DNA of 64,000 nt from the IMG/VR virus record IMGVR_UViG_3300028029_000006, positions 88,236 through 152,235 of that record, one strand, 5' to 3'. Below, piece after piece: positions 1 through 64,000 of the stretch. Origin of the DNA: a virus. The notes under the pieces are model-generated. The model had not been told where the DNA came from. It worked only from the letters and a program-made list of their open reading frames with translations, and made no database searches. The stretch's first letter is position 1; each line of letters starts with the position of its first letter. A program made the translations under genes and the position numbers.

Positions 1-1
1 T

Positions 2-1057
2 ACTGAGTCTGATGTAGAATTTCAGGTGATTGATTCTTCAGATCAAAGCGCAAAGATTCTTTTTACAGATGATTTAGCTCTTGATACTGGAGATACTTTG
101 AGAGCTACAGTGGTAGATACCAAAGATGCTGATTTCTTTGATGTTGGTTGGTTAAACGCTCTTGAGTCCTTAGAATTAATTGAATGTGATATTGTAGTTC
201 CACTACCTACGCAAACTATTAGTGCTATTTTCCAAAACTCACGAATTCATGTTGAGACAATGTCCAACATTAAGAGTAAAAAAGAGAGAATGCTATTTAT
301 TGGAGCCATAAATGGATTAACTCCAGAAAATGTAATTGGAACTTCTCCTGCTGCTGTTGAAGATATTGGTGTTCTAGAGGGGATTCAGGGTGATGAAACA
401 TCTGAAATCTTAGCAGGTAGCGTTGAAGATCTAACTGATTATGGAGTACAGAATTCATTTGGTGATTCTTTCCGAGTGGTTTATTTCTACCCAGATCAGA
501 TTGTTGTTCAAGTTGGAGCTGATAGAGCCATTGTTAGTGGTTACTACATGGCAGCCGCTGCAGCTGGTTTACTTTCAGGAATTCCTTATATCGCAACTCC
601 TCTTACCAATCGTACTTTAGCTGGATTTACAATCTTACGTAATAGATTGTTTAGACCTATTACGATTGAACAGATGGCAGCTGCAGGAATCACTGTTGTT
701 CAACCTGCAATCGGTGGTGGACGAGTTGTTTGGGGTAAAACTACCACTAACTCACTCTTTGCTGAAGAAGAGGAAATTAGCGTTGTATTCATTAGGGATA
801 GAATTGCTAAGAGTATGAGAGCAGCTTTCCAGTTTTTTATTGGAACAGCAGAAACTCCAACTACTCAAGGATCTTTAACGGCTATTGGTAATAAGATTTG
901 TCAAAGTTTTGTGTCTCAACGTTTAATTACTACATATCAAGATTTGGTAGTTAGGAGAGATGGTTCAGAATCTAGGCAATGGAATGTTACAGTAAAGGTT
1001 CAGCCGGTACTACCAATAAACTGGATTTTTATTAGAATTGGTGTTGGAATTCTTTAA
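2..1057 (+). CDS. Contractile tail sheath protein, C-terminal part (5' truncated by window edge)
   Basis: Frame is open from position 2 (TESDVEFQ-VID...). It ends in the sheath C-terminal signature WNVTVKVQPVLPINWIFIRI and contains RVVWGKTT and VVFIRDRIAK. It lies directly upstream of the tube. Confidence 0.85.
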   Translation, partial: TESDVEFQVIDSSDQSAKILFTDDLALDTGDTLRATVVDTKDADFFDVGWLNALESLELIECDIVVPLPTQTISAIFQNSRIHVETMSNIKSKKERMLFIGAINGLTPENVIGTSPAAVEDIGVLEGIQGDETSEILAGSVEDLTDYGVQNSFGDSFRVVYFYPDQIVVQVGADRAIVSGYYMAAAAAGLLSGIPYIATPLTNRTLAGFTILRNRLFRPITIEQMAAAGITVVQPAIGGGRVVWGKTTTNSLFAEEEEISVVFIRDRIAKSMRAAFQFFIGTAETPTTQGSLTAIGNKICQSFVSQRLITTYQDLVVRRDGSESRQWNVTVKVQPVLPINWIFIRIGVGIL

Positions 1058-1066
1058 TATTGTTTT

Positions 1067-1103
1067 AAATATAGGGGTAATTTAAAACTATCCCTATATT
1101 TTT
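1067..1103 (+). terminator. Probable intrinsic terminator after the sheath gene
   Basis: AAATATAGGGGTA-9 nt loop-TATCCCTATATTT stem followed by a T-run, just after the sheath stop. Confidence 0.65.
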
Positions 1104-1165
1104 AGTTTAACTAAAATAATTCTTATGAATATTTTAACATAAAGTTAATTAAGAATAAATATAAT

Positions 1166-1183
1166 GCATAAATATATTTATGC
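1166..1183. promoter_or_regulatory. Perfect 18-bp palindrome upstream of the tube gene
   Basis: GCATAAATATATTTATGC is its own reverse complement. It lies about 8 nt before a GAGGT Shine-Dalgarno and the ATG at 1204. Confidence 0.45.
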
Positions 1184-1203
1184 TTAACTACGAGGTTTAA
1201 ATT

Positions 1204-1821
1204 ATGCCCAGAAATACTGGAACACAGATCTTTGATCCGCAAGGGAACAATAGAACAGGTACACATTTATCTACCAACATTGTAATTATTGTTAATGGTA
1301 ATCCTATTGGAGCCATTCAAAAGATGACCATTACTGAGTCAAGAACTTTGAAGATGATTGATGAGGTAGGAACTGATGGCCATATTGATTCTGCACCAAC
1401 TGCTTCAACTGATTATGCAATTGATTGTGATCGTGTTCGTTTTAATCGAATGAGAGTTGCAGAAGCTTTTGGACGTGGTTTTATTCATCTTAAATCTCAA
1501 AGGATTCCTTTTGACATTGAGATCCATGATAGATTTGCTGATGCAGATCCTGGAAATGCCATTGTTACTACTATTCAAAATTGTTGGATGGAAAATATTT
1601 CCTACAATTACGCTGCAGATAATTTTATTATCTCTGACAATTTAAAAATGAAAGCTGAAGATATTTTTAGTGTTTTTAGCGGAAGTAACAATGTTGTTGG
1701 TCCGTTTAATGCCAGAGGAGAACCGATTATTATTAATCCGTTTGAGCAAGAGGCAGATCGGGGAGTCTATAGAGGTAGTTTGGACCAAAGCGGGCTATTA
1801 AACGCCTTCTTAGAAGGATAA
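1204..1821 (+). CDS. Tail tube protein
   Basis: Sits between sheath and chaperone. The pattern IVIIVNGNPIGAIQ...EVG...DRVRF...FDIEIHD...TIQNCW resembles myophage (SPO1/K-like) tube proteins. GAGGT SD present. Confidence 0.8.
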   Translation: MPRNTGTQIFDPQGNNRTGTHLSTNIVIIVNGNPIGAIQKMTITESRTLKMIDEVGTDGHIDSAPTASTDYAIDCDRVRFNRMRVAEAFGRGFIHLKSQRIPFDIEIHDRFADADPGNAIVTTIQNCWMENISYNYAADNFIISDNLKMKAEDIFSVFSGSNNVVGPFNARGEPIIINPFEQEADRGVYRGSLDQSGLLNAFLEG

Positions 1822-1887
1822 TAGTTTGGGTTCACTATTTTTATTCTAAAGTTTAAGATATTAATAATTAATAAGGCGTTTAAAATA

Positions 1888-1922
1888 ATTCACTTCGTTT
1901 TTACGAGGTGAATGTTATTTTT
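1888..1922 (+). terminator. Possible intrinsic terminator after the tube gene
   Basis: ATTCACTTCGT-TTTT-ACGAGGTGAAT hairpin (one G-U pair) followed by GTTATTTTT. Confidence 0.5.
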
Positions 1923-1988
1923 AATTAAAATGCAAATCTTATATAAGATATATATAACTGCACAACCCCAAAATTAAAGAGGTTATTT

Positions 1989-2717
1989 ATGGTTGATATT
2001 AATAGTCCATTAGGAAGAATGACAATGGCTGAAGAAAATGCTCGTCTAGGAGGCCAACAAGGCCAAAGGCAGACGTTTACAGTTGATGACGGGACCCAGC
2101 CGGTTCAACAAGCTCAAGCTCCTCAGAGGAGAAGGACACAGCGGCAAGCATCTTTAAGTCAAGATGCTCAACAATTTGCTCAGGATATGTTTAATGAGGA
2201 TTTGGCTCCAACGGGAGTTACACATCAAATGGAGTTTAGAGGAACAGAAGCTTTAGGAGAATTGAAGAAAGTAAGAAACTCATCAGCAGATAAATATGCT
2301 GGAATTAGCGCTGCGGCTAGACAAAGAGTAGAGATACTTGCAGGTTTAGGTAGAGTTATTGATGAGTGTGATATTGAAGGTACAAAATTTACAATGAGGT
2401 CACTTAAAACGGTTGAGGAGAAAGAAATTCTAAAATCTATTTTTGAGGGAGAAGATAGTGATAGAGTATCTATGAATTACAAGCATAGAATTAATGCTTT
2501 AGCAAGAGCTGTAACTCATATTGATGGTCAGCCAATTAATTTAGTTTTAGGTTCTAATGACATATCAGTTAGAATATATTTGTTTAGCGAAATGGATGAA
2601 CCTGTTACAGATTACATGTATAAATGGTTTGAAAAAAATATTGTCGAAGTAGGTGTGGGAAAATTTAAATTAACTCAAGAGGATGTGGAGGGGTTAGTTG
2701 AAGATGTAAAAAAATAG
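1989..2717 (+). CDS. Tail assembly chaperone (gpG-like)
   Basis: Between tube and tape measure. It ends at GTA AAA AAA TAG, an A AAA AAA slippery heptamer. Confidence 0.75.
   Translation: MVDINSPLGRMTMAEENARLGGQQGQRQTFTVDDGTQPVQQAQAPQRRRTQRQASLSQDAQQFAQDMFNEDLAPTGVTHQMEFRGTEALGELKKVRNSSADKYAGISAAARQRVEILAGLGRVIDECDIEGTKFTMRSLKTVEEKEILKSIFEGEDSDRVSMNYKHRINALARAVTHIDGQPINLVLGSNDISVRIYLFSEMDEPVTDYMYKWFEKNIVEVGVGKFKLTQEDVEGLVEDVKK
2708..2714 (+). other. Programmed -1 ribosomal frameshift site (A AAA AAA)
   Basis: Seven A's immediately before the TAG, with an open -1 frame, at the canonical lambda G/GT position. Confidence 0.7.
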
Positions 2718-3073
2718 TTAAGGAATCAGATCATAGGTTTAAATGGCATTTATGTAAGACGTTTCAGAAGTCTCCAGACGATCCCTGGTTTGAGGAAATG
2801 AATCCTTTATTATATTTATGGATGTATGAAAGTTGGATTCAAGATTTAAGAGAAGATAACGAATCTAAACGTACTTATGCTATTTTGACTGGTTCCTTTG
2901 CTAATATGGAATTAGCTAAAAAGATGATTGATAAAGAAAACCCAACATTCCAATCATCAGATGAAGATTTTGAAGAGACTTATAGAATGATTGAAGAGGA
3001 TGTTGCTAATAAAGAATCAAAAACAAGACGTAGAGCAAAGAAAAGAAAACGATATGGTGTAATGAATGGCTGA
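2708..3073 (+). CDS. Frameshift extension of the chaperone (gpT part of a gpGT-like fusion)
   Basis: The -1 frame is open from 2708 (KKIVKESDHRFKWHLCKTFQKSPDDPWFEEMNPLLY...) and is continuous with the ORF called at 2798. Confidence 0.7.
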   Translation, partial: KKIVKESDHRFKWHLCKTFQKSPDDPWFEEMNPLLYLWMYESWIQDLREDNESKRTYAILTGSFANMELAKKMIDKENPTFQSSDEDFEETYRMIEEDVANKESKTRRRAKKRKRYGVMNG

Positions 3074-5123
3074 TGATTTTAGTTTAGATGGTTTAAAGGA
3101 AGCAGTTGTAGATATTAATGATCTTAAAGCTGCCGCAACCGATACATCGGCTATTGTGTATTTTAAAGATTCAATTAATGATGTTAGTCAATCAGTTAAA
3201 GATTTAAGTAAAACATTACCAATGCAATCTAATTTAGTAAAAAATTTAACAAGTAAATTTAGTGATTTTACCCATTTAAATTCTAGTAAGTTTTTTACTG
3301 ATATGAAAACTAATTTTGCTGAAATGAATGAAAGCGGTGAATTATCAAGTAGGCAATTATTAAAATTATCTGGAGGTATAGCTGCTGTTTACGCTTCTAG
3401 TACTAATAAATTAGAAATTTCTGGAGAATTGGAAAAAATTAGTAAAGAAGCAAGTGAATCTTCTGGCCAATTAAGTGATGTTTATGATAAAATTATGAAA
3501 TTAATTCCTGGAGGAAAAAAATTAAAAGAAGTTTTGAAATCACAAGGTGTTGATCCGGGAAATACTTTTAAACAAGCTGATCATGCTAGAAATTTAGAGA
3601 CGGCTTTTCTTAGACAAGCCACAGCAGCAGGAGATTTTGAGACTGTAATCAAATCATTAAGAGGTAATTTTGATGGTCTTGGTGGAAAAGTAATTGGTTA
3701 TACAAATCAAATGGCCAATGTAGCTAATGCTAACAATATTAGTTTTGATTCTGCAGTTAGATTATCAAATATGTTAAGAAAAATTCCTGATGCTTTAGAT
3801 ATGACTGTTAGAGTTGGTGGTGAATCAGGTAAAACAATGAACATAATGAATGCAGCATTAAAGGTTGCTTCAGGAACTGGTCAAGATTTTAAAGATGTTA
3901 TTGGGGATATTAATCTTGTTTTGCTTAATTTTAATTCAACAGGTACAGACGCTTTAGAGTTTGTTTCTAAATTACATACAGCAGCTTCTGCAATTAAAAT
4001 GCCTATGGATTTAATGCGTTCATTTGTTGGAGATGCGGCAAAACAATTTAGATTTTTAGGTGATAATACTGAGTCAGCTATTAATATTATGTCAAGATTT
4101 GGTCCCGCATTAAAATCATCTGGAGTTGGGCCAGAAGGAATTAAAGATATTGTAGGAAATCTTATTAGAGTAACTTCTCAATTAGATGTAGCTCAAAGAG
4201 GTTTCGTTTCTGGTCAAACTGGGGGTCCTGGTGGGTTGCAGGGTGGTTATAAGATGGCTCTCGCAATGAAAGAAGGGAAAATGGACGATGTTTTTTCAGA
4301 TGTAGAAAAAACATTAAAAAAAATGATGGGTGGAAGATTAGTTGGGTTAGAAGATGCTGCTACTAGTTCTGTTGACGCAAATCAAATGGCTAAACAAGTT
4401 CAAATGTTAACAACTGGACCATTAGCTATTGCTAGTTCTGAAGGGGAAGCTTTTAAAATTATCGAAGCTTTTACAAAGGGAATGCCTTCAATGGAAGATG
4501 TTTCTGCAGGAATGGGATCGAAAGAAGATATTTTAGCCGAATCAGTTAAAACAGGAAATGATATTCAAAAACATCAATTAAATGCAACTAATGCAATTAG
4601 AAATGAGATTGAAAAACAAAGTGTTTTAGAAGCTTTTAGTTTAGATGCTCTTTTAAAAATGTCTTCAGGTAAAGATAGTAATATAGGTCAAATGGCTTTA
4701 AAGAAAATGAGCGAATCGCAAAATGTATCTAATAGCACTAAAGTGATATCTGGCGAGCCAACAGATTTAGTTAGTGAAATAGATAAAACTTTATCTTCAG
4801 CAAAAGATCTTGCTAATGATGCTTTATCTTTAATGCCTTTGGTTGGAGACACTGTTAAGAAATTAATTAAAAGTGATTACCAAGGTGATGTAGCTAAAAA
4901 TACAGCTAAAGATATTAATGCTGGTGCGTCTTCAGTTGAAAATCATAAAAATCAAGAAAAGAAGGCTGTTGATGGTAGATCAACTGGCGAACCAAGTACA
5001 ATTATTATTAAAGTTATGTCAGATAAAGATGTTGAAAGAATTATAGAGGTTAAACTTGATGAATATGGTAAAATTACTAGTCATAAAGAGGCTGCAGCAT
5101 CTTATGGACAGTCTGGACGATAA
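3066..5123 (+). CDS. Tape measure protein
   Basis: 685-aa Ala/Gly/Met-rich helical protein directly after the G/GT-like chaperone and before the baseplate genes. Confidence 0.75.
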   Translation: MADDFSLDGLKEAVVDINDLKAAATDTSAIVYFKDSINDVSQSVKDLSKTLPMQSNLVKNLTSKFSDFTHLNSSKFFTDMKTNFAEMNESGELSSRQLLKLSGGIAAVYASSTNKLEISGELEKISKEASESSGQLSDVYDKIMKLIPGGKKLKEVLKSQGVDPGNTFKQADHARNLETAFLRQATAAGDFETVIKSLRGNFDGLGGKVIGYTNQMANVANANNISFDSAVRLSNMLRKIPDALDMTVRVGGESGKTMNIMNAALKVASGTGQDFKDVIGDINLVLLNFNSTGTDALEFVSKLHTAASAIKMPMDLMRSFVGDAAKQFRFLGDNTESAINIMSRFGPALKSSGVGPEGIKDIVGNLIRVTSQLDVAQRGFVSGQTGGPGGLQGGYKMALAMKEGKMDDVFSDVEKTLKKMMGGRLVGLEDAATSSVDANQMAKQVQMLTTGPLAIASSEGEAFKIIEAFTKGMPSMEDVSAGMGSKEDILAESVKTGNDIQKHQLNATNAIRNEIEKQSVLEAFSLDALLKMSSGKDSNIGQMALKKMSESQNVSNSTKVISGEPTDLVSEIDKTLSSAKDLANDALSLMPLVGDTVKKLIKSDYQGDVAKNTAKDINAGASSVENHKNQEKKAVDGRSTGEPSTIIIKVMSDKDVERIIEVKLDEYGKITSHKEAAASYGQSGR

Positions 5124-5135
5124 ATGGAATAAATT

Positions 5136-6068
5136 ATGCCTTTAGTACCACCATTACAGTCTAGTGATATTTTTGATATCTCTCAACAATTATTGGGAAG
5201 AAATCCCCAACCAGCTAATGGTTTTCAAGCAGCCAGCGTTCCAACAACAACTGGTTTAGGAACTAGAACTGGGCGTCTTCCAACTGAAGTAATTGCTTCA
5301 TCAACTAGAAAAATGGTTCATTGGTTGGTTCCTGAAGGGCCGATTGTTGAAATGTATATTAATCCTCAAAGTATCGTCACTAATCATAAAAAAAATATAA
5401 CATCTCAAAGAACTAAAGGTGGTTTCTCTTTACAGTATTGGGGAGAAGATCTTACTATACTGAATATTTCCGGGACTACAGGTACAAGTGGTATTGAAGG
5501 GATTAATGTTCTTCATGATATTTATAGGAATGAGCAACTAGCTTTTGATCCTTATGCTTTATTTTTAGCTCAAAAACAACAGCAAGAAACTTATGCTGGA
5601 GATGTTTTTGGTATTGGTTCTGCATTATCTGGTTCTTCAGCTGGAGAAATTGGAGATACATTTGTTAATTCTTTAATTGGTGCATCAGAAGAAGCTTTTC
5701 CTCAAGCGGCTGGTCAAGCCCCAACGTTGGCTTCATTAGCTTTTCAGGTAGAAATGTATTGGAGTGGTGAGGTTTACAGAGGATATTTTACATCTTTTCA
5801 AGTAACTGAAAGTGTTCAGAATTTAGGTATGTTTGATTATCAAATAGGTTTTACAGTAACTCAAAAGAGAGGTTTTAGAAGAAACTTCTTAGCTTGGCAT
5901 CGTAGTGCTGTATATGGTCCCAGTAATTCTAACCCAGATTTTGGAACTCCGCATAGTTTTGGTAATTTAATTGATGGAAATATTAATGCTCCGAGGAAAA
6001 CTGCTCAACTTGATGTTATAGATCAACTTGAGAGTTTAGGTGAAGAATTTGCGAGTTTATTTGGGTAA
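5136..6068 (+). CDS. Tail tube initiator / baseplate protein (gp48/gp54/gpU-like)
   Basis: MYINPQSI...QRTKGG...QYWGEDLTILNISGTTG and YRGYFTSFQVTES...FDYQIGFTV pattern, located after the tape measure. Confidence 0.65.
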   Translation: MPLVPPLQSSDIFDISQQLLGRNPQPANGFQAASVPTTTGLGTRTGRLPTEVIASSTRKMVHWLVPEGPIVEMYINPQSIVTNHKKNITSQRTKGGFSLQYWGEDLTILNISGTTGTSGIEGINVLHDIYRNEQLAFDPYALFLAQKQQQETYAGDVFGIGSALSGSSAGEIGDTFVNSLIGASEEAFPQAAGQAPTLASLAFQVEMYWSGEVYRGYFTSFQVTESVQNLGMFDYQIGFTVTQKRGFRRNFLAWHRSAVYGPSNSNPDFGTPHSFGNLIDGNINAPRKTAQLDVIDQLESLGEEFASLFG

Positions 6069-6073
6069 TTAAT

Positions 6074-9000
6074 ATGGGTTTTTTAGATAGTCTTAGCTCT
6101 TCGCTTTTGCAGCAGTCTGGTTTAGCAGAAAATACTCCTGGAAATTTAGATTTCAAAGGTAGGCCATTTGGTAAATTAGGTGATATTGCTAGTAAAATTG
6201 ATGCAACAGCACAACGTCAGTATATAGAAACTGGTGCAATTAGAAATATACGACCACGAGCATCAGAAGTATTGATGCAAGAACCAGATATTACAGTTGT
6301 AATTAAAAAAAGAATTTTCGCTTCATTATCAGAAAATTATCGCACTGATTTAATGGATAATTATGAAAAACTTTTTCTTAGAGCTACAAAGAAATTATTT
6401 CATAATAAAATCAGATTAATTTCCGCTTATGAACGATTATCTAAATTTGATAGGATAGCTTCTAAAAATGAAGGTATTATTAGCGACTATGCGTTACCTT
6501 TTATTTTTGATTCTGTAGATATTATTTCGAATTCTCCACTTAGTGGGATTATTGATAATAATACACGCGCTGTGTTAGAAACTATTAGAAAAGTTAAGAG
6601 GTTTTCAGACCCTCAATTTTTTACTACTTGGAATATTGCTTCAGAGCTTCCTTATGCTACCGAAACTGGTGAAGGAACAGGTACATTCGATTTAACTTTA
6701 GTTAGCTCTATTGATACTACTAATAGTGTTAATTTAGGTGGCGGCAGTGCTAATATTACTATTGAAGATCCTTATAAGTTAATGATTATTACTGAGCAGG
6801 ATATTGAGCAAGCTCTTTCTGATTCAACAAGTTTATTTAAGCAAAATAATTTTTTTAGATTCTCTCAAAATCAATTAGGTAAAACTAATCAAGATCTTAA
6901 AGATCGTTTAACTCAGATTAGACAAAGGCGTGGAGCGGCTAGTATATTTTTTAAAATTCAAGAAAATACAATTTTATTTAAAAAAGTTAGGGCTATTATT
7001 GATGAAGAAGGAAGAGAAATTGATTTCAGTTTTGATGGTGGGGTGCTTGGAGTTGATCTTTTAACTGGAGGAGATAGTTCTGTATCTATAGATTCATTAG
7101 CTTTTGAAGGTGATAATGGTTTACAAGGACAAGAAACTAATTTATTTAAACAAATCGTTAATAATATTTACTTGTTATTAGGTTTTGCTCAAACAACTCA
7201 ATCGCAAAACAGGGAATATAATGTAAAAACAAATTATATTCGTAAAAAAATGTTTTTGCATTATCATGGTAAGCCTATTATTCAACCAATGGATACAGTT
7301 ACTATCTTTGCGTCATCAAAAACAATGACTGACTCTAAAGTAACTCAAGGTTTAAAACATAATTTCGCTCAAAATTCATTACTTAACAATATTAATGATA
7401 CTATTTCTAATATAGAATCTAGTTTTAATAATATTAAAGACACTTTTAGTGGTGGAGGTAGTGGTACATCAAATTTAGAGCAAGAAAAAAATGCTATTGC
7501 GGGCCCAGCTTTTCCTTTATGGCTTTATGGGTTAATGAGAAACGATTTTACTAGACAAAATTCTGGAACATGTGTTTTTTCTGGTATTTGTGATGTTGCG
7601 CCTCATAGATATGAAGCCAACAGTGGTAAATATGTTTTAAGTGTTAGTTGTAATGATAATACTTCATTCATGAATATGGGGCAGATTAATGTTAACCCAT
7701 CTGTTGAGGTATTTAACGGATCATTATATGATCCTTTAACTCCTTTTAAATCTGATTTTGATGAAGCTTCTGGTTTTGATAGAGGTGAATTCCCAACTCT
7801 TTTAGATGCCAATGTTAGGCTTCTTAATTCACGTTCAGTTAGAGCTAAATTAGGTAGACGGAGAGGTTCCAGTATTAATGAGTCTACTTTTCAGTTGTCT
7901 GATACGGAAAATGTTAATTCAGGTCAAGGTTTTGAATCTAATAAGGCTTTTGGAAGAAGATCTAGAAATAAATTTCATCCTCCAGACGGTTTTGTCTATC
8001 GTTGGAAAGAAGGTATTGGTTCTTTAGTATTGTATGGAGAACCTCATTCTCAATTTGATGTTAGTTTAGGCTCTTTCAAGGCTGAAACTTCACCAAATAT
8101 AACTCAAAACCAATATGCTGGCCAAGATGTAATGAATGTATTATCGTTATTGATAACTGGGCAGCCGTATAACTATAATAATTTTGTTAAAGGATCTGTT
8201 GAGTTTGCTAAGCTTCAAAAAAATGATTCAACTAATAAAAATTTATCTTCTTCCTTTTTTAAAGGTTTAATAACTCAAATAACAGATCAAAATGCTACTT
8301 GGGGTAATTTTATTCCTTTTAAGAAATTAATTATTAATGAAAGAGCTTATCAGTTTTTAGCTAGTGGTCAAGTAGACTTATCTGTTAAAAATGAAAGGTT
8401 AAATTCTCTTTTAAGACAAAGAGCTGAAACTTTTGATGAATTAACTTCAGTTGCTTCAGGTTTCGCAAACTCTCCTCAAAATTACAGAACTGGAGCTGAA
8501 GGAAATGTTGAAGGTTTAGCTGATGATAATATATCAGCTCTTAATGATTTTGTATCAAGTTTGAAACAATTTGATGAACAGATTAGACAAGCAGAATTGG
8601 CTTTTAGCGAAAGTATTGATAATGTCAATTTACAATCAGATGAAGGTACATTGGGTATTTTTGGTGATGATATTTCGTTTGATCCAGCTGTAACTGGTAT
8701 AGGTAATGAGGAAAATGAAGAAAAACGTAGACAAGAAAGAAGTGATTTAAGGAGTCGCCTTAATCATCTTACTCGTAGAAGAATATGGAAAGTTAGAGGT
8801 AATGAAGATCCTAATTTATTCATTGTTGATGATTCATATGACAAAAACTATGATGTTCAAGCTTTTGAAAAGGCTTTATCTACAAATCTTGAATTATTTA
8901 ACAGTACCTACAGTAGCGTTTTCGACCAGGTTAAGATTGTTTCTAAATTAATAGGATTAGAAGTTTTTGCTGACTCTCAAGGTCATATTCAAGCAAGACC

Positions 9001-11113
9001 TCCTCAGTATAACCGAATGCCTAGTTCAGTTTTTAGGTCTTTAATTCAGAAAAGAGCACAAACAGGTGTACAAATTTTTCCTAGTTATTTGGAAAGGTTA
9101 TTTTTTACTAGTTTACAAGGTCTTTCTGATGAATTAGAAATTGTAGAAGATCAAATTAGATTAAGGACGGCGGCCTTAGGTAGAACTACTGATTTTGACT
9201 CTCAGAACATATTAACTTCAGGTGTTTCTGGTAATGGGAGTGGGGCTTTTCAATTCTTAACAGAAAGAAGTAGCGGTAAATTAAATAATGATATCCGTAG
9301 TTTATTAGATCAAGATGACCCTGATCTACAAGAACAAAGAAAATCCGGTCCATTAACAAGGTTTTCCGCCCTTATTAGAGGGCCATTGAATGCCACAGTT
9401 AATTTCAATGCTATTTCTCGTGTTAATATAGTTCAAAGTGATAAATCTTTCAATGGTAATGTTAATAACATTAATGATGAGATTGCTAAAATAGCAGCTA
9501 GATTAAAACAACGTACTAGACAGAATCAACCTTCTAATTTACAAGCTGTACTATCTAATGATAGAGTTATATCATTATCAGGAAGAAAACAGGTAGATGT
9601 TTTGAGGGTTACTAATCAGATTTCTCAATTCGTTTCTGAAAGGCAAAGAATAATAAAAAGATTGGCTAATTCTATTAAGAATCTAACCTCTGGATTAGAA
9701 GTAAATGCTACAGATTCTAGTAGTTCTCAAGAGTCATTAAGTTACCCTAACTTATTTCAGAGTAAATCAACACCAGAAATCCTTGAACACATGATTGAGG
9801 ATGAAAATATTGATGATTTTGGTGTTGGTTCAGGTGGTAGGTTTATTATTGAGGATTTTCAAATTAAATCTTTTGAAATAACAGAAAAAGCACCTCCATA
9901 TTGTTCAGTTCAAGTAGATGGAAAATTAGATGGAGGACTTGTTCCACAACCTCAAGGATTAAATGTTGGGAATGGCGGAAACGGTAATGGTACAGCTTGG
10001 GCAATTGATTATGATTTATGGAGAATGTATGGGTTTAGAGGATCTCAACAAGTTTCCGCCCCATTTTTTTCCAATCCAAATACTCAATGTGCCCCATATG
10101 CTGTATTTCTTCTTAATTTAGCTAGAAAAAATATATTTCAAGCTAGCTGTACCGTTGTTGGTAATGAATTCATACAAGCGGGTGAAGTTTATTATATTGA
10201 AGATAGAAATTTATTGTTTTACGCAGAATCAGTAAGTCATAGTTTTACCTATAATGGAAGTTTTGAAACTACATTAACTCTTAAATATGGAAGAACTCCA
10301 GGGGAATATATTCCTACTCATCTAGATATCATTGGGAAAGCTTTATATTCAAATAAGCATGAGGCTGAGTTGGTTCGCCAAGTTCGGCATGGTAGAGTAG
10401 ATGATTCTACCCATATTGGAACGCTTGTTTTTGATAATTCAGTTTCAATTGTTAATAATGCAGATGGTTTGAAGGCATTAGTTAGTGGTGAATACGCAGA
10501 AACTAATAAGCAGACTTTAAGTAATATTTTATTAATGACTAGTGGATTATTAACACCGTCTAAATCTAGTAAAGAATTAAAATTAGAAGTGCGTATTTAT
10601 AAAAACTCTGACACATCAATAAGCTTGATTTCTAATTCTAATTTAAAAAGAGTTGCCCAAGGAGTTAGAGGTTGGGTGATAGATCCTTCTTCAAAAGTTT
10701 TTGGTGAAGACACTTTAATACCAGTTAGTGAAAATCCACCATCAATTAATGGTAATAAAATTGATTTAACTGAAGTTGATCTTAATCCAGCTATTCAAAA
10801 TGAGATAAGATCTCCCTCCTCTTTAGCTTGGTCATCTGCAAGATCAATTGCTGCTAGTTCAAATATTTCTGTAGAAACACCTATTACAACTCAAGAAAAT
10901 GAGGTTGGACAAACTGGCGGTACTGTTAGTGAAGAGACTCAAACTGATGCGACTAGTAATGCATTAATAGATAGAGAAAGGAAAGCTTTAGTTAACTCTG
11001 TTATAGATATTTGGGTAACTTTTAATGATCCTGCTCAAGTATTACAATCTTCAAAACAACCAACTGAAACAAATCAAGCTGCTCAACAAGAGCAGGAACA
11101 AATAAATAAATAA
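6074..11113 (+). CDS. Very large baseplate hub protein (gp27/gpD-like)
   Basis: C-terminal hub-like motif ASCTVVGNEFIQAGEVYYI...YAESVSHSFTYNGSFETTLTLKYGR, and GLEVFADSQGHIQARPP. Lies between initiator and spike. Confidence 0.65.
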   Translation: MGFLDSLSSSLLQQSGLAENTPGNLDFKGRPFGKLGDIASKIDATAQRQYIETGAIRNIRPRASEVLMQEPDITVVIKKRIFASLSENYRTDLMDNYEKLFLRATKKLFHNKIRLISAYERLSKFDRIASKNEGIISDYALPFIFDSVDIISNSPLSGIIDNNTRAVLETIRKVKRFSDPQFFTTWNIASELPYATETGEGTGTFDLTLVSSIDTTNSVNLGGGSANITIEDPYKLMIITEQDIEQALSDSTSLFKQNNFFRFSQNQLGKTNQDLKDRLTQIRQRRGAASIFFKIQENTILFKKVRAIIDEEGREIDFSFDGGVLGVDLLTGGDSSVSIDSLAFEGDNGLQGQETNLFKQIVNNIYLLLGFAQTTQSQNREYNVKTNYIRKKMFLHYHGKPIIQPMDTVTIFASSKTMTDSKVTQGLKHNFAQNSLLNNINDTISNIESSFNNIKDTFSGGGSGTSNLEQEKNAIAGPAFPLWLYGLMRNDFTRQNSGTCVFSGICDVAPHRYEANSGKYVLSVSCNDNTSFMNMGQINVNPSVEVFNGSLYDPLTPFKSDFDEASGFDRGEFPTLLDANVRLLNSRSVRAKLGRRRGSSINESTFQLSDTENVNSGQGFESNKAFGRRSRNKFHPPDGFVYRWKEGIGSLVLYGEPHSQFDVSLGSFKAETSPNITQNQYAGQDVMNVLSLLITGQPYNYNNFVKGSVEFAKLQKNDSTNKNLSSSFFKGLITQITDQNATWGNFIPFKKLIINERAYQFLASGQVDLSVKNERLNSLLRQRAETFDELTSVASGFANSPQNYRTGAEGNVEGLADDNISALNDFVSSLKQFDEQIRQAELAFSESIDNVNLQSDEGTLGIFGDDISFDPAVTGIGNEENEEKRRQERSDLRSRLNHLTRRRIWKVRGNEDPNLFIVDDSYDKNYDVQAFEKALSTNLELFNSTYSSVFDQVKIVSKLIGLEVFADSQGHIQARPPQYNRMPSSVFRSLIQKRAQTGVQIFPSYLERLFFTSLQGLSDELEIVEDQIRLRTAALGRTTDFDSQNILTSGVSGNGSGAFQFLTERSSGKLNNDIRSLLDQDDPDLQEQRKSGPLTRFSALIRGPLNATVNFNAISRVNIVQSDKSFNGNVNNINDEIAKIAARLKQRTRQNQPSNLQAVLSNDRVISLSGRKQVDVLRVTNQISQFVSERQRIIKRLANSIKNLTSGLEVNATDSSSSQESLSYPNLFQSKSTPEILEHMIEDENIDDFGVGSGGRFIIEDFQIKSFEITEKAPPYCSVQVDGKLDGGLVPQPQGLNVGNGGNGNGTAWAIDYDLWRMYGFRGSQQVSAPFFSNPNTQCAPYAVFLLNLARKNIFQASCTVVGNEFIQAGEVYYIEDRNLLFYAESVSHSFTYNGSFETTLTLKYGRTPGEYIPTHLDIIGKALYSNKHEAELVRQVRHGRVDDSTHIGTLVFDNSVSIVNNADGLKALVSGEYAETNKQTLSNILLMTSGLLTPSKSSKELKLEVRIYKNSDTSISLISNSNLKRVAQGVRGWVIDPSSKVFGEDTLIPVSENPPSINGNKIDLTEVDLNPAIQNEIRSPSSLAWSSARSIAASSNISVETPITTQENEVGQTGGTVSEETQTDATSNALIDRERKALVNSVIDIWVTFNDPAQVLQSSKQPTETNQAAQQEQEQINK

Positions 11114-13140
11114 TGCCAGGTAAATTAGGTACACAAATTGGAATGATCCGTGAAGGAACCATTCTACGATATAATGGTGATGGTACTGTACGTGTTGCTT
11201 TGAATGAAGGTCAATTATCTGGCCCACAAAACGTATTTAATACAACTGTTCCTTCAGCTTGGTCTGGTCCTAATGGTGAATTTATGGGTGGAGGCCCAGT
11301 TGAAGGAAGCGCTGTTAATGTTAGGCAAGGTCATGGTGGGCAATGGTACATTGTCGGATATGGAACATCTAATGATGTATTTGATTTAGGATTTATTACA
11401 GCTGATGTAACTCAAATGTCTGCTTTAGTTCCTGGTAGAGCACTTATTCAAGTTAAAGATGAAATTAGGATTTTTGTAGATCCTAAAATAGGCATTCAAG
11501 CAGGAGACGATGTCTCTTTTTTACACGCTAATCCTAAAAGAGATTTATATAGTAGAAATTTTAATGAAGAATTCTCTTTTACTGGATCTGGGTTTGAATT
11601 AAAGCAAGTTATTAAAAGAGATTTAGTTGAAAATTCAAATAGGAATATTTTAGGTTCTACACTTGATTCACAAAACTATGAAAATTCACTTTTTAGGGTT
11701 GGAATTGATCCTACATTAAAAGTTACCAATAAAACTCAAGGAGATAACGTAAGAAATCCTGCTTTAATGGAAAATAGGGAACTTATAACAGAATTTGATA
11801 TTAATTTTAATTTTAGAACTGATAGAGAAGAATCAGCCGCATATGTGAACGCAGATGCTTTAGAAAATGATCCTCCAGTTGATAAAAGAAAAATGAGGTC
11901 TGATTTATTAAGTCTTTCTTTAGAACATCCAAATCATCTTATTGAGACTGTTAAAGGCACTGTTGTTGATTCTTCTGGTAATATTTTAGACATAAATCGT
12001 GTCGCAATTCCAATTGGAAGGTCTGATGGTTTATCTTTAATTAAAAACCCTAATAAATCTGAAGCTTTTGACAAAATTAGAACTAGTTTACGTAAATCTG
12101 TAGCTTATCATTTTGAAATTAACACTAGAAAGGGCGGTTCAAGTATTACTCCGCCACAAAATCCTCCAAATGTTGTTGATAATTCAGATTATGCTAGGGA
12201 TAGAAGTAAGTTTTCAGTTGATATTGATAAAGAAGGTCAATTTAAAATTAATGTACCATCATCTAGTGAAGTAGGAAATATCCCTCTATTAACTAGATAT
12301 GAAAATTACTCTAATATCTTAGCTGATGAAGATAATACAGTTGATCCTAATGCATTTGTTAGGAATGAAGAAAAAAAAGATATATTCTTAGAAGATTTTT
12401 CTGGTACAGCTAATATTACCTTAACTCCAGGAGGAGAAATAGCTGAATATGGCCAAGCAGTTGATAGATTTTCCAATGAGCCAATTAAATTAGGTACTTC
12501 TTTTCATGATATTACTAAAACTGTTAGTGAATTTCAAACAAGTGCCGGTTGGGTTGAAGTAGACCAATTATTAGTTCCATTTTGGGAAGGTCATCCATTA
12601 AATACAACTAATATTCAATTAGATCAAATTGTTTCAGAAGAGATTATTGTTTCTGGTCCAGATGCTAATGGGGGTGGACGTAGTGGGGCTATTACTTTAG
12701 ATGGGTTTATTTCATTAAATGTGGGGGCTAACACAATTGATCGTCAATCAATGTGGTTTGATTATGCCGGCTCTGTAATTGGTCGTTATGGAAGAGATAA
12801 ACAAGGAATTAGTTACGCCGCATCTATGGATGGAGATGTATTAGTTCAAATTGGTGGTCCAGGCATTGGTAATAGTTTTGATAGTCGTTTTGAAGATGAA
12901 AATGATGCTAATAGAAATGGTAAATTAGATATTCGTGTTTTGCAAGGTGCCAATAGATTGATTTTAAGAATGGATGAAACTGGAATACATATTATTTCTC
13001 CCGGACGAATCACTATGACTTCACAACAGGATATGATTTTTAAATCAAATGGTAGTATGAAGTTTGAAGCAGAAAATATTGTTATGTTCTCTGAGACTTC
13101 TAAACGAATTATTAATAGATTTCCAGAAACATCAATTTAA
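11113..13140 (+). CDS. Central baseplate spike (gp5/gpV-like)
   Basis: N-terminal OB-fold-like GTILRYNGDGTVRV...GGPVEGSAVNV. The C-terminus is a beta-helix-like run (ILRMDETGIHIISPGRITMTSQQDMIFKSNGSMKFEA). Confidence 0.6.
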   Translation: MPGKLGTQIGMIREGTILRYNGDGTVRVALNEGQLSGPQNVFNTTVPSAWSGPNGEFMGGGPVEGSAVNVRQGHGGQWYIVGYGTSNDVFDLGFITADVTQMSALVPGRALIQVKDEIRIFVDPKIGIQAGDDVSFLHANPKRDLYSRNFNEEFSFTGSGFELKQVIKRDLVENSNRNILGSTLDSQNYENSLFRVGIDPTLKVTNKTQGDNVRNPALMENRELITEFDINFNFRTDREESAAYVNADALENDPPVDKRKMRSDLLSLSLEHPNHLIETVKGTVVDSSGNILDINRVAIPIGRSDGLSLIKNPNKSEAFDKIRTSLRKSVAYHFEINTRKGGSSITPPQNPPNVVDNSDYARDRSKFSVDIDKEGQFKINVPSSSEVGNIPLLTRYENYSNILADEDNTVDPNAFVRNEEKKDIFLEDFSGTANITLTPGGEIAEYGQAVDRFSNEPIKLGTSFHDITKTVSEFQTSAGWVEVDQLLVPFWEGHPLNTTNIQLDQIVSEEIIVSGPDANGGGRSGAITLDGFISLNVGANTIDRQSMWFDYAGSVIGRYGRDKQGISYAASMDGDVLVQIGGPGIGNSFDSRFEDENDANRNGKLDIRVLQGANRLILRMDETGIHIISPGRITMTSQQDMIFKSNGSMKFEAENIVMFSETSKRIINRFPETSI

Positions 13141-13141
13141 C

Positions 13142-14002
13142 ATGTTAAAAAACTGTAATAAATGTAAGGAAGATAAAGTTTGGAGTGATTTCTACTTAAG
13201 AAAAGGTAAACCCAGATCTTATTGTAAAGAATGCACACTAAAATCTAATAAAAGTTATAATAAAGAAAATCATAAGGCTAAATGTAAAGAATATTATATT
13301 AAAAATAAAGATAAATTGTTAAATAAACAAAAAGAATATAATATCAATAATAAAGATAAAATAAATGAATATCATGATCAATATCGTAAAGATAATGCAG
13401 ATTATTTAAAAGAATATCGGGTTGATTATTATGAACAAAATAAAGAATCAATTAAAGCTAAAGTAAAAAAATATAGAAGTAATAATCTTGATAAGATAAA
13501 AGAAAATAATAAAAAGTTTTATAATGATAATAAAGAAGAAATTACTAGAAAAAATAGAGAGTATTATCAGAAAAATAAAAGCAAGATAATAAAAAAAAAT
13601 ATTGAAAGTGAAAAGAGGAGATTATTAACTGATCCTTCTTTTAAGTTAAGGAAAAGGGTATCTAAATCTATAGCTCGTTATATTAATGGTAGTAAAGATG
13701 GATCTTGCCTTAACCATCTTCCATTCTCAATAGCAGAATTGAAAAATCATTTAGAAGATAATTTTGATGAATGGATGAATTGGGATAATTATGGCCCATA
13801 TATAAAAGATAAATGGGACAATGAAGATCAAAATACTTGGAAATGGAATTTAGATCACATTATTCCTCATAGTGAGTTTAAATATTCTTCAATGAAAGAT
13901 GAGTCATTCAAAAAATGTTGGAGTTTAAATAATTTAAGACCTTTATCTGCCAAACAAAATGTATTAGATGGCACAAGACGCACAAGACACGAGATTAAAT
14001 AA
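13142..14002 (+). mobile_element. Free-standing HNH-type homing endonuclease
   Basis: Likely start ATG 13142. N-terminal CxxC...CxxC finger, (K/E)Y(Y/R)xxNK(E/D)KI coiled repeats, and C-terminal WNLDHIIP...CWSLNNLRPLSAKQN. Confidence 0.8.
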
Positions 14003-16113
14003 TGCCCTGCCAAGTTAGCGATATTTCAATAGATGTAACGGCCCCACCTGGTCCAGACATCCCAGGTTTTGGTCCACCTTTTTCGCCAATTCAAATACCA
14101 TTGCCTGATTTAGATCTTCCCACAGATTTGGTTGAAGATCTGCTTGCATTAATGCAACAGTTAGGAGCGTTATTCCCATCTGGTTTATTTAAAGCTAACT
14201 TAGATGGTTCAATGAAGGATGTGTTGGATTTTATTGCCAGTATATTGAGCCAAATTAGCCCTTTCCTAAGTTTCTATAATTTTATTATGGCTTTATTGAA
14301 CCTAATCGTATGTATTATCGAAGTTCTTTGCGCTATTCCAAATCCATTCGCGGTTGCCTCAAAACTTAAGAGGCTTTTTGCCGAATGTTTGCCAGCATTT
14401 TTGAACATTTTCCCTTGGTTAGCTTTATTAGCTATGATTTTAGCTTTAATTCTATTAATTTTAGCTTTAATTGAATATATCATCAATACTATATTGGCAA
14501 TGATTGAGCAAATCATTAGAAACATCATTATTCTTACTGAAGGTTTAACTTTACAAGATTCTGAAGCTGTTTTAGCTGCAGCAGAGAAAATTGCCTCACT
14601 TTTATGTTTGATGGAAGGTTTATTTGCAATATTAATAGCAATCGCAGCTATCATTGCGGTTATTCAGGCATTAGCCTCATTTGCTGGTCTTGCAATTTGC
14701 GATGAAGGTGATGAATCAGGTTGTTGTGCTGCAGAAATTTGCCCAGACTTCATCAGACTTAATAATGAAATTAATGCACTTGGCGGGACGCTTGTTTATT
14801 ATAATAAAATTGGTCCAGATTTATCAGCCAGTGGTTTGCCGCCATCTCTTTTAAGCTTGTTAGGTGGTAATATCACTTTACGCCAAGAAAGATGGCAATT
14901 ATATGATGAAACTGTAGATCCTGAGTTTCCAATTAATGGAATCATCATTCCAACTGTTCCTATATTTTTTGGAGGATCGATTTTTTACCCAGATCAAGAA
15001 TTTGCAGCCGATACAGCTCCATCAAGGGCGCCGTATACAGTTGATATGACAATGTTTTTTGATCCAAAGGTTTTTAATTCATCTCTTGGAGATCCTAGAA
15101 CTTTCTTTATTAAAGATTGTATTGTTATTAGAAAACCAATTAACGGATTAAGATCTTATAATAACATTATAACTTCAGGATTTGGTTCTGGTACGTTTGA
15201 TTTGGAAGGTGGCTTGGTTTTTGAAGAAGATCAAGAAACCCCTGTTCAGTTAAATGGAACTCAATTAACATTAAATGAATTTATTCATGAGCCTGATGTT
15301 ATTGCGATTGATTTACCAACATCTGATGATGGATATGTCATTTCTGATATTAATTTTGTTTGGAAACCAATTCATCCTACTTTAGCTGGCTTCAACCTTA
15401 TTACTGTAGGTTGTTTTCCAGAAGTTACAATTGAAAAAGCGGTTCAGAATAGTATCATTTTAGCCGAAGGTATTGAGCCAATTATTGATAGAGTTCCTGA
15501 TTTATCAACTTTAACAGATGATCTTTTGAGTACATTGGAATGTTCGCAAGCTGCAATTAACAAATTTAGGTCTGGAATTAATTTGGAAACTGTTGAAGTT
15601 TTTAGGACTGAAGTTATTGATTGTTTAACAGATCTTCAAGTTAAGGTTAATACTATTTTCTGTGACTCTTTTTCTGAAGCGGTATCAATCTTTAAGAGTA
15701 CTTTTTCAATTGATACTGATATACAATTCACTACACGTCCAATTACGACTACAGTAATCTTAAGAGATGCTGGAGGAACTAATATTGGCGGTAATCTGCC
15801 TGATGAATGTTTGGAAGAGTTATTAGGAGATGGGTATAATGCTAAACTTGTTGGTAGTGTTACATTTGGTGAGATAACTAGTTTTGAGTATAATAAAGCT
15901 GACTTATCATTTACTGCAGTTATTACTAGTGATGCGCCTGGCTCTGGAGAATTAACTGTATCTTATGAAGGGCAGGATTTTAATACATTGGTTGCTGGTG
16001 TAGATTTTGATAATCCTTCATCAATTGAACAGCAAATTTCAGCATATGAATTTATTGCTGATATTGATGAAGAAGCTGTACGTCGTGGTCCTGAGGATGT
16101 ATCTGGAGGCTAA
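14002..16113 (+). CDS. Virion-associated protein with long hydrophobic helical region and C-terminal invasin/Ig-like domain
   Basis: Pro-rich N-terminus, a hydrophobic Cys-containing stretch at about 14263-14700, and C-terminal TTTVILRDAGG...FTAVITSDAPGSGELTVSY. Lies within the baseplate module. Confidence 0.45.
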   Translation: MPCQVSDISIDVTAPPGPDIPGFGPPFSPIQIPLPDLDLPTDLVEDLLALMQQLGALFPSGLFKANLDGSMKDVLDFIASILSQISPFLSFYNFIMALLNLIVCIIEVLCAIPNPFAVASKLKRLFAECLPAFLNIFPWLALLAMILALILLILALIEYIINTILAMIEQIIRNIIILTEGLTLQDSEAVLAAAEKIASLLCLMEGLFAILIAIAAIIAVIQALASFAGLAICDEGDESGCCAAEICPDFIRLNNEINALGGTLVYYNKIGPDLSASGLPPSLLSLLGGNITLRQERWQLYDETVDPEFPINGIIIPTVPIFFGGSIFYPDQEFAADTAPSRAPYTVDMTMFFDPKVFNSSLGDPRTFFIKDCIVIRKPINGLRSYNNIITSGFGSGTFDLEGGLVFEEDQETPVQLNGTQLTLNEFIHEPDVIAIDLPTSDDGYVISDINFVWKPIHPTLAGFNLITVGCFPEVTIEKAVQNSIILAEGIEPIIDRVPDLSTLTDDLLSTLECSQAAINKFRSGINLETVEVFRTEVIDCLTDLQVKVNTIFCDSFSEAVSIFKSTFSIDTDIQFTTRPITTTVILRDAGGTNIGGNLPDECLEELLGDGYNAKLVGSVTFGEITSFEYNKADLSFTAVITSDAPGSGELTVSYEGQDFNTLVAGVDFDNPSSIEQQISAYEFIADIDEEAVRRGPEDVSGG

Positions 16114-16114
16114 T

Positions 16115-17848
16115 ATGGTATTACCTAAAAGAAGGTTTGAGACTGGTGATGATGATATTCAGACAATTGACCAGAATATTGAAAGCTTGAAATCTAAATT
16201 TTTAACTCCAGTTGATAATATCAGGAGTTATTCAAGACCGGGCCCAGTTTTTTCTGGGAAGGTTAATGAAGCTTTTAATGGTTTAGAAACTTCAACTAGA
16301 CCATTGGAAAGTCGTGCTCATGCTTTTATGAGATTTATTGGTTTTCCAGTCGCTATTGAGGGTGATTTTTATAATCCAGGTTTTGATCCTTCGGGAACTC
16401 AGTTTTTAGGAGATTTGAAAGGTGTAGCTAAGAAAAAACAAGATATTAATGATAAATTTAATAAAGCTCCATTTAAAAATGTTGTAAAAAATAGAGAAGA
16501 TGATGCCGAGATTAATAGAGAAATATTTGCTCGTCAAGATTTAAACTCTTCTTTGTATTCTATTTTATTATCTACTAATATTAGACCTTTTCAAACCATA
16601 TCAGATAAAGGTCCGTTTGAAGTAGATGAGCAAAATTTTTCAGTTGCTTTTAGGCAACTTACAGCTGGTGTTTTTTTTAACAAAAACATAAATTTATCTT
16701 CAAGTGACACTTCTAATTTAATAGAAGTGGCAGGAATTAATTATACAGAAAGTAGGCATATTTTAAAACCTTTTGTAGTTGATCCAAGAATTGATATCAC
16801 AGTTATGCCTGACACTAGTCGTATTGCTGTTCCATTTTTACCTGATGAACAAAGTTTGAGGATAGAACAAAATAAATCTGTTTTGAGACCTGGTTTGGAA
16901 TTAATCATACGAGAACGGTTAAGAAAATCATCAACAGAAGACTCGGCTTATCTTGATACTTTAAAGAAAATTGCCAATAATGAAATTGGCCCCAGTGATT
17001 TAGAATCATCTTCTATTGATACTAGAAGCCTTCGTAGTACAGCGGAAGCTGTTTTAGATGATAATGAGGTTAATAGTTCTTCAATTTTGGAGCTTCAAGG
17101 TATAACAACGGTACAGGTTAAATATTTAACTGATTTAGTTAAATTATTAAAAGGTTTAGTTTCTGTATTAAAAAATTCAGTGGAGGCTATTAGTAAAATA
17201 CAAAATCAAATTAATTGGGTTCCAATTCCAGATCCAGAAGGTCCTGAATTAGGTAATGTTAGAAAGCAAGCTAAATTAGCTACAGAAGGGACTTCTAATA
17301 CTTTATCTGTAATTGATAAAAGAATTAATAGTTTAAGAATTCAGAAGTTTGCCAATGATAGGCAAGTTACTAGTAACACTCAAGATATCGGGAATTTCGC
17401 ATCTCCTTGGGCACAAAATACTAACGTTAAAGATGTTGAGAGTATTAGCTCTGAATTATCTTCATTAATTAAGAAAAGAAATAAACTTAGTAATATTGGT
17501 TTTGAGGCAATGAGTAGAATTGAATTAATTGTTGGAGAAGCTAGTGGTTTAGGTTTAATTGATGTTATTTCTATATATATTTCTTTGTGGGCTATGGATG
17601 AAAAAGCTTTAATTAGTTTATTAGATAATGTTTCATTTGACAGATTGGTTAATAATTTTGGTGATTTAATTGATGGTGGGGCTGCAGCTGATCGTAGAGA
17701 TAATGGAACTAAAGATGATATTACTACAGCACTGCAAAATTTTGAAGATAAATTAAGGAATGTGTTTGCTTTTGTTGAAAAAGAGTTTGCTCGTCAATCA
17801 TTAGCTCCAGGGGAAGAGGAAGGTGGTTTAATCTCTTCAGATAGCTAA
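16115..17848 (+). CDS. Hypothetical protein in the baseplate module
   Basis: Likely start ATG 16115, one base after the upstream stop. No family recognised. Confidence 0.55.
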   Translation: MVLPKRRFETGDDDIQTIDQNIESLKSKFLTPVDNIRSYSRPGPVFSGKVNEAFNGLETSTRPLESRAHAFMRFIGFPVAIEGDFYNPGFDPSGTQFLGDLKGVAKKKQDINDKFNKAPFKNVVKNREDDAEINREIFARQDLNSSLYSILLSTNIRPFQTISDKGPFEVDEQNFSVAFRQLTAGVFFNKNINLSSSDTSNLIEVAGINYTESRHILKPFVVDPRIDITVMPDTSRIAVPFLPDEQSLRIEQNKSVLRPGLELIIRERLRKSSTEDSAYLDTLKKIANNEIGPSDLESSSIDTRSLRSTAEAVLDDNEVNSSSILELQGITTVQVKYLTDLVKLLKGLVSVLKNSVEAISKIQNQINWVPIPDPEGPELGNVRKQAKLATEGTSNTLSVIDKRINSLRIQKFANDRQVTSNTQDIGNFASPWAQNTNVKDVESISSELSSLIKKRNKLSNIGFEAMSRIELIVGEASGLGLIDVISIYISLWAMDEKALISLLDNVSFDRLVNNFGDLIDGGAAADRRDNGTKDDITTALQNFEDKLRNVFAFVEKEFARQSLAPGEEEGGLISSDS

Positions 17849-17873
17849 TAAAATATTATTAAATTAACTAACT

Positions 17874-18308
17874 ATGTCATTTGATTTGAAAATTGTAAAA
17901 GGAGATATTGCTATTGGAAACAATGGTGATCTTCAAAAAATTGAAGATACAGAAAAGTTAGCACAAGATATACTAAAAATGTTAATTACTCGATTGGGTA
18001 GTAATATATTTTATCCCTGGTATGGATCTTTAGTTTCTCAATCATTAGTTGGGCAAGCTTTTGATTTTGAGTTTTCTAATACTATAGCTTCTTCTCAAAT
18101 ACAAAATGCGTTAGAATCTCTTCAAAGATTACAGCAACGTCAAGCTGCAGAGCAAAGGGTTACTCCTTTTGAGCAAATAGCTGCTGTTAGAAGAATTATT
18201 GTTAGTAGAAATAGGACAGACCCAAGAAATTTTTCAGTTCAAGTTGAAGTTGCGACAAGAGCATTATCAGTAGTATCTGTTGCTTTTGATATCACTCCAA
18301 CTTTATAA
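17874..18308 (+). CDS. Baseplate wedge / sheath initiator (gp25-like)
   Basis: MSFDLKIVKGDIAIGNNGDL...KLAQDILKMLITRLGSNIFYPWYGS, typical of gp25/XkdS-like proteins. Confidence 0.8.
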   Translation: MSFDLKIVKGDIAIGNNGDLQKIEDTEKLAQDILKMLITRLGSNIFYPWYGSLVSQSLVGQAFDFEFSNTIASSQIQNALESLQRLQQRQAAEQRVTPFEQIAAVRRIIVSRNRTDPRNFSVQVEVATRALSVVSVAFDITPTL

Positions 18309-18375
18309 TAATTAGCAATTTTCCAGCATAAGATTGGATTAACATATTCTTAACTGGTAAGATATAGGTAAAAGT

Positions 18376-18774
18376 ATGAGAATTAAAATAGAACACTTAC
18401 GTGATAAAGATAAAGATAAAGATAAAGATAACGATGGTAATAGCGATTATATACCAACAAGAAAAACTATAATTCGTGATGCCGAAAGTGGTGAGAAGAT
18501 TGGTGGTATTCAAAAAATCAATATTGTTTTTGACGCACATGAGTTTGTACCTAAGGCTACTTTAGAATTTTTTAACTTTGAATTAAATTTAGATGATGTT
18601 GAAGCAAATCTTGAATGTTCAGAATTTTCGATTTTTTCTCCTTATTTTCTTCGTATTTCAGAAATGGGTAAAGATCAATTAGTAGAATCTTTAAGGAGTG
18701 AAGCCGAAATTCGATTTAAACAAAATATCAAAATTAGAGTTTTAGAAAAGAGAATAAAAGAGTTAGAAAAATAA
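18376..18774 (+). CDS. Small hypothetical protein with an Asp-Lys repeat
   Basis: Intact ORF with its own AT-rich upstream spacer, lying between gp25-like and baseplate J. Confidence 0.55.
   Translation: MRIKIEHLRDKDKDKDKDNDGNSDYIPTRKTIIRDAESGEKIGGIQKINIVFDAHEFVPKATLEFFNFELNLDDVEANLECSEFSIFSPYFLRISEMGKDQLVESLRSEAEIRFKQNIKIRVLEKRIKELEK
18403..18432 (+). repeat. (GATAAA)4 GATAAC microsatellite encoding DKDKDKDKDN
   Basis: Read directly from the sequence. Confidence 0.9.
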
Positions 18775-18795
18775 AAATAAATTTTAGAAGGGTAT

Positions 18796-21700
18796 ATGGC
18801 ACGTATTAGAACATCAAATGATATTATTTTGAGTTTGCTTGAATTTTTCAGGACAGCTCAACCTTTACTTGATACTAAACCAGGAACTGTATCAAGAGAT
18901 TTGGTTATTGATGCTCCAGCAACTCAGACAGCAAGAATGTATGAAGAGCTTTCTGGAATTTCAAACTTACAATCTTTAAGGTTATCCTCTGGATCAGACT
19001 TAGATAGAGTCGCTAAGAATTATGGTGCCATTCGTAATAAAGGAGCTAAATCTTCTGGACCAGTTCTTCTTACATTTTCATCTTTAGATGCTGATATTGC
19101 TATTAATAAAGGTGAAATAGTTATTGCCAAAAATGGCGCATCTTTTAAAATTCAAAATAGCCAAACTGTCAGCTCAGTTTTTGAGACCGCTTTCAGAGCT
19201 ACAGCTTCCAAATTTAGAGCTGATCTTGATTTTGTCGGAATTACAGATGAATTCGCAGTTGAAGTTCTAGTTGAAGCAACATCTACTGGAATTGGCGGAA
19301 TCATATCTAAGTACTCTGTTAATAGAACAAATATTCCTAATGTTAATAATGTCACCAATGTTTTTCCTTTTAGTGGCGGAAAAGATACGGAAGATGATGC
19401 AACTTTTAGAAATAGAGTGTTCTCAATATTTTCAGGAGCTAATACTGGAACAGCCTTAGGTTATAGAAATGCCGCCTTATCTGATGCCTCAGTTATTGAT
19501 GTTGTGATAATTGAGCCTGGAAGCGTTTTAATGACACGAGATGGCACCCAAGTGATTGAGTACGAAGATGGTACCAAAACTATCCTCTCAGATGGCACAG
19601 GTGGCAAGGTGGATATTTATATCTTGGGTACTAGGATTCAAGAAGTTATTGATAGTTTTATTTTTAGAGATCTTAGTAATATAGGTGATGTAACTAATGA
19701 AGCTAACAATATTGTATTAGGTCAAATACCTGGAGATGAAAATAAAACAATTTCAAGACGTAGATTAGAGAATCTTAAAAGCGGAACATTACCTAATCAA
19801 CCAGTTAACAATGTTATTCAAGTTACAGGTTCACTTAGTGGATCTAATTTTGTTGAAAAACAAACAGATTCTTTAGGTAGAGTCACAGGTAATTTTGAAA
19901 TCATTAAAGATACTGGAGCGTTTGCTGGTTCGCCATTTGGTTTTGACGCTTTAAGTTGGATATCTAATACCATTGAAGATTTTCAAGAGAGTAAAACTAA
20001 ACAAGATTTTAATAGTCAAGATCCTTTAGCTTTTACAGATCTTACTGAAATTAATGGCGCTAATCAAAATATATCTGTTACTAATGAAAATAGTACAGTG
20101 TCATCAACTGATAGAAGCTCAATTCAATTATCACATTTTCCAGTAACTAATGTTACCAGAGTTTTCAATGTAACTACAGGAGAAAGGTATGTTGTCACTA
20201 GTCAGAACCCAGATGGTAGCGGAACTTTAAATAATACTGGTAGGATTGTTATTAATGGGCAAACTCTTCCAGCAATTAGCGATACTTTACAAACAGATTA
20301 CACTTGGGCATTTAGTTTTGATCCTAATTGGGATTTTGATGATAGAACGACAAGTACTAACCCAAGAGATGTTAGAGATAGTGTTGATTGGGGATTCTCT
20401 AACGCAGTCAGAAGAGAAAGAGCAACTTTAATAGCTGCAGGTTCAATTTTAACAGTAACAACAACTCATCCGATTAGTACTGTAGTTAACACGAATGTCT
20501 TTACAGAAGAGACTGGGTCATTAACCTTATCTTCTGGAAGAGTTTCTTTTATATCTGTTAATTCAGTTGCTAATGTTGTTAGCATTGTTAGAGATTCTGA
20601 TGAAGCTGAGTTATGGAATACTAGTGATGAAGATGGATCTTTTAGTGGATTAACAATATTTCTACCTACAGATACATTAGGCTCTTTTGGAGAAGATGTT
20701 ACTGTAGTTTATAATTCAATTGATGTTTATAACGCAGACACACAAGGTAACTTCAATGAAAACGTAATAACTATCACTCCATCTACTGATGCTGTTGCTG
20801 GGTCATTGGTTGAGGTTAGTTATATTGCCAATGTTAGCACATTGTTACCTGGAACTACTTTAGGTAATCTACCAGCTATTCGAAATAACAACACTTTTGA
20901 TACCAATGTAAGTTCAGAAGTAGGGGTCCAGCCAACAACTCATGTATTTAGTGGTTCTACCATAGTATCAAACTTAAGGCAAGCACCATCTTCAGTTGGT
21001 TTAAATATTACAGGGTCTATTTCTGCAGGAATTATTACCTTAACAGGTACAACTATTTCAAGTGTTTTTGATATTGTGTTTACAGCTACTCAAAATAGTT
21101 TAAAGCAAAATTTATCTTCAGCTATTAAAAGTTCATTAGGTTTATTGTCCAATCAAAGCATTCCGTCAAATATTAGAGTTGGAAGAATATCTAAATTAGA
21201 AAGAGTTTCTACTAATTCTAATCTAGATGTTTTGGAAGTTTTAAATGCATATGATTTACGTGGTTATAAACTGCTTGATAATAACTTTGTTAAAGAAGAA
21301 TCTGTTCAAGATATTTCTTTGACCGCTACTGAGTTTGAATTACCAGCAACTCCAGATAACTTATCTAATCAACCAACAGTTGGTGATAGGTTAAGAATCA
21401 CTTTTTACATAACCACATATAATGACAGTGAAAACGTATCGTTTAGCAGATCTGGATTGTTATATACTAATAAAGTGTTTTCTTTTATTGATACTGTAGC
21501 AATTTCAAGTGGGTTTTTATCTACAGCGTCATCTTCTGCTGTATTATCTTTGGTTAATTTGAATCAACCAGGATCTAGATCTAGATATCAAGCAGTTTAT
21601 GATTACACATCTCCGAAAGTTAATGAAAGAATTAATGTACGTTACAATTATGACCGTTTAATTACAGATGTAACTTTAGCAGTTGAAAATACAAGACCTA

Positions 21701-22032
21701 TAAGTGCAGATGTTCTTACAAAAGAATCTATATCAATTTTGGCTGATGTTACTATGAATATAGTTGTTACTCAAGCATTTGTTAACAACACAGAAACTGT
21801 TAAACAGAATGTTAAAGATGCAATTACTGCAGAACTTAATACTCAAACTTTAGGAGTGATTGTTGACTCTTCAGATTTAGTTGATGTTGCTTATACAGTT
21901 GATGGTGTTGATAGAGCTAGGATTTTGTTTTTTAATAAAACAGGGGAAGCCGGCTCTGTCCTTAGTATAGTACCTGGTGAAAATGAGTTCATTCAGTCAA
22001 ATTTAGTTACTGTTAATATTGAGTCGAGATAA
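18796..22032 (+). CDS. Baseplate J-like (gp6) wedge protein with a large insertion
   Basis: DTKPGTVSRDLVID, GSDLDRVAKNYG, GGKDTEDDATFRNR, GGKVDIYI and C-terminal SDLVDVAYTVDGVDRA are baseplate-J hallmarks. Confidence 0.85.
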   Translation: MARIRTSNDIILSLLEFFRTAQPLLDTKPGTVSRDLVIDAPATQTARMYEELSGISNLQSLRLSSGSDLDRVAKNYGAIRNKGAKSSGPVLLTFSSLDADIAINKGEIVIAKNGASFKIQNSQTVSSVFETAFRATASKFRADLDFVGITDEFAVEVLVEATSTGIGGIISKYSVNRTNIPNVNNVTNVFPFSGGKDTEDDATFRNRVFSIFSGANTGTALGYRNAALSDASVIDVVIIEPGSVLMTRDGTQVIEYEDGTKTILSDGTGGKVDIYILGTRIQEVIDSFIFRDLSNIGDVTNEANNIVLGQIPGDENKTISRRRLENLKSGTLPNQPVNNVIQVTGSLSGSNFVEKQTDSLGRVTGNFEIIKDTGAFAGSPFGFDALSWISNTIEDFQESKTKQDFNSQDPLAFTDLTEINGANQNISVTNENSTVSSTDRSSIQLSHFPVTNVTRVFNVTTGERYVVTSQNPDGSGTLNNTGRIVINGQTLPAISDTLQTDYTWAFSFDPNWDFDDRTTSTNPRDVRDSVDWGFSNAVRRERATLIAAGSILTVTTTHPISTVVNTNVFTEETGSLTLSSGRVSFISVNSVANVVSIVRDSDEAELWNTSDEDGSFSGLTIFLPTDTLGSFGEDVTVVYNSIDVYNADTQGNFNENVITITPSTDAVAGSLVEVSYIANVSTLLPGTTLGNLPAIRNNNTFDTNVSSEVGVQPTTHVFSGSTIVSNLRQAPSSVGLNITGSISAGIITLTGTTISSVFDIVFTATQNSLKQNLSSAIKSSLGLLSNQSIPSNIRVGRISKLERVSTNSNLDVLEVLNAYDLRGYKLLDNNFVKEESVQDISLTATEFELPATPDNLSNQPTVGDRLRITFYITTYNDSENVSFSRSGLLYTNKVFSFIDTVAISSGFLSTASSSAVLSLVNLNQPGSRSRYQAVYDYTSPKVNERINVRYNYDRLITDVTLAVENTRPISADVLTKESISILADVTMNIVVTQAFVNNTETVKQNVKDAITAELNTQTLGVIVDSSDLVDVAYTVDGVDRARILFFNKTGEAGSVLSIVPGENEFIQSNLVTVNIESR

Positions 22033-25000
22033 TGGTTAATCTAAGATTTGTTGTAATAAAAGTTATTGATAGTTCTTTAATTAGAGTTAGGTTTAATGAC
22101 AACCTTAATCCTCTTATTAATACTGGAAATGTTACCGTTACTTCTAATGTGCCAGGAGTTCCTAATGCACTTGTTCGTAAAGTGACTATTGATGCAGATA
22201 TAATGGAAATTATAACTCTTCCAATGACTCCATATTCATCTTATTTCGTTACATTTCAATCTACCGATGAAGTTGTTTTTAATTCTTTAAATGGTCAATC
22301 GTCTTTACTTGAAGATGGTATTACTAATGCTCCATTAGTTTTAGGGGCAGAAGAGCCTGACAGTAATATTAGAGATATTCTTATTAACTATCAAAAAGAT
22401 AGTGTTTATAATTTAATGACTGGCAGTATTTGTCGTGACATTGTCAATTCTCAAGCAAAAGTTTTATCTCGTGCCCTTTATGATATTGGACAAGTTAAAA
22501 ACGATAACTATTTAGAAGTTTTAGTTGCCGATGAACGTCATGAAAGAGGCCGAGGACCTACTGATAGGTTAAATGAAGAGGGAACATTTAGTATTATTAG
22601 AGTTGGTTTGAAAGAAACAGGTTCTACAGTTTCAGATACTATTAGTTTTACTTCATTTCCAAGTAGCCCAGTTACATTACAAGCCATTAATATTGGTTCT
22701 GAAACTTTAATTGCTGGAGCTGGTCCATCTACTTTTAATGGTCTAACTTTAACTACATCTAAATTTCCAATTACTAAAGTTAATTTTATAACTATTAATT
22801 ATAATGCTGGTGGTTCAGCTACTTATTCTATTAGCCAGTTTGGATACCAGCTAAAAAACCCAAGGTATGATCAAGAATTTGCTTCGACATTATTAACCTT
22901 AGGAGATGATCAGATTCAATTAAGCCAAGAATCTGTTAGATTTGGTTTTGTCGCACCTGTATCTGGAGATACGGTTGTTGTTAATTATGACTATCAAAAT
23001 AAAGGAAGATTTGTTGATGAAGATAGTGTAACTGTTAGTCAAGTTTTAGATGCAGTTCGTGAATTAACTCCCCCAATTTCTAATGAATTTTCATTAATTA
23101 ATGCTCCAGTTGTTAATGTTAATGATCAAATTCCTACATCAGGAGAGATTCAGTTCTTAGACTCTCAGTCTAACCCACCATTTTCTGGGATTCACCCAGC
23201 TTTTACTAGAGAAATACCATTTAGATTCGAAAAGTTACCTTCTAATACTGGAGAATACTCGGTTGAATATTCAACAGGTCGTATTTTTGTTTATGGAGCT
23301 TCTGAGAATGATGGGACTGGTAATTTTCCACCTGTTGCAACATATAAATATCGTAATGTTTTCGCTTCCAGATTAGATTACACATATAATCCAGAAACTT
23401 ATGAATTGGTTGCCAACCCTCTTAGAGATCTTAGGACCAAAACAGCTAAGATTTCATTTGATTTTGAACCTACTTTGGTTCCTGGAATTGATTTTATAGC
23501 TCAAGATCATAAAGAAGAATTAGATGAGCGAATTGATAACAGATTATTATCTACAAACTCATTAAGAGTTCTAAATTCTCCTGTCACCAATGCGTTTAGA
23601 GTATTCAATGAAACGTCTGGGGAAATTTACGGGATTACTAGATTTAATGACAATACTATTTTCTTTAATTCAAGAATTCCTCCTAGAATTTTTGATGCAG
23701 AAAGAGAAGCTTCATCTTTTAAAGATATATTTAATGAGTTATTAATTGTTAATAATGAATTTTTAAATGCTTCAAGTGTAAGAATTTTCACTGTTCTTCT
23801 TCAGAATAATAGAATAACAGCAGCTTCTGAAGATGCATTAGGGTCTAGTTTTAATAGTAGCGCTACTTTTGATAGAAATGATGTATTTGGAACAGAACTT
23901 TATTTTGATGGTCAAGTTATTAATTTGTCTCAGAATACTGATAGACTTATTGTTGGTCAATATTTAGTTGATTATGATAATGGTGTTGTATATGTTGGTG
24001 TTTCAGGTAGTCAAGCTGTTGATATTGGAACTATTAATTATAAAACAGCCTTAATAGTTCCAGAAAATTCTCATCTAATATCTGTTAATGAAATTTACAA
24101 TAGTATTTCTACTATTCGCGGTGTTGCTAAAAGAACAGCGTTATCATCTTTTGATGATGGAGAGATAGTTCCGCAAACAATTGATAGAACTGATGAAAGA
24201 TTTACTAATAAAGACTCAACATTACCTTACATAATAAGTGGTAGTACCATAACAGTTACTGATGATATTAAAAATGTTAGGAGTATTTTTGATGCTGCTG
24301 ATTTAACTACTAATTCATCTCCAACTGATTTTGCTAGTAGCTCTACATTTGCGGCAAACGTTATAATTTTAAGTTCTGATGGGATTCAGAAACAGGAGTT
24401 ATCAACTATTTTAGCTGGCCCAATTGTAACTGTATCATTTATTTCTGCTGGAATTGAAATTTCAAATGTTGTTAGTGTACTAAGAGTTAGTGATGGTGTT
24501 GAATTATTTGATACTAGCGGGTCTTTTTCTGGATATGATATTACATTATCAGGAGTAGGATTTCCGGTACCTGGTGATATTGTTTCAGTTACTTATAAAG
24601 TTTTATTGAATGGAGCTGCCACACCTGTTGTAGATTATAACCGCGGTGATTATTTTATAGATTACACATATTTAGCTGATGAAATTTTGGTTAGTTATGA
24701 GTATGGTGATAATGTTGTTGATTTTAGGGAGTCAACAACTTTAGATTTTGGTGATGAATATTTTGTTACTTATAAAGTTGGTGCTTTAAGAGATGCTCTT
24801 CTTAAGAATTTTGGCTCTTTAGTTGACGTTCCTGTAATGAATAGTTTTGATACCACTTTACCAAGAGAAGTTTATAGGGATGCTTTGCAGGGGGCGCTTC
24901 AGTCATTCACTAAAGGACCTACAATTCCTTCAATGAAGACTTTAGTATCTAGTATTACTAAAATTGATCCTGAAATTACAGAGGCTGTTTTTAATGTATG

Positions 25001-28000
25001 GTCATTAGGAGTTGGTTATCTTTTTCCAGATGATATTTTGGATACAGGTGATGTTAGTTTGATGAGTGCTAAATTTGACAATGGTGCTTTAATATCTAAC
25101 CCAGATGAAACAATTTCTTTTCCTTTATCTTCTAATTTTAGAATTGAAGAAGGAACATTGGAATTTTGGGCAATTCCTGAATGGGATGGGATTGATAATG
25201 ATGCCACTTTAACTTTTAGTAATCTATTAAAAGATGGCACAAGTTTAGATTCATCTGAAATCTTTATTGGAGCTAGTAGTTTTAATCCAACTTTTAGTGA
25301 AGATGGAGCTTTTTCTATCAATAGAACTGATACATTAAGCCCAATTGGAATTCCTTCTAAGATTTTTACTCATACAGGTCTTTTTATTCATTATGATTTA
25401 GATGAGAAGGATTGGAAAATTCATGCAAGAGATCAAGTAATAGATCCTAATAATACTGTTTATAGTGGAAAAATTATTTCTTCTGGAGAAGTATATGATG
25501 TTAAGTTTATTCCCGGTTTAGGAGAGCTTAATGATATCTTGAGAAGTGGAATAAACGATATTGTATTTTCTTTTAACTTAGATGGATATGATGAATCTAG
25601 CCCTGATGGTTACGTTGATGGATACTCAATAATTGACGGTTATTTTCCTGGAGATGGTTATGTACCTGGATTCTCTTTTGATGGAATGCAGTTTATGGCA
25701 GATGACCTTCATTACTTTTTTGATTGGGCAGAAGAAAAAAACAAAAATAGGTTCTCAATCTTCAAAGATGGTAGAGGTTATTTGAACTTACATGTTTATG
25801 ATAAGAATAAAAACAAATATCCTATTTCTGTTGATATTTCTGATTGGCAAGCTGGTTTACGTCATCATATAGCTGCTACTTGGAGAATGAATACATCTAA
25901 CAGGCAAGATGAGATACATCTTTTTGTAGATGGTCAAGAAGTTTTTAATATTATGCGATATGGTGGACGACCTGCTGCTACCAGTTCAGATCGTTTTCGA
26001 ACTGTTAAGCCTGAAATTATTGCAGGAACAATCCCTAAAAATGTTGTTAATAGTAATGACTTAATTACCACTCAAGGGTCTGCTATTGTAGAATCTTCAG
26101 TTGATTTTGATGTTGCTGGAATTCTTGTTGGTGATACAATTAATATTTTGGAATTAGGTTTTGGGGTCTTTACTATCTTAGCAGTTAGTGGTGCATTCTT
26201 AACATTAGATAGCGTTATGTCAACTACTTTAACTGATGCTAGATTTTCAGTTAATGAATTTACTTCTATAGTTGAAACGCAAATTGATTTGTTTACTGAA
26301 ATTGCTGTGTCTATAATTGATGGTGTTTCAGGAGATGAGATAGAAATACCTGGATTGAAAGCAATTATTCCTGCTTACAGTATCTCTAAAAATCTTTTCA
26401 ATCAAAATGTTTTAACACTATTAGGCAGCGCCAACGCTGGTGACCAAGTAGCTATTAGAACATTTGGTTTAAATCATAGAAGAAATAGAGATAGAAAATT
26501 TGTTTGGGGAGGTTCTTCAAGCATTATAAAAACTCAATTACCGCCACCCATCAGTTTGGATGAAGCTAGCATAACAAAAGTTATTATGTCTAACACTCCA
26601 ATTGGGCTTGATAATTCGATTTTATCTAGTGGAGTTTTTGTAGCTTCTGGATTAACTACTGACCAAACAACTAATAATACTGAAGGTAGAACGTTATCTA
26701 TTAAAGTTACAGGAAACAATGTAACATTTAGTACTGCAGTTATGGTTACTATTAATGGAACTACTGCTGGTGGCCCAACTACTGAGACTATTTTGTTTAC
26801 AGAAGCTAGCATGTCTAATACTGTTAATAAATGGAAAACAATTACAGATGTTGATATTGAAGCAACTCCATTAGATGATACTAGAAATTCTACTTCTGTA
26901 GAAATTAAAGAAGCTTTTGTTATAACTGAATCAGAAGGTAACGCAAGCTTCCCAGTTATTCGTTTTAGTTATCAAACTCAACAAGGAGCAACCTTAGAAG
27001 GGACTGGTAATCAAATCATAATTGATGACAGCGGTTTCTTTGGAGATTCGATGGTTGGCCAAACGTTGGTTATCAGCTCTCCTGCTCCAGTTGCTGGTAC
27101 ATATGTTATTGCTTCTAAATTAGATAATAATAGAGTCACAGTTACTCCAACTCCACCAGCTTCATTTTCTGGTGGTACATATACTATTTTCAATACTTCT
27201 ATTGGGCGAAGCGGTTTCCAAAATGGATTCTTTACTTTTGAGACTGCTGGGTTTGTTAATGTGCCATTTTTACTAACGGAAGGTTTTTACGATTTTGATT
27301 ATGCTACATATCTAGAAATTCCTATTGACCCAGTATCTGAGATTAGAGCTTTTGTAGGATCTGATTTTACAGGTTCTAATCAAGCAGTAGCTATAGTTGA
27401 TGAACTTAGGATTCTAACACGTAAGTTAGATGATGTTAGAGTTGGTGAAACATTAGAAGATAATGAAAAATCAATTACTACAGACTTTACAGCTTTAAAT
27501 CCTTTTAAGCCTGATAATGAAACAACAATGTTGATTCATTTTGATAACATTCCATTTACAAATGATTCTGATTTATGGATATCATCAGATAGGAGATTTA
27601 TTCAATCAGATAGTAGTTTAAATAGTTCATTTGAGAAAAGTATAGTTCTTCAAGATAGAAATTTGATTTTAGATAATAAGAATTCATTAACAAATGAACA
27701 AGGATCAATTGAATTTTGGATCAGTCCTAGGTTTGACACCTTTAATGATCCTAATACTAGATTTTATTTTGACGCTTCAGCAGCCGTCATTGAAAAAATT
27801 GAAACAAGTAACCGCGGATCAATTAGTTTATTAGGTAGCGCTTCTCAAGTATTAAGTGTTCGTTTGCAGACTGATTTAGACAATACGGGAAGAGAATATT
27901 TTGCTGGAGGTAGTATTAGTTTAGATGGCTTGACTGTTTTCTTGGGTAAAGCATTACCACAACAAAATACACCAATTAAAATTACATATGTACCATCTGG

Positions 28001-28709
28001 TTTACAAGGTGATAGGATTTCAATTTTCAAGGACGATCAAGGTTTTATTAATTTCAATGTAAGAGCTACAGGAGTAGATTATCAAGTTCGTCAACCTATT
28101 TTTTGGGCCAGAGATACTTGGCATAGAGTTATGGCCACTTATAAAGTTAATTCTCCAAACAATCAGGATGAAATTAGATTGTTTGTTGATGGTGATGAAC
28201 AAGGAGCGGTTTTGTTTGGAAGTGGTTTGTTGTTTGGTGCGGGAGCAGTTTTTGGTCAAGGGTTTGCTGGAGAAGATAATTCAATTTTAACTAGTGATAT
28301 AAATTTTAATGATCCTATCAATCAATTATTTATTGGGTCATCTTTTGATAATGCTAATTTTGCACAGGCTAGGTATGATAATATTAGGTTAAGCAACATG
28401 GTTAGAGAGCCTTTTACAGTAGGAGGTCAAGACAAAGATGTTAATTTTAATTCTAATAGAGCGGTAGTTCTTCCAGTTGTTGAAGATTTATTTACTACTG
28501 AGTTGTTAGATTTTAATAAATTAGTATTTAAAGCAGAAGATTTCGCTATATTAAGAGATGAAGTGTTTGGTTTGTTTAATTTTGATATTACAGTCATTGA
28601 TTCTTTTGACATAGTGTTAAGTAGCGCCAAAATTAAACAAGTATTAGAAAATCTTATTTTAGCTCTCAAACCTGCTACTTCTAAAGTTAATATTGAATAT
28701 GCGAAATAG
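22032..28709 (+). CDS. 2225-aa baseplate wedge protein (gpI/gp7-like) with Ig-like and LamG/concanavalin domains
   Basis: EVYRDALQGALQSFTKGPT and C-terminal LALKPATS (gpI-like). LamG motifs EGTLEFW, RHHIAATW, IHLFVDG, VDELRI, QGSIEFW, WHRVMATY, IRLFVDG, YDNIRLS. Confidence 0.65.
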   Translation: MVNLRFVVIKVIDSSLIRVRFNDNLNPLINTGNVTVTSNVPGVPNALVRKVTIDADIMEIITLPMTPYSSYFVTFQSTDEVVFNSLNGQSSLLEDGITNAPLVLGAEEPDSNIRDILINYQKDSVYNLMTGSICRDIVNSQAKVLSRALYDIGQVKNDNYLEVLVADERHERGRGPTDRLNEEGTFSIIRVGLKETGSTVSDTISFTSFPSSPVTLQAINIGSETLIAGAGPSTFNGLTLTTSKFPITKVNFITINYNAGGSATYSISQFGYQLKNPRYDQEFASTLLTLGDDQIQLSQESVRFGFVAPVSGDTVVVNYDYQNKGRFVDEDSVTVSQVLDAVRELTPPISNEFSLINAPVVNVNDQIPTSGEIQFLDSQSNPPFSGIHPAFTREIPFRFEKLPSNTGEYSVEYSTGRIFVYGASENDGTGNFPPVATYKYRNVFASRLDYTYNPETYELVANPLRDLRTKTAKISFDFEPTLVPGIDFIAQDHKEELDERIDNRLLSTNSLRVLNSPVTNAFRVFNETSGEIYGITRFNDNTIFFNSRIPPRIFDAEREASSFKDIFNELLIVNNEFLNASSVRIFTVLLQNNRITAASEDALGSSFNSSATFDRNDVFGTELYFDGQVINLSQNTDRLIVGQYLVDYDNGVVYVGVSGSQAVDIGTINYKTALIVPENSHLISVNEIYNSISTIRGVAKRTALSSFDDGEIVPQTIDRTDERFTNKDSTLPYIISGSTITVTDDIKNVRSIFDAADLTTNSSPTDFASSSTFAANVIILSSDGIQKQELSTILAGPIVTVSFISAGIEISNVVSVLRVSDGVELFDTSGSFSGYDITLSGVGFPVPGDIVSVTYKVLLNGAATPVVDYNRGDYFIDYTYLADEILVSYEYGDNVVDFRESTTLDFGDEYFVTYKVGALRDALLKNFGSLVDVPVMNSFDTTLPREVYRDALQGALQSFTKGPTIPSMKTLVSSITKIDPEITEAVFNVWSLGVGYLFPDDILDTGDVSLMSAKFDNGALISNPDETISFPLSSNFRIEEGTLEFWAIPEWDGIDNDATLTFSNLLKDGTSLDSSEIFIGASSFNPTFSEDGAFSINRTDTLSPIGIPSKIFTHTGLFIHYDLDEKDWKIHARDQVIDPNNTVYSGKIISSGEVYDVKFIPGLGELNDILRSGINDIVFSFNLDGYDESSPDGYVDGYSIIDGYFPGDGYVPGFSFDGMQFMADDLHYFFDWAEEKNKNRFSIFKDGRGYLNLHVYDKNKNKYPISVDISDWQAGLRHHIAATWRMNTSNRQDEIHLFVDGQEVFNIMRYGGRPAATSSDRFRTVKPEIIAGTIPKNVVNSNDLITTQGSAIVESSVDFDVAGILVGDTINILELGFGVFTILAVSGAFLTLDSVMSTTLTDARFSVNEFTSIVETQIDLFTEIAVSIIDGVSGDEIEIPGLKAIIPAYSISKNLFNQNVLTLLGSANAGDQVAIRTFGLNHRRNRDRKFVWGGSSSIIKTQLPPPISLDEASITKVIMSNTPIGLDNSILSSGVFVASGLTTDQTTNNTEGRTLSIKVTGNNVTFSTAVMVTINGTTAGGPTTETILFTEASMSNTVNKWKTITDVDIEATPLDDTRNSTSVEIKEAFVITESEGNASFPVIRFSYQTQQGATLEGTGNQIIIDDSGFFGDSMVGQTLVISSPAPVAGTYVIASKLDNNRVTVTPTPPASFSGGTYTIFNTSIGRSGFQNGFFTFETAGFVNVPFLLTEGFYDFDYATYLEIPIDPVSEIRAFVGSDFTGSNQAVAIVDELRILTRKLDDVRVGETLEDNEKSITTDFTALNPFKPDNETTMLIHFDNIPFTNDSDLWISSDRRFIQSDSSLNSSFEKSIVLQDRNLILDNKNSLTNEQGSIEFWISPRFDTFNDPNTRFYFDASAAVIEKIETSNRGSISLLGSASQVLSVRLQTDLDNTGREYFAGGSISLDGLTVFLGKALPQQNTPIKITYVPSGLQGDRISIFKDDQGFINFNVRATGVDYQVRQPIFWARDTWHRVMATYKVNSPNNQDEIRLFVDGDEQGAVLFGSGLLFGAGAVFGQGFAGEDNSILTSDINFNDPINQLFIGSSFDNANFAQARYDNIRLSNMVREPFTVGGQDKDVNFNSNRAVVLPVVEDLFTTELLDFNKLVFKAEDFAILRDEVFGLFNFDITVIDSFDIVLSSAKIKQVLENLILALKPATSKVNIEYAK

Positions 28710-28731
28710 TTTTCGCAATAAAAGGTTATAA

Positions 28732-31662
28732 ATGACAAACAAAAGAGATGTATCTTTACCACATAATCTTTGGAATGACGCACAAAGAGTAGATAAAACG
28801 GATTTTAACTTAGAGCAAGATCGTAATATTGCGACTGATGCTTCTATTGTTCAAAACCATTTTGGTTCTGGCGTTCTTCTTAAAGGGCCTACTCAGAATG
28901 TTGTTTTTGATTCTGATAGTTTAACTTCAAGTCAAGCTTCAATTTTAGCAGCAAATAACTTTGATGGATTAGGTCTAGATGCTCATCAACAACCTAATGA
29001 TTCTAGTTTAGGAAATCAACTAGAAGTAGAATTAACTAATACTGTAGGAGCTGTTGGTCGATTTAGTACCAAAGTTGCTATTATTGGATTAGCTTTTGAT
29101 GGCACTCTTATAGTAGATAGGTTATATTTTTACAAAAATGAAAAACAAGTAACCAGAAATCATTATAAGCAAGTTTTATCTATATTTTTTAATGATTTTA
29201 AAGGGAATAATAATTGTTCACGCAATTTAGGTGGTTCAATTGTTATTAGCGAAGCCGCTTCTTTTCAATTGTCACGTGATTCAATTATGGTTGCGCAAGA
29301 TTTGGAACCTGATATTTTTTGGAGAGACTGGAAGGTATCTGATCCGGCATTAACTTTATTTACCACTATTCAAAATGGAATTGGTTCTAGTTATAGTGTT
29401 GACTCTTTAAATATCACAACAACTCCGAGGAATCTTAGGTTTTTGGAAGCGAATGATGTTGTTAAAAGATTAGGTCAAAAATTTCAAGCGCAAACTGATA
29501 ACATTCAAAAAATTACATTCTTAATGGGGGCTTCTTTAGATGGATATGTAGAAGCAACTCAATTTGATTGGTTAGGCGATATTGTTATTAGTGTATATTC
29601 ATTACAAACTACTACCAATTGCCCAACTGATATTGTTCCAGGTTTAGCTATTGAATTTGATCCTTCCAATGAACCTATTGCTCAATTAAGTTTTGATCAA
29701 GCATCTTTGGAAGCTCTTGGTTATGTATTAACTGATGTGGCGCAACCAATTGATTTTGTTTTTAATTCTACCAAGTTAAGTTCTGGTACTACTAGTACAG
29801 TTGTTTCGGATCGTTTTTATGCTGTTACAATTGGAAGGTCTGGTGCTTCCACATCTGGAACATTATTTTTAGAAATTGGTGCAGATAGGGTTGAAAACTC
29901 TAGACTAACTGTTTTCAGTGGTGTTTGGACAGATGTAGTTGAAGAAGATTTATGGTTTCAGGTTTGGTCAGATGCAGCTAAGATTGCTGATGGTCAAGGG
30001 TATGATAATGGCATTGGTATGCAGTTTAATAAAACCGCAACTGATCCTAATACTGGTGGAACAATTGATAATCAGATTAATTCAAAATCATTTACTGATA
30101 CTGGAGAAAGTGTATTAAATATTGGTGTGCTACAAGCTAGTGAAGATAAAACTGTTACTGAACAGGATGAGAGAACTGGTAATGATGTTTTTTCTAGAAA
30201 AGAGTTTGCCCCTGAGTTTAATTTTCTTAGTGAGAGTGGTTTAGCTAGTTTACGTACTAATACAGATCCAATTGTAATTGGTTGTGCAGAGGATTTGAAC
30301 CCTAAGCAAAATGTTAATTTAACTAAAACTCAAACATTTCCAGGTTTAGCTAAAGGCGACAAATTTAATGTTATTAATCCTGATCCTGATTTGTTATCAT
30401 TAAATTTAGTTGGTAGTAAATTAATTCCTAACGTTATTTGTTCTCAAGAAGACTTTTTAATTGTTAAAGTTGAATTATGTACAGATGGTTATGGAGATGT
30501 TAATGGTGACGGGATTATTGATTTAGCTGATGTTGCTAGGGCTTCTGAGTTAATTGGTGAAAGTTTAGATTTAGATTCTACTCAGCAAAAGATAGTTGAT
30601 GGATATTTTTCAACCTTAGAGGTTATTAGAGCGGATGTTGATGGAGATGGTTATGTTACATCTAGTGATGTAAGTTTGATCACTCAATTTGTTAACAAGG
30701 AGATATCATCATTTGAGGTTGGAGCAACTTTTCAACATTTATGTATCACTGTACAAAACACAGTTGGTCGTTATGATGGATATTGGGATTGTGATGGTTA
30801 TGTTAGAATTGATGGGTACAGTGGCACAACCATTGTAGATCCTGATGATTTAAGTGTTTCGCAAATTAAGTATCTTGGTAATTTTGTGGATCCAATGATT
30901 GATGCGGATGTTACGTTTTCCACAGTGCCATTTGCGGGGGTTACATATCAAATAATTTCTCAACCATTTTGGCAACCTCAATTTGTTGCATTTAATTCTG
31001 GTGCAAAAGTTGTTCCATCTTCTTTTTGTAGTTTGACTGGAAGTTTGCCATCTATTGATTGTGAAGCTGATCCTGTGTTGTTTTCTTGTGAAGATAGGAA
31101 CGCTATTACACCAGTTTGTGATCCTGGAGTTAATACATTTTATGTTCCTGGAGATTTAATTATTGATAGAGGGCAGATTAGAAGACCTGATGGAAACTTG
31201 TTTAGACCGGATTTTGAGGTTGGAAGCGTAACATTGCAGTTACCAGATACTCCTTTAGAGGAAGTTTCGTTGAATATTTTTGATAAATTTGTGGCAGATC
31301 GTGGAGATGGCTTGACACGAGCTTTGTTTCCTGCTATGAAGTATGCAGATTGTTCTACGGTTCAAGATGAGGACTTGAGTTTGAATAAAATTAGGTTCTC
31401 TGTGTCGATTCAGGCTTTCGTTCCCAACTTAGATGGTTATAGTGAAGAGGATGGGTATGGTATAGTTTGTGATGAAATAATAGGTATTTTTGTTGACCCT
31501 ACAACTGGTATTTTAAAATTATCTGTTAAAGATTTGTTTGTAGATCAAGTATTTAAAACATTAGTTACTAAAATTCATATAGATGTATATTTGAAAAAAT
31601 CTGGTTGGGTTAATACTCCAATAGATGTTACTCCAGAGCAATTTCCTGGGCTGTTATCTTAA
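28732..31662 (+). CDS. Baseplate/fibre-associated structural protein with a dockerin-like Ca-binding pair
   Basis: N-terminal WNDAQRVDKTDFNLEQ, as in baseplate-attached proteins. Contains GDVNGDGIIDLADV and ADVDGDGYVTSSDV. Confidence 0.55.
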   Translation: MTNKRDVSLPHNLWNDAQRVDKTDFNLEQDRNIATDASIVQNHFGSGVLLKGPTQNVVFDSDSLTSSQASILAANNFDGLGLDAHQQPNDSSLGNQLEVELTNTVGAVGRFSTKVAIIGLAFDGTLIVDRLYFYKNEKQVTRNHYKQVLSIFFNDFKGNNNCSRNLGGSIVISEAASFQLSRDSIMVAQDLEPDIFWRDWKVSDPALTLFTTIQNGIGSSYSVDSLNITTTPRNLRFLEANDVVKRLGQKFQAQTDNIQKITFLMGASLDGYVEATQFDWLGDIVISVYSLQTTTNCPTDIVPGLAIEFDPSNEPIAQLSFDQASLEALGYVLTDVAQPIDFVFNSTKLSSGTTSTVVSDRFYAVTIGRSGASTSGTLFLEIGADRVENSRLTVFSGVWTDVVEEDLWFQVWSDAAKIADGQGYDNGIGMQFNKTATDPNTGGTIDNQINSKSFTDTGESVLNIGVLQASEDKTVTEQDERTGNDVFSRKEFAPEFNFLSESGLASLRTNTDPIVIGCAEDLNPKQNVNLTKTQTFPGLAKGDKFNVINPDPDLLSLNLVGSKLIPNVICSQEDFLIVKVELCTDGYGDVNGDGIIDLADVARASELIGESLDLDSTQQKIVDGYFSTLEVIRADVDGDGYVTSSDVSLITQFVNKEISSFEVGATFQHLCITVQNTVGRYDGYWDCDGYVRIDGYSGTTIVDPDDLSVSQIKYLGNFVDPMIDADVTFSTVPFAGVTYQIISQPFWQPQFVAFNSGAKVVPSSFCSLTGSLPSIDCEADPVLFSCEDRNAITPVCDPGVNTFYVPGDLIIDRGQIRRPDGNLFRPDFEVGSVTLQLPDTPLEEVSLNIFDKFVADRGDGLTRALFPAMKYADCSTVQDEDLSLNKIRFSVSIQAFVPNLDGYSEEDGYGIVCDEIIGIFVDPTTGILKLSVKDLFVDQVFKTLVTKIHIDVYLKKSGWVNTPIDVTPEQFPGLLS

Positions 31663-32846
31663 TGCCTAAAGCTAAAAGTATTGAGTTTATTAGGGAGCTT
31701 GTCGAAAAAAAGGATGGTTATCTTTTAAGCGATTTTTATCAAAATTGTAACACCCCATTAAAGATTAAATGTAAAAACAATCATATATGGGTTACTAAAT
31801 ATAATAGTTTGAGGAAAGGTTGTTGGTGTATAATATGTGTAAGAAGAATAACAATTGGTCATGCTCAAAAAATAGCTTTAAAGCGTGGAGGAAAGTGTTT
31901 ATCTAAAGCTTTTAAAGGCAGTTATACTAAACTTGAGTGGGAGTGTAAATATGGTCATATTTGGAAAGCTCTTTATAAAGATGTTAAATCTAAAAGTAGT
32001 TGGTGCCCCTCTTGTTCAACTGGTTTATATGAAAGGTTATGTAGACAATTTTTAGAACAGGTTTTTAATAAAAAATTTCCTACTAAAAGACCTGGTTGGC
32101 TTTTAAATTCTAGAAATAACAGAATGGAATTAGATGGTTATTGTGAAGAATTAGGTTTAGCTTTTGAACATAATGGAAAGTATCATTATGAAGATATTCC
32201 GTTTTTCACTACAAAGTTATCATTTGAAGGTAGAAAAAAAGATGATTTGATGAAAATTTCTCTGTGTAAAGATAAAGGTGTTAAATTAATTATAATACCT
32301 GAGTTATATACAATTCTTCCAATAAAAAAGTTAAAAAATCATTTAAGGAATGAATTTATTAAACTTAATATTGATATACCAAGTAAATTTGATGAGGTTG
32401 ATGTAAATAAAATAAATTTAAACTCTTCTAAAATTGATGAGTTGAAAAAAATAGCTATTGATAAGGGTGGAGAATTAATTTCTAAGGTGTATTTAGGAGC
32501 AAATTATCATTTAACTTGGTCTTGTAATGAAGGCCATCATTGGAAAGCAACTCCTGCTATGGTTAAATTTCAAACTTGGTGCCCTCAATGTTATGAGAAT
32601 AGAAGAGGTGACACTTTAAAAAAACATTCTATTAACACTTTTAGAAAATTAGCTTTACAAAAAGGTGGCAAGTGCTTATCTTTAGATGAAGACTATGATA
32701 AGTTAAACAACAGTAGATTAAAATTTGTTTGTAATAAAGGTCATGAGTGGTTGATGTTAGTAAGTACTATTTTGTATAAAAAATCTTGGTGTCCTAAATG
32801 TGCCAAAATCCAAAAAAAAAGAAGCAAATTAGATGATTATTATTAG
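31662..32846 (+). mobile_element. Zinc-ribbon-repeat endonuclease (PD-(D/E)XK/Vsr-like), 2 + 2 repeats
   Basis: Repeats GGxCLS...WxCxxGHxW...WCPxC flank the core MELDGYCEELGLAFEHNGKYH. Confidence 0.75.
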
Positions 32847-33153
32847 CGAAGCAACAATTAAAATTTTCATTCGTTTACAATTAGCTTCACAGGTTAAGAG
32901 GGATGTTTGTATTGAGAAGGTGTTAGGTCTTTGTGGAGATTTATTTTCTTCTTTGGAAATTGAAGATTGGACTAATGAAATTTACGCTGGTGGCATTAAG
33001 GTTAATGAGAAGGTTATAGATAAACTGATGTTAATGCTTGAAGAGTTTGTATCTTTGGAGTATTATGATTTGAATATTGATGACGATGATTTGGATGAAG
33101 CTGATAGGTTGAAGATTGAAATTATTGAATCGATTGGTTTATTGGAAGATTAA
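32833..33153 (+). CDS. Hypothetical acidic protein
   Basis: ORF overlaps the upstream stop. No family recognised. Confidence 0.5.
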   Translation: MIIISEATIKIFIRLQLASQVKRDVCIEKVLGLCGDLFSSLEIEDWTNEIYAGGIKVNEKVIDKLMLMLEEFVSLEYYDLNIDDDDLDEADRLKIEIIESIGLLED

Positions 33154-33158
33154 GTAAG

Positions 33159-33842
33159 ATGAAAGAATTAATTAAAGAAATAGTTAAAGAATATAGTTTA
33201 TCATTAAAATTTTATAAAGATAAGTTAACTAAGAAATCTAAAAAAGAATTTGTAGATAATGTATGTTGGAAAGAAACGTCTAGAGACCAAATATTGTCAG
33301 AAGATTTTATTAGAGAGTTTAAGGATGAAGTAATTTGGATTGATATATCTTATAATCAAAAATTATCAGAAGATTTTATTAGAGAATTTCAAGATAAAGT
33401 GAGTTGGGGTTGTATTTCTAGCTCTCAAGATTTATCTGAAGACTTTATTAGAGAATTTAAAGATGAAATATCTTTTCTAGAGGTATCTAGAAATAAAATT
33501 CTATCAGAAGATTTTATTAGAGAATTTAAAAACCGCGTAGATTGGATACAAATATCTGCTTACAACATATTATCGGAAGAGTTCATTAGGGAGTTTCAAG
33601 ATAAAGTGAGCTGGAGATGTATTTCTGCTGCCCAAAAACTATCAGAAGAATTTATTAGAGAATTTAAAAATGATGTTAAGTGGTATTCTATATCTATACA
33701 TCAAGAATTGTCAGAAGAATTCAGGAAAGAATTTAATCTTGCTCCTAAAGAAGAAATCATTAAAAACGTAACTTTATTATTAAAAAAAGATGCCGACAGG
33801 CTTAGAGCTAAAATAGCAAAGAATAATAAGAATTGGATTTAA
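33159..33842 (+). CDS. Tryptophan-repeat (23-aa) protein 1
   Basis: About 7 copies of W-x8-LSEDFIREFKD-x-V. Confidence 0.8.
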   Translation: MKELIKEIVKEYSLSLKFYKDKLTKKSKKEFVDNVCWKETSRDQILSEDFIREFKDEVIWIDISYNQKLSEDFIREFQDKVSWGCISSSQDLSEDFIREFKDEISFLEVSRNKILSEDFIREFKNRVDWIQISAYNILSEEFIREFQDKVSWRCISAAQKLSEEFIREFKNDVKWYSISIHQELSEEFRKEFNLAPKEEIIKNVTLLLKKDADRLRAKIAKNNKNWI

Positions 33843-33844
33843 AA

Positions 33845-34453
33845 ATGAAAGAAGATTTATCACATAAGCAGTGGATGAGAATGTCTGCACGGGAAGATTT
33901 AACCGAAGGTTTTATCAGGAAACATAAAAACAAAGTATGTTGGGGAAATATATTTAGACACCAAACGTTATCTGAAGATTTCATTATAGAATTTCAAGAT
34001 AAAGTAAGTTGGAGTGATATTACTTATCATAGAAAATTGTCAGAAGAGTTTATTAGAAAATTCAAAGATAAAGTAGATTGGCATACTGTGTCTTTTAAAC
34101 AAAACTTATCAGAAGATTTTATTAGAGAATTTAAAGATAAAGTAGATTGGCATACTGTGTCTAGATATCAAAAAATGTCTGAAGATTTCATCCGAGAATT
34201 TAAAAATGAAGTAGATTGGAAAGAAATTTTATCTTCACGAAAATTATCATTAAAATTTCTAATAGAGTTTCAGGATAAAATAAATTGGTTTTATGTTCGC
34301 GGAGATTTTAAAAGTTTAAATGAAGATTTTGTAAGGGAATTTCAGGACAAAATTAATTGGAGTCTTTTATTTATGAGTTCTTTGGGTTATCTATCTGAAA
34401 CTTATAATTTATCAGAAGGCTTTATAAAGGAATTTAAAGATAGGTTGGGTTGA
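33845..34453 (+). CDS. Tryptophan-repeat (23-aa) protein 2
   Basis: About 8 copies of the same unit. A 30-bp exact duplication starts at 34064 and 34133. Confidence 0.8.
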   Translation: MKEDLSHKQWMRMSAREDLTEGFIRKHKNKVCWGNIFRHQTLSEDFIIEFQDKVSWSDITYHRKLSEEFIRKFKDKVDWHTVSFKQNLSEDFIREFKDKVDWHTVSRYQKMSEDFIREFKNEVDWKEILSSRKLSLKFLIEFQDKINWFYVRGDFKSLNEDFVREFQDKINWSLLFMSSLGYLSETYNLSEGFIKEFKDRLG

Positions 34454-34824
34454 GTTATATAAATCTCGAAAATGTTTTTTTTATTTTTCCATTATTCTTC
34501 TTTATACTGGTAATGTATATATATATATACAAACTGTTAAAATTAGCTAATACATTTTATAAATTATCAACCACCCAAAATTGGTACCATGGCAGTCCAA
34601 CTTTGGGTTTTACTTCAGCGTCAGAGATTAAAGGTAATTTATTTTTTATCACTGAATCTTTTCAAATAGCGAAAGAATACGCAACTCATGCTATGTTATA
34701 TGGAGCACAAAAAATTACGAATGATGATCCTGTCATACCAACCGTTTATACTATAGGATTATCTTTTCCTTTATCTGTTGATTTTTATGAAGAATTTAAA
34801 CATAAAAGAGACGAGGCATTATGA
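34450..34824 (+). CDS. Hypothetical protein, weak ADP-ribosyltransferase-fold-like motif
   Basis: WYHGS...GNLFFITESFQIAKEYA. The true start may be ATG 34513. Confidence 0.3.
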   Translation: MSYINLENVFFIFPLFFFILVMYIYIYKLLKLANTFYKLSTTQNWYHGSPTLGFTSASEIKGNLFFITESFQIAKEYATHAMLYGAQKITNDDPVIPTVYTIGLSFPLSVDFYEEFKHKRDEAL

Positions 34825-35888
34825 GTTTATTAGCATTTGTTGAATATGTATGGGTTGATAATACAGATCCAGTTAAAAAATTACGTTCAAAAGCCAGAAT
34901 GATGGAGGTTGGACATGAGGAATTTGAGTGGTCTCTTCTTGAAGAAGATTGGAATTTTGATGGATCAAGCACCAATCAAGGCACATCTGATAATTCAGAA
35001 AGAATTCTTAAACCAGTTCGAATTTATTCAGATCCTTTTAGAGGTGGTCATAATAAGATTGTGCTTTGCGAAGTAATGATGCCTGATGGCAAACCTCATG
35101 AAAGCAATACGAGATCTCAACTAAGAAAAAGATTTGAAGAAAACAAAGAGCTGAAAACTTGGTGGGGATTTGAACAAGAATATTGTTTAATGAAAGATGG
35201 TAATATTCTAGGTTGGCCAACAAATGGAAACCCCGATCCACAAGGCCCATATTACTGCGGCGTAGGCTCGAATGAGGTGGTGGGTAGAGAAGTGGTTGAA
35301 GAGCACGCACAAGCCTGCCTGGACACAGGAATCATGCTTTACGGAATCAATGCTGAGGTAATGCTTGGTCAATGGGAATTTCAGGTTGGTCATAGAGGTT
35401 TTTCAACTGATGAAGAAGCTGATCCTCTTAAAGTTAGTGATGATCTTTGGATGGCTAGATATTTATTGTATAGAGTTGGGGAGAAATATAAAATTTGGGC
35501 AACCTTAGATCCTAAACCTAAGAAAGGTAACTGGAATGGCTCAGGTATGCATACTAATTTTAGTGATTGCCGTATGCGTGACGAAAAATATGGTAAAACT
35601 CGTATTAAAGATGTTTTAGCTCATTTTAAAGATACTCATTCAGAACATCAAAAATGTTATGGGCATAATAACAGTGAAAGATTAACTGGAGAACATGAGA
35701 CTTCCCCTTTTGATAGTTTTAGTTATGGAGTCGCTAACCGTGGATCATCTATTAGGATGCCAAATATCACCAAAGAAAAAGGTTATGGGTATTTAGAAGA
35801 TAGACGTCCCGCAGCTAATGCTGATCCTTATGAGGTTATTGATAGAATTTTAAAGACTCTTGTTGAAACTAGGACGGTTATATTATGA
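34821..35888 (+). CDS. glnII: Glutamine synthetase, type II
   Basis: EYVWVD, LRSKAR, WNFDGSST, GFEQEY, GPYYCGVG, GINAEVMLGQWEFQVG, WNGSGMHTNFS, RLTGEHETS, NRGSSIR, GYLEDRRPAANADPY. Confidence 0.92.
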   Translation: MSLLAFVEYVWVDNTDPVKKLRSKARMMEVGHEEFEWSLLEEDWNFDGSSTNQGTSDNSERILKPVRIYSDPFRGGHNKIVLCEVMMPDGKPHESNTRSQLRKRFEENKELKTWWGFEQEYCLMKDGNILGWPTNGNPDPQGPYYCGVGSNEVVGREVVEEHAQACLDTGIMLYGINAEVMLGQWEFQVGHRGFSTDEEADPLKVSDDLWMARYLLYRVGEKYKIWATLDPKPKKGNWNGSGMHTNFSDCRMRDEKYGKTRIKDVLAHFKDTHSEHQKCYGHNNSERLTGEHETSPFDSFSYGVANRGSSIRMPNITKEKGYGYLEDRRPAANADPYEVIDRILKTLVETRTVIL

Positions 35889-36106
35889 AATATCAGGTTA
35901 AAAAGTATCAAAGTTTTCCTGGTGGAACTGTTCATTGTGTAAAAAGCTATGGTTCAAGACTGACCAACTCAGCATCCGAAGCTTGGTTTGAAGAAATTTG
36001 TCATAGAGAAAATTATAAACTAGTTTTAAAACTTGGTTGGTTTATTAAAGATTATCAATGGTTTATTGATGGAGAAGAATTTAATGAAAAAATGAAAGGT
36101 AAGTGA
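35885..36106 (+). CDS. Hypothetical protein
   Basis: ATGA overlap with the GS stop. Confidence 0.45.
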   Translation: MKYQVKKYQSFPGGTVHCVKSYGSRLTNSASEAWFEEICHRENYKLVLKLGWFIKDYQWFIDGEEFNEKMKGK

Positions 36107-36110
36107 TATT

Positions 36111-36596
36111 ATGGCAATAGATGATGCATTTGATGTAAAACTGCAACCGAAGGTAATAAGGTGGAAACTTGATAAAGTTAATTGTAACTATTTTTGGAAT
36201 GATTTATGTGATTTTTTATCTGATGATAATGAGCCACCTCCAGTAGTTGAATTATCGATAGAGCAACTTTACTCTTTGGAGTTACCTACATGTGGCTGTG
36301 GTGATTTATTTATGTCAATGGCATGTTTTGTTTGGGCTCTTCATGGTTGCCAAGCAGGTAATTTATATAGATTATCGGAAATGCTTAATGATTGTCATGT
36401 CCACCTTCTTTTAATGGTATTAGAGGATGCTGGTCTTATTATGCATAGTTATAGTACTTATGATGCTAGTTTAACATTAGCGGGTCGTTCTGCTCTTTAC
36501 GCTTTTCATAAATATGGTTTTTCTCCTAAGGTTTTTGATAAAGTTAGCTGTGATGAAACATGGCCATTTGATGAACATGGCGATTTAATAATGTAA
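36111..36596 (+). CDS. Hypothetical phage protein, possible winged-helix C-terminus
   Basis: LMVLEDAGLIMHS...ASLTLAGR pattern. Confidence 0.45.
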   Translation: MAIDDAFDVKLQPKVIRWKLDKVNCNYFWNDLCDFLSDDNEPPPVVELSIEQLYSLELPTCGCGDLFMSMACFVWALHGCQAGNLYRLSEMLNDCHVHLLLMVLEDAGLIMHSYSTYDASLTLAGRSALYAFHKYGFSPKVFDKVSCDETWPFDEHGDLIM

Positions 36597-36613
36597 GTAT
36601 GGTAAAATAATAA

Positions 36614-36940
36614 ATGATTACATTAACAGATAAAGCAAAAGCCAAAATTCTAAGAATAATTGAAGAGGAAGAATTGGAAGATCAACATCTTAGAATCAAT
36701 ATTTTAGGCGGTAAGTGTGCCGGCTTTTCTTTTGATTTGTTTTTTGAAGAAGTAAAACCAACAGATGATGATTTGATATTTAATTTTGATAGCATAAATG
36801 TTGTTATTAACCCATTAGTAGGGTTATATATTGATGGCACCGAGATTGATTATATAAATTCATTATTTGGTGGGGGTTTTAAATTTACTAATACTAAATT
36901 TAGTAGTCAATGTGGATGTGGGAACAGTTTTAGCTTGTAA
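36614..36940 (+). CDS. iscA: Fe-S cluster A-type carrier (IscA/HesB/ErpA family)
   Basis: ITLTDKA, GGKCAGFSF, GGGFKFTN and CGCGNSF, with all three conserved Cys. Confidence 0.9.
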   Translation: MITLTDKAKAKILRIIEEEELEDQHLRINILGGKCAGFSFDLFFEEVKPTDDDLIFNFDSINVVINPLVGLYIDGTEIDYINSLFGGGFKFTNTKFSSQCGCGNSFSL

Positions 36941-36958
36941 TAATATGGTATTAAAATT

Positions 36959-37894
36959 ATGAATAAAAAACTAGCAGTAACGACTCCACAGATTTTATCA
37001 TATTTAGCTGGGTTTGTAGATGGGGATGGTTCCATTACTATAATAGCAAGAAATGATGGAAAAAAGACTGGTTATAGACCAAAATTAACTGTGTATAATT
37101 GTAACCCCAAAATGGTTCAAATTATGAACACTTATTTTGGAGCTGGGTGAGTTAGGGCTAAAAAAACAGGTAAAATTAAACACGATAATTGGCGCCCTGT
37201 TTATGAATGGTGTATTTATAATGATAGAGCTGTTGCTGCCATTAAAAGCATTAATCCATACTTAATAATAAAAAAAAGACAAGCTAGACTTGTATTAAGA
37301 TTTAACAGAATAAATAAGAAGTATAATAGAACTTTAAGACGTTGGCATCCAAAAATTAGCGATAAGTGTTTTATTTTGTTTGGTAAGCTTAAAAGTGAAT
37401 GTAATGCTATTAATTGTAGAGGTATTAAAAAGGCTATTAGGAAAGCCCCAGATTCTGATTATATTAATGAATATGTTGATTCATATTTTGCTGGTTTATT
37501 AGATTCTGATGGGTCTTTTGTTATTTATGGGAAGAATAATATGCCTAAAGTTAATTTATCTTCAAACAATTTGCAAGTAATCCATATTTTTAATGAGTTA
37601 TATGGTGGTAGTTATTATGTTAGAGATCGTAAAAATAAAGGTTGGAATTTATCTTATCAATGTGATATAACTGCAGTTGCCTCTAAAGTTCCACTAAAAA
37701 GAATAACACCATATTTAATTTTAAAAAAAAAGCAAGCTAAATTACTTTGGGGTATAGTTAATGTACGTAAATATTTTCAGTACAACCGCGATCCTATTGC
37801 TAAAGCTAAGAAAAATAAAATATGTGGTATTTTAAAAGAGAAATGTTCATCTTTAAACAAAAAATCAGTACAAAACCAACAGATGATGATTTAG
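36959..37894 (+). pseudogene. Double-motif LAGLIDADG homing endonuclease interrupted by one in-frame TGA (37148-37150)
   Basis: YLAGFVDGDGSI and YFAGLLDSDGSF lie in the same frame. Apart from that single TGA the frame is open from 36959 to 37894. Confidence 0.8.
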
Positions 37895-38058
37895 TATTTA
37901 ATATTGATAGCATCACTGTTGTTATTAATCAATTAGTAGATTTATATGTTGATGGTACTGAAATTGATCATGTCGATTCGTTTCTTGGCGGAGGATTTAA
38001 ATTTACTAACGCTAAGTTTAGTAGCCAATGTGGTTGCATGAAAAGTTTTAGTTTGTGA
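37872..38058 (+). pseudogene. Displaced duplicate of the iscA 3' half
   Basis: Colinear with 36754-36940 (187 bp, 34 mismatches by hand count, about 82% identical, no indels). Encodes KPTDDDL...CGCMKSFSL. Confidence 0.9.
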
Positions 38059-38064
38059 TATTTT

Positions 38065-39159
38065 ATGAGAGTTAAGATTCAGCAATTTTTATTTGGTAAT
38101 ACACTTATGTCTTGGGCAATTGTGGGCCAAAACATAGGTCGTTCATTAATTAAATTAGGTCATGATGTAGAGTTTGTGTCTACAGATGAACCTCAAGATA
38201 AATATATTCCAAATGATTTAAAAGAACATGTTAGGAAAACACCTACAGGTGTTTATGATATGCAAATTAGCTATACGGCTATGCATAATTTCCCTAATTA
38301 TTTACGTCATGGCAATAAAAATAGATTTGGGATTTGGAATTTAGATTCTACGGTAGTTCCTAAAGATATGGTTAAGTGGCATAATTATTGTGATCAAATG
38401 TGTCCTTCATCAGATTTTGCTAAGCAAATCTTTTTAGATGCTAATATTCCTGAAAGTAAATTGGTGACAGTTCCTCATGGTATTAATATAGACGAGTTTA
38501 AAACTGACAAGAAATATAAATTAAAAACAACTAAGAATAAAAAAATCTTACTTAATATTGCTACTCCACATAAACGAAAGAATATTAAAAATACTCTAAA
38601 TGCACTTGGGAAAGCTTTTACCAATAAAGACGATGTTTGCTTGGTCATTAAAGTTAATACAAAAAAACAAAGAGATGCAAAATTTCATGTTAATTTTATT
38701 GACTTATTATCTAAATTCAAAAAGAAATTCAAAAACCATCCAGAGATTGAGCTTGTTCAAGGTTTCATTCCAAGTTTAGCTGAACTTTATAACTCTTGCG
38801 ATATAATTTTTATGATGAGCAATCTTGAATGTTTTTGGTTGCCTGGATTGGAAGCTTTGGTTAATGGTAAAATTGTAATAGCTACCAATCATGGAGGTCA
38901 GCTACAATATCTTAATAAAGATAATTCCGTTTTAATTGATGGTAAAATAATTAGAATGCCCACAGATTATCAATATTGGGTACCTTCTCCTCATGCTAAA
39001 ATGTTTGATGCTGATATAAACCATGCAGTTAAGCAATTAAGATATGTTGTAAATAATTATGATGATTTGTTAATCAAGTTAACTCCCAATATTAAAAAAA
39101 CGGTTGAACAGTTTACTTGGTGTAATGTTGCTAAACAATTTTTGGAGATGTGTAAATAA
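38065..39159 (+). CDS. Glycosyltransferase, GT4/GT-B
   Basis: VTVPHGINIDEF, HKRKNIKNTL, LYNSCDI...ECFWLPGLEALVNGKIVIATNHGG. Confidence 0.85.
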   Translation: MRVKIQQFLFGNTLMSWAIVGQNIGRSLIKLGHDVEFVSTDEPQDKYIPNDLKEHVRKTPTGVYDMQISYTAMHNFPNYLRHGNKNRFGIWNLDSTVVPKDMVKWHNYCDQMCPSSDFAKQIFLDANIPESKLVTVPHGINIDEFKTDKKYKLKTTKNKKILLNIATPHKRKNIKNTLNALGKAFTNKDDVCLVIKVNTKKQRDAKFHVNFIDLLSKFKKKFKNHPEIELVQGFIPSLAELYNSCDIIFMMSNLECFWLPGLEALVNGKIVIATNHGGQLQYLNKDNSVLIDGKIIRMPTDYQYWVPSPHAKMFDADINHAVKQLRYVVNNYDDLLIKLTPNIKKTVEQFTWCNVAKQFLEMCK

Positions 39160-39657
39160 ATGAAAGAAAATATGAAAGAAGAATTAATTGTACATTGGAG
39201 TAATTCGGCCCACAAGTCAGATGTTATAATTTGTTGTTATGATGGTAGATGTATATCTTTTTTAGATATAGTCGGCCGTGATCTACCTGAAGGTGTAGGG
39301 TGCGTTTTATCTGAGGATGATGGTGAAAAGTTTTTTTCATTTGATCCACGGAAGGTTACATGTAAAGAATGTAAGAAATCTTCAGATTTTTTATTTAATT
39401 TAGAGAAGGAAATGAATAAAGAAGAGCCAATTATACATTGGTTTTTCTCGTCCTTAGTAGGGCCATCTATAAAAACACCTATTTGTCAAAAGTATACATG
39501 CGAGCCTAATGTTTTTAACGAATGTTTATCAAGTATATGTGATGATAAATGTAGTGATAGTATGGTTGATAATTCTTCTTTTGATTTCAAAAAAGTCACA
39601 TGTGAAGAGTGTAAAGATAGTAATGTTTTTAAATTTTTAATTACAGGAATAGTTTAA
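39160..39657 (+). CDS. Protein with two His/Cys (zinc-finger-like) domains
   Basis: Two copies of IxHW...C...SFDx(R/K)KVTCxECK. Confidence 0.6.
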   Translation: MKENMKEELIVHWSNSAHKSDVIICCYDGRCISFLDIVGRDLPEGVGCVLSEDDGEKFFSFDPRKVTCKECKKSSDFLFNLEKEMNKEEPIIHWFFSSLVGPSIKTPICQKYTCEPNVFNECLSSICDDKCSDSMVDNSSFDFKKVTCEECKDSNVFKFLITGIV

Positions 39658-39681
39658 ATATTATATTCAAAGAAAGAAAAT

Positions 39682-40056
39682 ATGAAAGAAGAAAAAGAAG
39701 AGTTAATTGTACATTGGTCTAATTGGGCGTCTCAACCTACTATTATGGTTAGCTGTAGTAAGCTCGGGTATACAGTGCAACCAAGAAAAGAACATTTACC
39801 AACATATGTTTGTATAGCGCTTGGTCCTGATGATAAAATTATTAACTACTCATTTGATACTCGTGAAGTAACATGTGAAGAATGCAAGAGAAATAAATCA
39901 TTCATTAATTATTTAGAAAAGCGTTTAGATTATGATGAAAGATTAAAAGAAAGCGGTTTATCTGAAGATGATTATATTGAAAGTTTAATTAAAATTAGGA
40001 AGAACAGGAAGAAAAAAAATGAAAGAGTTAAGTATCATAATACCTGTTTTCAATAA
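39682..40056 (+). CDS. Paralog with one His/Cys domain
   Basis: EELIVHWSN...SC...SFDTREVTCEECK. Confidence 0.6.
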   Translation: MKEEKEELIVHWSNWASQPTIMVSCSKLGYTVQPRKEHLPTYVCIALGPDDKIINYSFDTREVTCEECKRNKSFINYLEKRLDYDERLKESGLSEDDYIESLIKIRKNRKKKNERVKYHNTCFQ

Positions 40057-40696
40057 TTGCCAATTTACTAAAGCTTGTTTATCTGACTTATCTAAATTAG
40101 AAATAGATAAAGAGATTATCATTGTTGACAATAATAGCTCAGATGATACTTTTAATATAGTTTCTCAATTTGAAGATGTTATTTATTTAAAAAATAATAT
40201 TAATGAAGGGTTTTCTAAAGCTAATAACAAAGGTTATAAAGAATCTTGTGGTGAATACGTATTATTTCTTAATAACGACATTAAAGTTTTAGATAGAATA
40301 AAAGATTGGCCACAATTATTAATAGATTCATGTGATAATGGCGTTGTTGGTACTCAATCTGGGTTAATTGATTCCAAATATAAGTTTGTTAAAGAAGGTA
40401 AATTTGATCCTAATATTAAAGGTGGTTATTTGAGTGGATGGTGTGTTTTAGCAAAACGTTCAACTTGGGATAGTTTAGTTTTAGATGAACAAATAGGTCC
40501 ATGGAATAGTTTATATTATCTTTATTATGAAGATAATGATTTGTCTTTCAGAGTTAAAAAAGCAAAATTACCATTGAAAATAATTGATGTTCCCGTACAT
40601 CATTACTCAAGAGTTACAGGAAAAAAATTCAACATGTTTCACCACTTAAACAAGTCAAAAAGAATTTTTAAGAAAATCTGGAAAAATATAGTTTAG
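40019..40696 (+). CDS. Glycosyltransferase, GT2
   Basis: LSIIIPVFNN, IIIVDNNSSD, NEGFSKANN, LFLNND, YYEDND. Confidence 0.88.
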   Translation: MKELSIIIPVFNNCQFTKACLSDLSKLEIDKEIIIVDNNSSDDTFNIVSQFEDVIYLKNNINEGFSKANNKGYKESCGEYVLFLNNDIKVLDRIKDWPQLLIDSCDNGVVGTQSGLIDSKYKFVKEGKFDPNIKGGYLSGWCVLAKRSTWDSLVLDEQIGPWNSLYYLYYEDNDLSFRVKKAKLPLKIIDVPVHHYSRVTGKKFNMFHHLNKSKRIFKKIWKNIV

Positions 40697-40700
40697 AATT

Positions 40701-41804
40701 ATGAATAAAATTAAAAAAGCTAAAGAAAAAGCCTTAAGCAGAGGGGGGGAGTGTTTATCTGAAACATGTAATAAAGTAACGGATAAACTTAAGTGGATTT
40801 GTGATAAAAATCATACATGGATTACATCTTATAGTACCGTTATTAACAGTTCTTGGTGTCCTGAATGCAGTTATGAAAAAAAAAGGTTATCTATTGAAAA
40901 AATAAATAAAATAGTTGGTGATAAATTTGGGGGTTTGTGCATTTCTAAAAAATATAAAAATAACCAAACTAAGCTTTTGTGGCAATGTAAAAAGGGGCAT
41001 ATTTGGAGTGCTATTTATGGAAATATACAAAACCATAATCGTTGGTGCCCACATTGTGCTGGTAATGCTAAGTTAAATATTAATCAAATGAATGAGATTG
41101 CAAGCAAAAGAGGAGGTAAATGTAACTCTATTAAGTACACTAATAATCACACTAAATTATCTTGGGAGTGTTTTATTGGGCACCGATGGGAAATGAGACC
41201 TAATGATGTAATTCAAAAAGGAAATTGGTGCCCTGAATGTAATAATTCAATTGGAGATAGGTGTTGTAAGATTATATTTGAGAAATCTACAGGTAGAATA
41301 TTTAAAAAAATACGACCTGATTGGCTTAAAAATCATAATGGAAATAATTTAGAGCTTGATGGTTATTGCTCCAGTTTAAATATTGCGTTTGAATATAATG
41401 GGGTTTATCATAATGAATTAGTTTTTACTTTTCATGACGAAAACGATTTAAAAAAAGTTAAAACTCATGATGAAATTAAAAGAAATATTTGCGCAGATTT
41501 GGGTATTAAATTATTCGTAATAAATGAACCTCGCCCATTTTCATTAAAAAAAATAAAAGAAGAAATTAAAAGAAAAGTTGATTTTAATGTTGTTGATGAT
41601 ATCAATAATATTGATTTGTTAGTTTATGCTAATGATAAGTTAGAAAAATATAGAGAGATAGCTAAATTAAAAGAGGGAAGCTGTTTAGATAATAAATGGA
41701 TTAATTCTCAATATAAATTAAGATGGAAATGTAAGAATAATCATATTTTTGAAGCAACTCCAAACGGAATACAGCAAGGTAAATGGTGCCCAAAATGCAA
41801 GTAA
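40701..41804 (+). mobile_element. Zinc-ribbon-repeat endonuclease, 3 + 1 repeats
   Basis: Same repeat as 31662, with core LELDGYCSSLNIAFEYNGVYH. Confidence 0.75.
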
Positions 41805-42613
41805 ATAAAATTATAATCTTATGTTTAAATTGGAACGGTTGTAGGTTGTTAAAAAAATCAATCCCGTCACTTAAAAATAACTTAAAAAATTTAAAACAAA
41901 TTAACTATGAAATATTCATTAGAGATAATGGCAGCTCTGATCAATCAATTAATTATTTAAATGAAAATCATTCAGACGTTAACTTATTGGAAATTAATCA
42001 TAATCGTGATTCTTTTTCAGTTGGAGTTAATTCTTTATTTAATTTAGCTAAGCCTAATGATAAAGATGTTATTTTATTATTAAATAATGATATTGAGTTT
42101 AAAGATGATAAATCCCTTTATAATATGATTAATGTTATGAATGAAACTGGAGCAGCTGTTGTTGGCGCCCGACTTTTGTATAAAAATGGAAATATAAGTC
42201 ATAATGGAATTATATTTTCGCCTAAATATGGGAATATGCCTTGGCATTATAGAGAAGGTAAAAGGTCACGACCTTTTGATCTTTGTTCAAGAGAATTCCA
42301 GGCGGTAACAGCTGCTTGCTGTCTTATTAAGGTTAAAAATTTTAAAGCAGCGGGGGGGCTAAATGAGAATCTGAAATGGGCATTTGAAGATGTAGATATG
42401 AATTTAGAGATTTCAATTAATCAAAAAGAAAAAGTAATATGTTGTGGGAGTACAAACATAATACATCTAACATCTGCCTCTTTAAAGAAAAACCCAGTTA
42501 ATAAATTATTTCTAAACAAAAATGTTAAATATTTTAAAAAGAAGTGGTTTGGAAAGTATAGTTTGGATCATGATAAATACTTAAATGACTCAAATTATAA
42601 ATTAATTAAATGA
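41795..42613 (+). CDS. Glycosyltransferase, GT2
   Basis: LCLNWN, IRDNGSSD, LLLNND, VGARL, AVTAAC, FEDVD. Likely start ATG 41795. Confidence 0.88.
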   Translation: MQVNKIIILCLNWNGCRLLKKSIPSLKNNLKNLKQINYEIFIRDNGSSDQSINYLNENHSDVNLLEINHNRDSFSVGVNSLFNLAKPNDKDVILLLNNDIEFKDDKSLYNMINVMNETGAAVVGARLLYKNGNISHNGIIFSPKYGNMPWHYREGKRSRPFDLCSREFQAVTAACCLIKVKNFKAAGGLNENLKWAFEDVDMNLEISINQKEKVICCGSTNIIHLTSASLKKNPVNKLFLNKNVKYFKKKWFGKYSLDHDKYLNDSNYKLIK

Positions 42614-43596
42614 GTAATAAGATAGTATCATTCCCTTGGTCTCCTGGAATTCCTTGGCAACTTGATTATAAAAGCTGCGTATCTCCAAAATTACCATTTG
42701 ATTTATTTGAAACGGTACTTGAAAAGAAAGAATTAGTCGTAGGAGTATATGGAGGATTGTTTGAGTCTTTCTATTCTTTATGTTTATTTGAAGTCTTAAA
42801 TAAGAACTTAAGAAATACTTTAAAGTGGTGTGGTTATCCAGAGTATTATGGTTTACTTGAAGCTCAAGGGTTAGCTGTTCCATTTTTAGAGAAAGTTACT
42901 CCTTATGACATGAAAAGGTTTCCTACTCCAATATTCTTTGATAAAAATGAAAGGGCTTATTTTAATTGTTTAAATAACTATTTGATAAAAACTCCTTATC
43001 ATTCTACTTTCTTTTCAAAGGGATTCAAAAACCCTAAACCAGTAATACAACAGATTGTTGAGAAGGTAACAATTCCTTGGGACAGAAGTTGTTTGCCTAA
43101 GTTTAGATTTGAAGAAACTTTTGGAGATTTTACTGATCTTTTTAAGATGAGAAATATTTCTTTAAAGAAGAAAACTATATTGTTGATGCCTGATTCAACT
43201 GAGTTATCTATTCATAAAGAATCTAATATTGATTGGAATAAACATCAAGTAAAATCTTTTATTGTTATGGCTACTCAAGCTAATTATCAGGTTATATTAT
43301 TAACCAATAATTCAGAAGCATATTGGGGAACTCTTGCTAAGGTAATTCCTTTTTCAATTAATATGTTTTTTTCTTTAATTGAACATGTTAAGTTTTTGAT
43401 TGCTAAAGAGGTTGATTATTCTTTAATAGCTTTAAGTTATGATGTTAATATAATATCAAATGAACGCAAATGGTTTATGAAAAATGAGGATGATCCTCGT
43501 CTTAATTTAGAGAGAAATGTTAAGTTTCTTAAGTCCTCTTCAGTTATATATACTGAAGGAGAGGTTTTGCCAGAAACAGCAATTAAATTCATGTAA
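42610..43596 (+). CDS. Hypothetical protein, possibly GT-B (GT9-like) fold
   Basis: Located in the glycan island. VGVYGGLFES and TILLMPDS only weakly resemble heptosyltransferase-type proteins. Confidence 0.3.
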   Translation: MSNKIVSFPWSPGIPWQLDYKSCVSPKLPFDLFETVLEKKELVVGVYGGLFESFYSLCLFEVLNKNLRNTLKWCGYPEYYGLLEAQGLAVPFLEKVTPYDMKRFPTPIFFDKNERAYFNCLNNYLIKTPYHSTFFSKGFKNPKPVIQQIVEKVTIPWDRSCLPKFRFEETFGDFTDLFKMRNISLKKKTILLMPDSTELSIHKESNIDWNKHQVKSFIVMATQANYQVILLTNNSEAYWGTLAKVIPFSINMFFSLIEHVKFLIAKEVDYSLIALSYDVNIISNERKWFMKNEDDPRLNLERNVKFLKSSSVIYTEGEVLPETAIKFM

Positions 43597-43604
43597 GGAA
43601 GAAA

Positions 43605-44387
43605 ATGACAGCAAGCATAATGATGGTAACCTATAATAGGTTAGATTTAACAAAAGAAACTTTGGATAATTTATTTAAAAACACAAAATATCCTTTCAAT
43701 TTAATTATTGTTGACAATGGTTCGAAAGATGAAACTGTTAAGTATTTGGACAAGATCTTAAGTAAAGAAATGGAAGGTAATGAAGCCTTCAAAGATTATA
43801 AAGTTATTGCCAGCAAAGAAAATTTAGGTATTGCTATTGGTAGAAATTTAGCTTTATATGAAGCTATTAACAAGTATGACTCTCAATGGTTAGCTACAAT
43901 TGATAATGACGTTGAAGTTCCTGAAGGTTGGCTTGGAGAAGCTATTAGTGTCATGGAGTCTAATCCAGCTTATGCATCTATTGGTGTTAACATGGAGAGA
44001 GTAGAATACCAAATGGTTACTAAGAATGGTAAAACTTTTCAAAGTAAACCTCAAGGTAACTTAGGTACTGCTGCTATGGTTTTTGGTAGAAGCCTGCAAA
44101 AAATGCTTGGGTTCTTTAATTATAAGGATTTTAATTTTTACGGCCAGGAAGACAGCGACTGGGGGATGAGAACCCGAGTTCTTGGTTTAAAGCTTGGTTA
44201 TATTGAAAAAATGGGTAATCATCTAGGAGAAGGTAAGCGTGATCAGGGTGAATATCGTGAGTTTAAAACTAAGTCTCATCAAGACAACATGAAAGTATTT
44301 AATAGTAATGTTAGAGAGTACATGCAGCGTAAACGTCCTTTATTTATTAACTTTTCTCCCAGTGATATAAATGCAGTATGGAAATAA
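43605..44387 (+). CDS. Glycosyltransferase, GT2
   Basis: SIMMVTYNR, IIVDNGSKD, ENLGIAIGRN, TIDND, YGQEDSD. Confidence 0.88.
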   Translation: MTASIMMVTYNRLDLTKETLDNLFKNTKYPFNLIIVDNGSKDETVKYLDKILSKEMEGNEAFKDYKVIASKENLGIAIGRNLALYEAINKYDSQWLATIDNDVEVPEGWLGEAISVMESNPAYASIGVNMERVEYQMVTKNGKTFQSKPQGNLGTAAMVFGRSLQKMLGFFNYKDFNFYGQEDSDWGMRTRVLGLKLGYIEKMGNHLGEGKRDQGEYREFKTKSHQDNMKVFNSNVREYMQRKRPLFINFSPSDINAVWK

Positions 44388-46501
44388 ATTCTGGTCAACT
44401 TAAAAAATATATAAGCTCATCTAAATCTGTTAATTTAATGACAGATGGGTGTAAGCTTTTACCTCGTGTTGGCCGTGTACAATTTGACTTTTCAGATTTT
44501 AGCGGTATCACCAATTGCAAAGTTAGAGCTAAAAGATTATCTGGAAATGGTAAGATAAAACTTGTAATTGGAAATAAATCTAGTAATATAATTATAGCAT
44601 CTAAATCATCTTTCACGTTTAATATTGAACTAGGAGAAGATAAATTATTTGAAATATTAAGACCGCCAGATAGCTCTGGAGAAATTAGTGTTATAAGTAT
44701 TGCGTTTGATCCTAATATAAAAGAGGCACCAATGGCAATTAATTGGAAAGGTTTAATTCGTAGATGTGGTAAATATAAAAATCTCAGACTTATCAAAGGT
44801 AGGTTATTTGCTGGTTCTGGAGGTTTTATTGAACGTGGAGAAATGGTTTCTGAAATTGAAACTAGCCCGCCTAATATGTTTAAATATGATGGTGGTAAAT
44901 TAATTTTTATTAACTCTTGTGAGGTCACCAATTTAGTTGTGGGCATGGGTGTTAAAGCAAAAGAGAATTTAATCAAAAATCTTTATGTAGAAAGGCAAGC
45001 TCCTACCAAAATTGAGGTAGCTCAAAATTTAGTTCCCAAGCAAGCCACACCTAAAGGACAGTTGCCCCCTATTCCTAGGCCAATTGTTGATGGCACTTTT
45101 AGTGGTTTGGAGAATCAGATAATTTTTGACTCTAATAATATCAATTTTACTAAAACAATTATAGGTAAAAACAAATACGTTAAACCTATTAAAAGTCTAG
45201 GAAAAGATTATATATTATTAAGGCAAAATGGTAATTTTAATATTCCAATTTCAATATTAGAACCTAATAAAAATTATATTTGTGTTTTTTACGCCAAAAA
45301 ACTTAATGGTAATGGTAAAATTCGTGTTGGCTTGTCGGAAAATGATGTTATTAATGAATTTTTCGGAGAAGTTCAATTCTCTAAAAATATAAATAGCAAA
45401 TACGTTTACCTAAGAACCAGCAATGATGTAAATCAAAAAATTCATTTATCAATGCCGCCCACATCTTCTAATGGAGAAATACTTATTAATCGTATTGTTA
45501 TTTTAAATGATATTGATTTTAAGAGTGATAGGTATAACTATTTTCCACCTGTTTATGCACAAACTATTAAAACGCCTGTTTCTTTAATTAATTATAATGT
45601 TACTATTTCTGAGTCTAATGATGAACAGTACATTTCTTCAAAAAGATTTTTAAGGTATTCTAAACCTAAGCAAGCTGTTAATGCTGATCAAATGTTTAAC
45701 GGCAATATGTCTGTTAGTTCATTAAATAGTATGATGTGGTTTAATGAGATGAAGAGTTTTTGTCCCAAAATTTATATTGATGATAAAAATCCTGATAGTG
45801 GATTAAGTATTAGTGAAGTAGGCTCTATTAAAAAGAAAAATAATATTTGGTTGAGTGTTTTTAATTCTATATCAGATACGGATTTATCTATATTATCTAA
45901 GTCTAAAAAAGTTTTTTCTCCATCTCTATCTAATTACCAAGAATTAAGTAAAAAACTACCTAACACAAAGGTGGAGCTTTTTAAATTACCTCTACCGTGG
46001 ATTAAACCTGAAAGCCAAAATATTTTTAATAAGTTTGAATTTGTGGTAGCTTTTAATAGGTGCTCAGCTTCTACTTCTAGAATTATAGAAGCTTGGTCCA
46101 ATGACCTTCCAAAATTAGTCTTAGTAGGAGCAAGAGGTAATTATCCAGATTTCGTAATACCAACTAATGAATATATAAAATATTCTCAGTTAGTTAATAT
46201 TATTAGTAAAGCCAAATGTGTTATTGATTTGCCAATGATTAGAGATTACGCATCTTCTCTTTTAGGTTTATCTTTAGCTGTAGGAACACCTGTTGTTAGT
46301 ACAAATTGGTTTATTTTTAATGAAGATAATTCAGTTTTTCTTGTTGGAGAAGATAAAGTAGGAAATATATCTATTCCATCTGTTGATAATATGAAAAAAG
46401 GGCTTGAAAAAGTATTTCTACTTAATAAAACCCAGGTTAGCGATTCTGATTTAATTGATTATAGTAATACGGAAATTGAAAGATTTAAGCGTATGTTTTA
46501 A
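44378..46501 (+). CDS. Multidomain protein: repeated beta-rich domains plus GT-B-like C-terminus
   Basis: AKRLSGNGKI and AKKLNGNGKI repeats. C-terminal LVNIISKAKCVI...SLAVGTPVVST resembles the end of GT4 enzymes. Confidence 0.4.
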   Translation: MEINSGQLKKYISSSKSVNLMTDGCKLLPRVGRVQFDFSDFSGITNCKVRAKRLSGNGKIKLVIGNKSSNIIIASKSSFTFNIELGEDKLFEILRPPDSSGEISVISIAFDPNIKEAPMAINWKGLIRRCGKYKNLRLIKGRLFAGSGGFIERGEMVSEIETSPPNMFKYDGGKLIFINSCEVTNLVVGMGVKAKENLIKNLYVERQAPTKIEVAQNLVPKQATPKGQLPPIPRPIVDGTFSGLENQIIFDSNNINFTKTIIGKNKYVKPIKSLGKDYILLRQNGNFNIPISILEPNKNYICVFYAKKLNGNGKIRVGLSENDVINEFFGEVQFSKNINSKYVYLRTSNDVNQKIHLSMPPTSSNGEILINRIVILNDIDFKSDRYNYFPPVYAQTIKTPVSLINYNVTISESNDEQYISSKRFLRYSKPKQAVNADQMFNGNMSVSSLNSMMWFNEMKSFCPKIYIDDKNPDSGLSISEVGSIKKKNNIWLSVFNSISDTDLSILSKSKKVFSPSLSNYQELSKKLPNTKVELFKLPLPWIKPESQNIFNKFEFVVAFNRCSASTSRIIEAWSNDLPKLVLVGARGNYPDFVIPTNEYIKYSQLVNIISKAKCVIDLPMIRDYASSLLGLSLAVGTPVVSTNWFIFNEDNSVFLVGEDKVGNISIPSVDNMKKGLEKVFLLNKTQVSDSDLIDYSNTEIERFKRMF

Positions 46502-47418
46502 ACTGTTTCCAATATAATTTTATATGTTTTTTCATTAGATGTCAAATCATAAAACTTTTTAGTTCCTAAAATGTCATTTTTAACTGTGTTAACATAATTT
46601 TGATGATCTTGAGCGGAAAAGTCTTCTAATTTAGATAACAACTTGGGCTTATTAATAATCCAATCTTTACCTTCTTTTCTACAGTACTCTCTTAAGTCAA
46701 TATATGATTCTTTTGCTAATCCAAAATCATTTACATTATGACAACCAAAGTATATTGGAACAGCTCCAGTTTTCCAAACATCAGGCATTTTCTCAGTAAA
46801 ATAATTATGAGTAAAAACTGGATCGTAAGAGTTCTCAGTACATACAGAGAATTTGCTACTTTCTAATAACGTTTGCTTATTTTTAGCTTTTCCTTTATAG
46901 TAATCTCTCTTAATGGGAATTTGACCATACCATTCTACTTTAAATTTTGATTGCGCATGTAACATATCAGCTAATAACAATCTAAAAGAGTATAATTCAG
47001 AATGATGTTGTGAAGTCTTATTATTTGCGACAAAAATTATTTTGTTTTTTCTTTTTGACCACTCTGGCCATTTATCAGTTATTCCTGGTCCAGGGATTTG
47101 GTGATAAGTTGGATGAGGTATTTCAATAACTTTTTCTCTTAATTTGGAATTAAAAGCTTTTGATGCCCAAGTGAAAATATGATCAAATCCTCCTACATAT
47201 TTTGATTCATAATCTCTTTCTAAAACACAATAAGGCTCAACTACCAAGATGCTTTCACCAGGCTTTGGATCCCTAATTGAATACCAACCCATTCCGATAT
47301 TAATTTTATTCGGATCTCTTTTGTTGTTATTCCAAATTTCACCAAGTTCATTTTCAAAAACTTTGCTTGGAGCACCAGTTCCAGGTGCGTAAACTATATT
47401 AATTGATTTTTTTGCCAT
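46498..47418 (-). CDS. GT10 alpha-1,3/4-fucosyltransferase-like protein
   Basis: SSKFSVCTENS...NYFTEKMPDVWKTGAVPIYFG is a GT10 motif. Likely start ATG 47418. This is the only credible minus-strand gene. Confidence 0.75.
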   Translation of the reverse strand: MAKKSINIVYAPGTGAPSKVFENELGEIWNNNKRDPNKINIGMGWYSIRDPKPGESILVVEPYCVLERDYESKYVGGFDHIFTWASKAFNSKLREKVIEIPHPTYHQIPGPGITDKWPEWSKRKNKIIFVANNKTSQHHSELYSFRLLLADMLHAQSKFKVEWYGQIPIKRDYYKGKAKNKQTLLESSKFSVCTENSYDPVFTHNYFTEKMPDVWKTGAVPIYFGCHNVNDFGLAKESYIDLREYCRKEGKDWIINKPKLLSKLEDFSAQDHQNYVNTVKNDILGTKKFYDLTSNEKTYKIILETV

Positions 47419-47449
47419 TTTTTCCTTTTTCAAGACCTACAAAATACTC

Positions 47450-47467
47450 ATATGATATATATCATAT
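47450..47467. promoter_or_regulatory. Perfect 18-bp palindrome in the divergent intergenic region
   Basis: ATATGATATATATCATAT, between the divergent GT10 and GT2 starts. Confidence 0.5.
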
Positions 47468-47478
47468 CAGAGGTAATT

Positions 47479-48213
47479 ATGCAAAAAATAACAGTAGTAA
47501 TACCATCTTATAAAAATGAGAAGTGGTGCGAGAAAAATTTATCATCAGTATTATCACAAGATTATGATAATTATAAAGTAATTTATACAGACGATTGCTC
47601 TCCAGACAAAACGGCTGATAAAGTAGAAGCATTTATCAAGCAGCATAAAGCTGGTGATAAAGTTGAATTAATTCGTAATACTACACGACTAGGTGCTATG
47701 CATAATTTATATAATATGATTCACTCTTGTGATGATAATGATGTGATTGTGACTACTGATGGGGATGATATGCTTGCCCATTCTAGGGTATTACATAGGA
47801 TTAATGAAGAATATGAATCTGGTGAAGTATGGATGACTTGGGGATCTTATGTTGACCACCCACAAAACACAAAAGGTTGCGCAAAACCAATTCCTCAACA
47901 TATTATTAATGCAAATAGTTTTAGACGTCATCCGTGGTGTTTTTCTCATTTGAGGACATTTAAAGCTGGTATTTTTAAAAAGTTGCCAGAATCAGATTTT
48001 AAAGAAGGTGATAAGTGGATGATGGCTGGGTGGGATTTGCCAATTATGTTTGGTTTGGCTGAACTTTCAGGTAATAGAATACGTCATATTCCTGATGTTT
48101 TGTATTTATATAATAACTTAAATCCAATACAAGACTTTAAAATTCGCCTGCATGAACAACAAAGAATTGAGAGGCTTGTTAGGGGAAGGAGACCTTATGA
48201 TCGAATTAAATAA
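47479..48213 (+). CDS. Glycosyltransferase, GT2
   Basis: TVVIPSYKN, YTDDCSPD, TDGDD, WMTWGS, SHLRTF. GAGGT SD before ATG 47479. Confidence 0.85.
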   Translation: MQKITVVIPSYKNEKWCEKNLSSVLSQDYDNYKVIYTDDCSPDKTADKVEAFIKQHKAGDKVELIRNTTRLGAMHNLYNMIHSCDDNDVIVTTDGDDMLAHSRVLHRINEEYESGEVWMTWGSYVDHPQNTKGCAKPIPQHIINANSFRRHPWCFSHLRTFKAGIFKKLPESDFKEGDKWMMAGWDLPIMFGLAELSGNRIRHIPDVLYLYNNLNPIQDFKIRLHEQQRIERLVRGRRPYDRIK

Positions 48214-49148
48214 TAATATAATTGCAGCTTATAAAACAGGAAGAACTGGTCCTGATATTTCTAAAGAGTTTAATGTATCAACATCAAAAATATATAGAAT
48301 ACTCAAAAAAAATGGGATTATTCCTAGAAAAAAATCAAAATTAGAACTTTTTAAAGGTGAATTAATTAACAAATACAAATACGGAAAATCTATTGTTAGT
48401 CTTGCTAATGAATTTGTGGTTTCGCAAGAGTGCGTTAGGAATTTGCTTATTGCCAATAGTGTGCGCTTAAGAGGGCCTAAAGAATATGGTAAAGAATATG
48501 GTAAAAAATATAATATTAATGAAAATTATTTTAACGATATTGACTCAGAAGTTAAAGCGTATGCATTAGGTTTTATTTTAGCAGATGGCTCCTTAATTTC
48601 TGGCAGTGGGAAATCTCGTAGCCATATGGTAACAATAGAAATTCAAGAACGAGATCGTTATATATTAGATTTTATCAATAAAAACATGTGTCATAATAGG
48701 CCTTTGTATGTTAGACGTGCTAGGCAAGATACTTGGCAAAATACCGTTACGTTAAAAATAATTAGTGATAACATTTATAATCAGTTGCTTAAGCTGCAAC
48801 TAGGCCCTAATAAATCATTTAATTGTAAGTTTCCCTTAATTAACAATAAATTAATTAAGCATCTTATTCGTGGAATTTTTGATGGTGATGGGGGAGTTTT
48901 CTTTAAGACACCTAGGTGTGGCGAAGTTAGTTTTATTGGGTCGGTTGAGGTATGTGATGCTATTCAAAAAATATTAATAGAAAATAAAATATCTTGTAGA
49001 TTAGTTAATTTAAATTATTATTCTAAACCGCTTGGTAGGGTTTTAATTGAAAGAATGAGTGAAATAAAAAAAAATTGCAGAATTTATTTATGAGGATGCA
49101 TCTGTTTGTTTGAGCAGGAAGCGGGATACTTTTTTTAAATTTGAGTGA
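48197..49148 (+). mobile_element. HTH + LAGLIDADG homing endonuclease, C-terminus frameshifted in an A9 run
   Basis: YFNDIDSEVKAYALGFILADGS and LIRGIFDGDG. Removing one A at 49066-49074 gives the expected tail KIAEFIYEDASVCLSRK to TGA 49146-49148. Confidence 0.78.
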
Positions 49149-49153
49149 TTAAA

Positions 49154-49879
49154 ATGACTGTTTATTTTAAAGAATTGGGTAAGCTTGGTAGAATGGGTAA
49201 TATTCTTTTCGAGTCAGCGGCGGCAATTGCCTTAGCTTTAAGGACAAATGACTCATTTGGTTTTCCGACTTGGGAATATCAAGATGATTTTAATTTACCT
49301 GAAAGGAGCAAAAACAATGTTATTACTAATACAGTTAATTATGATGAGCCTAGCTTTCATTTTACCCCTATTCCAAGGCATACTAAGCATGATTTAAATA
49401 TTCATGGGTATTTCCAGAGCGAACTTTATTTTATTGATTATGAGGATGAAATTAGGAAGCTTTTAACACCAAAATATAAAGGTAATCATCAAGAATATGC
49501 ATCTATACATGTTCGTAGAACTGATTATTTAACTCATGTTGGTTGTTATAATATTTTGGATATGAATTATTATGAAAAAGCTATGGAAGCATGTCCTAGT
49601 AAAAAGTATTTAATATTTTCGGATGATATCGAATGGTGCAAGAAGCATTTTATAGGAAATCAATTTGATTTTTCAGAAGAGAAGCATCCAGTTAAAGATT
49701 TTTCCAACATGATCAGTTGTACTAACCATATAATTGCAAATTCTTCCTATTCATGGTGGGCCTCCTGGTTAGATAGCGATTCCGAGACTGTGGTGGCACC
49801 AAGAAGGTGGTTTGGGCCTAAGTTGGCACCCACACATGACGAAAAAGATTTAATCCCTTCTAGGTGGCTTAAGGTGTAA
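49154..49879 (+). CDS. GT11 alpha-1,2-fucosyltransferase
   Basis: GRMGNILF, HGYFQS, SIHVRRTDY, FSDDIEWC, IIANSSYSWW, VAPRRWF. Confidence 0.9.
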   Translation: MTVYFKELGKLGRMGNILFESAAAIALALRTNDSFGFPTWEYQDDFNLPERSKNNVITNTVNYDEPSFHFTPIPRHTKHDLNIHGYFQSELYFIDYEDEIRKLLTPKYKGNHQEYASIHVRRTDYLTHVGCYNILDMNYYEKAMEACPSKKYLIFSDDIEWCKKHFIGNQFDFSEEKHPVKDFSNMISCTNHIIANSSYSWWASWLDSDSETVVAPRRWFGPKLAPTHDEKDLIPSRWLKV

Positions 49880-49888
49880 AAAATAAAC

Positions 49889-50869
49889 ATGATTAAAGTA
49901 TTATATCTCCCATTAAATTTTGGCCAAATAATCCAAGAAGGAAATTACGATGCGTTCCGGGAAGCTGGATGTCATCTTGATGTATTTGATTATTATACTA
50001 TTTATCTTAATAATAATAAAAACATCAATAAAGTTAGAGAGTTGTTTATTAATGTGGTTAAGAAGGTAAAACCAGATCTTCTTTTTATGCAAATTCAACA
50101 TACAAATATTATTAATGGTGTTACTGTTAATAAAGCTAAGAGACTAAATCCAAATATGGTTGTATCCAATTGGACGGGTGATTCCCGAGGGTTTGTTCCT
50201 AAAACATATAAGGATGTAGCTCGGGTTTCGGATTATAATTTTATATCATCAACTGGTCAGTTGGATATGTTTCGAAAAGAAATTGACAAACCGGTAAACT
50301 ATTTACAAATTGGGTATAACCCTAAGTTATATTACCCAGATCCTAAGCCTAATAATAATTTTACCTGGGATTGTATTTTTGTGGCTAATCACAACCCTAA
50401 AGAAAAATATCCAGGAACTAGAGAAAGAACTAGGACTTGTGAATTGTTAAGAAATAAGTTCAGAGAACGATTTTGTTTGTATGGAGATGGTTGGTCAAGA
50501 AAGCTTAGATCGAAAGGTTCCATTGATCAAAAAGTTTTAGCGACAACATATCATAAATCCAAAGTTTTGATAAGCGTTTCTCACTTTAACGATATCGATC
50601 ATTATTTTTCTGACAGGCTCTTAATGTGCATGGCTTCGGGTCGTCCAACGATATCTTATAGATTTCCTAAATACGAATCTTATTTTGCGAATAAGGGCGA
50701 TCTTGTTATAGCAAATACTATACAGGAAATAGGAGACAAAGTAGATTGGTTAATTAATAATCCAGATATGGCTGATTTTATTGGACGATCTGGCGCTGCC
50801 AAAGTATTTGCCGAACATACTTATTTAAGTAGAGTTAATGAATTATTGAAAATGGTTGGGCTTAGGTGA
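49889..50869 (+). CDS. CgeB/DUF3880-like glycosyltransferase
   Basis: WTGDSR, IGYNPKLY, SDRLLMCMASG, KVFAEHTYLSRV. Confidence 0.75.
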   Translation: MIKVLYLPLNFGQIIQEGNYDAFREAGCHLDVFDYYTIYLNNNKNINKVRELFINVVKKVKPDLLFMQIQHTNIINGVTVNKAKRLNPNMVVSNWTGDSRGFVPKTYKDVARVSDYNFISSTGQLDMFRKEIDKPVNYLQIGYNPKLYYPDPKPNNNFTWDCIFVANHNPKEKYPGTRERTRTCELLRNKFRERFCLYGDGWSRKLRSKGSIDQKVLATTYHKSKVLISVSHFNDIDHYFSDRLLMCMASGRPTISYRFPKYESYFANKGDLVIANTIQEIGDKVDWLINNPDMADFIGRSGAAKVFAEHTYLSRVNELLKMVGLR

Positions 50870-52161
50870 GTAAAAAGTTAGGAATTAGAACTTGTCGAGA
50901 GGCAGCATTGCTAAACAATGGGCTTTGTTTAAGCGATAAATATGGCAAGATTCAAGACGCTTATAAGTGGAAGTGTAGCCAAGGTCATGTTTGGGAAACA
51001 TCATTCGTTTCAGTTAGACAGGGTTCTTGGTGCCCAAAATGTGCATTTAAAAGCAATAGAACAATTGATAATTGTATTGATTTGGCAAAATCTCGGGATG
51101 GTTATTTTTTAAGCGAAGAATACACAAATGCTAAAACTAAATATATCTGGAAATGCAAGGAAGGGCATATTTGGAGAGCCACTTATGATTCAGTATCTTC
51201 TAAAAAAACTTGGTGTCCATCTTGTTCCAACCGAAAAAGAAAAACAGTAAAAGACTGTCAAAACTTAGCCATTAAAAATGGCGGAAGTTTCCTTAATGAG
51301 AGATACTCTAATGCTCATACTAAATATAAGTGGAGGTGTAAAGAGGGGTGTATTTGGGAAGCCACATATAATCAAATAGAACAAGGTTATTGGTGTCCGA
51401 AATGTTATGGCGCAATTAGCATTCAGGATTGTATTGATATTGCTACCGCTAAAGGTGGGAAGTTCCTGAGTGAATGTTATGTTAATAACAAAACAAAAAT
51501 GTTGTGGCAGTGTAAGTATGGGCATCAGTGGGAGTCTAGCTTAGCGTCTATTAAGTATAAGAACCGCTGGTGCCCAAAGTGTCAAGGTTTTAATAGCAAA
51601 AGAAATCCTCCAACCACACAAGATTGTAATAAAATAGCAAATTCTAATGGGGGCAAATTTCTTAGTAGTGAATATGTAAAATCAAATTCTAAGTATTTGT
51701 GGGAATGTAAAAAAGGTCATAAGTGGAAATCAACATATAATGCTGTTCAGCAAGGATATTGGTGCTCTAAATGTAGAGCCTCTAAAAGTCAGAGATATAT
51801 TTATAATATTTTAAAAGAGCATTTTAGTGCTTGCACAGTTATGTTTAACTATAAAGATTTTGATTGGTTGAAAACTTCTGCTAGGGGTAAGATGGAGTTG
51901 GATATATTTGTTATTGAGCTAAAGTTAGCAATAGAATATGATGGGGAACAGCATTTTATGCCTGTAAAGTTTGGTGGTATGTCAGAAAAGCAAGCTGCAA
52001 AAGCCTTCAGCAAGCAAAAGGAAAGAGATATTATTAAAAACAATCTCATTAAACAAAACAGCAATGATGTTAAGTATTTTGTAAGGTTTAATTATAAAGA
52101 AAATTTAAAAAAAGAATACATTATTGATAAGATTAAGTTAGTAACACATGAAAATCTATAA
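50866..52161 (+). mobile_element. Zinc-ribbon-repeat endonuclease, 5 repeats plus C-terminal nuclease
   Basis: Five WxCxxGHxW...WCPxC units, then MELDIFVIELKLAIEYDGEQHF. Confidence 0.78.
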
Positions 52162-52314
52162 TTGTTTCCAAGATATTGTTAAAAAAGTTGAATAATTAAT
52201 TAATAATCCAGATATAGCTAATTTTATTGGAGAATCTGGGCGGCCAAAGTTTTCGCAGAACATGCTTATTTAAGCATAGTTAATGAATTATTAAAAATGG
52301 TAGGTTTAAAATAA
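52154..52314 (+). pseudogene. Decayed duplicate of the 3' end of the CgeB-like gene
   Basis: Colinear with 50708-50869: QDIVKKVE*LINNPDIANFIGESG/AKVFAEHAYLSIVNELLKMVGLK versus QEIGDKVDWLINNPDMADFIGRSGAAKVFAEHTYLSRVNELLKMVGLR. It carries a premature TAA and a 1-bp deletion. Confidence 0.88.
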
Positions 52315-52932
52315 ATGGCAGACACAAAAGAGCATCTGGATTTAGTTGATCGTTTTTGTAAGGTAAACGATGTTAAGCATTTAACAACAAAGTACCCACT
52401 TGATAAAAGTAGTGTTATTTTTGATGTTGGAGCTTATACTGGCGGTTGGGCATTGCGAATGTATGATTTATATGAGTGTCCAATTTATTGTTTTGAACCA
52501 GTTAATAGTAGTTTTTTAGCCTTAGAAAAAGCTACCAATCATTGTGATGATATAGTGAATTTTAATTTTGCTCTTAGTGATAAAAACGGTCATCGTGAAA
52601 TAAATGTGCAAAAAGATGGTTCTAGTTTCTTTGTTTCTTCAGGCGAGTGTGAGTTGGTTAAAGAAAGAGATATGGTTGAAGTGCTTGATGAGCTAAATTT
52701 AAATCAAGTTAGCCTTCTTAAAATAAATATAGAAGGAGCTGAGTTTGATTTATTAGAACACCTCATTGCAAATGATAAACTAAAGGAATTTGAACATATT
52801 CAAATACAGTATCATAGAGAAGTGTTAAATTTTGATGTGAGACGAAATTTTATACAAACTGAGCTACATAAAACTCATAATAAAAATTATGACTATGCTT
52901 TTGTGTGGGAAAGTTGGAGCAAAAAAACATAA
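52315..52932 (+). CDS. FkbM-family methyltransferase
   Basis: VIFDVGAYTG, YCFEP, LLKINIEGAE. Confidence 0.85.
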   Translation: MADTKEHLDLVDRFCKVNDVKHLTTKYPLDKSSVIFDVGAYTGGWALRMYDLYECPIYCFEPVNSSFLALEKATNHCDDIVNFNFALSDKNGHREINVQKDGSSFFVSSGECELVKERDMVEVLDELNLNQVSLLKINIEGAEFDLLEHLIANDKLKEFEHIQIQYHREVLNFDVRRNFIQTELHKTHNKNYDYAFVWESWSKKT

Positions 52933-53687
52933 TGAAAGCATTAGTATTAACATATGATAAGAGATTTGAATTTTCTGAATTAGTAGTCAAGTCATATAAT
53001 ACACTTGCACCTAAGCACCAGCTTGAATTCCTCATCCCATACAATGATGTTTTACCTTCTTATGCATCTAAGTATAACAACATTACATGGGTTAAGGCTG
53101 AGTCAAGCGTTAAGAAAACTATGGCCGCCCTTTTGAAGGGAATACCAGATGATGAATTTATTTATTGGTGTTTGGATGATATCTATCCTCATAAAATATT
53201 AGATCTAAATTTGTTTTATGCTATGCATAACCACGTTGTTGCTGGCAATGTTAAATGCAACGCATTGCGTTTTATTAATCATGACACGCTTAATGGGGCT
53301 GAATCTGGAGTAAATACTCAGCTTGGAGATATGGTATTTGTTAATACTAATTTTTCAGTTTATGGGTTTTGGTTTCATCAATTCATGCAAGCTAAAATAC
53401 TCAAAAGATGTTTTTTGTCTGACAGAATAACAGATAATCATACTATGGAAAAAATTGGAAATGACAGGGATGTTAATCCTCATCTTTATACTCATAATAT
53501 TTGTGTTCCTCGTAAATATATAGCTATTTTTGGTGAAACAACTCGGGCTGCCAATATTATGACCAAAAATTGTAAGGAAGCTTTTGAATTATACAACATT
53601 AATTATAAAGATAAGCAAATGATGGAAAGCGTTTTCAACAATAGACCAATTCGTTTGTTGGATAAGGTGGTTATTGGGTTTTTATGA
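52932..53687 (+). CDS. Hypothetical protein, GT-A-like
   Basis: ALVLTYD...FIYWCLDDIY (DD motif) in the glycan island. Confidence 0.4.
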   Translation: MKALVLTYDKRFEFSELVVKSYNTLAPKHQLEFLIPYNDVLPSYASKYNNITWVKAESSVKKTMAALLKGIPDDEFIYWCLDDIYPHKILDLNLFYAMHNHVVAGNVKCNALRFINHDTLNGAESGVNTQLGDMVFVNTNFSVYGFWFHQFMQAKILKRCFLSDRITDNHTMEKIGNDRDVNPHLYTHNICVPRKYIAIFGETTRAANIMTKNCKEAFELYNINYKDKQMMESVFNNRPIRLLDKVVIGFL

Positions 53688-54613
53688 TGTTTAGTAAGGT
53701 AATATTTTTCAATCATCATCATAATGGTGATTTGCATTTGTCACGTGGTTTAGTAAGACATACGATACAGGTGCTGTCTGGATTAGATCCAAATATTGAG
53801 GTAGTGTATACTCATAGTAATGGTCCATATGTACTAAAAGATATTAATGCTAAGTATGATGGTAATATAATTAATACCCTTTCGCAATCAGCTGGGTCGT
53901 ATATTAAAGATAATTGTTTATATATTAACACATGGTATGGTGCTGATAACTTTATATTTTTGAATAAGTATGGTATTAGTTTTGATTGTTTATTCTTTAT
54001 ATTTGATGAGTTATTTAAAAAACACTTTAATCTCACTTTACATAGAGATTTTCGTTCGCTTTTTCCAATAATTTCGTTCGATGAATATCGAATTAATTCT
54101 TCTAAGCAGTGGTTAGATGATCATAAAAACTTTAAAAAAGTTCTCGTATCAAATGCTCAAGCAAAATCTGGGCAAGCCCCAAATTTTAATTTCATACCAG
54201 CTATAAAATCTTTAGCACTCAGCTGCCCAAAAACAATATTCATAATTACTAATAAAGAACCAGGAATTAATTTTAAATCACATGCCAATGTAGTTTTTTC
54301 TCCTGATATAATTAAATCAAGTGATACAGATCTTAATGAAAACGCTTTTTTAGGAACATTTTGTGATATTATTGTCGGTAGAGCATCCAGTGTGTTTACA
54401 TTTTGTTTTAATCAGAAGACATTATTTAATCAGGATGTAAAAATGGTTTCGTTTTCTTATGAGACCGAAAATTACGCACATTATTTAAAATCTGATTGGC
54501 TTGGCGAGTCGTTACGCAGTAAAATTGATTACAAAACGAATATTACGCACTCATCAGCTAATAATGGAAATGCAGCTTGTAAAATCATAAAAGGACTTCT
54601 TAATGGTAAATAA
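53684..54613 (+). CDS. Hypothetical glycan-island protein
   Basis: FFNHHHNGDLH...CDIIVGRASS, weakly GT-B-like. Confidence 0.35.
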   Translation: MMFSKVIFFNHHHNGDLHLSRGLVRHTIQVLSGLDPNIEVVYTHSNGPYVLKDINAKYDGNIINTLSQSAGSYIKDNCLYINTWYGADNFIFLNKYGISFDCLFFIFDELFKKHFNLTLHRDFRSLFPIISFDEYRINSSKQWLDDHKNFKKVLVSNAQAKSGQAPNFNFIPAIKSLALSCPKTIFIITNKEPGINFKSHANVVFSPDIIKSSDTDLNENAFLGTFCDIIVGRASSVFTFCFNQKTLFNQDVKMVSFSYETENYAHYLKSDWLGESLRSKIDYKTNITHSSANNGNAACKIIKGLLNGK

Positions 54614-55589
54614 AATATATGTTACATTTGTGAATAAGCCGGATGATTATTTAAAAAATCACAGCGCGAACCCTGCTATATCACATTTTGTTTATCATGC
54701 CATTAAAAAGAAGTTTGGGAAACGAGTAGTATCAGCATTGTGGACTGATGATCTACCCCTAAGTGGTAACGATCTTTTAGTTACCATACTTCCAAATCAA
54801 AATTTAAACAAATGGAAAAGAAGTATCGTTGTTACCAATGATACATTTGATGTTGATAAATGGAAACATGGCAGGTTTAGGAAATATGGTTTAAATCTTC
54901 AAACAGATCATACTATTTCTTACAATTGTCAAATTAAAGATATTTTGGCAGGATTTTGGATGACAAATGATTTAGCTATTAAAAGGTGGAATGCAGATGA
55001 TCCGCAGGTAGCTGAAAAGAAGAGGTGGTTACAAGCAAATACTGGTAAAACAGTATTAACACAAGCGCCTCTTGATAAGGATTATTTGAAGCGCCTTTAC
55101 GATCCAAATAAGCGATTTAATGATTTGAGAATGTTGATTTATCATGACGGTTGGCGCAAAAATGCTCAACAATTAATCACTTTGCTTAATAAGCATGGTT
55201 GTCAACATAAATTCGATGTGATTAGCAGTATGGATAAAGAAGATGACAATAATGTGAAAAGATATTTGGCCAAGTACGCTTATTTAGCACATACATCGGT
55301 TTCTGAGGCATTTCCATATTTCGCCAGCGATTTATTATGCCAAGGAATATTGTTGTATGGACATGAAGAGTGGTGGCATGGATATGGTAATGATTGTCTT
55401 ACTTGGTCATATGATCCTAAAAAAGAAGAGGAAAATATTACTAAATTAAAGAAAATATTATCAAATCAATTTATTGGAAAATACCATGAACTTCGTCAGA
55501 GTGTTTGGGCAAAACATATGGGGCGAACGGATAATAACTGGGATTACTTCACTGATTTAATAGTTCAAGAAGTAGAGAAGCACATATGA
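54603..55589 (+). CDS. Hypothetical protein, possible GT-B fold
   Basis: AHTSVSEAFPY...LLCQGILL resembles a GT4 C-terminal motif. Confidence 0.35.
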   Translation: MVNKIYVTFVNKPDDYLKNHSANPAISHFVYHAIKKKFGKRVVSALWTDDLPLSGNDLLVTILPNQNLNKWKRSIVVTNDTFDVDKWKHGRFRKYGLNLQTDHTISYNCQIKDILAGFWMTNDLAIKRWNADDPQVAEKKRWLQANTGKTVLTQAPLDKDYLKRLYDPNKRFNDLRMLIYHDGWRKNAQQLITLLNKHGCQHKFDVISSMDKEDDNNVKRYLAKYAYLAHTSVSEAFPYFASDLLCQGILLYGHEEWWHGYGNDCLTWSYDPKKEEENITKLKKILSNQFIGKYHELRQSVWAKHMGRTDNNWDYFTDLIVQEVEKHI

Positions 55590-56173
55590 AAAATACGAAA
55601 GAGAGAATCTATCTTACAAAAGATAACCTTGAAGCTCAGCGAGGTGAAGCGAGATATTGGCGACACATTGAAAGATACATATCGGTTCGTTCTGAGGTAT
55701 ATGGCAATGTTCTTGATTTAGCATGTGGGGTGGGTTACGGAAGTCATTTACTTGCTATGAATCCAGATGTTGATTGTGTAATTGGTTGTGATATAGATGA
55801 AGAAGCTATTGAGTTTGCTAATAAAGAATACGCTAGTGATAAGGTGCTTTTTTGTTCAGATGTTAAACAAAAAGATTTGAAAATAGATGTTCTTGTATCA
55901 ATAGAAACTATAGAGCATATAAAAGACATAAATATATTACCACAGATGGCTAGAGATCTTCAGATTCCAAAACTGATAATATCATTTCCTCATATTAAAA
56001 GCACGCATTTTAACTCATATCATTTTCATGATTTTAACACACAACAGATAAAGGATTTGTTTCCAGAATGGGTACTTATCGATGAGAATAAGATACATCA
56101 TGATGTAACGATTTTGCAGTTTGTTGCCAATCCAAAAAGCTGGAAAACAACAATCAATGATACCGATTTATAA
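55586..56173 (+). CDS. Class I SAM-dependent methyltransferase
   Basis: HIERY...VLDLACGVGYGS...GCDID...SIETIEH. Confidence 0.85.
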   Translation: MKNTKERIYLTKDNLEAQRGEARYWRHIERYISVRSEVYGNVLDLACGVGYGSHLLAMNPDVDCVIGCDIDEEAIEFANKEYASDKVLFCSDVKQKDLKIDVLVSIETIEHIKDINILPQMARDLQIPKLIISFPHIKSTHFNSYHFHDFNTQQIKDLFPEWVLIDENKIHHDVTILQFVANPKSWKTTINDTDL

Positions 56174-57275
56174 ACCATATCTACCAAAAGCAACTTTAAG
56201 GTATTCTCATGACGCCATAGATTCTGGATGGCTTTCCAAAGGGAAATATATAAATATTGTTCAAGAACGTTTGCAAGAACTACTTGAGGTTAAACACGTT
56301 TTGTTAACGAATAATGGTACCAGTGCAACTCATTTAGTAGCTAAAGCGTTGCAGAAAGAACATCTTGACTCATCTCAAGGTGAGTTTAAGTTAGAGGTTC
56401 TTACACCTGATAATGTGTATGTTGCGGCATGGAACTCTCTTATATATGATCAGGATTTGATTTTAAAGCCTATTTCAGCAGATGTTGATTCGTGGAATTT
56501 TGATTTATCAATTTTAGATGATACAAAAAATCATAGAGATGCAATATTTGTTGTTCATAACTTAGGTAACATAGTGAATGTTCCAGAGCTACAGCGTAAA
56601 TATCCAGAAACGGTTTTTGTGGAAGATAACTGCGAGGGTTTTTTAGGTAAATATGAGGGGCAGTATTCGGGAACAGCATCATTAGCTTCTTCTATTTCTT
56701 TTTTTGGTAACAAAAATATCACATCTGGAGAAGGTGGGGCGCTAATAACAAACAATACTGATTTATATGAGTATGCAAATTGTATTCATGGACAAGGTCA
56801 GTCAAGTGAGAAATTTATTCATAGTCATCTTGGTTATAATTATAGGATAACTAATATTCAAGCGTCACTTCTTTTAGGGCAGTTAGATGTACTTGATGAG
56901 ATTATTGAGAAAAAACTTGATATATTTGAAAGTTATAGAAAAGCTTTTTTTGATAGAGAAGATATTAAAACCCAAAAAATAGATTGCAATACAGAACATT
57001 CCAATTGGATGTTTGCAGTTAGGATAATTGGAAGTCATGGGTATGCCCATGCAGAGCAATACTTCAAAGACAAAGGTATAGAAGTTAGACCGATGTTTTA
57101 TCCTATAATAGCTCATAAACATTTGGCCCATCATGAAGGTATTACATACGTAAATACAGATACATCAGAGTTATTGAATAAAGAATGTTTTGTTTTACCA
57201 AGCTACCCAGAATTAACGCAAGATGAAGTTAATTATATAGTTGTGTGTGTTAACGAATACGTAAAAACACTATAA
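56157..57275 (+). CDS. DegT/DnrJ/EryC1/StrS sugar aminotransferase (perosamine-synthase-like)
   Basis: NNGTSA, EDNCE, SFFGNKNITSGEGG, GYNYRITNIQA, VRPMFYP, LPSYP. Confidence 0.88.
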   Translation: MIPIYKPYLPKATLRYSHDAIDSGWLSKGKYINIVQERLQELLEVKHVLLTNNGTSATHLVAKALQKEHLDSSQGEFKLEVLTPDNVYVAAWNSLIYDQDLILKPISADVDSWNFDLSILDDTKNHRDAIFVVHNLGNIVNVPELQRKYPETVFVEDNCEGFLGKYEGQYSGTASLASSISFFGNKNITSGEGGALITNNTDLYEYANCIHGQGQSSEKFIHSHLGYNYRITNIQASLLLGQLDVLDEIIEKKLDIFESYRKAFFDREDIKTQKIDCNTEHSNWMFAVRIIGSHGYAHAEQYFKDKGIEVRPMFYPIIAHKHLAHHEGITYVNTDTSELLNKECFVLPSYPELTQDEVNYIVVCVNEYVKTL

Positions 57276-57294
57276 ATAAAGTGCGTTGTGAAAT

Positions 57295-58071
57295 ATGAAT
57301 ATTTACCTTTGTGGCTATAATAAGATAGGTTGTGATGTTTTGAATTACCTACTTAATGATTGCTTATTTGTAGAAAATATAGCTGTATTTACTCACAAAC
57401 CAAATATGTTGCATATTCCAGATATTAGGGATATAGCTAGTAAAGCTGGGTTATGGCATACTACTAAAAGCGTGAATGACATAGAAGCTCCTTTTAAGCC
57501 TGATATTATTGCCAGTGTTTATTATCGTAATATTATTAAAGATCATATAATTGATAAAGCTAAGCAGGGATGTTTTAATATACATCCATCGTTGCTCCCA
57601 AAACATAGAGGTTGTTCCTCGATTCCTTGGGCTATAATTGAAGGAGACAAACTTACTGGTGTTACGTTTCATTATATAGATAAAAATATTGATACTGGTA
57701 ATATAATTTTACAGGCATCTATTCAAATTGACCAACAAGAGACTCAGAAAATATTGTACGAGAAATGTATGCGAAAGGGTGCTGAATATTGGCCTGCCGC
57801 TTTTCATTTGGTTTGCAATAATTTTAAAGGTTTTCCGCAGGAAGGATTGGGCAATTACAATAAACGTGGTGTTCCATATGAAGGAACGATTGAGGATTTT
57901 TTTGCTAAAGAAGAAAACGTTTTAGATTGGAGAATAAAGCTTGATAGATTTTTAAGGGCTATGAATTACCCACCATACCCCTACGCTACATATAAGGGTA
58001 TTGAGGTGAAGACTTTGGAGGAATTTGCCAAGTTGGAATACAATATTTGTAAGGAGATTAAAAATGGCTGA
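57295..58071 (+). CDS. Sugar N-formyltransferase
   Basis: FNIHPSLLPKHRG, WAII, TGVTFH, IDTGNII. Confidence 0.85.
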   Translation: MNIYLCGYNKIGCDVLNYLLNDCLFVENIAVFTHKPNMLHIPDIRDIASKAGLWHTTKSVNDIEAPFKPDIIASVYYRNIIKDHIIDKAKQGCFNIHPSLLPKHRGCSSIPWAIIEGDKLTGVTFHYIDKNIDTGNIILQASIQIDQQETQKILYEKCMRKGAEYWPAAFHLVCNNFKGFPQEGLGNYNKRGVPYEGTIEDFFAKEENVLDWRIKLDRFLRAMNYPPYPYATYKGIEVKTLEEFAKLEYNICKEIKNG

Positions 58072-58372
58072 TACATTAGGAAGTTTAATTGATAAATTGT
58101 GCACTGTAGATTTGAAAATGTGGAATAATCAAGAAATTCTTTATGAAATTCGTAGAATGACATTTGATGAGTATAAAGAAAAATATTTTTCCAGTAAAGA
58201 TGGTGCTGAAGAGCTTTGGGTCTGTTTAAAGAAAGTTTGCGATCTTAATGTACAGAGAAATCATCTTATAGATGAAGTTGACGAGAAGGTTGTTGAAATA
58301 GTTAAAGCCGCTACTAGTGGAGAAGAACTAGATAATGGTAAGTTTATTCAACGTAAACATAAAACCTATTAA
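58064..58372 (+). CDS. DUF4254-like small helical protein
   Basis: TLGSLIDKL...MWNNQE...DLNVQRNHLIDEVD. GGAG SD before ATG 58064. Confidence 0.55.
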   Translation: MADTLGSLIDKLCTVDLKMWNNQEILYEIRRMTFDEYKEKYFSSKDGAEELWVCLKKVCDLNVQRNHLIDEVDEKVVEIVKAATSGEELDNGKFIQRKHKTY

Positions 58373-58405
58373 TAGTAATATTCAGGTTCAAGTTTGGAGA
58401 TTAGC

Positions 58406-64000: not shown

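What the first reader, a model, noticed from the sequence alone, without database searches (positions are those of the whole stretch)
36614..38058. Homing by 3'-end replacement, case 1: LAGLIDADG plus a spare iscA tail
The layout is intact iscA, then LAGLIDADG, then a second iscA 3' half (187 bp, about 82% identical, first 21 nt identical, many synonymous differences). The nuclease stop codon lies inside the second copy. The best explanation is that the element arrived carrying its own cleavage-resistant iscA 3' end, fused it in frame to the resident 5' half and pushed the old 3' end downstream. This lets it invade a coding gene without splicing. The pattern is known for fungal mitochondrial atp6/atp9 endonuclease elements; I do not know it as a described phage iscA element.
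Basis: partly seen in the sequence, partly recalled or inferred. Interest (0 to 1): 0.78.

Follow-up and report, generated by a model that had tools for sequence, protein, structure and literature searches.

The report
Selfish nuclease with replacement iscA tail
In a 409-kb uncultivated phage, a selfish DNA-cutting gene (now carrying one stop codon) sits behind the iron-sulfur gene iscA and is followed by a dead second copy of the iscA tail, a way of invading a gene without breaking it that is known from fungal mitochondria and yeast.

Summary
The layout is: intact iscA (36614-36940), a double-motif LAGLIDADG gene (36959-37894, one in-frame TGA at 37148-37150), then a second iscA 3' end (37872-38060). 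The second copy is 189 nt, ungapped and 82% identical to 36754-36942. Its first 21 nt are identical, and the nuclease stop TAG straddles the end of that block.

The two tails differ mostly at synonymous sites (dN/dS 0.165). Neutral decay of one copy after a local duplication fits poorly (P about 0.001 to 0.03). The downstream copy has lost invariant IscA residues, so it is the dead one. No intron signal was found. An independent assembly of the same run agrees base for base.

Best reading, about 0.65: a free-standing homing-endonuclease cassette brought a diverged iscA 3' end and displaced the resident one. The nuclease has since been hit by a nonsense mutation.

This could not be tested directly. 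No relative shares more than 53% identity, so no nuclease-free allele exists to compare.

The same layout occurs again at 49889-52314 with an unrelated zinc-finger nuclease. It matches fungal mitochondrial mORFs and yeast WHO elements. This scan has already noted the layout in several other phages. It is a new member of a known kind, of moderate interest.

The parts
36614..36940 (+). Intact iscA/HesB-type A-type Fe-S carrier gene (108 aa, stop TAA). Proposed hybrid: resident 5' part plus incoming 3' part.
   Evidence: ORF. PF01521 E 3.9e-14 over residues 2-104. The three Cys (GGKCAGF and CGCG) are present in the translation. It keeps the residues that are invariant in 76 homologs.
36754..36774 (+). 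21-nt block identical to 37872-37892. It marks the left edge of the duplicated segment and is the likely neighbourhood of the exchange or cleavage point.
   Evidence: P 0.012 for an initial identical run this long. There is no in-register similarity to its left (2 of 24, read).
36775..36942 (+). Functional iscA 3' end. Proposed to have arrived with the nuclease gene.
   Evidence: It is 79% identical to 37893-38060, and the differences are mostly synonymous. Foreign origin is inferred, not shown.
36959..37894 (+). Free-standing double-motif LAGLIDADG homing endonuclease gene, 311 codons, starting 18 nt after the iscA stop. Its last 7 codons and its TAG stop are encoded by the start of the iscA remnant.
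   Evidence: Translation. PF00961 E 3.7e-9 and PF14528 E 3e-6. PDB hits I-MsoI (E 2.7e-13) and I-CreI. Both motifs (LAGFVDGDGS, FAGLLDSDGS) fall on invariant columns. It is single-copy in the genome.
37148..37150 (+). In-frame TGA at codon 64 of the nuclease gene. Probably a recent nonsense mutation.
   Evidence: It is also present in the Logan contig. TGA ends 96 of 317 long ORFs and no tRNA with anticodon TCA is encoded. The two nearest homologs have R at this column, so CGA to TGA is a plausible origin. The 248 codons after it are open.
37872..38060 (+). Displaced iscA 3' remnant (codons 48-108 plus stop TGA at 38056-38058). It has no iscA 5' half, so it lacks the first Cys ligand.
   Evidence: 189 nt, 82% identical to 36754-36942. 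PF01521 positions 48-109. Y to H, G to M (in CGCG) and N to K occur at columns where 70, 76 and 57 of 76 homologs agree with the upstream copy. All of the amino-acid branch length falls on this copy.
49889..52314 (+). Second instance in the same window. Glycosyltransferase gene 49889-50869, then a 431-aa zinc-finger (DUF4379/CapR) nuclease-like ORF 50866-52161, then a decayed copy of the GT 3' end (52184-52304, 85% identical to 50738-50859, with a 1-nt deletion).
   Evidence: Self-BLAST, Pfam, tblastx, alignment.

Best explanation
This is a free-standing LAGLIDADG homing-endonuclease cassette that invaded the phage iscA gene by replacing its 3' end.

Proposed sequence of events (inferred):
1. 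The nuclease, made from a related co-infecting phage, cut a nuclease-free iscA near codon 47.
2. The left broken end invaded the donor's diverged iscA. It copied the donor's iscA 3' end plus the nuclease gene.
3. The copied strand was joined to the right broken end. The join was either illegitimate, or used an iscA fragment already present behind the nuclease gene in the donor.

The result is a complete, working hybrid iscA, then the nuclease gene, then the resident 3' end pushed downstream as a dead fragment. The nuclease reading frame now ends inside that fragment. No splicing is needed.

The cassette was under selection until recently. The remnant has picked up a few damaging changes, and the nuclease gene has just acquired one nonsense codon. 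This is the first step of the usual decay of a fixed homing element.

Shown: the layout, the family assignments, the purifying-selection signature between the two tails, the damage in the downstream tail, the absence of an intron, and a second case in the same genome.

Inferred: the foreign origin of the upstream tail, the position of the cut, the resistance of the hybrid allele, and the repair route.
For: - Layout and coordinates.
- Family assignments: PF01521, PF00961 and PF14528; PDB I-MsoI and I-CreI; both catalytic motifs conserved.
- Divergence between the tails: pS 0.48, pN 0.117, dN/dS 0.165. Differences by codon position are 10, 5 and 20.
- Neutral decay of one copy: simulations give 21 expected amino-acid changes against 14 observed. 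P is 0.001-0.004 for the amino-acid count alone and 0.0008-0.003 with no stop as well, even with a strong transition bias.
- Duplication in place with a constrained upstream copy and a neutral downstream copy: P about 0.02-0.03. Models with both copies constrained fit.
- Which copy is dead: the downstream copy lost residues that are invariant or nearly so in 76 homologs, and the upstream copy did not. The tree puts the whole amino-acid branch on the downstream copy.
- No group I or II intron or any other Rfam family in 35800-38800. A TAA stop and an 18-nt spacer separate iscA from the nuclease ORF, so it is not an intein.
- The same layout occurs with an unrelated nuclease at 49889-52314. The window holds four nuclease-like genes in all.
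- Two assemblies agree.
- Precedents with the same architecture, some with experimental support: fungal mitochondrial mORFs (PMC3630166) and yeast WHO elements (PMC7282813).
Against: - There is no nuclease-free allele and no close relative to show which tail is resident. The best iscA relative is 53% identical. IMG/VR gives at most 42%. A metagenome scan with the downstream tail gave only a 34% hit. The source run has no joint that skips the element (contigs only).
- Both tails are about equally far from all relatives, 25.7 versus 24.9 identities out of 62.
- The tree assigns all amino-acid change to the downstream copy. A local duplication followed by decay would predict the same.
- The rejection of that rival rests on only 61 codons and reaches only P about 0.03.
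- The 21-nt identical block means every window of up to about 22 bp of a putative native site L-X-R is still present in one of the two copies. This holds unless the native 5' flank differed, so immunity is unexplained.
- The nuclease carries a stop codon, so present-day activity is doubtful.
- The nearest LAGLIDADG homologs in other phage contigs have no flanking gene-end repeats.
Confidence: 0.65

Rival explanations
1. Local tandem duplication. The iscA 3' end was duplicated in place, for example during illegitimate insertion of the nuclease gene or during repair of a nuclease-made break. The downstream copy then drifted while the upstream copy stayed under selection. No foreign iscA sequence is involved.
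For: - The two tails are each other's closest relatives, with support 1.0, and the whole amino-acid branch lies on the downstream copy.
- The downstream copy lost invariant residues.
- No donor lineage is known.
- Nuclease-driven segmental amplification in phages has been reported (PMC13096335; abstract only, seen).
Against: - dN/dS is 0.165 against an expected value of about 0.5 or more.
- Simulation of this exact scenario gives at most 14 amino-acid differences without a stop in only 2-3% of runs. Indels were not modelled.
- dS of about 0.77 would require a useless 189-nt fragment to survive a very long time without indel or stop in a phage genome, while the nuclease ORF collected only one stop.
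Confidence: 0.17
2. Passenger fragment. The upstream iscA is wholly resident. The nuclease gene arrived behind it carrying a fragment of its previous host's iscA 3' end, so the downstream copy is the foreign one.
For: - It explains the purifying-selection signature equally well.
- Yeast WHO10 elements carry FBA1 fragments with them to new loci (PMC7282813).
- In repeated homing, co-conversion makes the downstream fragment partly donor-derived anyway.
Against: - It needs an insertion exactly at the end of an intact homologous gene without using the homology inside it.
- It gives no reason for the sharp homology edge with a 21-nt identical block in mid-gene.
- It is not distinguishable from the main reading with present data.
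Confidence: 0.12
3. Assembly artefact. Two strain variants of iscA were stitched into a false tandem arrangement.
For: The source is a metagenome, and only one run holds the sequence.
Against: - Two assemblies of the run agree over the whole 2.1 kb with no differences at depth 35.5. No alternative contig was found.
- The only shared block is 21 nt, shorter than the 31-mers Logan uses (my own knowledge of Logan).
- The nuclease ORF reads continuously into the remnant.
- A second such layout exists in the same genome.
Confidence: 0.03

Closest known systems
Mobile endonuclease ORFs (mORFs) with carboxy-terminal duplication in fungal mitochondria: Allomyces macrogynus atp6; Glomus sp. atp6, atp9, cox2, nad3; Rhizopus atp9; Mortierella cox2 (PMC3630166)
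   Same: The order is host gene core, inserted in-phase C-terminus, endonuclease ORF, then displaced native C-terminus directly behind the ORF. The duplicated ends are diverged: 64-81% identity of the inserted ends to the close relative G. irregulare there, 82% between the two copies here. In Glomus atp9 the inserted end stops before a separate ORF, as here.
   Different: The host here is a phage auxiliary gene in a 409-kb tailed phage, not an organelle respiratory gene. In the fungal cases, nuclease-free sister species showed the native end to be the downstream one. In some fungal cases the ORF is fused in frame to the host gene. Here it is separate.
WHO elements of Torulaspora and Lachancea yeasts, which home into FBA1 (PMC7282813)
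   Same: [quoted passage not shown] It leaves duplicated 3' fragments behind the nuclease gene, and that fragment can serve as the downstream homology arm. Resistance comes from allelic differences, not from interruption of the site. Nuclease genes commonly decay to pseudogenes.
   Different: WHO proteins are intein-derived LAGLIDADG plus zinc-finger proteins in nuclear genomes and form multi-copy clusters. Cleavage and allele specificity were shown by experiment there. Nothing was assayed here.
Intronless homing by free-standing phage endonucleases: the T4 Seg and Mob families. MobE is characterised in PMC2790892; the review is PMC2988022
   Same: A free-standing nuclease gene sits next to the gene it targets in a phage. 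Co-conversion of flanking DNA replaces part of the neighbour gene with the donor's allele. This mechanism is from my own knowledge of SegF, SegG and MobE.
   Different: Those events use homology on both sides and leave no duplicated gene end. The terms 'duplicat', 'pseudogene', 'remnant' and 'LAGLIDADG' do not occur in the T4 review. The T4 enzymes are GIY-YIG or HNH, not LAGLIDADG.
LAGLIDADG homing endonucleases I-MsoI and I-CreI, and monomeric double-motif enzymes
   Same: The sequence matches I-MsoI at E 2.7e-13. There are two LAGLIDADG motifs with conserved acidic residues.
   Different: The characterised enzymes are intron-encoded in organelles. This one is free-standing, at most 30% identical to any database protein, and interrupted by a TGA.

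Membership tests
LAGLIDADG homing endonuclease (double-motif, monomeric) | Two LAGLIDADG motifs, each with the catalytic acidic residue, in two tandem alpha-beta domains | tested here: met
   PF00961 covers residues 16-101 and PF14528 covers residues 172-234. G18, D21, D23, G24, S25 and G179, D182, D184, G185, S186 fall on invariant columns. PDB hits are I-MsoI and I-CreI.
LAGLIDADG homing endonuclease (double-motif, monomeric) | Uninterrupted reading frame giving an active enzyme | tested here: not met
   There is one in-frame TGA at codon 64. TGA is a normal stop in this genome and no matching suppressor tRNA is encoded. The next in-frame start is at 37376, which would drop most of domain 1.
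LAGLIDADG homing endonuclease (double-motif, monomeric) | Site-specific cleavage of the nuclease-free allele | not testable with these tools
   This needs expression and a cleavage assay.
3'-end-replacement homing cassette (fungal mORF / yeast WHO type) | Order: intact host gene, nuclease gene, then a duplicated 3' fragment of the host gene starting in mid-gene | tested here: met
3'-end-replacement homing cassette (fungal mORF / yeast WHO type) | The two 3' ends diverged as parts of functional genes in different lineages, not by decay in place | tested here: met
   dN/dS is 0.165. Neutral decay gives P about 0.001. Mixed in-place decay gives P about 0.03. Support is moderate because only 61 codons are available.
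3'-end-replacement homing cassette (fungal mORF / yeast WHO type) | The downstream fragment matches nuclease-free relatives better than the in-frame end does | tested here: inconclusive
   No relative above 53% identity exists. Both tails are equidistant from what does exist.
3'-end-replacement homing cassette (fungal mORF / yeast WHO type) | The hybrid allele resists the nuclease and the native allele is cut | not testable with these tools
   No assay is possible. The 21-nt identical block leaves the basis of resistance open.
Intron- or intein-borne homing endonuclease | Group I or II ribozyme around the ORF, or an in-frame intein fusion with the host protein | tested here: not met
   There is no Rfam match at E up to 1 in 35800-38800. 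A TAA stop plus an 18-nt spacer lies between iscA and the ORF. The Hom_end match is only marginal: 17.3 bits, below the 21.1 cut-off, E 0.0052, over 22 residues.
IscA/HesB A-type iron-sulfur carrier (PF01521) | Full-length domain with the three conserved Cys (one central, then CxC near the C-terminus) | tested here: met
   The upstream gene covers profile positions 3-110 of 110, and Cys are present in GGKCAGF and CGCG. The downstream fragment covers only profile positions 48-109 and reads CGCM.

The most novel reading that the evidence does not exclude
Carrying a portable, recoded gene end may be a general strategy in huge phages. It would let unrelated free-standing nuclease families (LAGLIDADG here, a zinc-finger-array nuclease 13 kb away) invade the coding sequence of auxiliary and glycan genes without introns or inteins. 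The displaced fragment would then serve as the downstream homology arm, so the cassette could home between phages that share no synteny. The single TGA might be a leaky stop that keeps nuclease levels low rather than a dead end.
Probability: 0.2. Interest if true: 0.65.

Novelty: new member of a known kind. Interest (0 to 1): 0.4.

Why it matters
The finding shows how a selfish nuclease can enter a phage protein-coding gene without a self-splicing carrier and without harming the gene. It also shows that such events make hybrid genes and move gene segments between phages.

For annotation, the 71-78-aa 'iscA-like' ORF at 37822-38058 is a relic and not a second Fe-S gene. The split nuclease calls (63 aa and 172 aa) are one broken gene.

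The locus offers a defined pair of natural substrates for testing the specificity of a new LAGLIDADG enzyme.

The mechanism itself is already described in fungal mitochondria and yeast, so the advance is one of host range and not of principle.

Tried and rejected
- Nuclease-free allele or close relative. I searched phage DNA, phage tblastn, IMG/VR with the iscA protein, the 5.8-billion-protein search and a JGI metagenome scan with the downstream tail.
- Relatives of a virus record cannot be drawn.
- Sequencing runs: only the source run holds the stretch. Laying its contigs showed no variant, no joint skipping the element and no alternative allele. Contigs drop rare variants, so this says nothing about absence.
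- Contexts of the nearest iscA homologs show no synteny and no nuclease.
- Contexts of the nearest LAGLIDADG homologs show free-standing genes in phage contigs with no flanking gene-end repeats.
- Intron reading rejected.
- Alternative genetic code for the TGA rejected. TGA ends about 30% of long ORFs and no tRNA with anticodon TCA is encoded.
- A shared TATGGTA motif upstream of both iscA and the nuclease gene is not enriched: 9 matches against 8.7 expected.
- Other local repeats from the self-BLAST are not this layout. In L034 the repeats are paralogous domains. In L035 an internal 104-nt fragment sits next to a repeat protein. L036 has tiny ORFs.
- Promoter and terminator scans gave nothing above chance.
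- I first thought both cases start with an identical block of about 20 nt. In case 2 weaker homology continues to the left of that block, so I dropped that claim.
- Literature: no phage paper in the held library describes nuclease-linked duplication of a gene 3' end. This is a limit of the library, not proof of absence.

Full report
**Setting.** The window is bases 88236-152235 of a 409,147-bp IMG/VR virus record rated 96% complete. It has about 32% G+C, and nearly all genes lie on one strand. It has a baseplate-wedge homolog (phrog_6) and 21 tRNA genes, so it is a huge tailed phage. The only public run that holds the locus is an epibiont metagenome, which is probably its source. The locus lies between a glutamine-synthetase-like gene (34821-35888), two unknown ORFs, and a long block of glycosyltransferase genes that starts at 38065.

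**Observation.**
- iscA is 36614-36940, 108 aa, a full-length PF01521 domain with all three Cys.
- Eighteen bases after its TAA stop, a 311-codon frame runs from 36959 to 37894 with a single internal stop, TGA at 37148-37150.
- That frame is a double-motif LAGLIDADG enzyme. It matches PF00961 and PF14528 and I-MsoI and I-CreI in the PDB. Both motifs fall on invariant columns of an alignment with its nearest relatives, which are at most 30% identical.
- Bases 37872-38060 repeat 36754-36942: 189 nt, 82% identical, no gap.
- The first 21 nt are identical. The chance of an initial run this long is 0.012. To the left of this block there is no in-register similarity, so the homology edge is sharp.
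- The nuclease TAG stop (37892-37894) straddles the end of the identical block. The last seven nuclease codons are therefore written in iscA-derived DNA in another frame.
- Logan's separate assembly of the same run reproduces all 2.1 kb, including the TGA, with no differences.

**What the divergence says.**
- Over 62 aligned codons there are 17.5 synonymous and 17.5 non-synonymous differences. This gives pS 0.48, pN 0.117 and dN/dS 0.165.
- If one copy had simply decayed, 33 substitutions with the observed 2:1 transition bias should give about 21 amino-acid changes, and should introduce a stop half the time. The observed values are 14 changes and no stop. P is 0.001-0.004 for the amino-acid count alone and 0.0008-0.003 with no stop as well, over the bias values tried.
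- For a duplication in place with a constrained upstream copy and a neutral downstream copy, P is 0.02-0.03. Indels were not modelled.
- Models in which both copies were constrained for most of the time fit well.
- Most of the 18% divergence therefore arose while both tails belonged to working iscA genes, that is, in two lineages.
- The downstream copy has since been released from selection. It alone changed Y to H, G to M (in the CGCG motif) and N to K, at columns where 70, 76 and 57 of 76 homologs agree with the upstream copy. A tree of the C-terminal region puts the whole amino-acid branch on it.
- A rough split of dN suggests that the remnant has been neutral for only about a tenth of the total divergence. 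This is my inference.
- That short neutral period agrees with the remnant having no indel and the 933-nt nuclease frame having only one stop.

**The TGA.** TGA ends 96 of 317 long ORFs, and the genome encodes no tRNA that reads it. The two nearest homologs have arginine at that column, so a CGA to TGA change is a simple origin. The next in-frame start is at 37376, so without readthrough most of domain 1 is lost. I read this as a recent nonsense mutation, the first step of decay after fixation. A leaky stop cannot be excluded.

**Alternatives.**
- No group I or II intron or other Rfam family is present. The ORF is separated from iscA by a stop and a spacer. It is therefore neither an intron nor an intein.
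- A chimeric assembly is unlikely. The shared block is shorter than Logan's 31-mers (my own knowledge of Logan).
- A local duplication remains possible at roughly one chance in six.
- A variant in which the downstream fragment is the passenger cannot be separated from the main model without a nuclease-free allele.

**Generality.**
- A self-BLAST of the genome, filtered for single-copy local direct repeats, recovered a second case. It consists of a glycosyltransferase gene (49889-50869), a 431-aa ORF with five DUF4379/CapR zinc-finger units and an unassigned C-terminal domain (50866-52161), and then a relic of the glycosyltransferase 3' end. The relic is 85% identical over 122 nt, with weaker protein-level similarity from about 52154 and a 1-nt deletion.
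- Two further zinc-finger nuclease-like genes in the window (31662-32846 and 40701-41804) have no such relic.
- The nearest LAGLIDADG homologs in other phage contigs have none either.
- The layout is therefore an occasional outcome, not a fixed property of a nuclease family.

**Mechanism.** The structure is what one-ended homologous invasion followed by second-end capture would give. The nuclease cuts a nuclease-free iscA near codon 47. The left end copies the donor's iscA tail and the nuclease gene. The product is then joined to the right end, which begins with the 21-nt block.

The nuclease tail departs from its relatives exactly at the junction. The relatives continue from LNK with a conserved YGVYKPSLIDLEA segment, and this one reads KSVQNQQMMI and then stops. 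This is consistent with an illegitimate join, but at 30% identity the argument is weak.

Once formed, such a cassette can home by ordinary double-strand-break repair. It would use the iscA 5' part and the remnant as homology arms, as proposed for WHO elements (PMC7282813).

One point does not fit simply. Because the 21-nt block is present in both copies, any site of about 22 bp in a native sequence made of the present 5' half plus the downstream tail is still present in the genome. Resistance must therefore lie in differences in the unduplicated 5' flank, or the site must span the whole block.

**Comparison and novelty.** The architecture matches fungal mitochondrial mORF hybrids (Allomyces atp6; Glomus atp6, atp9, cox2, nad3; PMC3630166) and yeast WHO elements. 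In phages, the closest described process is intronless homing with co-conversion, which leaves no duplicate. The T4 review does not contain the words 'duplicat' or 'remnant'. My searches of the held library found no phage description. iscA itself appears alongside phage auxiliary-gene terms in five papers of the library (titles and abstracts only, not read further).

Earlier notes of this scan list the same layout in several other phages: an HNH-AP2 case in a gut phage, an RNA polymerase gene end in a lake jumbo phage, P22-like gp10, and T4-like gene 60. They also list case 2 of this genome. Those notes are unchecked leads, but they mean the pattern is not new to this scan.

**Verdict.** This is a real, cleanly delimited, probably recently inactivated 3'-end-replacement cassette. 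It is a new member of a known kind. Confidence in the mechanism is about 0.65 and interest is about 0.4.

Noticed in passing
window 49889-52314: Second spare-tail case. A glycosyltransferase gene is followed by a 431-aa DUF4379/CapR zinc-finger nuclease-like ORF, and then by a decayed copy of the glycosyltransferase 3' end (85% over 122 nt, 1-nt deletion). The nuclease stop falls at the start of the relic.
   Followed up: partly
window 31662-32846 and 40701-41804: Two more DUF4379/CapR zinc-finger-array proteins. The first matches phrog_559, which is annotated 'HNH endonuclease'. Neither has a duplicated gene end beside it. The window therefore holds four nuclease-like selfish genes within 20 kb.
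   Followed up: partly
genome G000:C1:250663-250734 (outside the window): A tRNA with anticodon CTA, which reads TAG, is encoded. TAG is the rarest stop, ending 28 of 317 long ORFs. Partial TAG reassignment or suppression late in infection is possible.
   Followed up: no
window 33245-34353 and many genome sites (e.g. G000:C1:42500-47000, 181300-182300, 210300-211100, 243000-244200, 316200-316900): A large dispersed family of coding repeats, with about 200 self-BLAST hits per position at 65-86% identity and a register shift of about 69 nt. It includes the two ORFs just upstream of the glutamine-synthetase gene.
   Followed up: no
genome G000:C1:64715-64852 (outside the window): A 492-aa open frame contains a stretch 43% identical to IscA residues 58-101 (E 2.9e-5). 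It may be a second Fe-S-carrier-like domain in a larger protein.
   Followed up: no
L035:1538-1641 and 2926-3029 (G000:C1:270037-270140 and 271425-271528): A 104-nt internal fragment of a 156-aa ORF is repeated at 94% identity 1.3 kb downstream, behind a 238-aa protein made of ILSEDFIREF-like repeats. No Pfam match was found, and it does not have the gene-end layout.
   Followed up: partly
window 40019-42613: Two GT2-family glycosyltransferase genes (225 aa and 276 aa) flank the 367-aa zinc-finger nuclease-like gene. Both begin with the N-terminal part of the GT2 domain, so they look like paralogs and not like a split gene.
   Followed up: no
window 34821-35888: A glutamine-synthetase-like gene (Gln-synt_N plus Gln-synt_C, 355 aa) lies three genes upstream of iscA. 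It is an unusual auxiliary gene for a phage.
   Followed up: no

What the first reader, a model, noticed from the sequence alone, without database searches (positions are those of the whole stretch)
49889..52314. Homing by 3'-end replacement, case 2: zinc-ribbon nuclease plus a decayed GT tail
The same architecture occurs with an unrelated nuclease: intact CgeB-like GT, nuclease, then a 161-bp relic of the GT 3' end with a premature stop and 1-bp deletion. The nuclease stop again falls at the start of the relic. This is direct evidence that the zinc-ribbon nucleases are mobile and that splicing-free gene-tail swapping is a recurring strategy in this genome. It would also reshuffle glycosyltransferase C-termini.
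Basis: partly seen in the sequence, partly recalled or inferred. Interest (0 to 1): 0.78.

Follow-up and report, generated by a model that had tools for sequence, protein, structure and literature searches.

The report
Homing nuclease that swapped a gene tail
In a 409-kb jumbo phage, a selfish nuclease gene sits just after a glycosyltransferase gene and appears to have brought a replacement 3' end for it, leaving the old end as a dead 155-bp relic; this layout is already known from fungal mitochondria.

Summary
The last 156 nt of the CgeB-like glycosyltransferase gene (GT, 50714-50869) recur at 52160-52314, right after the nuclease stop codon. The second copy is 78.5% identical and carries a TGG>TAA stop, a 1-bp deletion and two lost conserved residues.

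The 431-aa nuclease has five CapR/DUF4379 zinc ribbons and a Vsr-like PD-(D/E)XK domain (Z 10.3 to Vsr, 8.4 to the homing endonuclease I-Bth0305I). A 2025 paper described this architecture as a phage homing-endonuclease group.

- **Relatives:** of 35 related GT loci, three carry this nuclease at the same junction. The other 32 have neither nuclease nor repeat.
- **Closest pair:** L013 (no nuclease) and L014 (nuclease) share 92-95% identical flanks. L014's GT 3' part drops to about 78%, and homology resumes 35 bp before the L013 GT stop.
- **Origin of the relic:** 20 of 34 relic/tail differences lie at third codon positions (p=0.002). The relic also carries residues seen in other natural alleles, so it was a separate working allele.

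Best reading: free-standing homing-endonuclease invasion with co-conversion. Cleavage is untested.

"Recurring strategy" is overstated. The genome has two such triplets, but 143 related nuclease loci elsewhere have none. The first-stage scan also noted the second triplet.

The parts
49889..50869 (+). Intact CgeB-like glycosyltransferase gene (326 aa)
   Evidence: ORF. PF13524, E 3.2e-20. Full-length alignment to 340 homologues, with all 40 invariant residues present.
50714..50869 (+). Current, functional GT 3' end; inferred to have arrived with the nuclease cassette
   Evidence: This is the segment repeated downstream. It keeps the invariant tail residues N291, A295, G299, G302, E309, H310, Y312 and R315. 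That it was imported is an inference.
50866..51774 (+). Nuclease N-terminal array of five zinc-ribbon units of about 60 aa (W-x-C-x2-G-H-x-W ... W-C-P-x-C), the predicted DNA-binding modules
   Evidence: PF14311 DUF4379, E 4.5e-22, 4 stretches. PF21817 CapR, E 1.3e-16. Internal DNA repeats D1/D2. CapR-type Zn fingers act as DNA-binding domains in phage homing endonucleases (PMC10448857).
51775..52161 (+). Nuclease C-terminal Vsr-like PD-(D/E)XK catalytic domain. Invariant residues: Q309, E344, D346, E357, D359, H363, D388, K391
   Evidence: AlphaFold model with pLDDT 89.4. VIA-align Z 10.3 to Vsr 1cw0, 8.6 to 3hrl, 8.4 to I-Bth0305I 3r3p. Invariant columns. PHROG 559, 681 and 9084, annotated as endonuclease or homing endonuclease.
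52160..52314 (+). Pseudogene relic of a displaced GT 3' end
   Evidence: 78.5% identical to 50714-50869. Absent from 32 nuclease-free relatives.
52193..52195 (+). Premature TAA in the relic, where all homologues have Trp or another sense codon
   Evidence: Codon-by-codon comparison.
52239..52240 (+). Site of the 1-bp deletion in the relic (Gly302 codon)
   Evidence: Repeat spacing changes from 1446 to 1445. Confirmed.
52315..52932 (+). Downstream FkbM-type methyltransferase gene. Its ATG directly follows the relic's TAA, so the relic's 3' end supplies its translation-initiation region
   Evidence: ORF. PF05050. Sequence. Orthologue present in L013 and L014.

Best explanation
[quoted passage not shown] It encodes five CapR/DUF4379 zinc ribbons and a Vsr/EDxHD-like PD-(D/E)XK nuclease domain. 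It invaded the 3' end of a phage glycosyltransferase gene.

Proposed steps, all inferred:
1. During co-infection the enzyme cuts a nuclease-free GT allele in its last 150-300 bp.
2. The break is repaired from the nuclease-bearing genome. Repair copies the donor's GT 3' end, which is presumably cleavage-resistant, together with the nuclease gene translationally coupled to it (overlapping stop and start codons).
3. Gene content downstream of the GT differs between relatives, so the far side of the founding event could not be resolved by homology beyond the nuclease. It was joined inside or next to the resident GT tail.
4. That resident tail was therefore kept downstream as a redundant copy. It has since picked up a stop codon, a frameshift and two substitutions at conserved residues.
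5. The relic's last nucleotides persist for two likely reasons. They carry the ribosome-binding region of the next gene, and they can serve as the right-hand homology arm in later homing events.

Shown here: the anatomy, the nuclease fold and family, presence or absence at one fixed site, absence of the relic wherever the nuclease is absent, mosaicism of the GT next to the nuclease, and the allelic origin of the relic.

Not shown: cleavage, the target site, immunity of the current allele, and the repair pathway.
For: 1. The repeat is real and far above chance.
2. Nuclease identity. The C-terminal model has pLDDT 89 and matches Vsr at Z 10.3, DUF559-like 3hrl at Z 8.6 and the catalytic domain of homing endonuclease I-Bth0305I at Z 8.4 over 97 of 98 residues. 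The D346-H363 spacing of 17 equals D196-H213 of I-Bth0305I (PMC3239194). PHROG hits are annotated endonuclease or homing endonuclease. PMC12350094 describes the same architecture, 3-5 CapR/DUF4379-like domains plus an EDxHD/Vsr-like domain, as homing endonucleases in phage introns.
3. Four paralogues lie in this genome at unrelated sites.
4. Of 35 related GT loci, three carry orthologous nucleases (61-67% identical, collinear) with the same stop/start overlap. The other 32 have no nuclease and no tail repeat, with scores of 15 or less.
5. L014 (nuclease) against L013 (none). Flanks are 92% and 95% identical. The GT middle is about 93% identical and its last 290 nt about 78%. The 95% homology resumes exactly 35 bp before the L013 GT stop, so L014 carries a 35-bp relic that matches L013's real tail (32/36) better than L014's own tail (28/36).
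6. Differences between relic and current tail fall 7/7/20 by codon position (binomial p=0.002). Relic-specific residues (QDIVKKVE, PDIANF, terminal K) occur in other natural alleles.
7. No intron was detected, so no splicing is needed.
8. A second gene-endonuclease-relic triplet, with a LAGLIDADG enzyme, lies 13 kb upstream.
Against: - No biochemical or genetic evidence exists for cleavage, target site or immunity.
- The three orthologous nucleases are about as diverged (61-67% aa) as the GTs they follow (about 60-70%). The element therefore looks old and largely vertically inherited in these lineages. Only the L013/L014 pair indicates a recent gain.
- The window's current tail is still the closest known relative of its own relic (78.5%, against 73% for L013). 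The donor must then have been a fairly close relative, or part of the similarity reflects later gene conversion between the two copies.
- L017 has no detectable relic, and the 29 bp proximal to L014's relic are not recognisable.
- None of 143 related nuclease loci shows a tail relic. The architecture is therefore an exception for this family.
Confidence: 0.8

Rival explanations
1. In-situ tandem duplication. The GT tail was duplicated locally, for example by replication slippage or unequal recombination. The nuclease gene later inserted between the copies, and the distal copy decayed. No foreign tail was imported.
For: The relic's closest known relative is the same genome's intact tail: 78.5% nt and 38/51 aa.
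Against: - A third-position excess (20 of 34, p=0.002) means most divergence arose under protein-level selection in both copies. After an in-situ duplication the dead copy should change faster than the live one. A rough partition gives about 24 selected-type changes against about 10 neutral-type changes.
- Relic-specific residues match other natural alleles.
- None of 32 nuclease-free loci has a duplication.
- L014's relic belongs to the L013-type lineage, not to L014's own tail.
Confidence: 0.07
2. Passenger nuclease. Ordinary illegitimate or homeologous recombination between related jumbo phages exchanged a module (GT 3' part plus the adjacent gene) and left a scar. The nuclease is a domesticated or defence-related enzyme that did not cause the exchange.
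For: - This glycan island is highly mosaic. The genes after the GT differ among relatives, and the L013/L014 mosaic extends over about 4 kb, including the 5' part of the GT.
- The nuclease orthologues are as diverged as their flanks.
Against: - The fold, domain architecture, multi-copy scattered distribution and fixed-site presence or absence are the hallmarks of homing endonucleases (PMC12350094).
- The exchange boundary coincides with the nuclease in two genomes.
- An unrelated LAGLIDADG gene shows the same scar.
- Endonuclease genes at boundaries of exchange are what homing predicts (PMC10448857).
Confidence: 0.11
3. Assembly artefact. The duplication arose from mis-joining strain variants in a metagenome assembly.
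For: The record is a metagenome-assembled virus, and only one run holds it.
Against: - A second assembler's 30.6-kb contig is identical across the whole stretch at even depth of about 35.
- The copies are only 78% identical, too diverged to confuse an assembler.
- L014, from another sample, has the same architecture.
Confidence: 0.02

Closest known systems
CapR/DUF4379-like plus EDxHD/Vsr-like homing endonucleases of phage group I/II introns (PMC12350094, 2025)
   Same: Same domain architecture: 3-5 zinc-ribbon modules of about 60 aa followed by a Vsr-like nuclease domain of about 100-130 aa. Also found in large phages.
   Different: This gene is free-standing, with no intron detected. It is translationally coupled to the upstream host gene and is accompanied by a duplicated gene tail.
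EDxHD family: I-Bth0305I and the T4-type free-standing Hef (PMC3239194; PMC2677866)
   Same: Vsr-like catalytic fold (Z 8.4 to 3r3p). Conserved Asp...His pair with identical spacing of 17. The family includes free-standing members.
   Different: - DNA binding here is by zinc ribbons, not NUMOD/HTH motifs.
- There is no sequence-level similarity.
- An invariant Gln (Q309) lies in the N-terminal helix, roughly where the family has its first Glu. This equivalence was not checked by superposition.
- The His-to-Asp spacing is 25, closer to Vsr (28) than to I-Bth0305I (9).
Intronless homing by T4 free-standing endonucleases (SegF, SegG, MobE; reviewed in PMC2988022, PMC2790892)
   Same: A free-standing gene between host genes. 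Cleavage in a neighbouring gene of the endonuclease-free genome. Co-conversion of flanking markers produces mosaic neighbours.
   Different: The T4 cases sit in intergenic positions with homology on both sides and leave no duplicated fragment of the target gene.
Fungal mitochondrial genes with a C-terminal partial duplicate separated by homing-endonuclease ORFs (cob and atp6 of Endoconidiophora, PMC6279837). From my own memory, not checked here: the Allomyces atp6 hybrid gene of Paquin et al. 1994
   Same: Identical layout: intact gene, endonuclease ORF(s), then a decaying copy of the gene's C-terminal segment.
   Different: Organelle rather than phage. LAGLIDADG or GIY-YIG enzymes rather than a Vsr-like zinc-ribbon enzyme. 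In the mitochondrial cases several degenerate endonuclease ORFs lie in between.
Genes split by a free-standing endonuclease (Aeh1 nrdA/mobE; 'fractured genes', PMC2677866)
   Same: A free-standing endonuclease gene lands inside a coding region without an intron. Coding overlaps occur at the junctions.
   Different: In those cases the host gene stays in two working pieces. Here the gene stays whole because the cassette supplies a complete 3' end and the old end is discarded.

Membership tests
Vsr-like / EDxHD PD-(D/E)XK homing endonucleases | Vsr-type restriction-endonuclease-like catalytic fold | tested here: met
   Model pLDDT 89.4. Z 10.3 with 123 residues aligned to Vsr 1cw0; Z 8.4 with 97 residues aligned to I-Bth0305I 3r3p. 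Foldseek alone was weak, with E about 0.1.
Vsr-like / EDxHD PD-(D/E)XK homing endonucleases | Conserved catalytic residues (E, D, x, H, D composite motif) | tested here: inconclusive
   D346, H363 and D388 are invariant in 21 homologues. The D-H spacing of 17 matches I-Bth0305I (PMC3239194). Equivalence rests on spacing, not on a residue-level superposition. The first Glu may be replaced by the invariant Q309.
Vsr-like / EDxHD PD-(D/E)XK homing endonucleases | Sequence-detectable homology to family members | tested here: not met
   No Pfam hit for the C-terminal domain at E up to 10. No PDB sequence hit with the single sequence or the profile. PMC12350094 likewise calls this group a distant outgroup.
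CapR/DUF4379 zinc-ribbon array nucleases of phages | Tandem CapR/DUF4379 zinc-ribbon modules fused to a nuclease domain | tested here: met
   PF14311, 78.5 bits against a cut-off of 24.5. PF21817, 61 bits against a cut-off of 24.2. Five W-C-P-x-C units.
Free-standing homing endonuclease gene (intronless homing) | Presence/absence polymorphism at one fixed site in otherwise syntenic genomes | tested here: met
   3 of 35 loci are occupied at the identical junction. The L013/L014 flanks are 92-95% identical.
Free-standing homing endonuclease gene (intronless homing) | Not embedded in an intron or intein | tested here: met
   No Rfam match at E up to 1 in 47000-53500. The GT ORF is uninterrupted and full length.
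Free-standing homing endonuclease gene (intronless homing) | Elevated divergence or co-conversion tract in flanking host DNA next to the endonuclease gene | tested here: met
   Between L013 and L014, GT identity drops from about 93% (columns 415-695) to about 78% (columns 697-990) towards the nuclease. It returns to 95% after it.
Free-standing homing endonuclease gene (intronless homing) | Site-specific cleavage of the endonuclease-free allele and resistance of the occupied allele | not testable with these tools
   Needs enzyme assays. No cultured phage or host is available.

The most novel reading that the evidence does not exclude
Free-standing endonuclease cassettes in jumbo phages may work as natural 'home-and-rescue' drives. 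Each would carry a recoded, cleavage-immune end of the gene it targets. This would let it colonise the inside of coding regions without an intron or intein. It would also make it a regular engine of C-terminal module swapping in virion-glycan glycosyltransferases and other accessory genes. On this reading the relics are functional homology arms and not mere scars.
Probability: 0.25. Interest if true: 0.65.

Novelty: new member of a known kind. Interest (0 to 1): 0.45.

Why it matters
- **A dated footprint.** The locus records how a free-standing homing endonuclease can enter a coding region and keep the host gene intact without splicing. It shows donor tail, nuclease and displaced resident tail side by side, with empty sites in relatives for comparison.
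- **A candidate target.** It links a recently recognised zinc-ribbon/Vsr-like endonuclease group to a concrete candidate target, the 3' region of a CgeB-like GT. This makes the group's specificity testable.
- **Glycan-island mosaicism.** Endonuclease-driven co-conversion appears to contribute to the mosaic structure of phage glycan-biosynthesis islands.
- **Parallel to engineered drives.** The logic resembles engineered rescue-type gene drives.

The finding is not a new principle. The same layout is known from fungal mitochondria.

Tried and rejected
- **Phage GenBank collection.** blastn of the locus found no match.
- **Single-protein scan of IMG/VR with the GT.** Nothing found. An alignment-based scan was needed.
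- **Nuclease C-terminal domain by sequence.** No Pfam hit. No PDB hit with the single sequence or the profile. Foldseek against PDB gave only weak matches, E about 0.1.
- **Sequencing runs.** Only one run holds the locus, and it is the probable source. Laying its contigs gave one identical contig and no alternative joint. This says nothing about nuclease-free variants in the population.
- **Genome-wide self-BLAST for short direct repeats.** Swamped by tandem paralogue arrays, and it missed the target. It was replaced by an ORF-tail scan.
- **Relics beside other endonuclease loci.** None above shuffles for the other two zinc-ribbon paralogues in the window (31662-32846, 40701-41804) or the GT2-adjacent LAGLIDADG (48152-49093).
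- **L014 and L017 details.** The 29 bp proximal to L014's relic and the post-nuclease segment of L017 are not significantly similar to GT tails.
- **143 related nuclease loci (77 IMG/VR, 66 metagenome).** No tail relic. The two loci with flanking 60-70-bp repeats (L106, L121) have them in non-coding flanks away from the ORF ends, so they are a different phenomenon.
- **Short GT homologues (260-289 aa).** Suspected to be truncated by insertions, but they are N-terminally short gene calls with normal C-termini.
- **Promoter and terminator scan.** Not above shuffles.
Full report
**Context**

The window is bases 88236-152235 of a 409-kb IMG/VR virus record estimated 96% complete. GC content is about 32%. 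Genes lie almost all on one strand with overlapping stops and starts. A gp6-like baseplate wedge protein is present (phrog_6). This is a jumbo tailed phage.

The finding lies inside a long glycan-biosynthesis island. Nearby genes encode GT10, GT2, GT11, a CgeB-like GT and an FkbM methyltransferase.

**The observation**

- The GT ORF is 49889-50869 (326 aa, PF13524).
- The nuclease ORF is 50866-52161 (431 aa).
- The FkbM methyltransferase starts at 52315.

The repeat finder shows GT 50714-50793 matching 52160-52239 (76%) and 50795-50859 matching 52240-52304 (86%). Spacing drops from 1446 to 1445, which marks a 1-bp deletion. Over 149 aligned positions, identity is 78.5%. The local alignment score is 74.5, against a maximum of 13 in 300 shuffles.

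Codon by codon, the second copy carries these lesions:
- TGG>TAA at 52193-52195;
- a frameshift in the Gly302 codon;
- R315I at an invariant position of the family;
- T311A at a nearly invariant position.

The nuclease TAA (52159-52161) overlaps the first aligned base of the relic. The relic's TAA abuts the methyltransferase ATG. I put the relic at about 155 bp rather than 161 bp.

**The nuclease**

Residues 1-303 hold five units of about 60 aa, each ending W-C-P-x-C. They hit PF14311 (DUF4379, treble-clef zinc finger) and PF21817 (CapR). CapR-type zinc fingers are DNA-binding modules of phage T5orf172 homing endonucleases (PMC10448857).

Residues 304-431 have no Pfam or PDB sequence match. 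An alignment of 21 homologues shows invariant Q309, D346, E357, D359, H363, D388 and K391, and near-invariant E344. The AlphaFold model has pLDDT 89.4. Structural matches are:
- Vsr endonuclease, Z 10.3;
- the DUF559-like protein 3hrl, Z 8.6;
- the catalytic domain of homing endonuclease I-Bth0305I, Z 8.4, over 97 of its 98 residues.

The D346-H363 spacing of 17 equals D196-H213 of I-Bth0305I (PMC3239194). PHROGs place the whole protein in families annotated as endonuclease or homing endonuclease.

PMC12350094 (2025) describes this same architecture. It reports three to five CapR/DUF4379-like domains followed by an EDxHD/Vsr-like domain, as a large, previously unrecognised outgroup of homing endonucleases in phage introns. 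Here no intron is present, so this copy is free-standing. The genome holds four paralogues, three of them in the window.

**Relatives**

The GT has 340 detectable homologues, the closest 71% identical. I obtained 35 related loci in total.

Three carry an orthologous nuclease directly after the GT: the window, L014 and L017. All three have the same overlap of GT stop and nuclease start (GTGA or ATGA). The three proteins are collinear and 61-67% identical.

The other 32 loci have an unrelated gene there, typically starting within a few bases of the GT stop. None has a repeat of the GT tail; scores are 9.5-15, at background level.

**The informative pair**

L013 (no nuclease) and L014 (nuclease) are 92% identical upstream and 95% identical downstream. 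Within the GT, identity varies by region:

| GT alignment columns | L013 vs L014 identity |
|---|---|
| 1-414 | about 60% |
| 415-695 | about 93% |
| 697-990 (adjoining the nuclease) | about 78% |

The first region lies next to LAGLIDADG-like ORFs, which differ between the two loci.

The 95% homology resumes in L014 at 8290, which corresponds to L013 6943. That is 35 bp before the L013 GT stop. So L014 also has a relic, of 35 bp. The relic matches L013's real tail (32/36) better than L014's own tail (28/36), with 0 of 500 shuffles reaching the score.

A loss of the nuclease in L013 by recombination between tail and relic would predict that L013's tail upstream of the last 35 bp is L014-like. 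It is not. Gain in the L014 lineage, with about 290 bp of co-converted GT, is the simpler reading.

**Origin of the window's relic**

The 34 substitutions between relic and current tail fall 7, 7 and 20 at codon positions 1, 2 and 3 (binomial p=0.002). Most of the divergence therefore accumulated while both sequences encoded working protein.

A rough partition gives about 24 selection-type changes and about 10 neutral-type changes. This is the wrong way round for an in-situ duplication, in which the dead copy should evolve faster than the live one.

Relic-specific residues occur in other natural alleles: QDIVKKVE in P0022, PDIAN in P0037 and a terminal Lys in many. The lesions proper are few: the stop, the frameshift, T311A and R315I.

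The relic is thus the remnant of a distinct, once-functional allele. It is most simply the resident tail, displaced when the cassette arrived with its own.

The current tail is nevertheless the relic's closest known relative (78.5% against 73% for L013). The donor was therefore not distant, or some later conversion between the copies occurred.

**Mechanism (inferred)**

A free-standing endonuclease that cuts inside the neighbouring gene is normally copied only if homology exists beyond it. Gene content after this GT varies greatly among relatives. The window lacks the two sulfotransferase genes that follow the GT in L013 and L014.

I propose a founding event in which the left end of the break was repaired from the donor through the donor tail and the nuclease gene. 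The right side was then joined at or in the resident tail. This leaves the resident tail, from about the break point to its stop, as a duplicate.

Thereafter the relic plus the downstream gene provide a right-hand homology arm. The relic's last nucleotides are also kept because they carry the next gene's ribosome-binding region. A GGTAGG motif lies about 10 nt before the methyltransferase ATG, and the sequence before the sulfotransferase ATG in L014 is similar.

This model explains why relics are rare. Two of at least five endonuclease loci in this genome have one, and none of 143 related nuclease loci elsewhere does. It also explains why relic length differs between genomes: 155 bp, 35 bp, and none detectable in L017.

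**Second triplet**

At 36614-38060 an intact iscA-like gene is followed by a LAGLIDADG gene, now split into two ORFs. After that comes a 187-bp copy of the iscA 3' half (82% identical, score 102.5). It shows the same third-position excess: 20 of 34, p=0.002. Two unrelated endonuclease families leaving the same scar supports a common repair-based origin.

**Comparison with known systems**

- The enzyme belongs with the CapR-like plus Vsr-like homing endonucleases of PMC12350094.
- The process matches intronless homing with co-conversion, as in T4 Seg and Mob enzymes (PMC2988022, PMC2790892).
- It also matches the observation that endonuclease genes mark boundaries of exchange between phages (PMC10448857).
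- The layout of gene, endonuclease and C-terminal duplicate is reported for cob and atp6 in fungal mitochondria (PMC6279837). From memory, it also applies to the Allomyces atp6 hybrid gene.
- It differs from split or 'fractured' genes (PMC2677866) because the host gene stays whole.

My literature searches did not turn up a phage example of tail replacement with a relic. The library is not exhaustive.

**Verdict**

The feature is real and well supported. It is a new member of a known kind, of moderate interest. The main open point is biochemical: where the enzyme cuts, and whether the current allele is immune.

Noticed in passing
window 36614-38060: A second gene-endonuclease-relic triplet. An intact iscA-like gene (36614-36940) is followed by a LAGLIDADG gene split into two ORFs (36959-37150 and 37376-37894). 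Then comes a 187-bp copy of the iscA 3' half (37872-38058), 82% identical and still an open frame. Differences are 20 of 34 at third codon positions. In the copy, the CGCG motif reads CGCM.
   Followed up: partly
window 48152-49093; L014:5058-5999; L017:2148-3260; L013:5214-6008: A LAGLIDADG gene overlaps the end of the GT2 gene by 62 bp in the window, and sits in the same place in L017. In L014 a homologue lies between GT11 and the CgeB-like GT. L013 has a 264-aa ORF at that spot with weak DNA similarity to it. No relic is detectable beside the window copy. The 5' 414 nt of the GT are only about 60% identical between L013 and L014, next to these ORFs.
   Followed up: partly
L013:6975-8305 and L014:8322-9652, compared with window 52161-52315: Two tandem sulfotransferase-like genes follow the GT (or the nuclease) in L013 and L014. 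They are absent from the window, where the relic abuts the FkbM methyltransferase directly. The genes after this GT differ widely among the 35 related loci.
   Followed up: no
L106:3074-3133 / 4541-4600; L121:2679-2749 / 4342-4413: Two related zinc-ribbon nuclease genes in other viral contigs are bracketed by 60-70-bp direct repeats (97% and about 80% identical). The repeats lie in apparently non-coding flanks 100-300 bp from the ORF. They may be intron-associated. They are not gene-tail relics.
   Followed up: no
G000:C1:270037-270140 and 271425-271528 (outside the window): A 104-bp segment from the N-terminal third of a 156-aa ORF is repeated 1.4 kb downstream at 94% identity. Two or three small ORFs lie in between, with no obvious nuclease signature.
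   Followed up: no
G000:C1:42500-47100, 207100-211100, 276700-279900, 360600-365200 and 367700-370700 (outside the window): Several arrays of tandem paralogous or internally repetitive genes (65-79% identity) dominate the genome's self-similarity.
   Followed up: no
window 31662-32846 and 40701-41804; G000:C1:60122-61375: Three further paralogues of the zinc-ribbon/Vsr-like nuclease lie in the genome (36-46% identical). In two of them, zinc-ribbon matches fall on both sides of the nuclease-domain match. None has a detectable relic of its upstream gene.
   Followed up: partly
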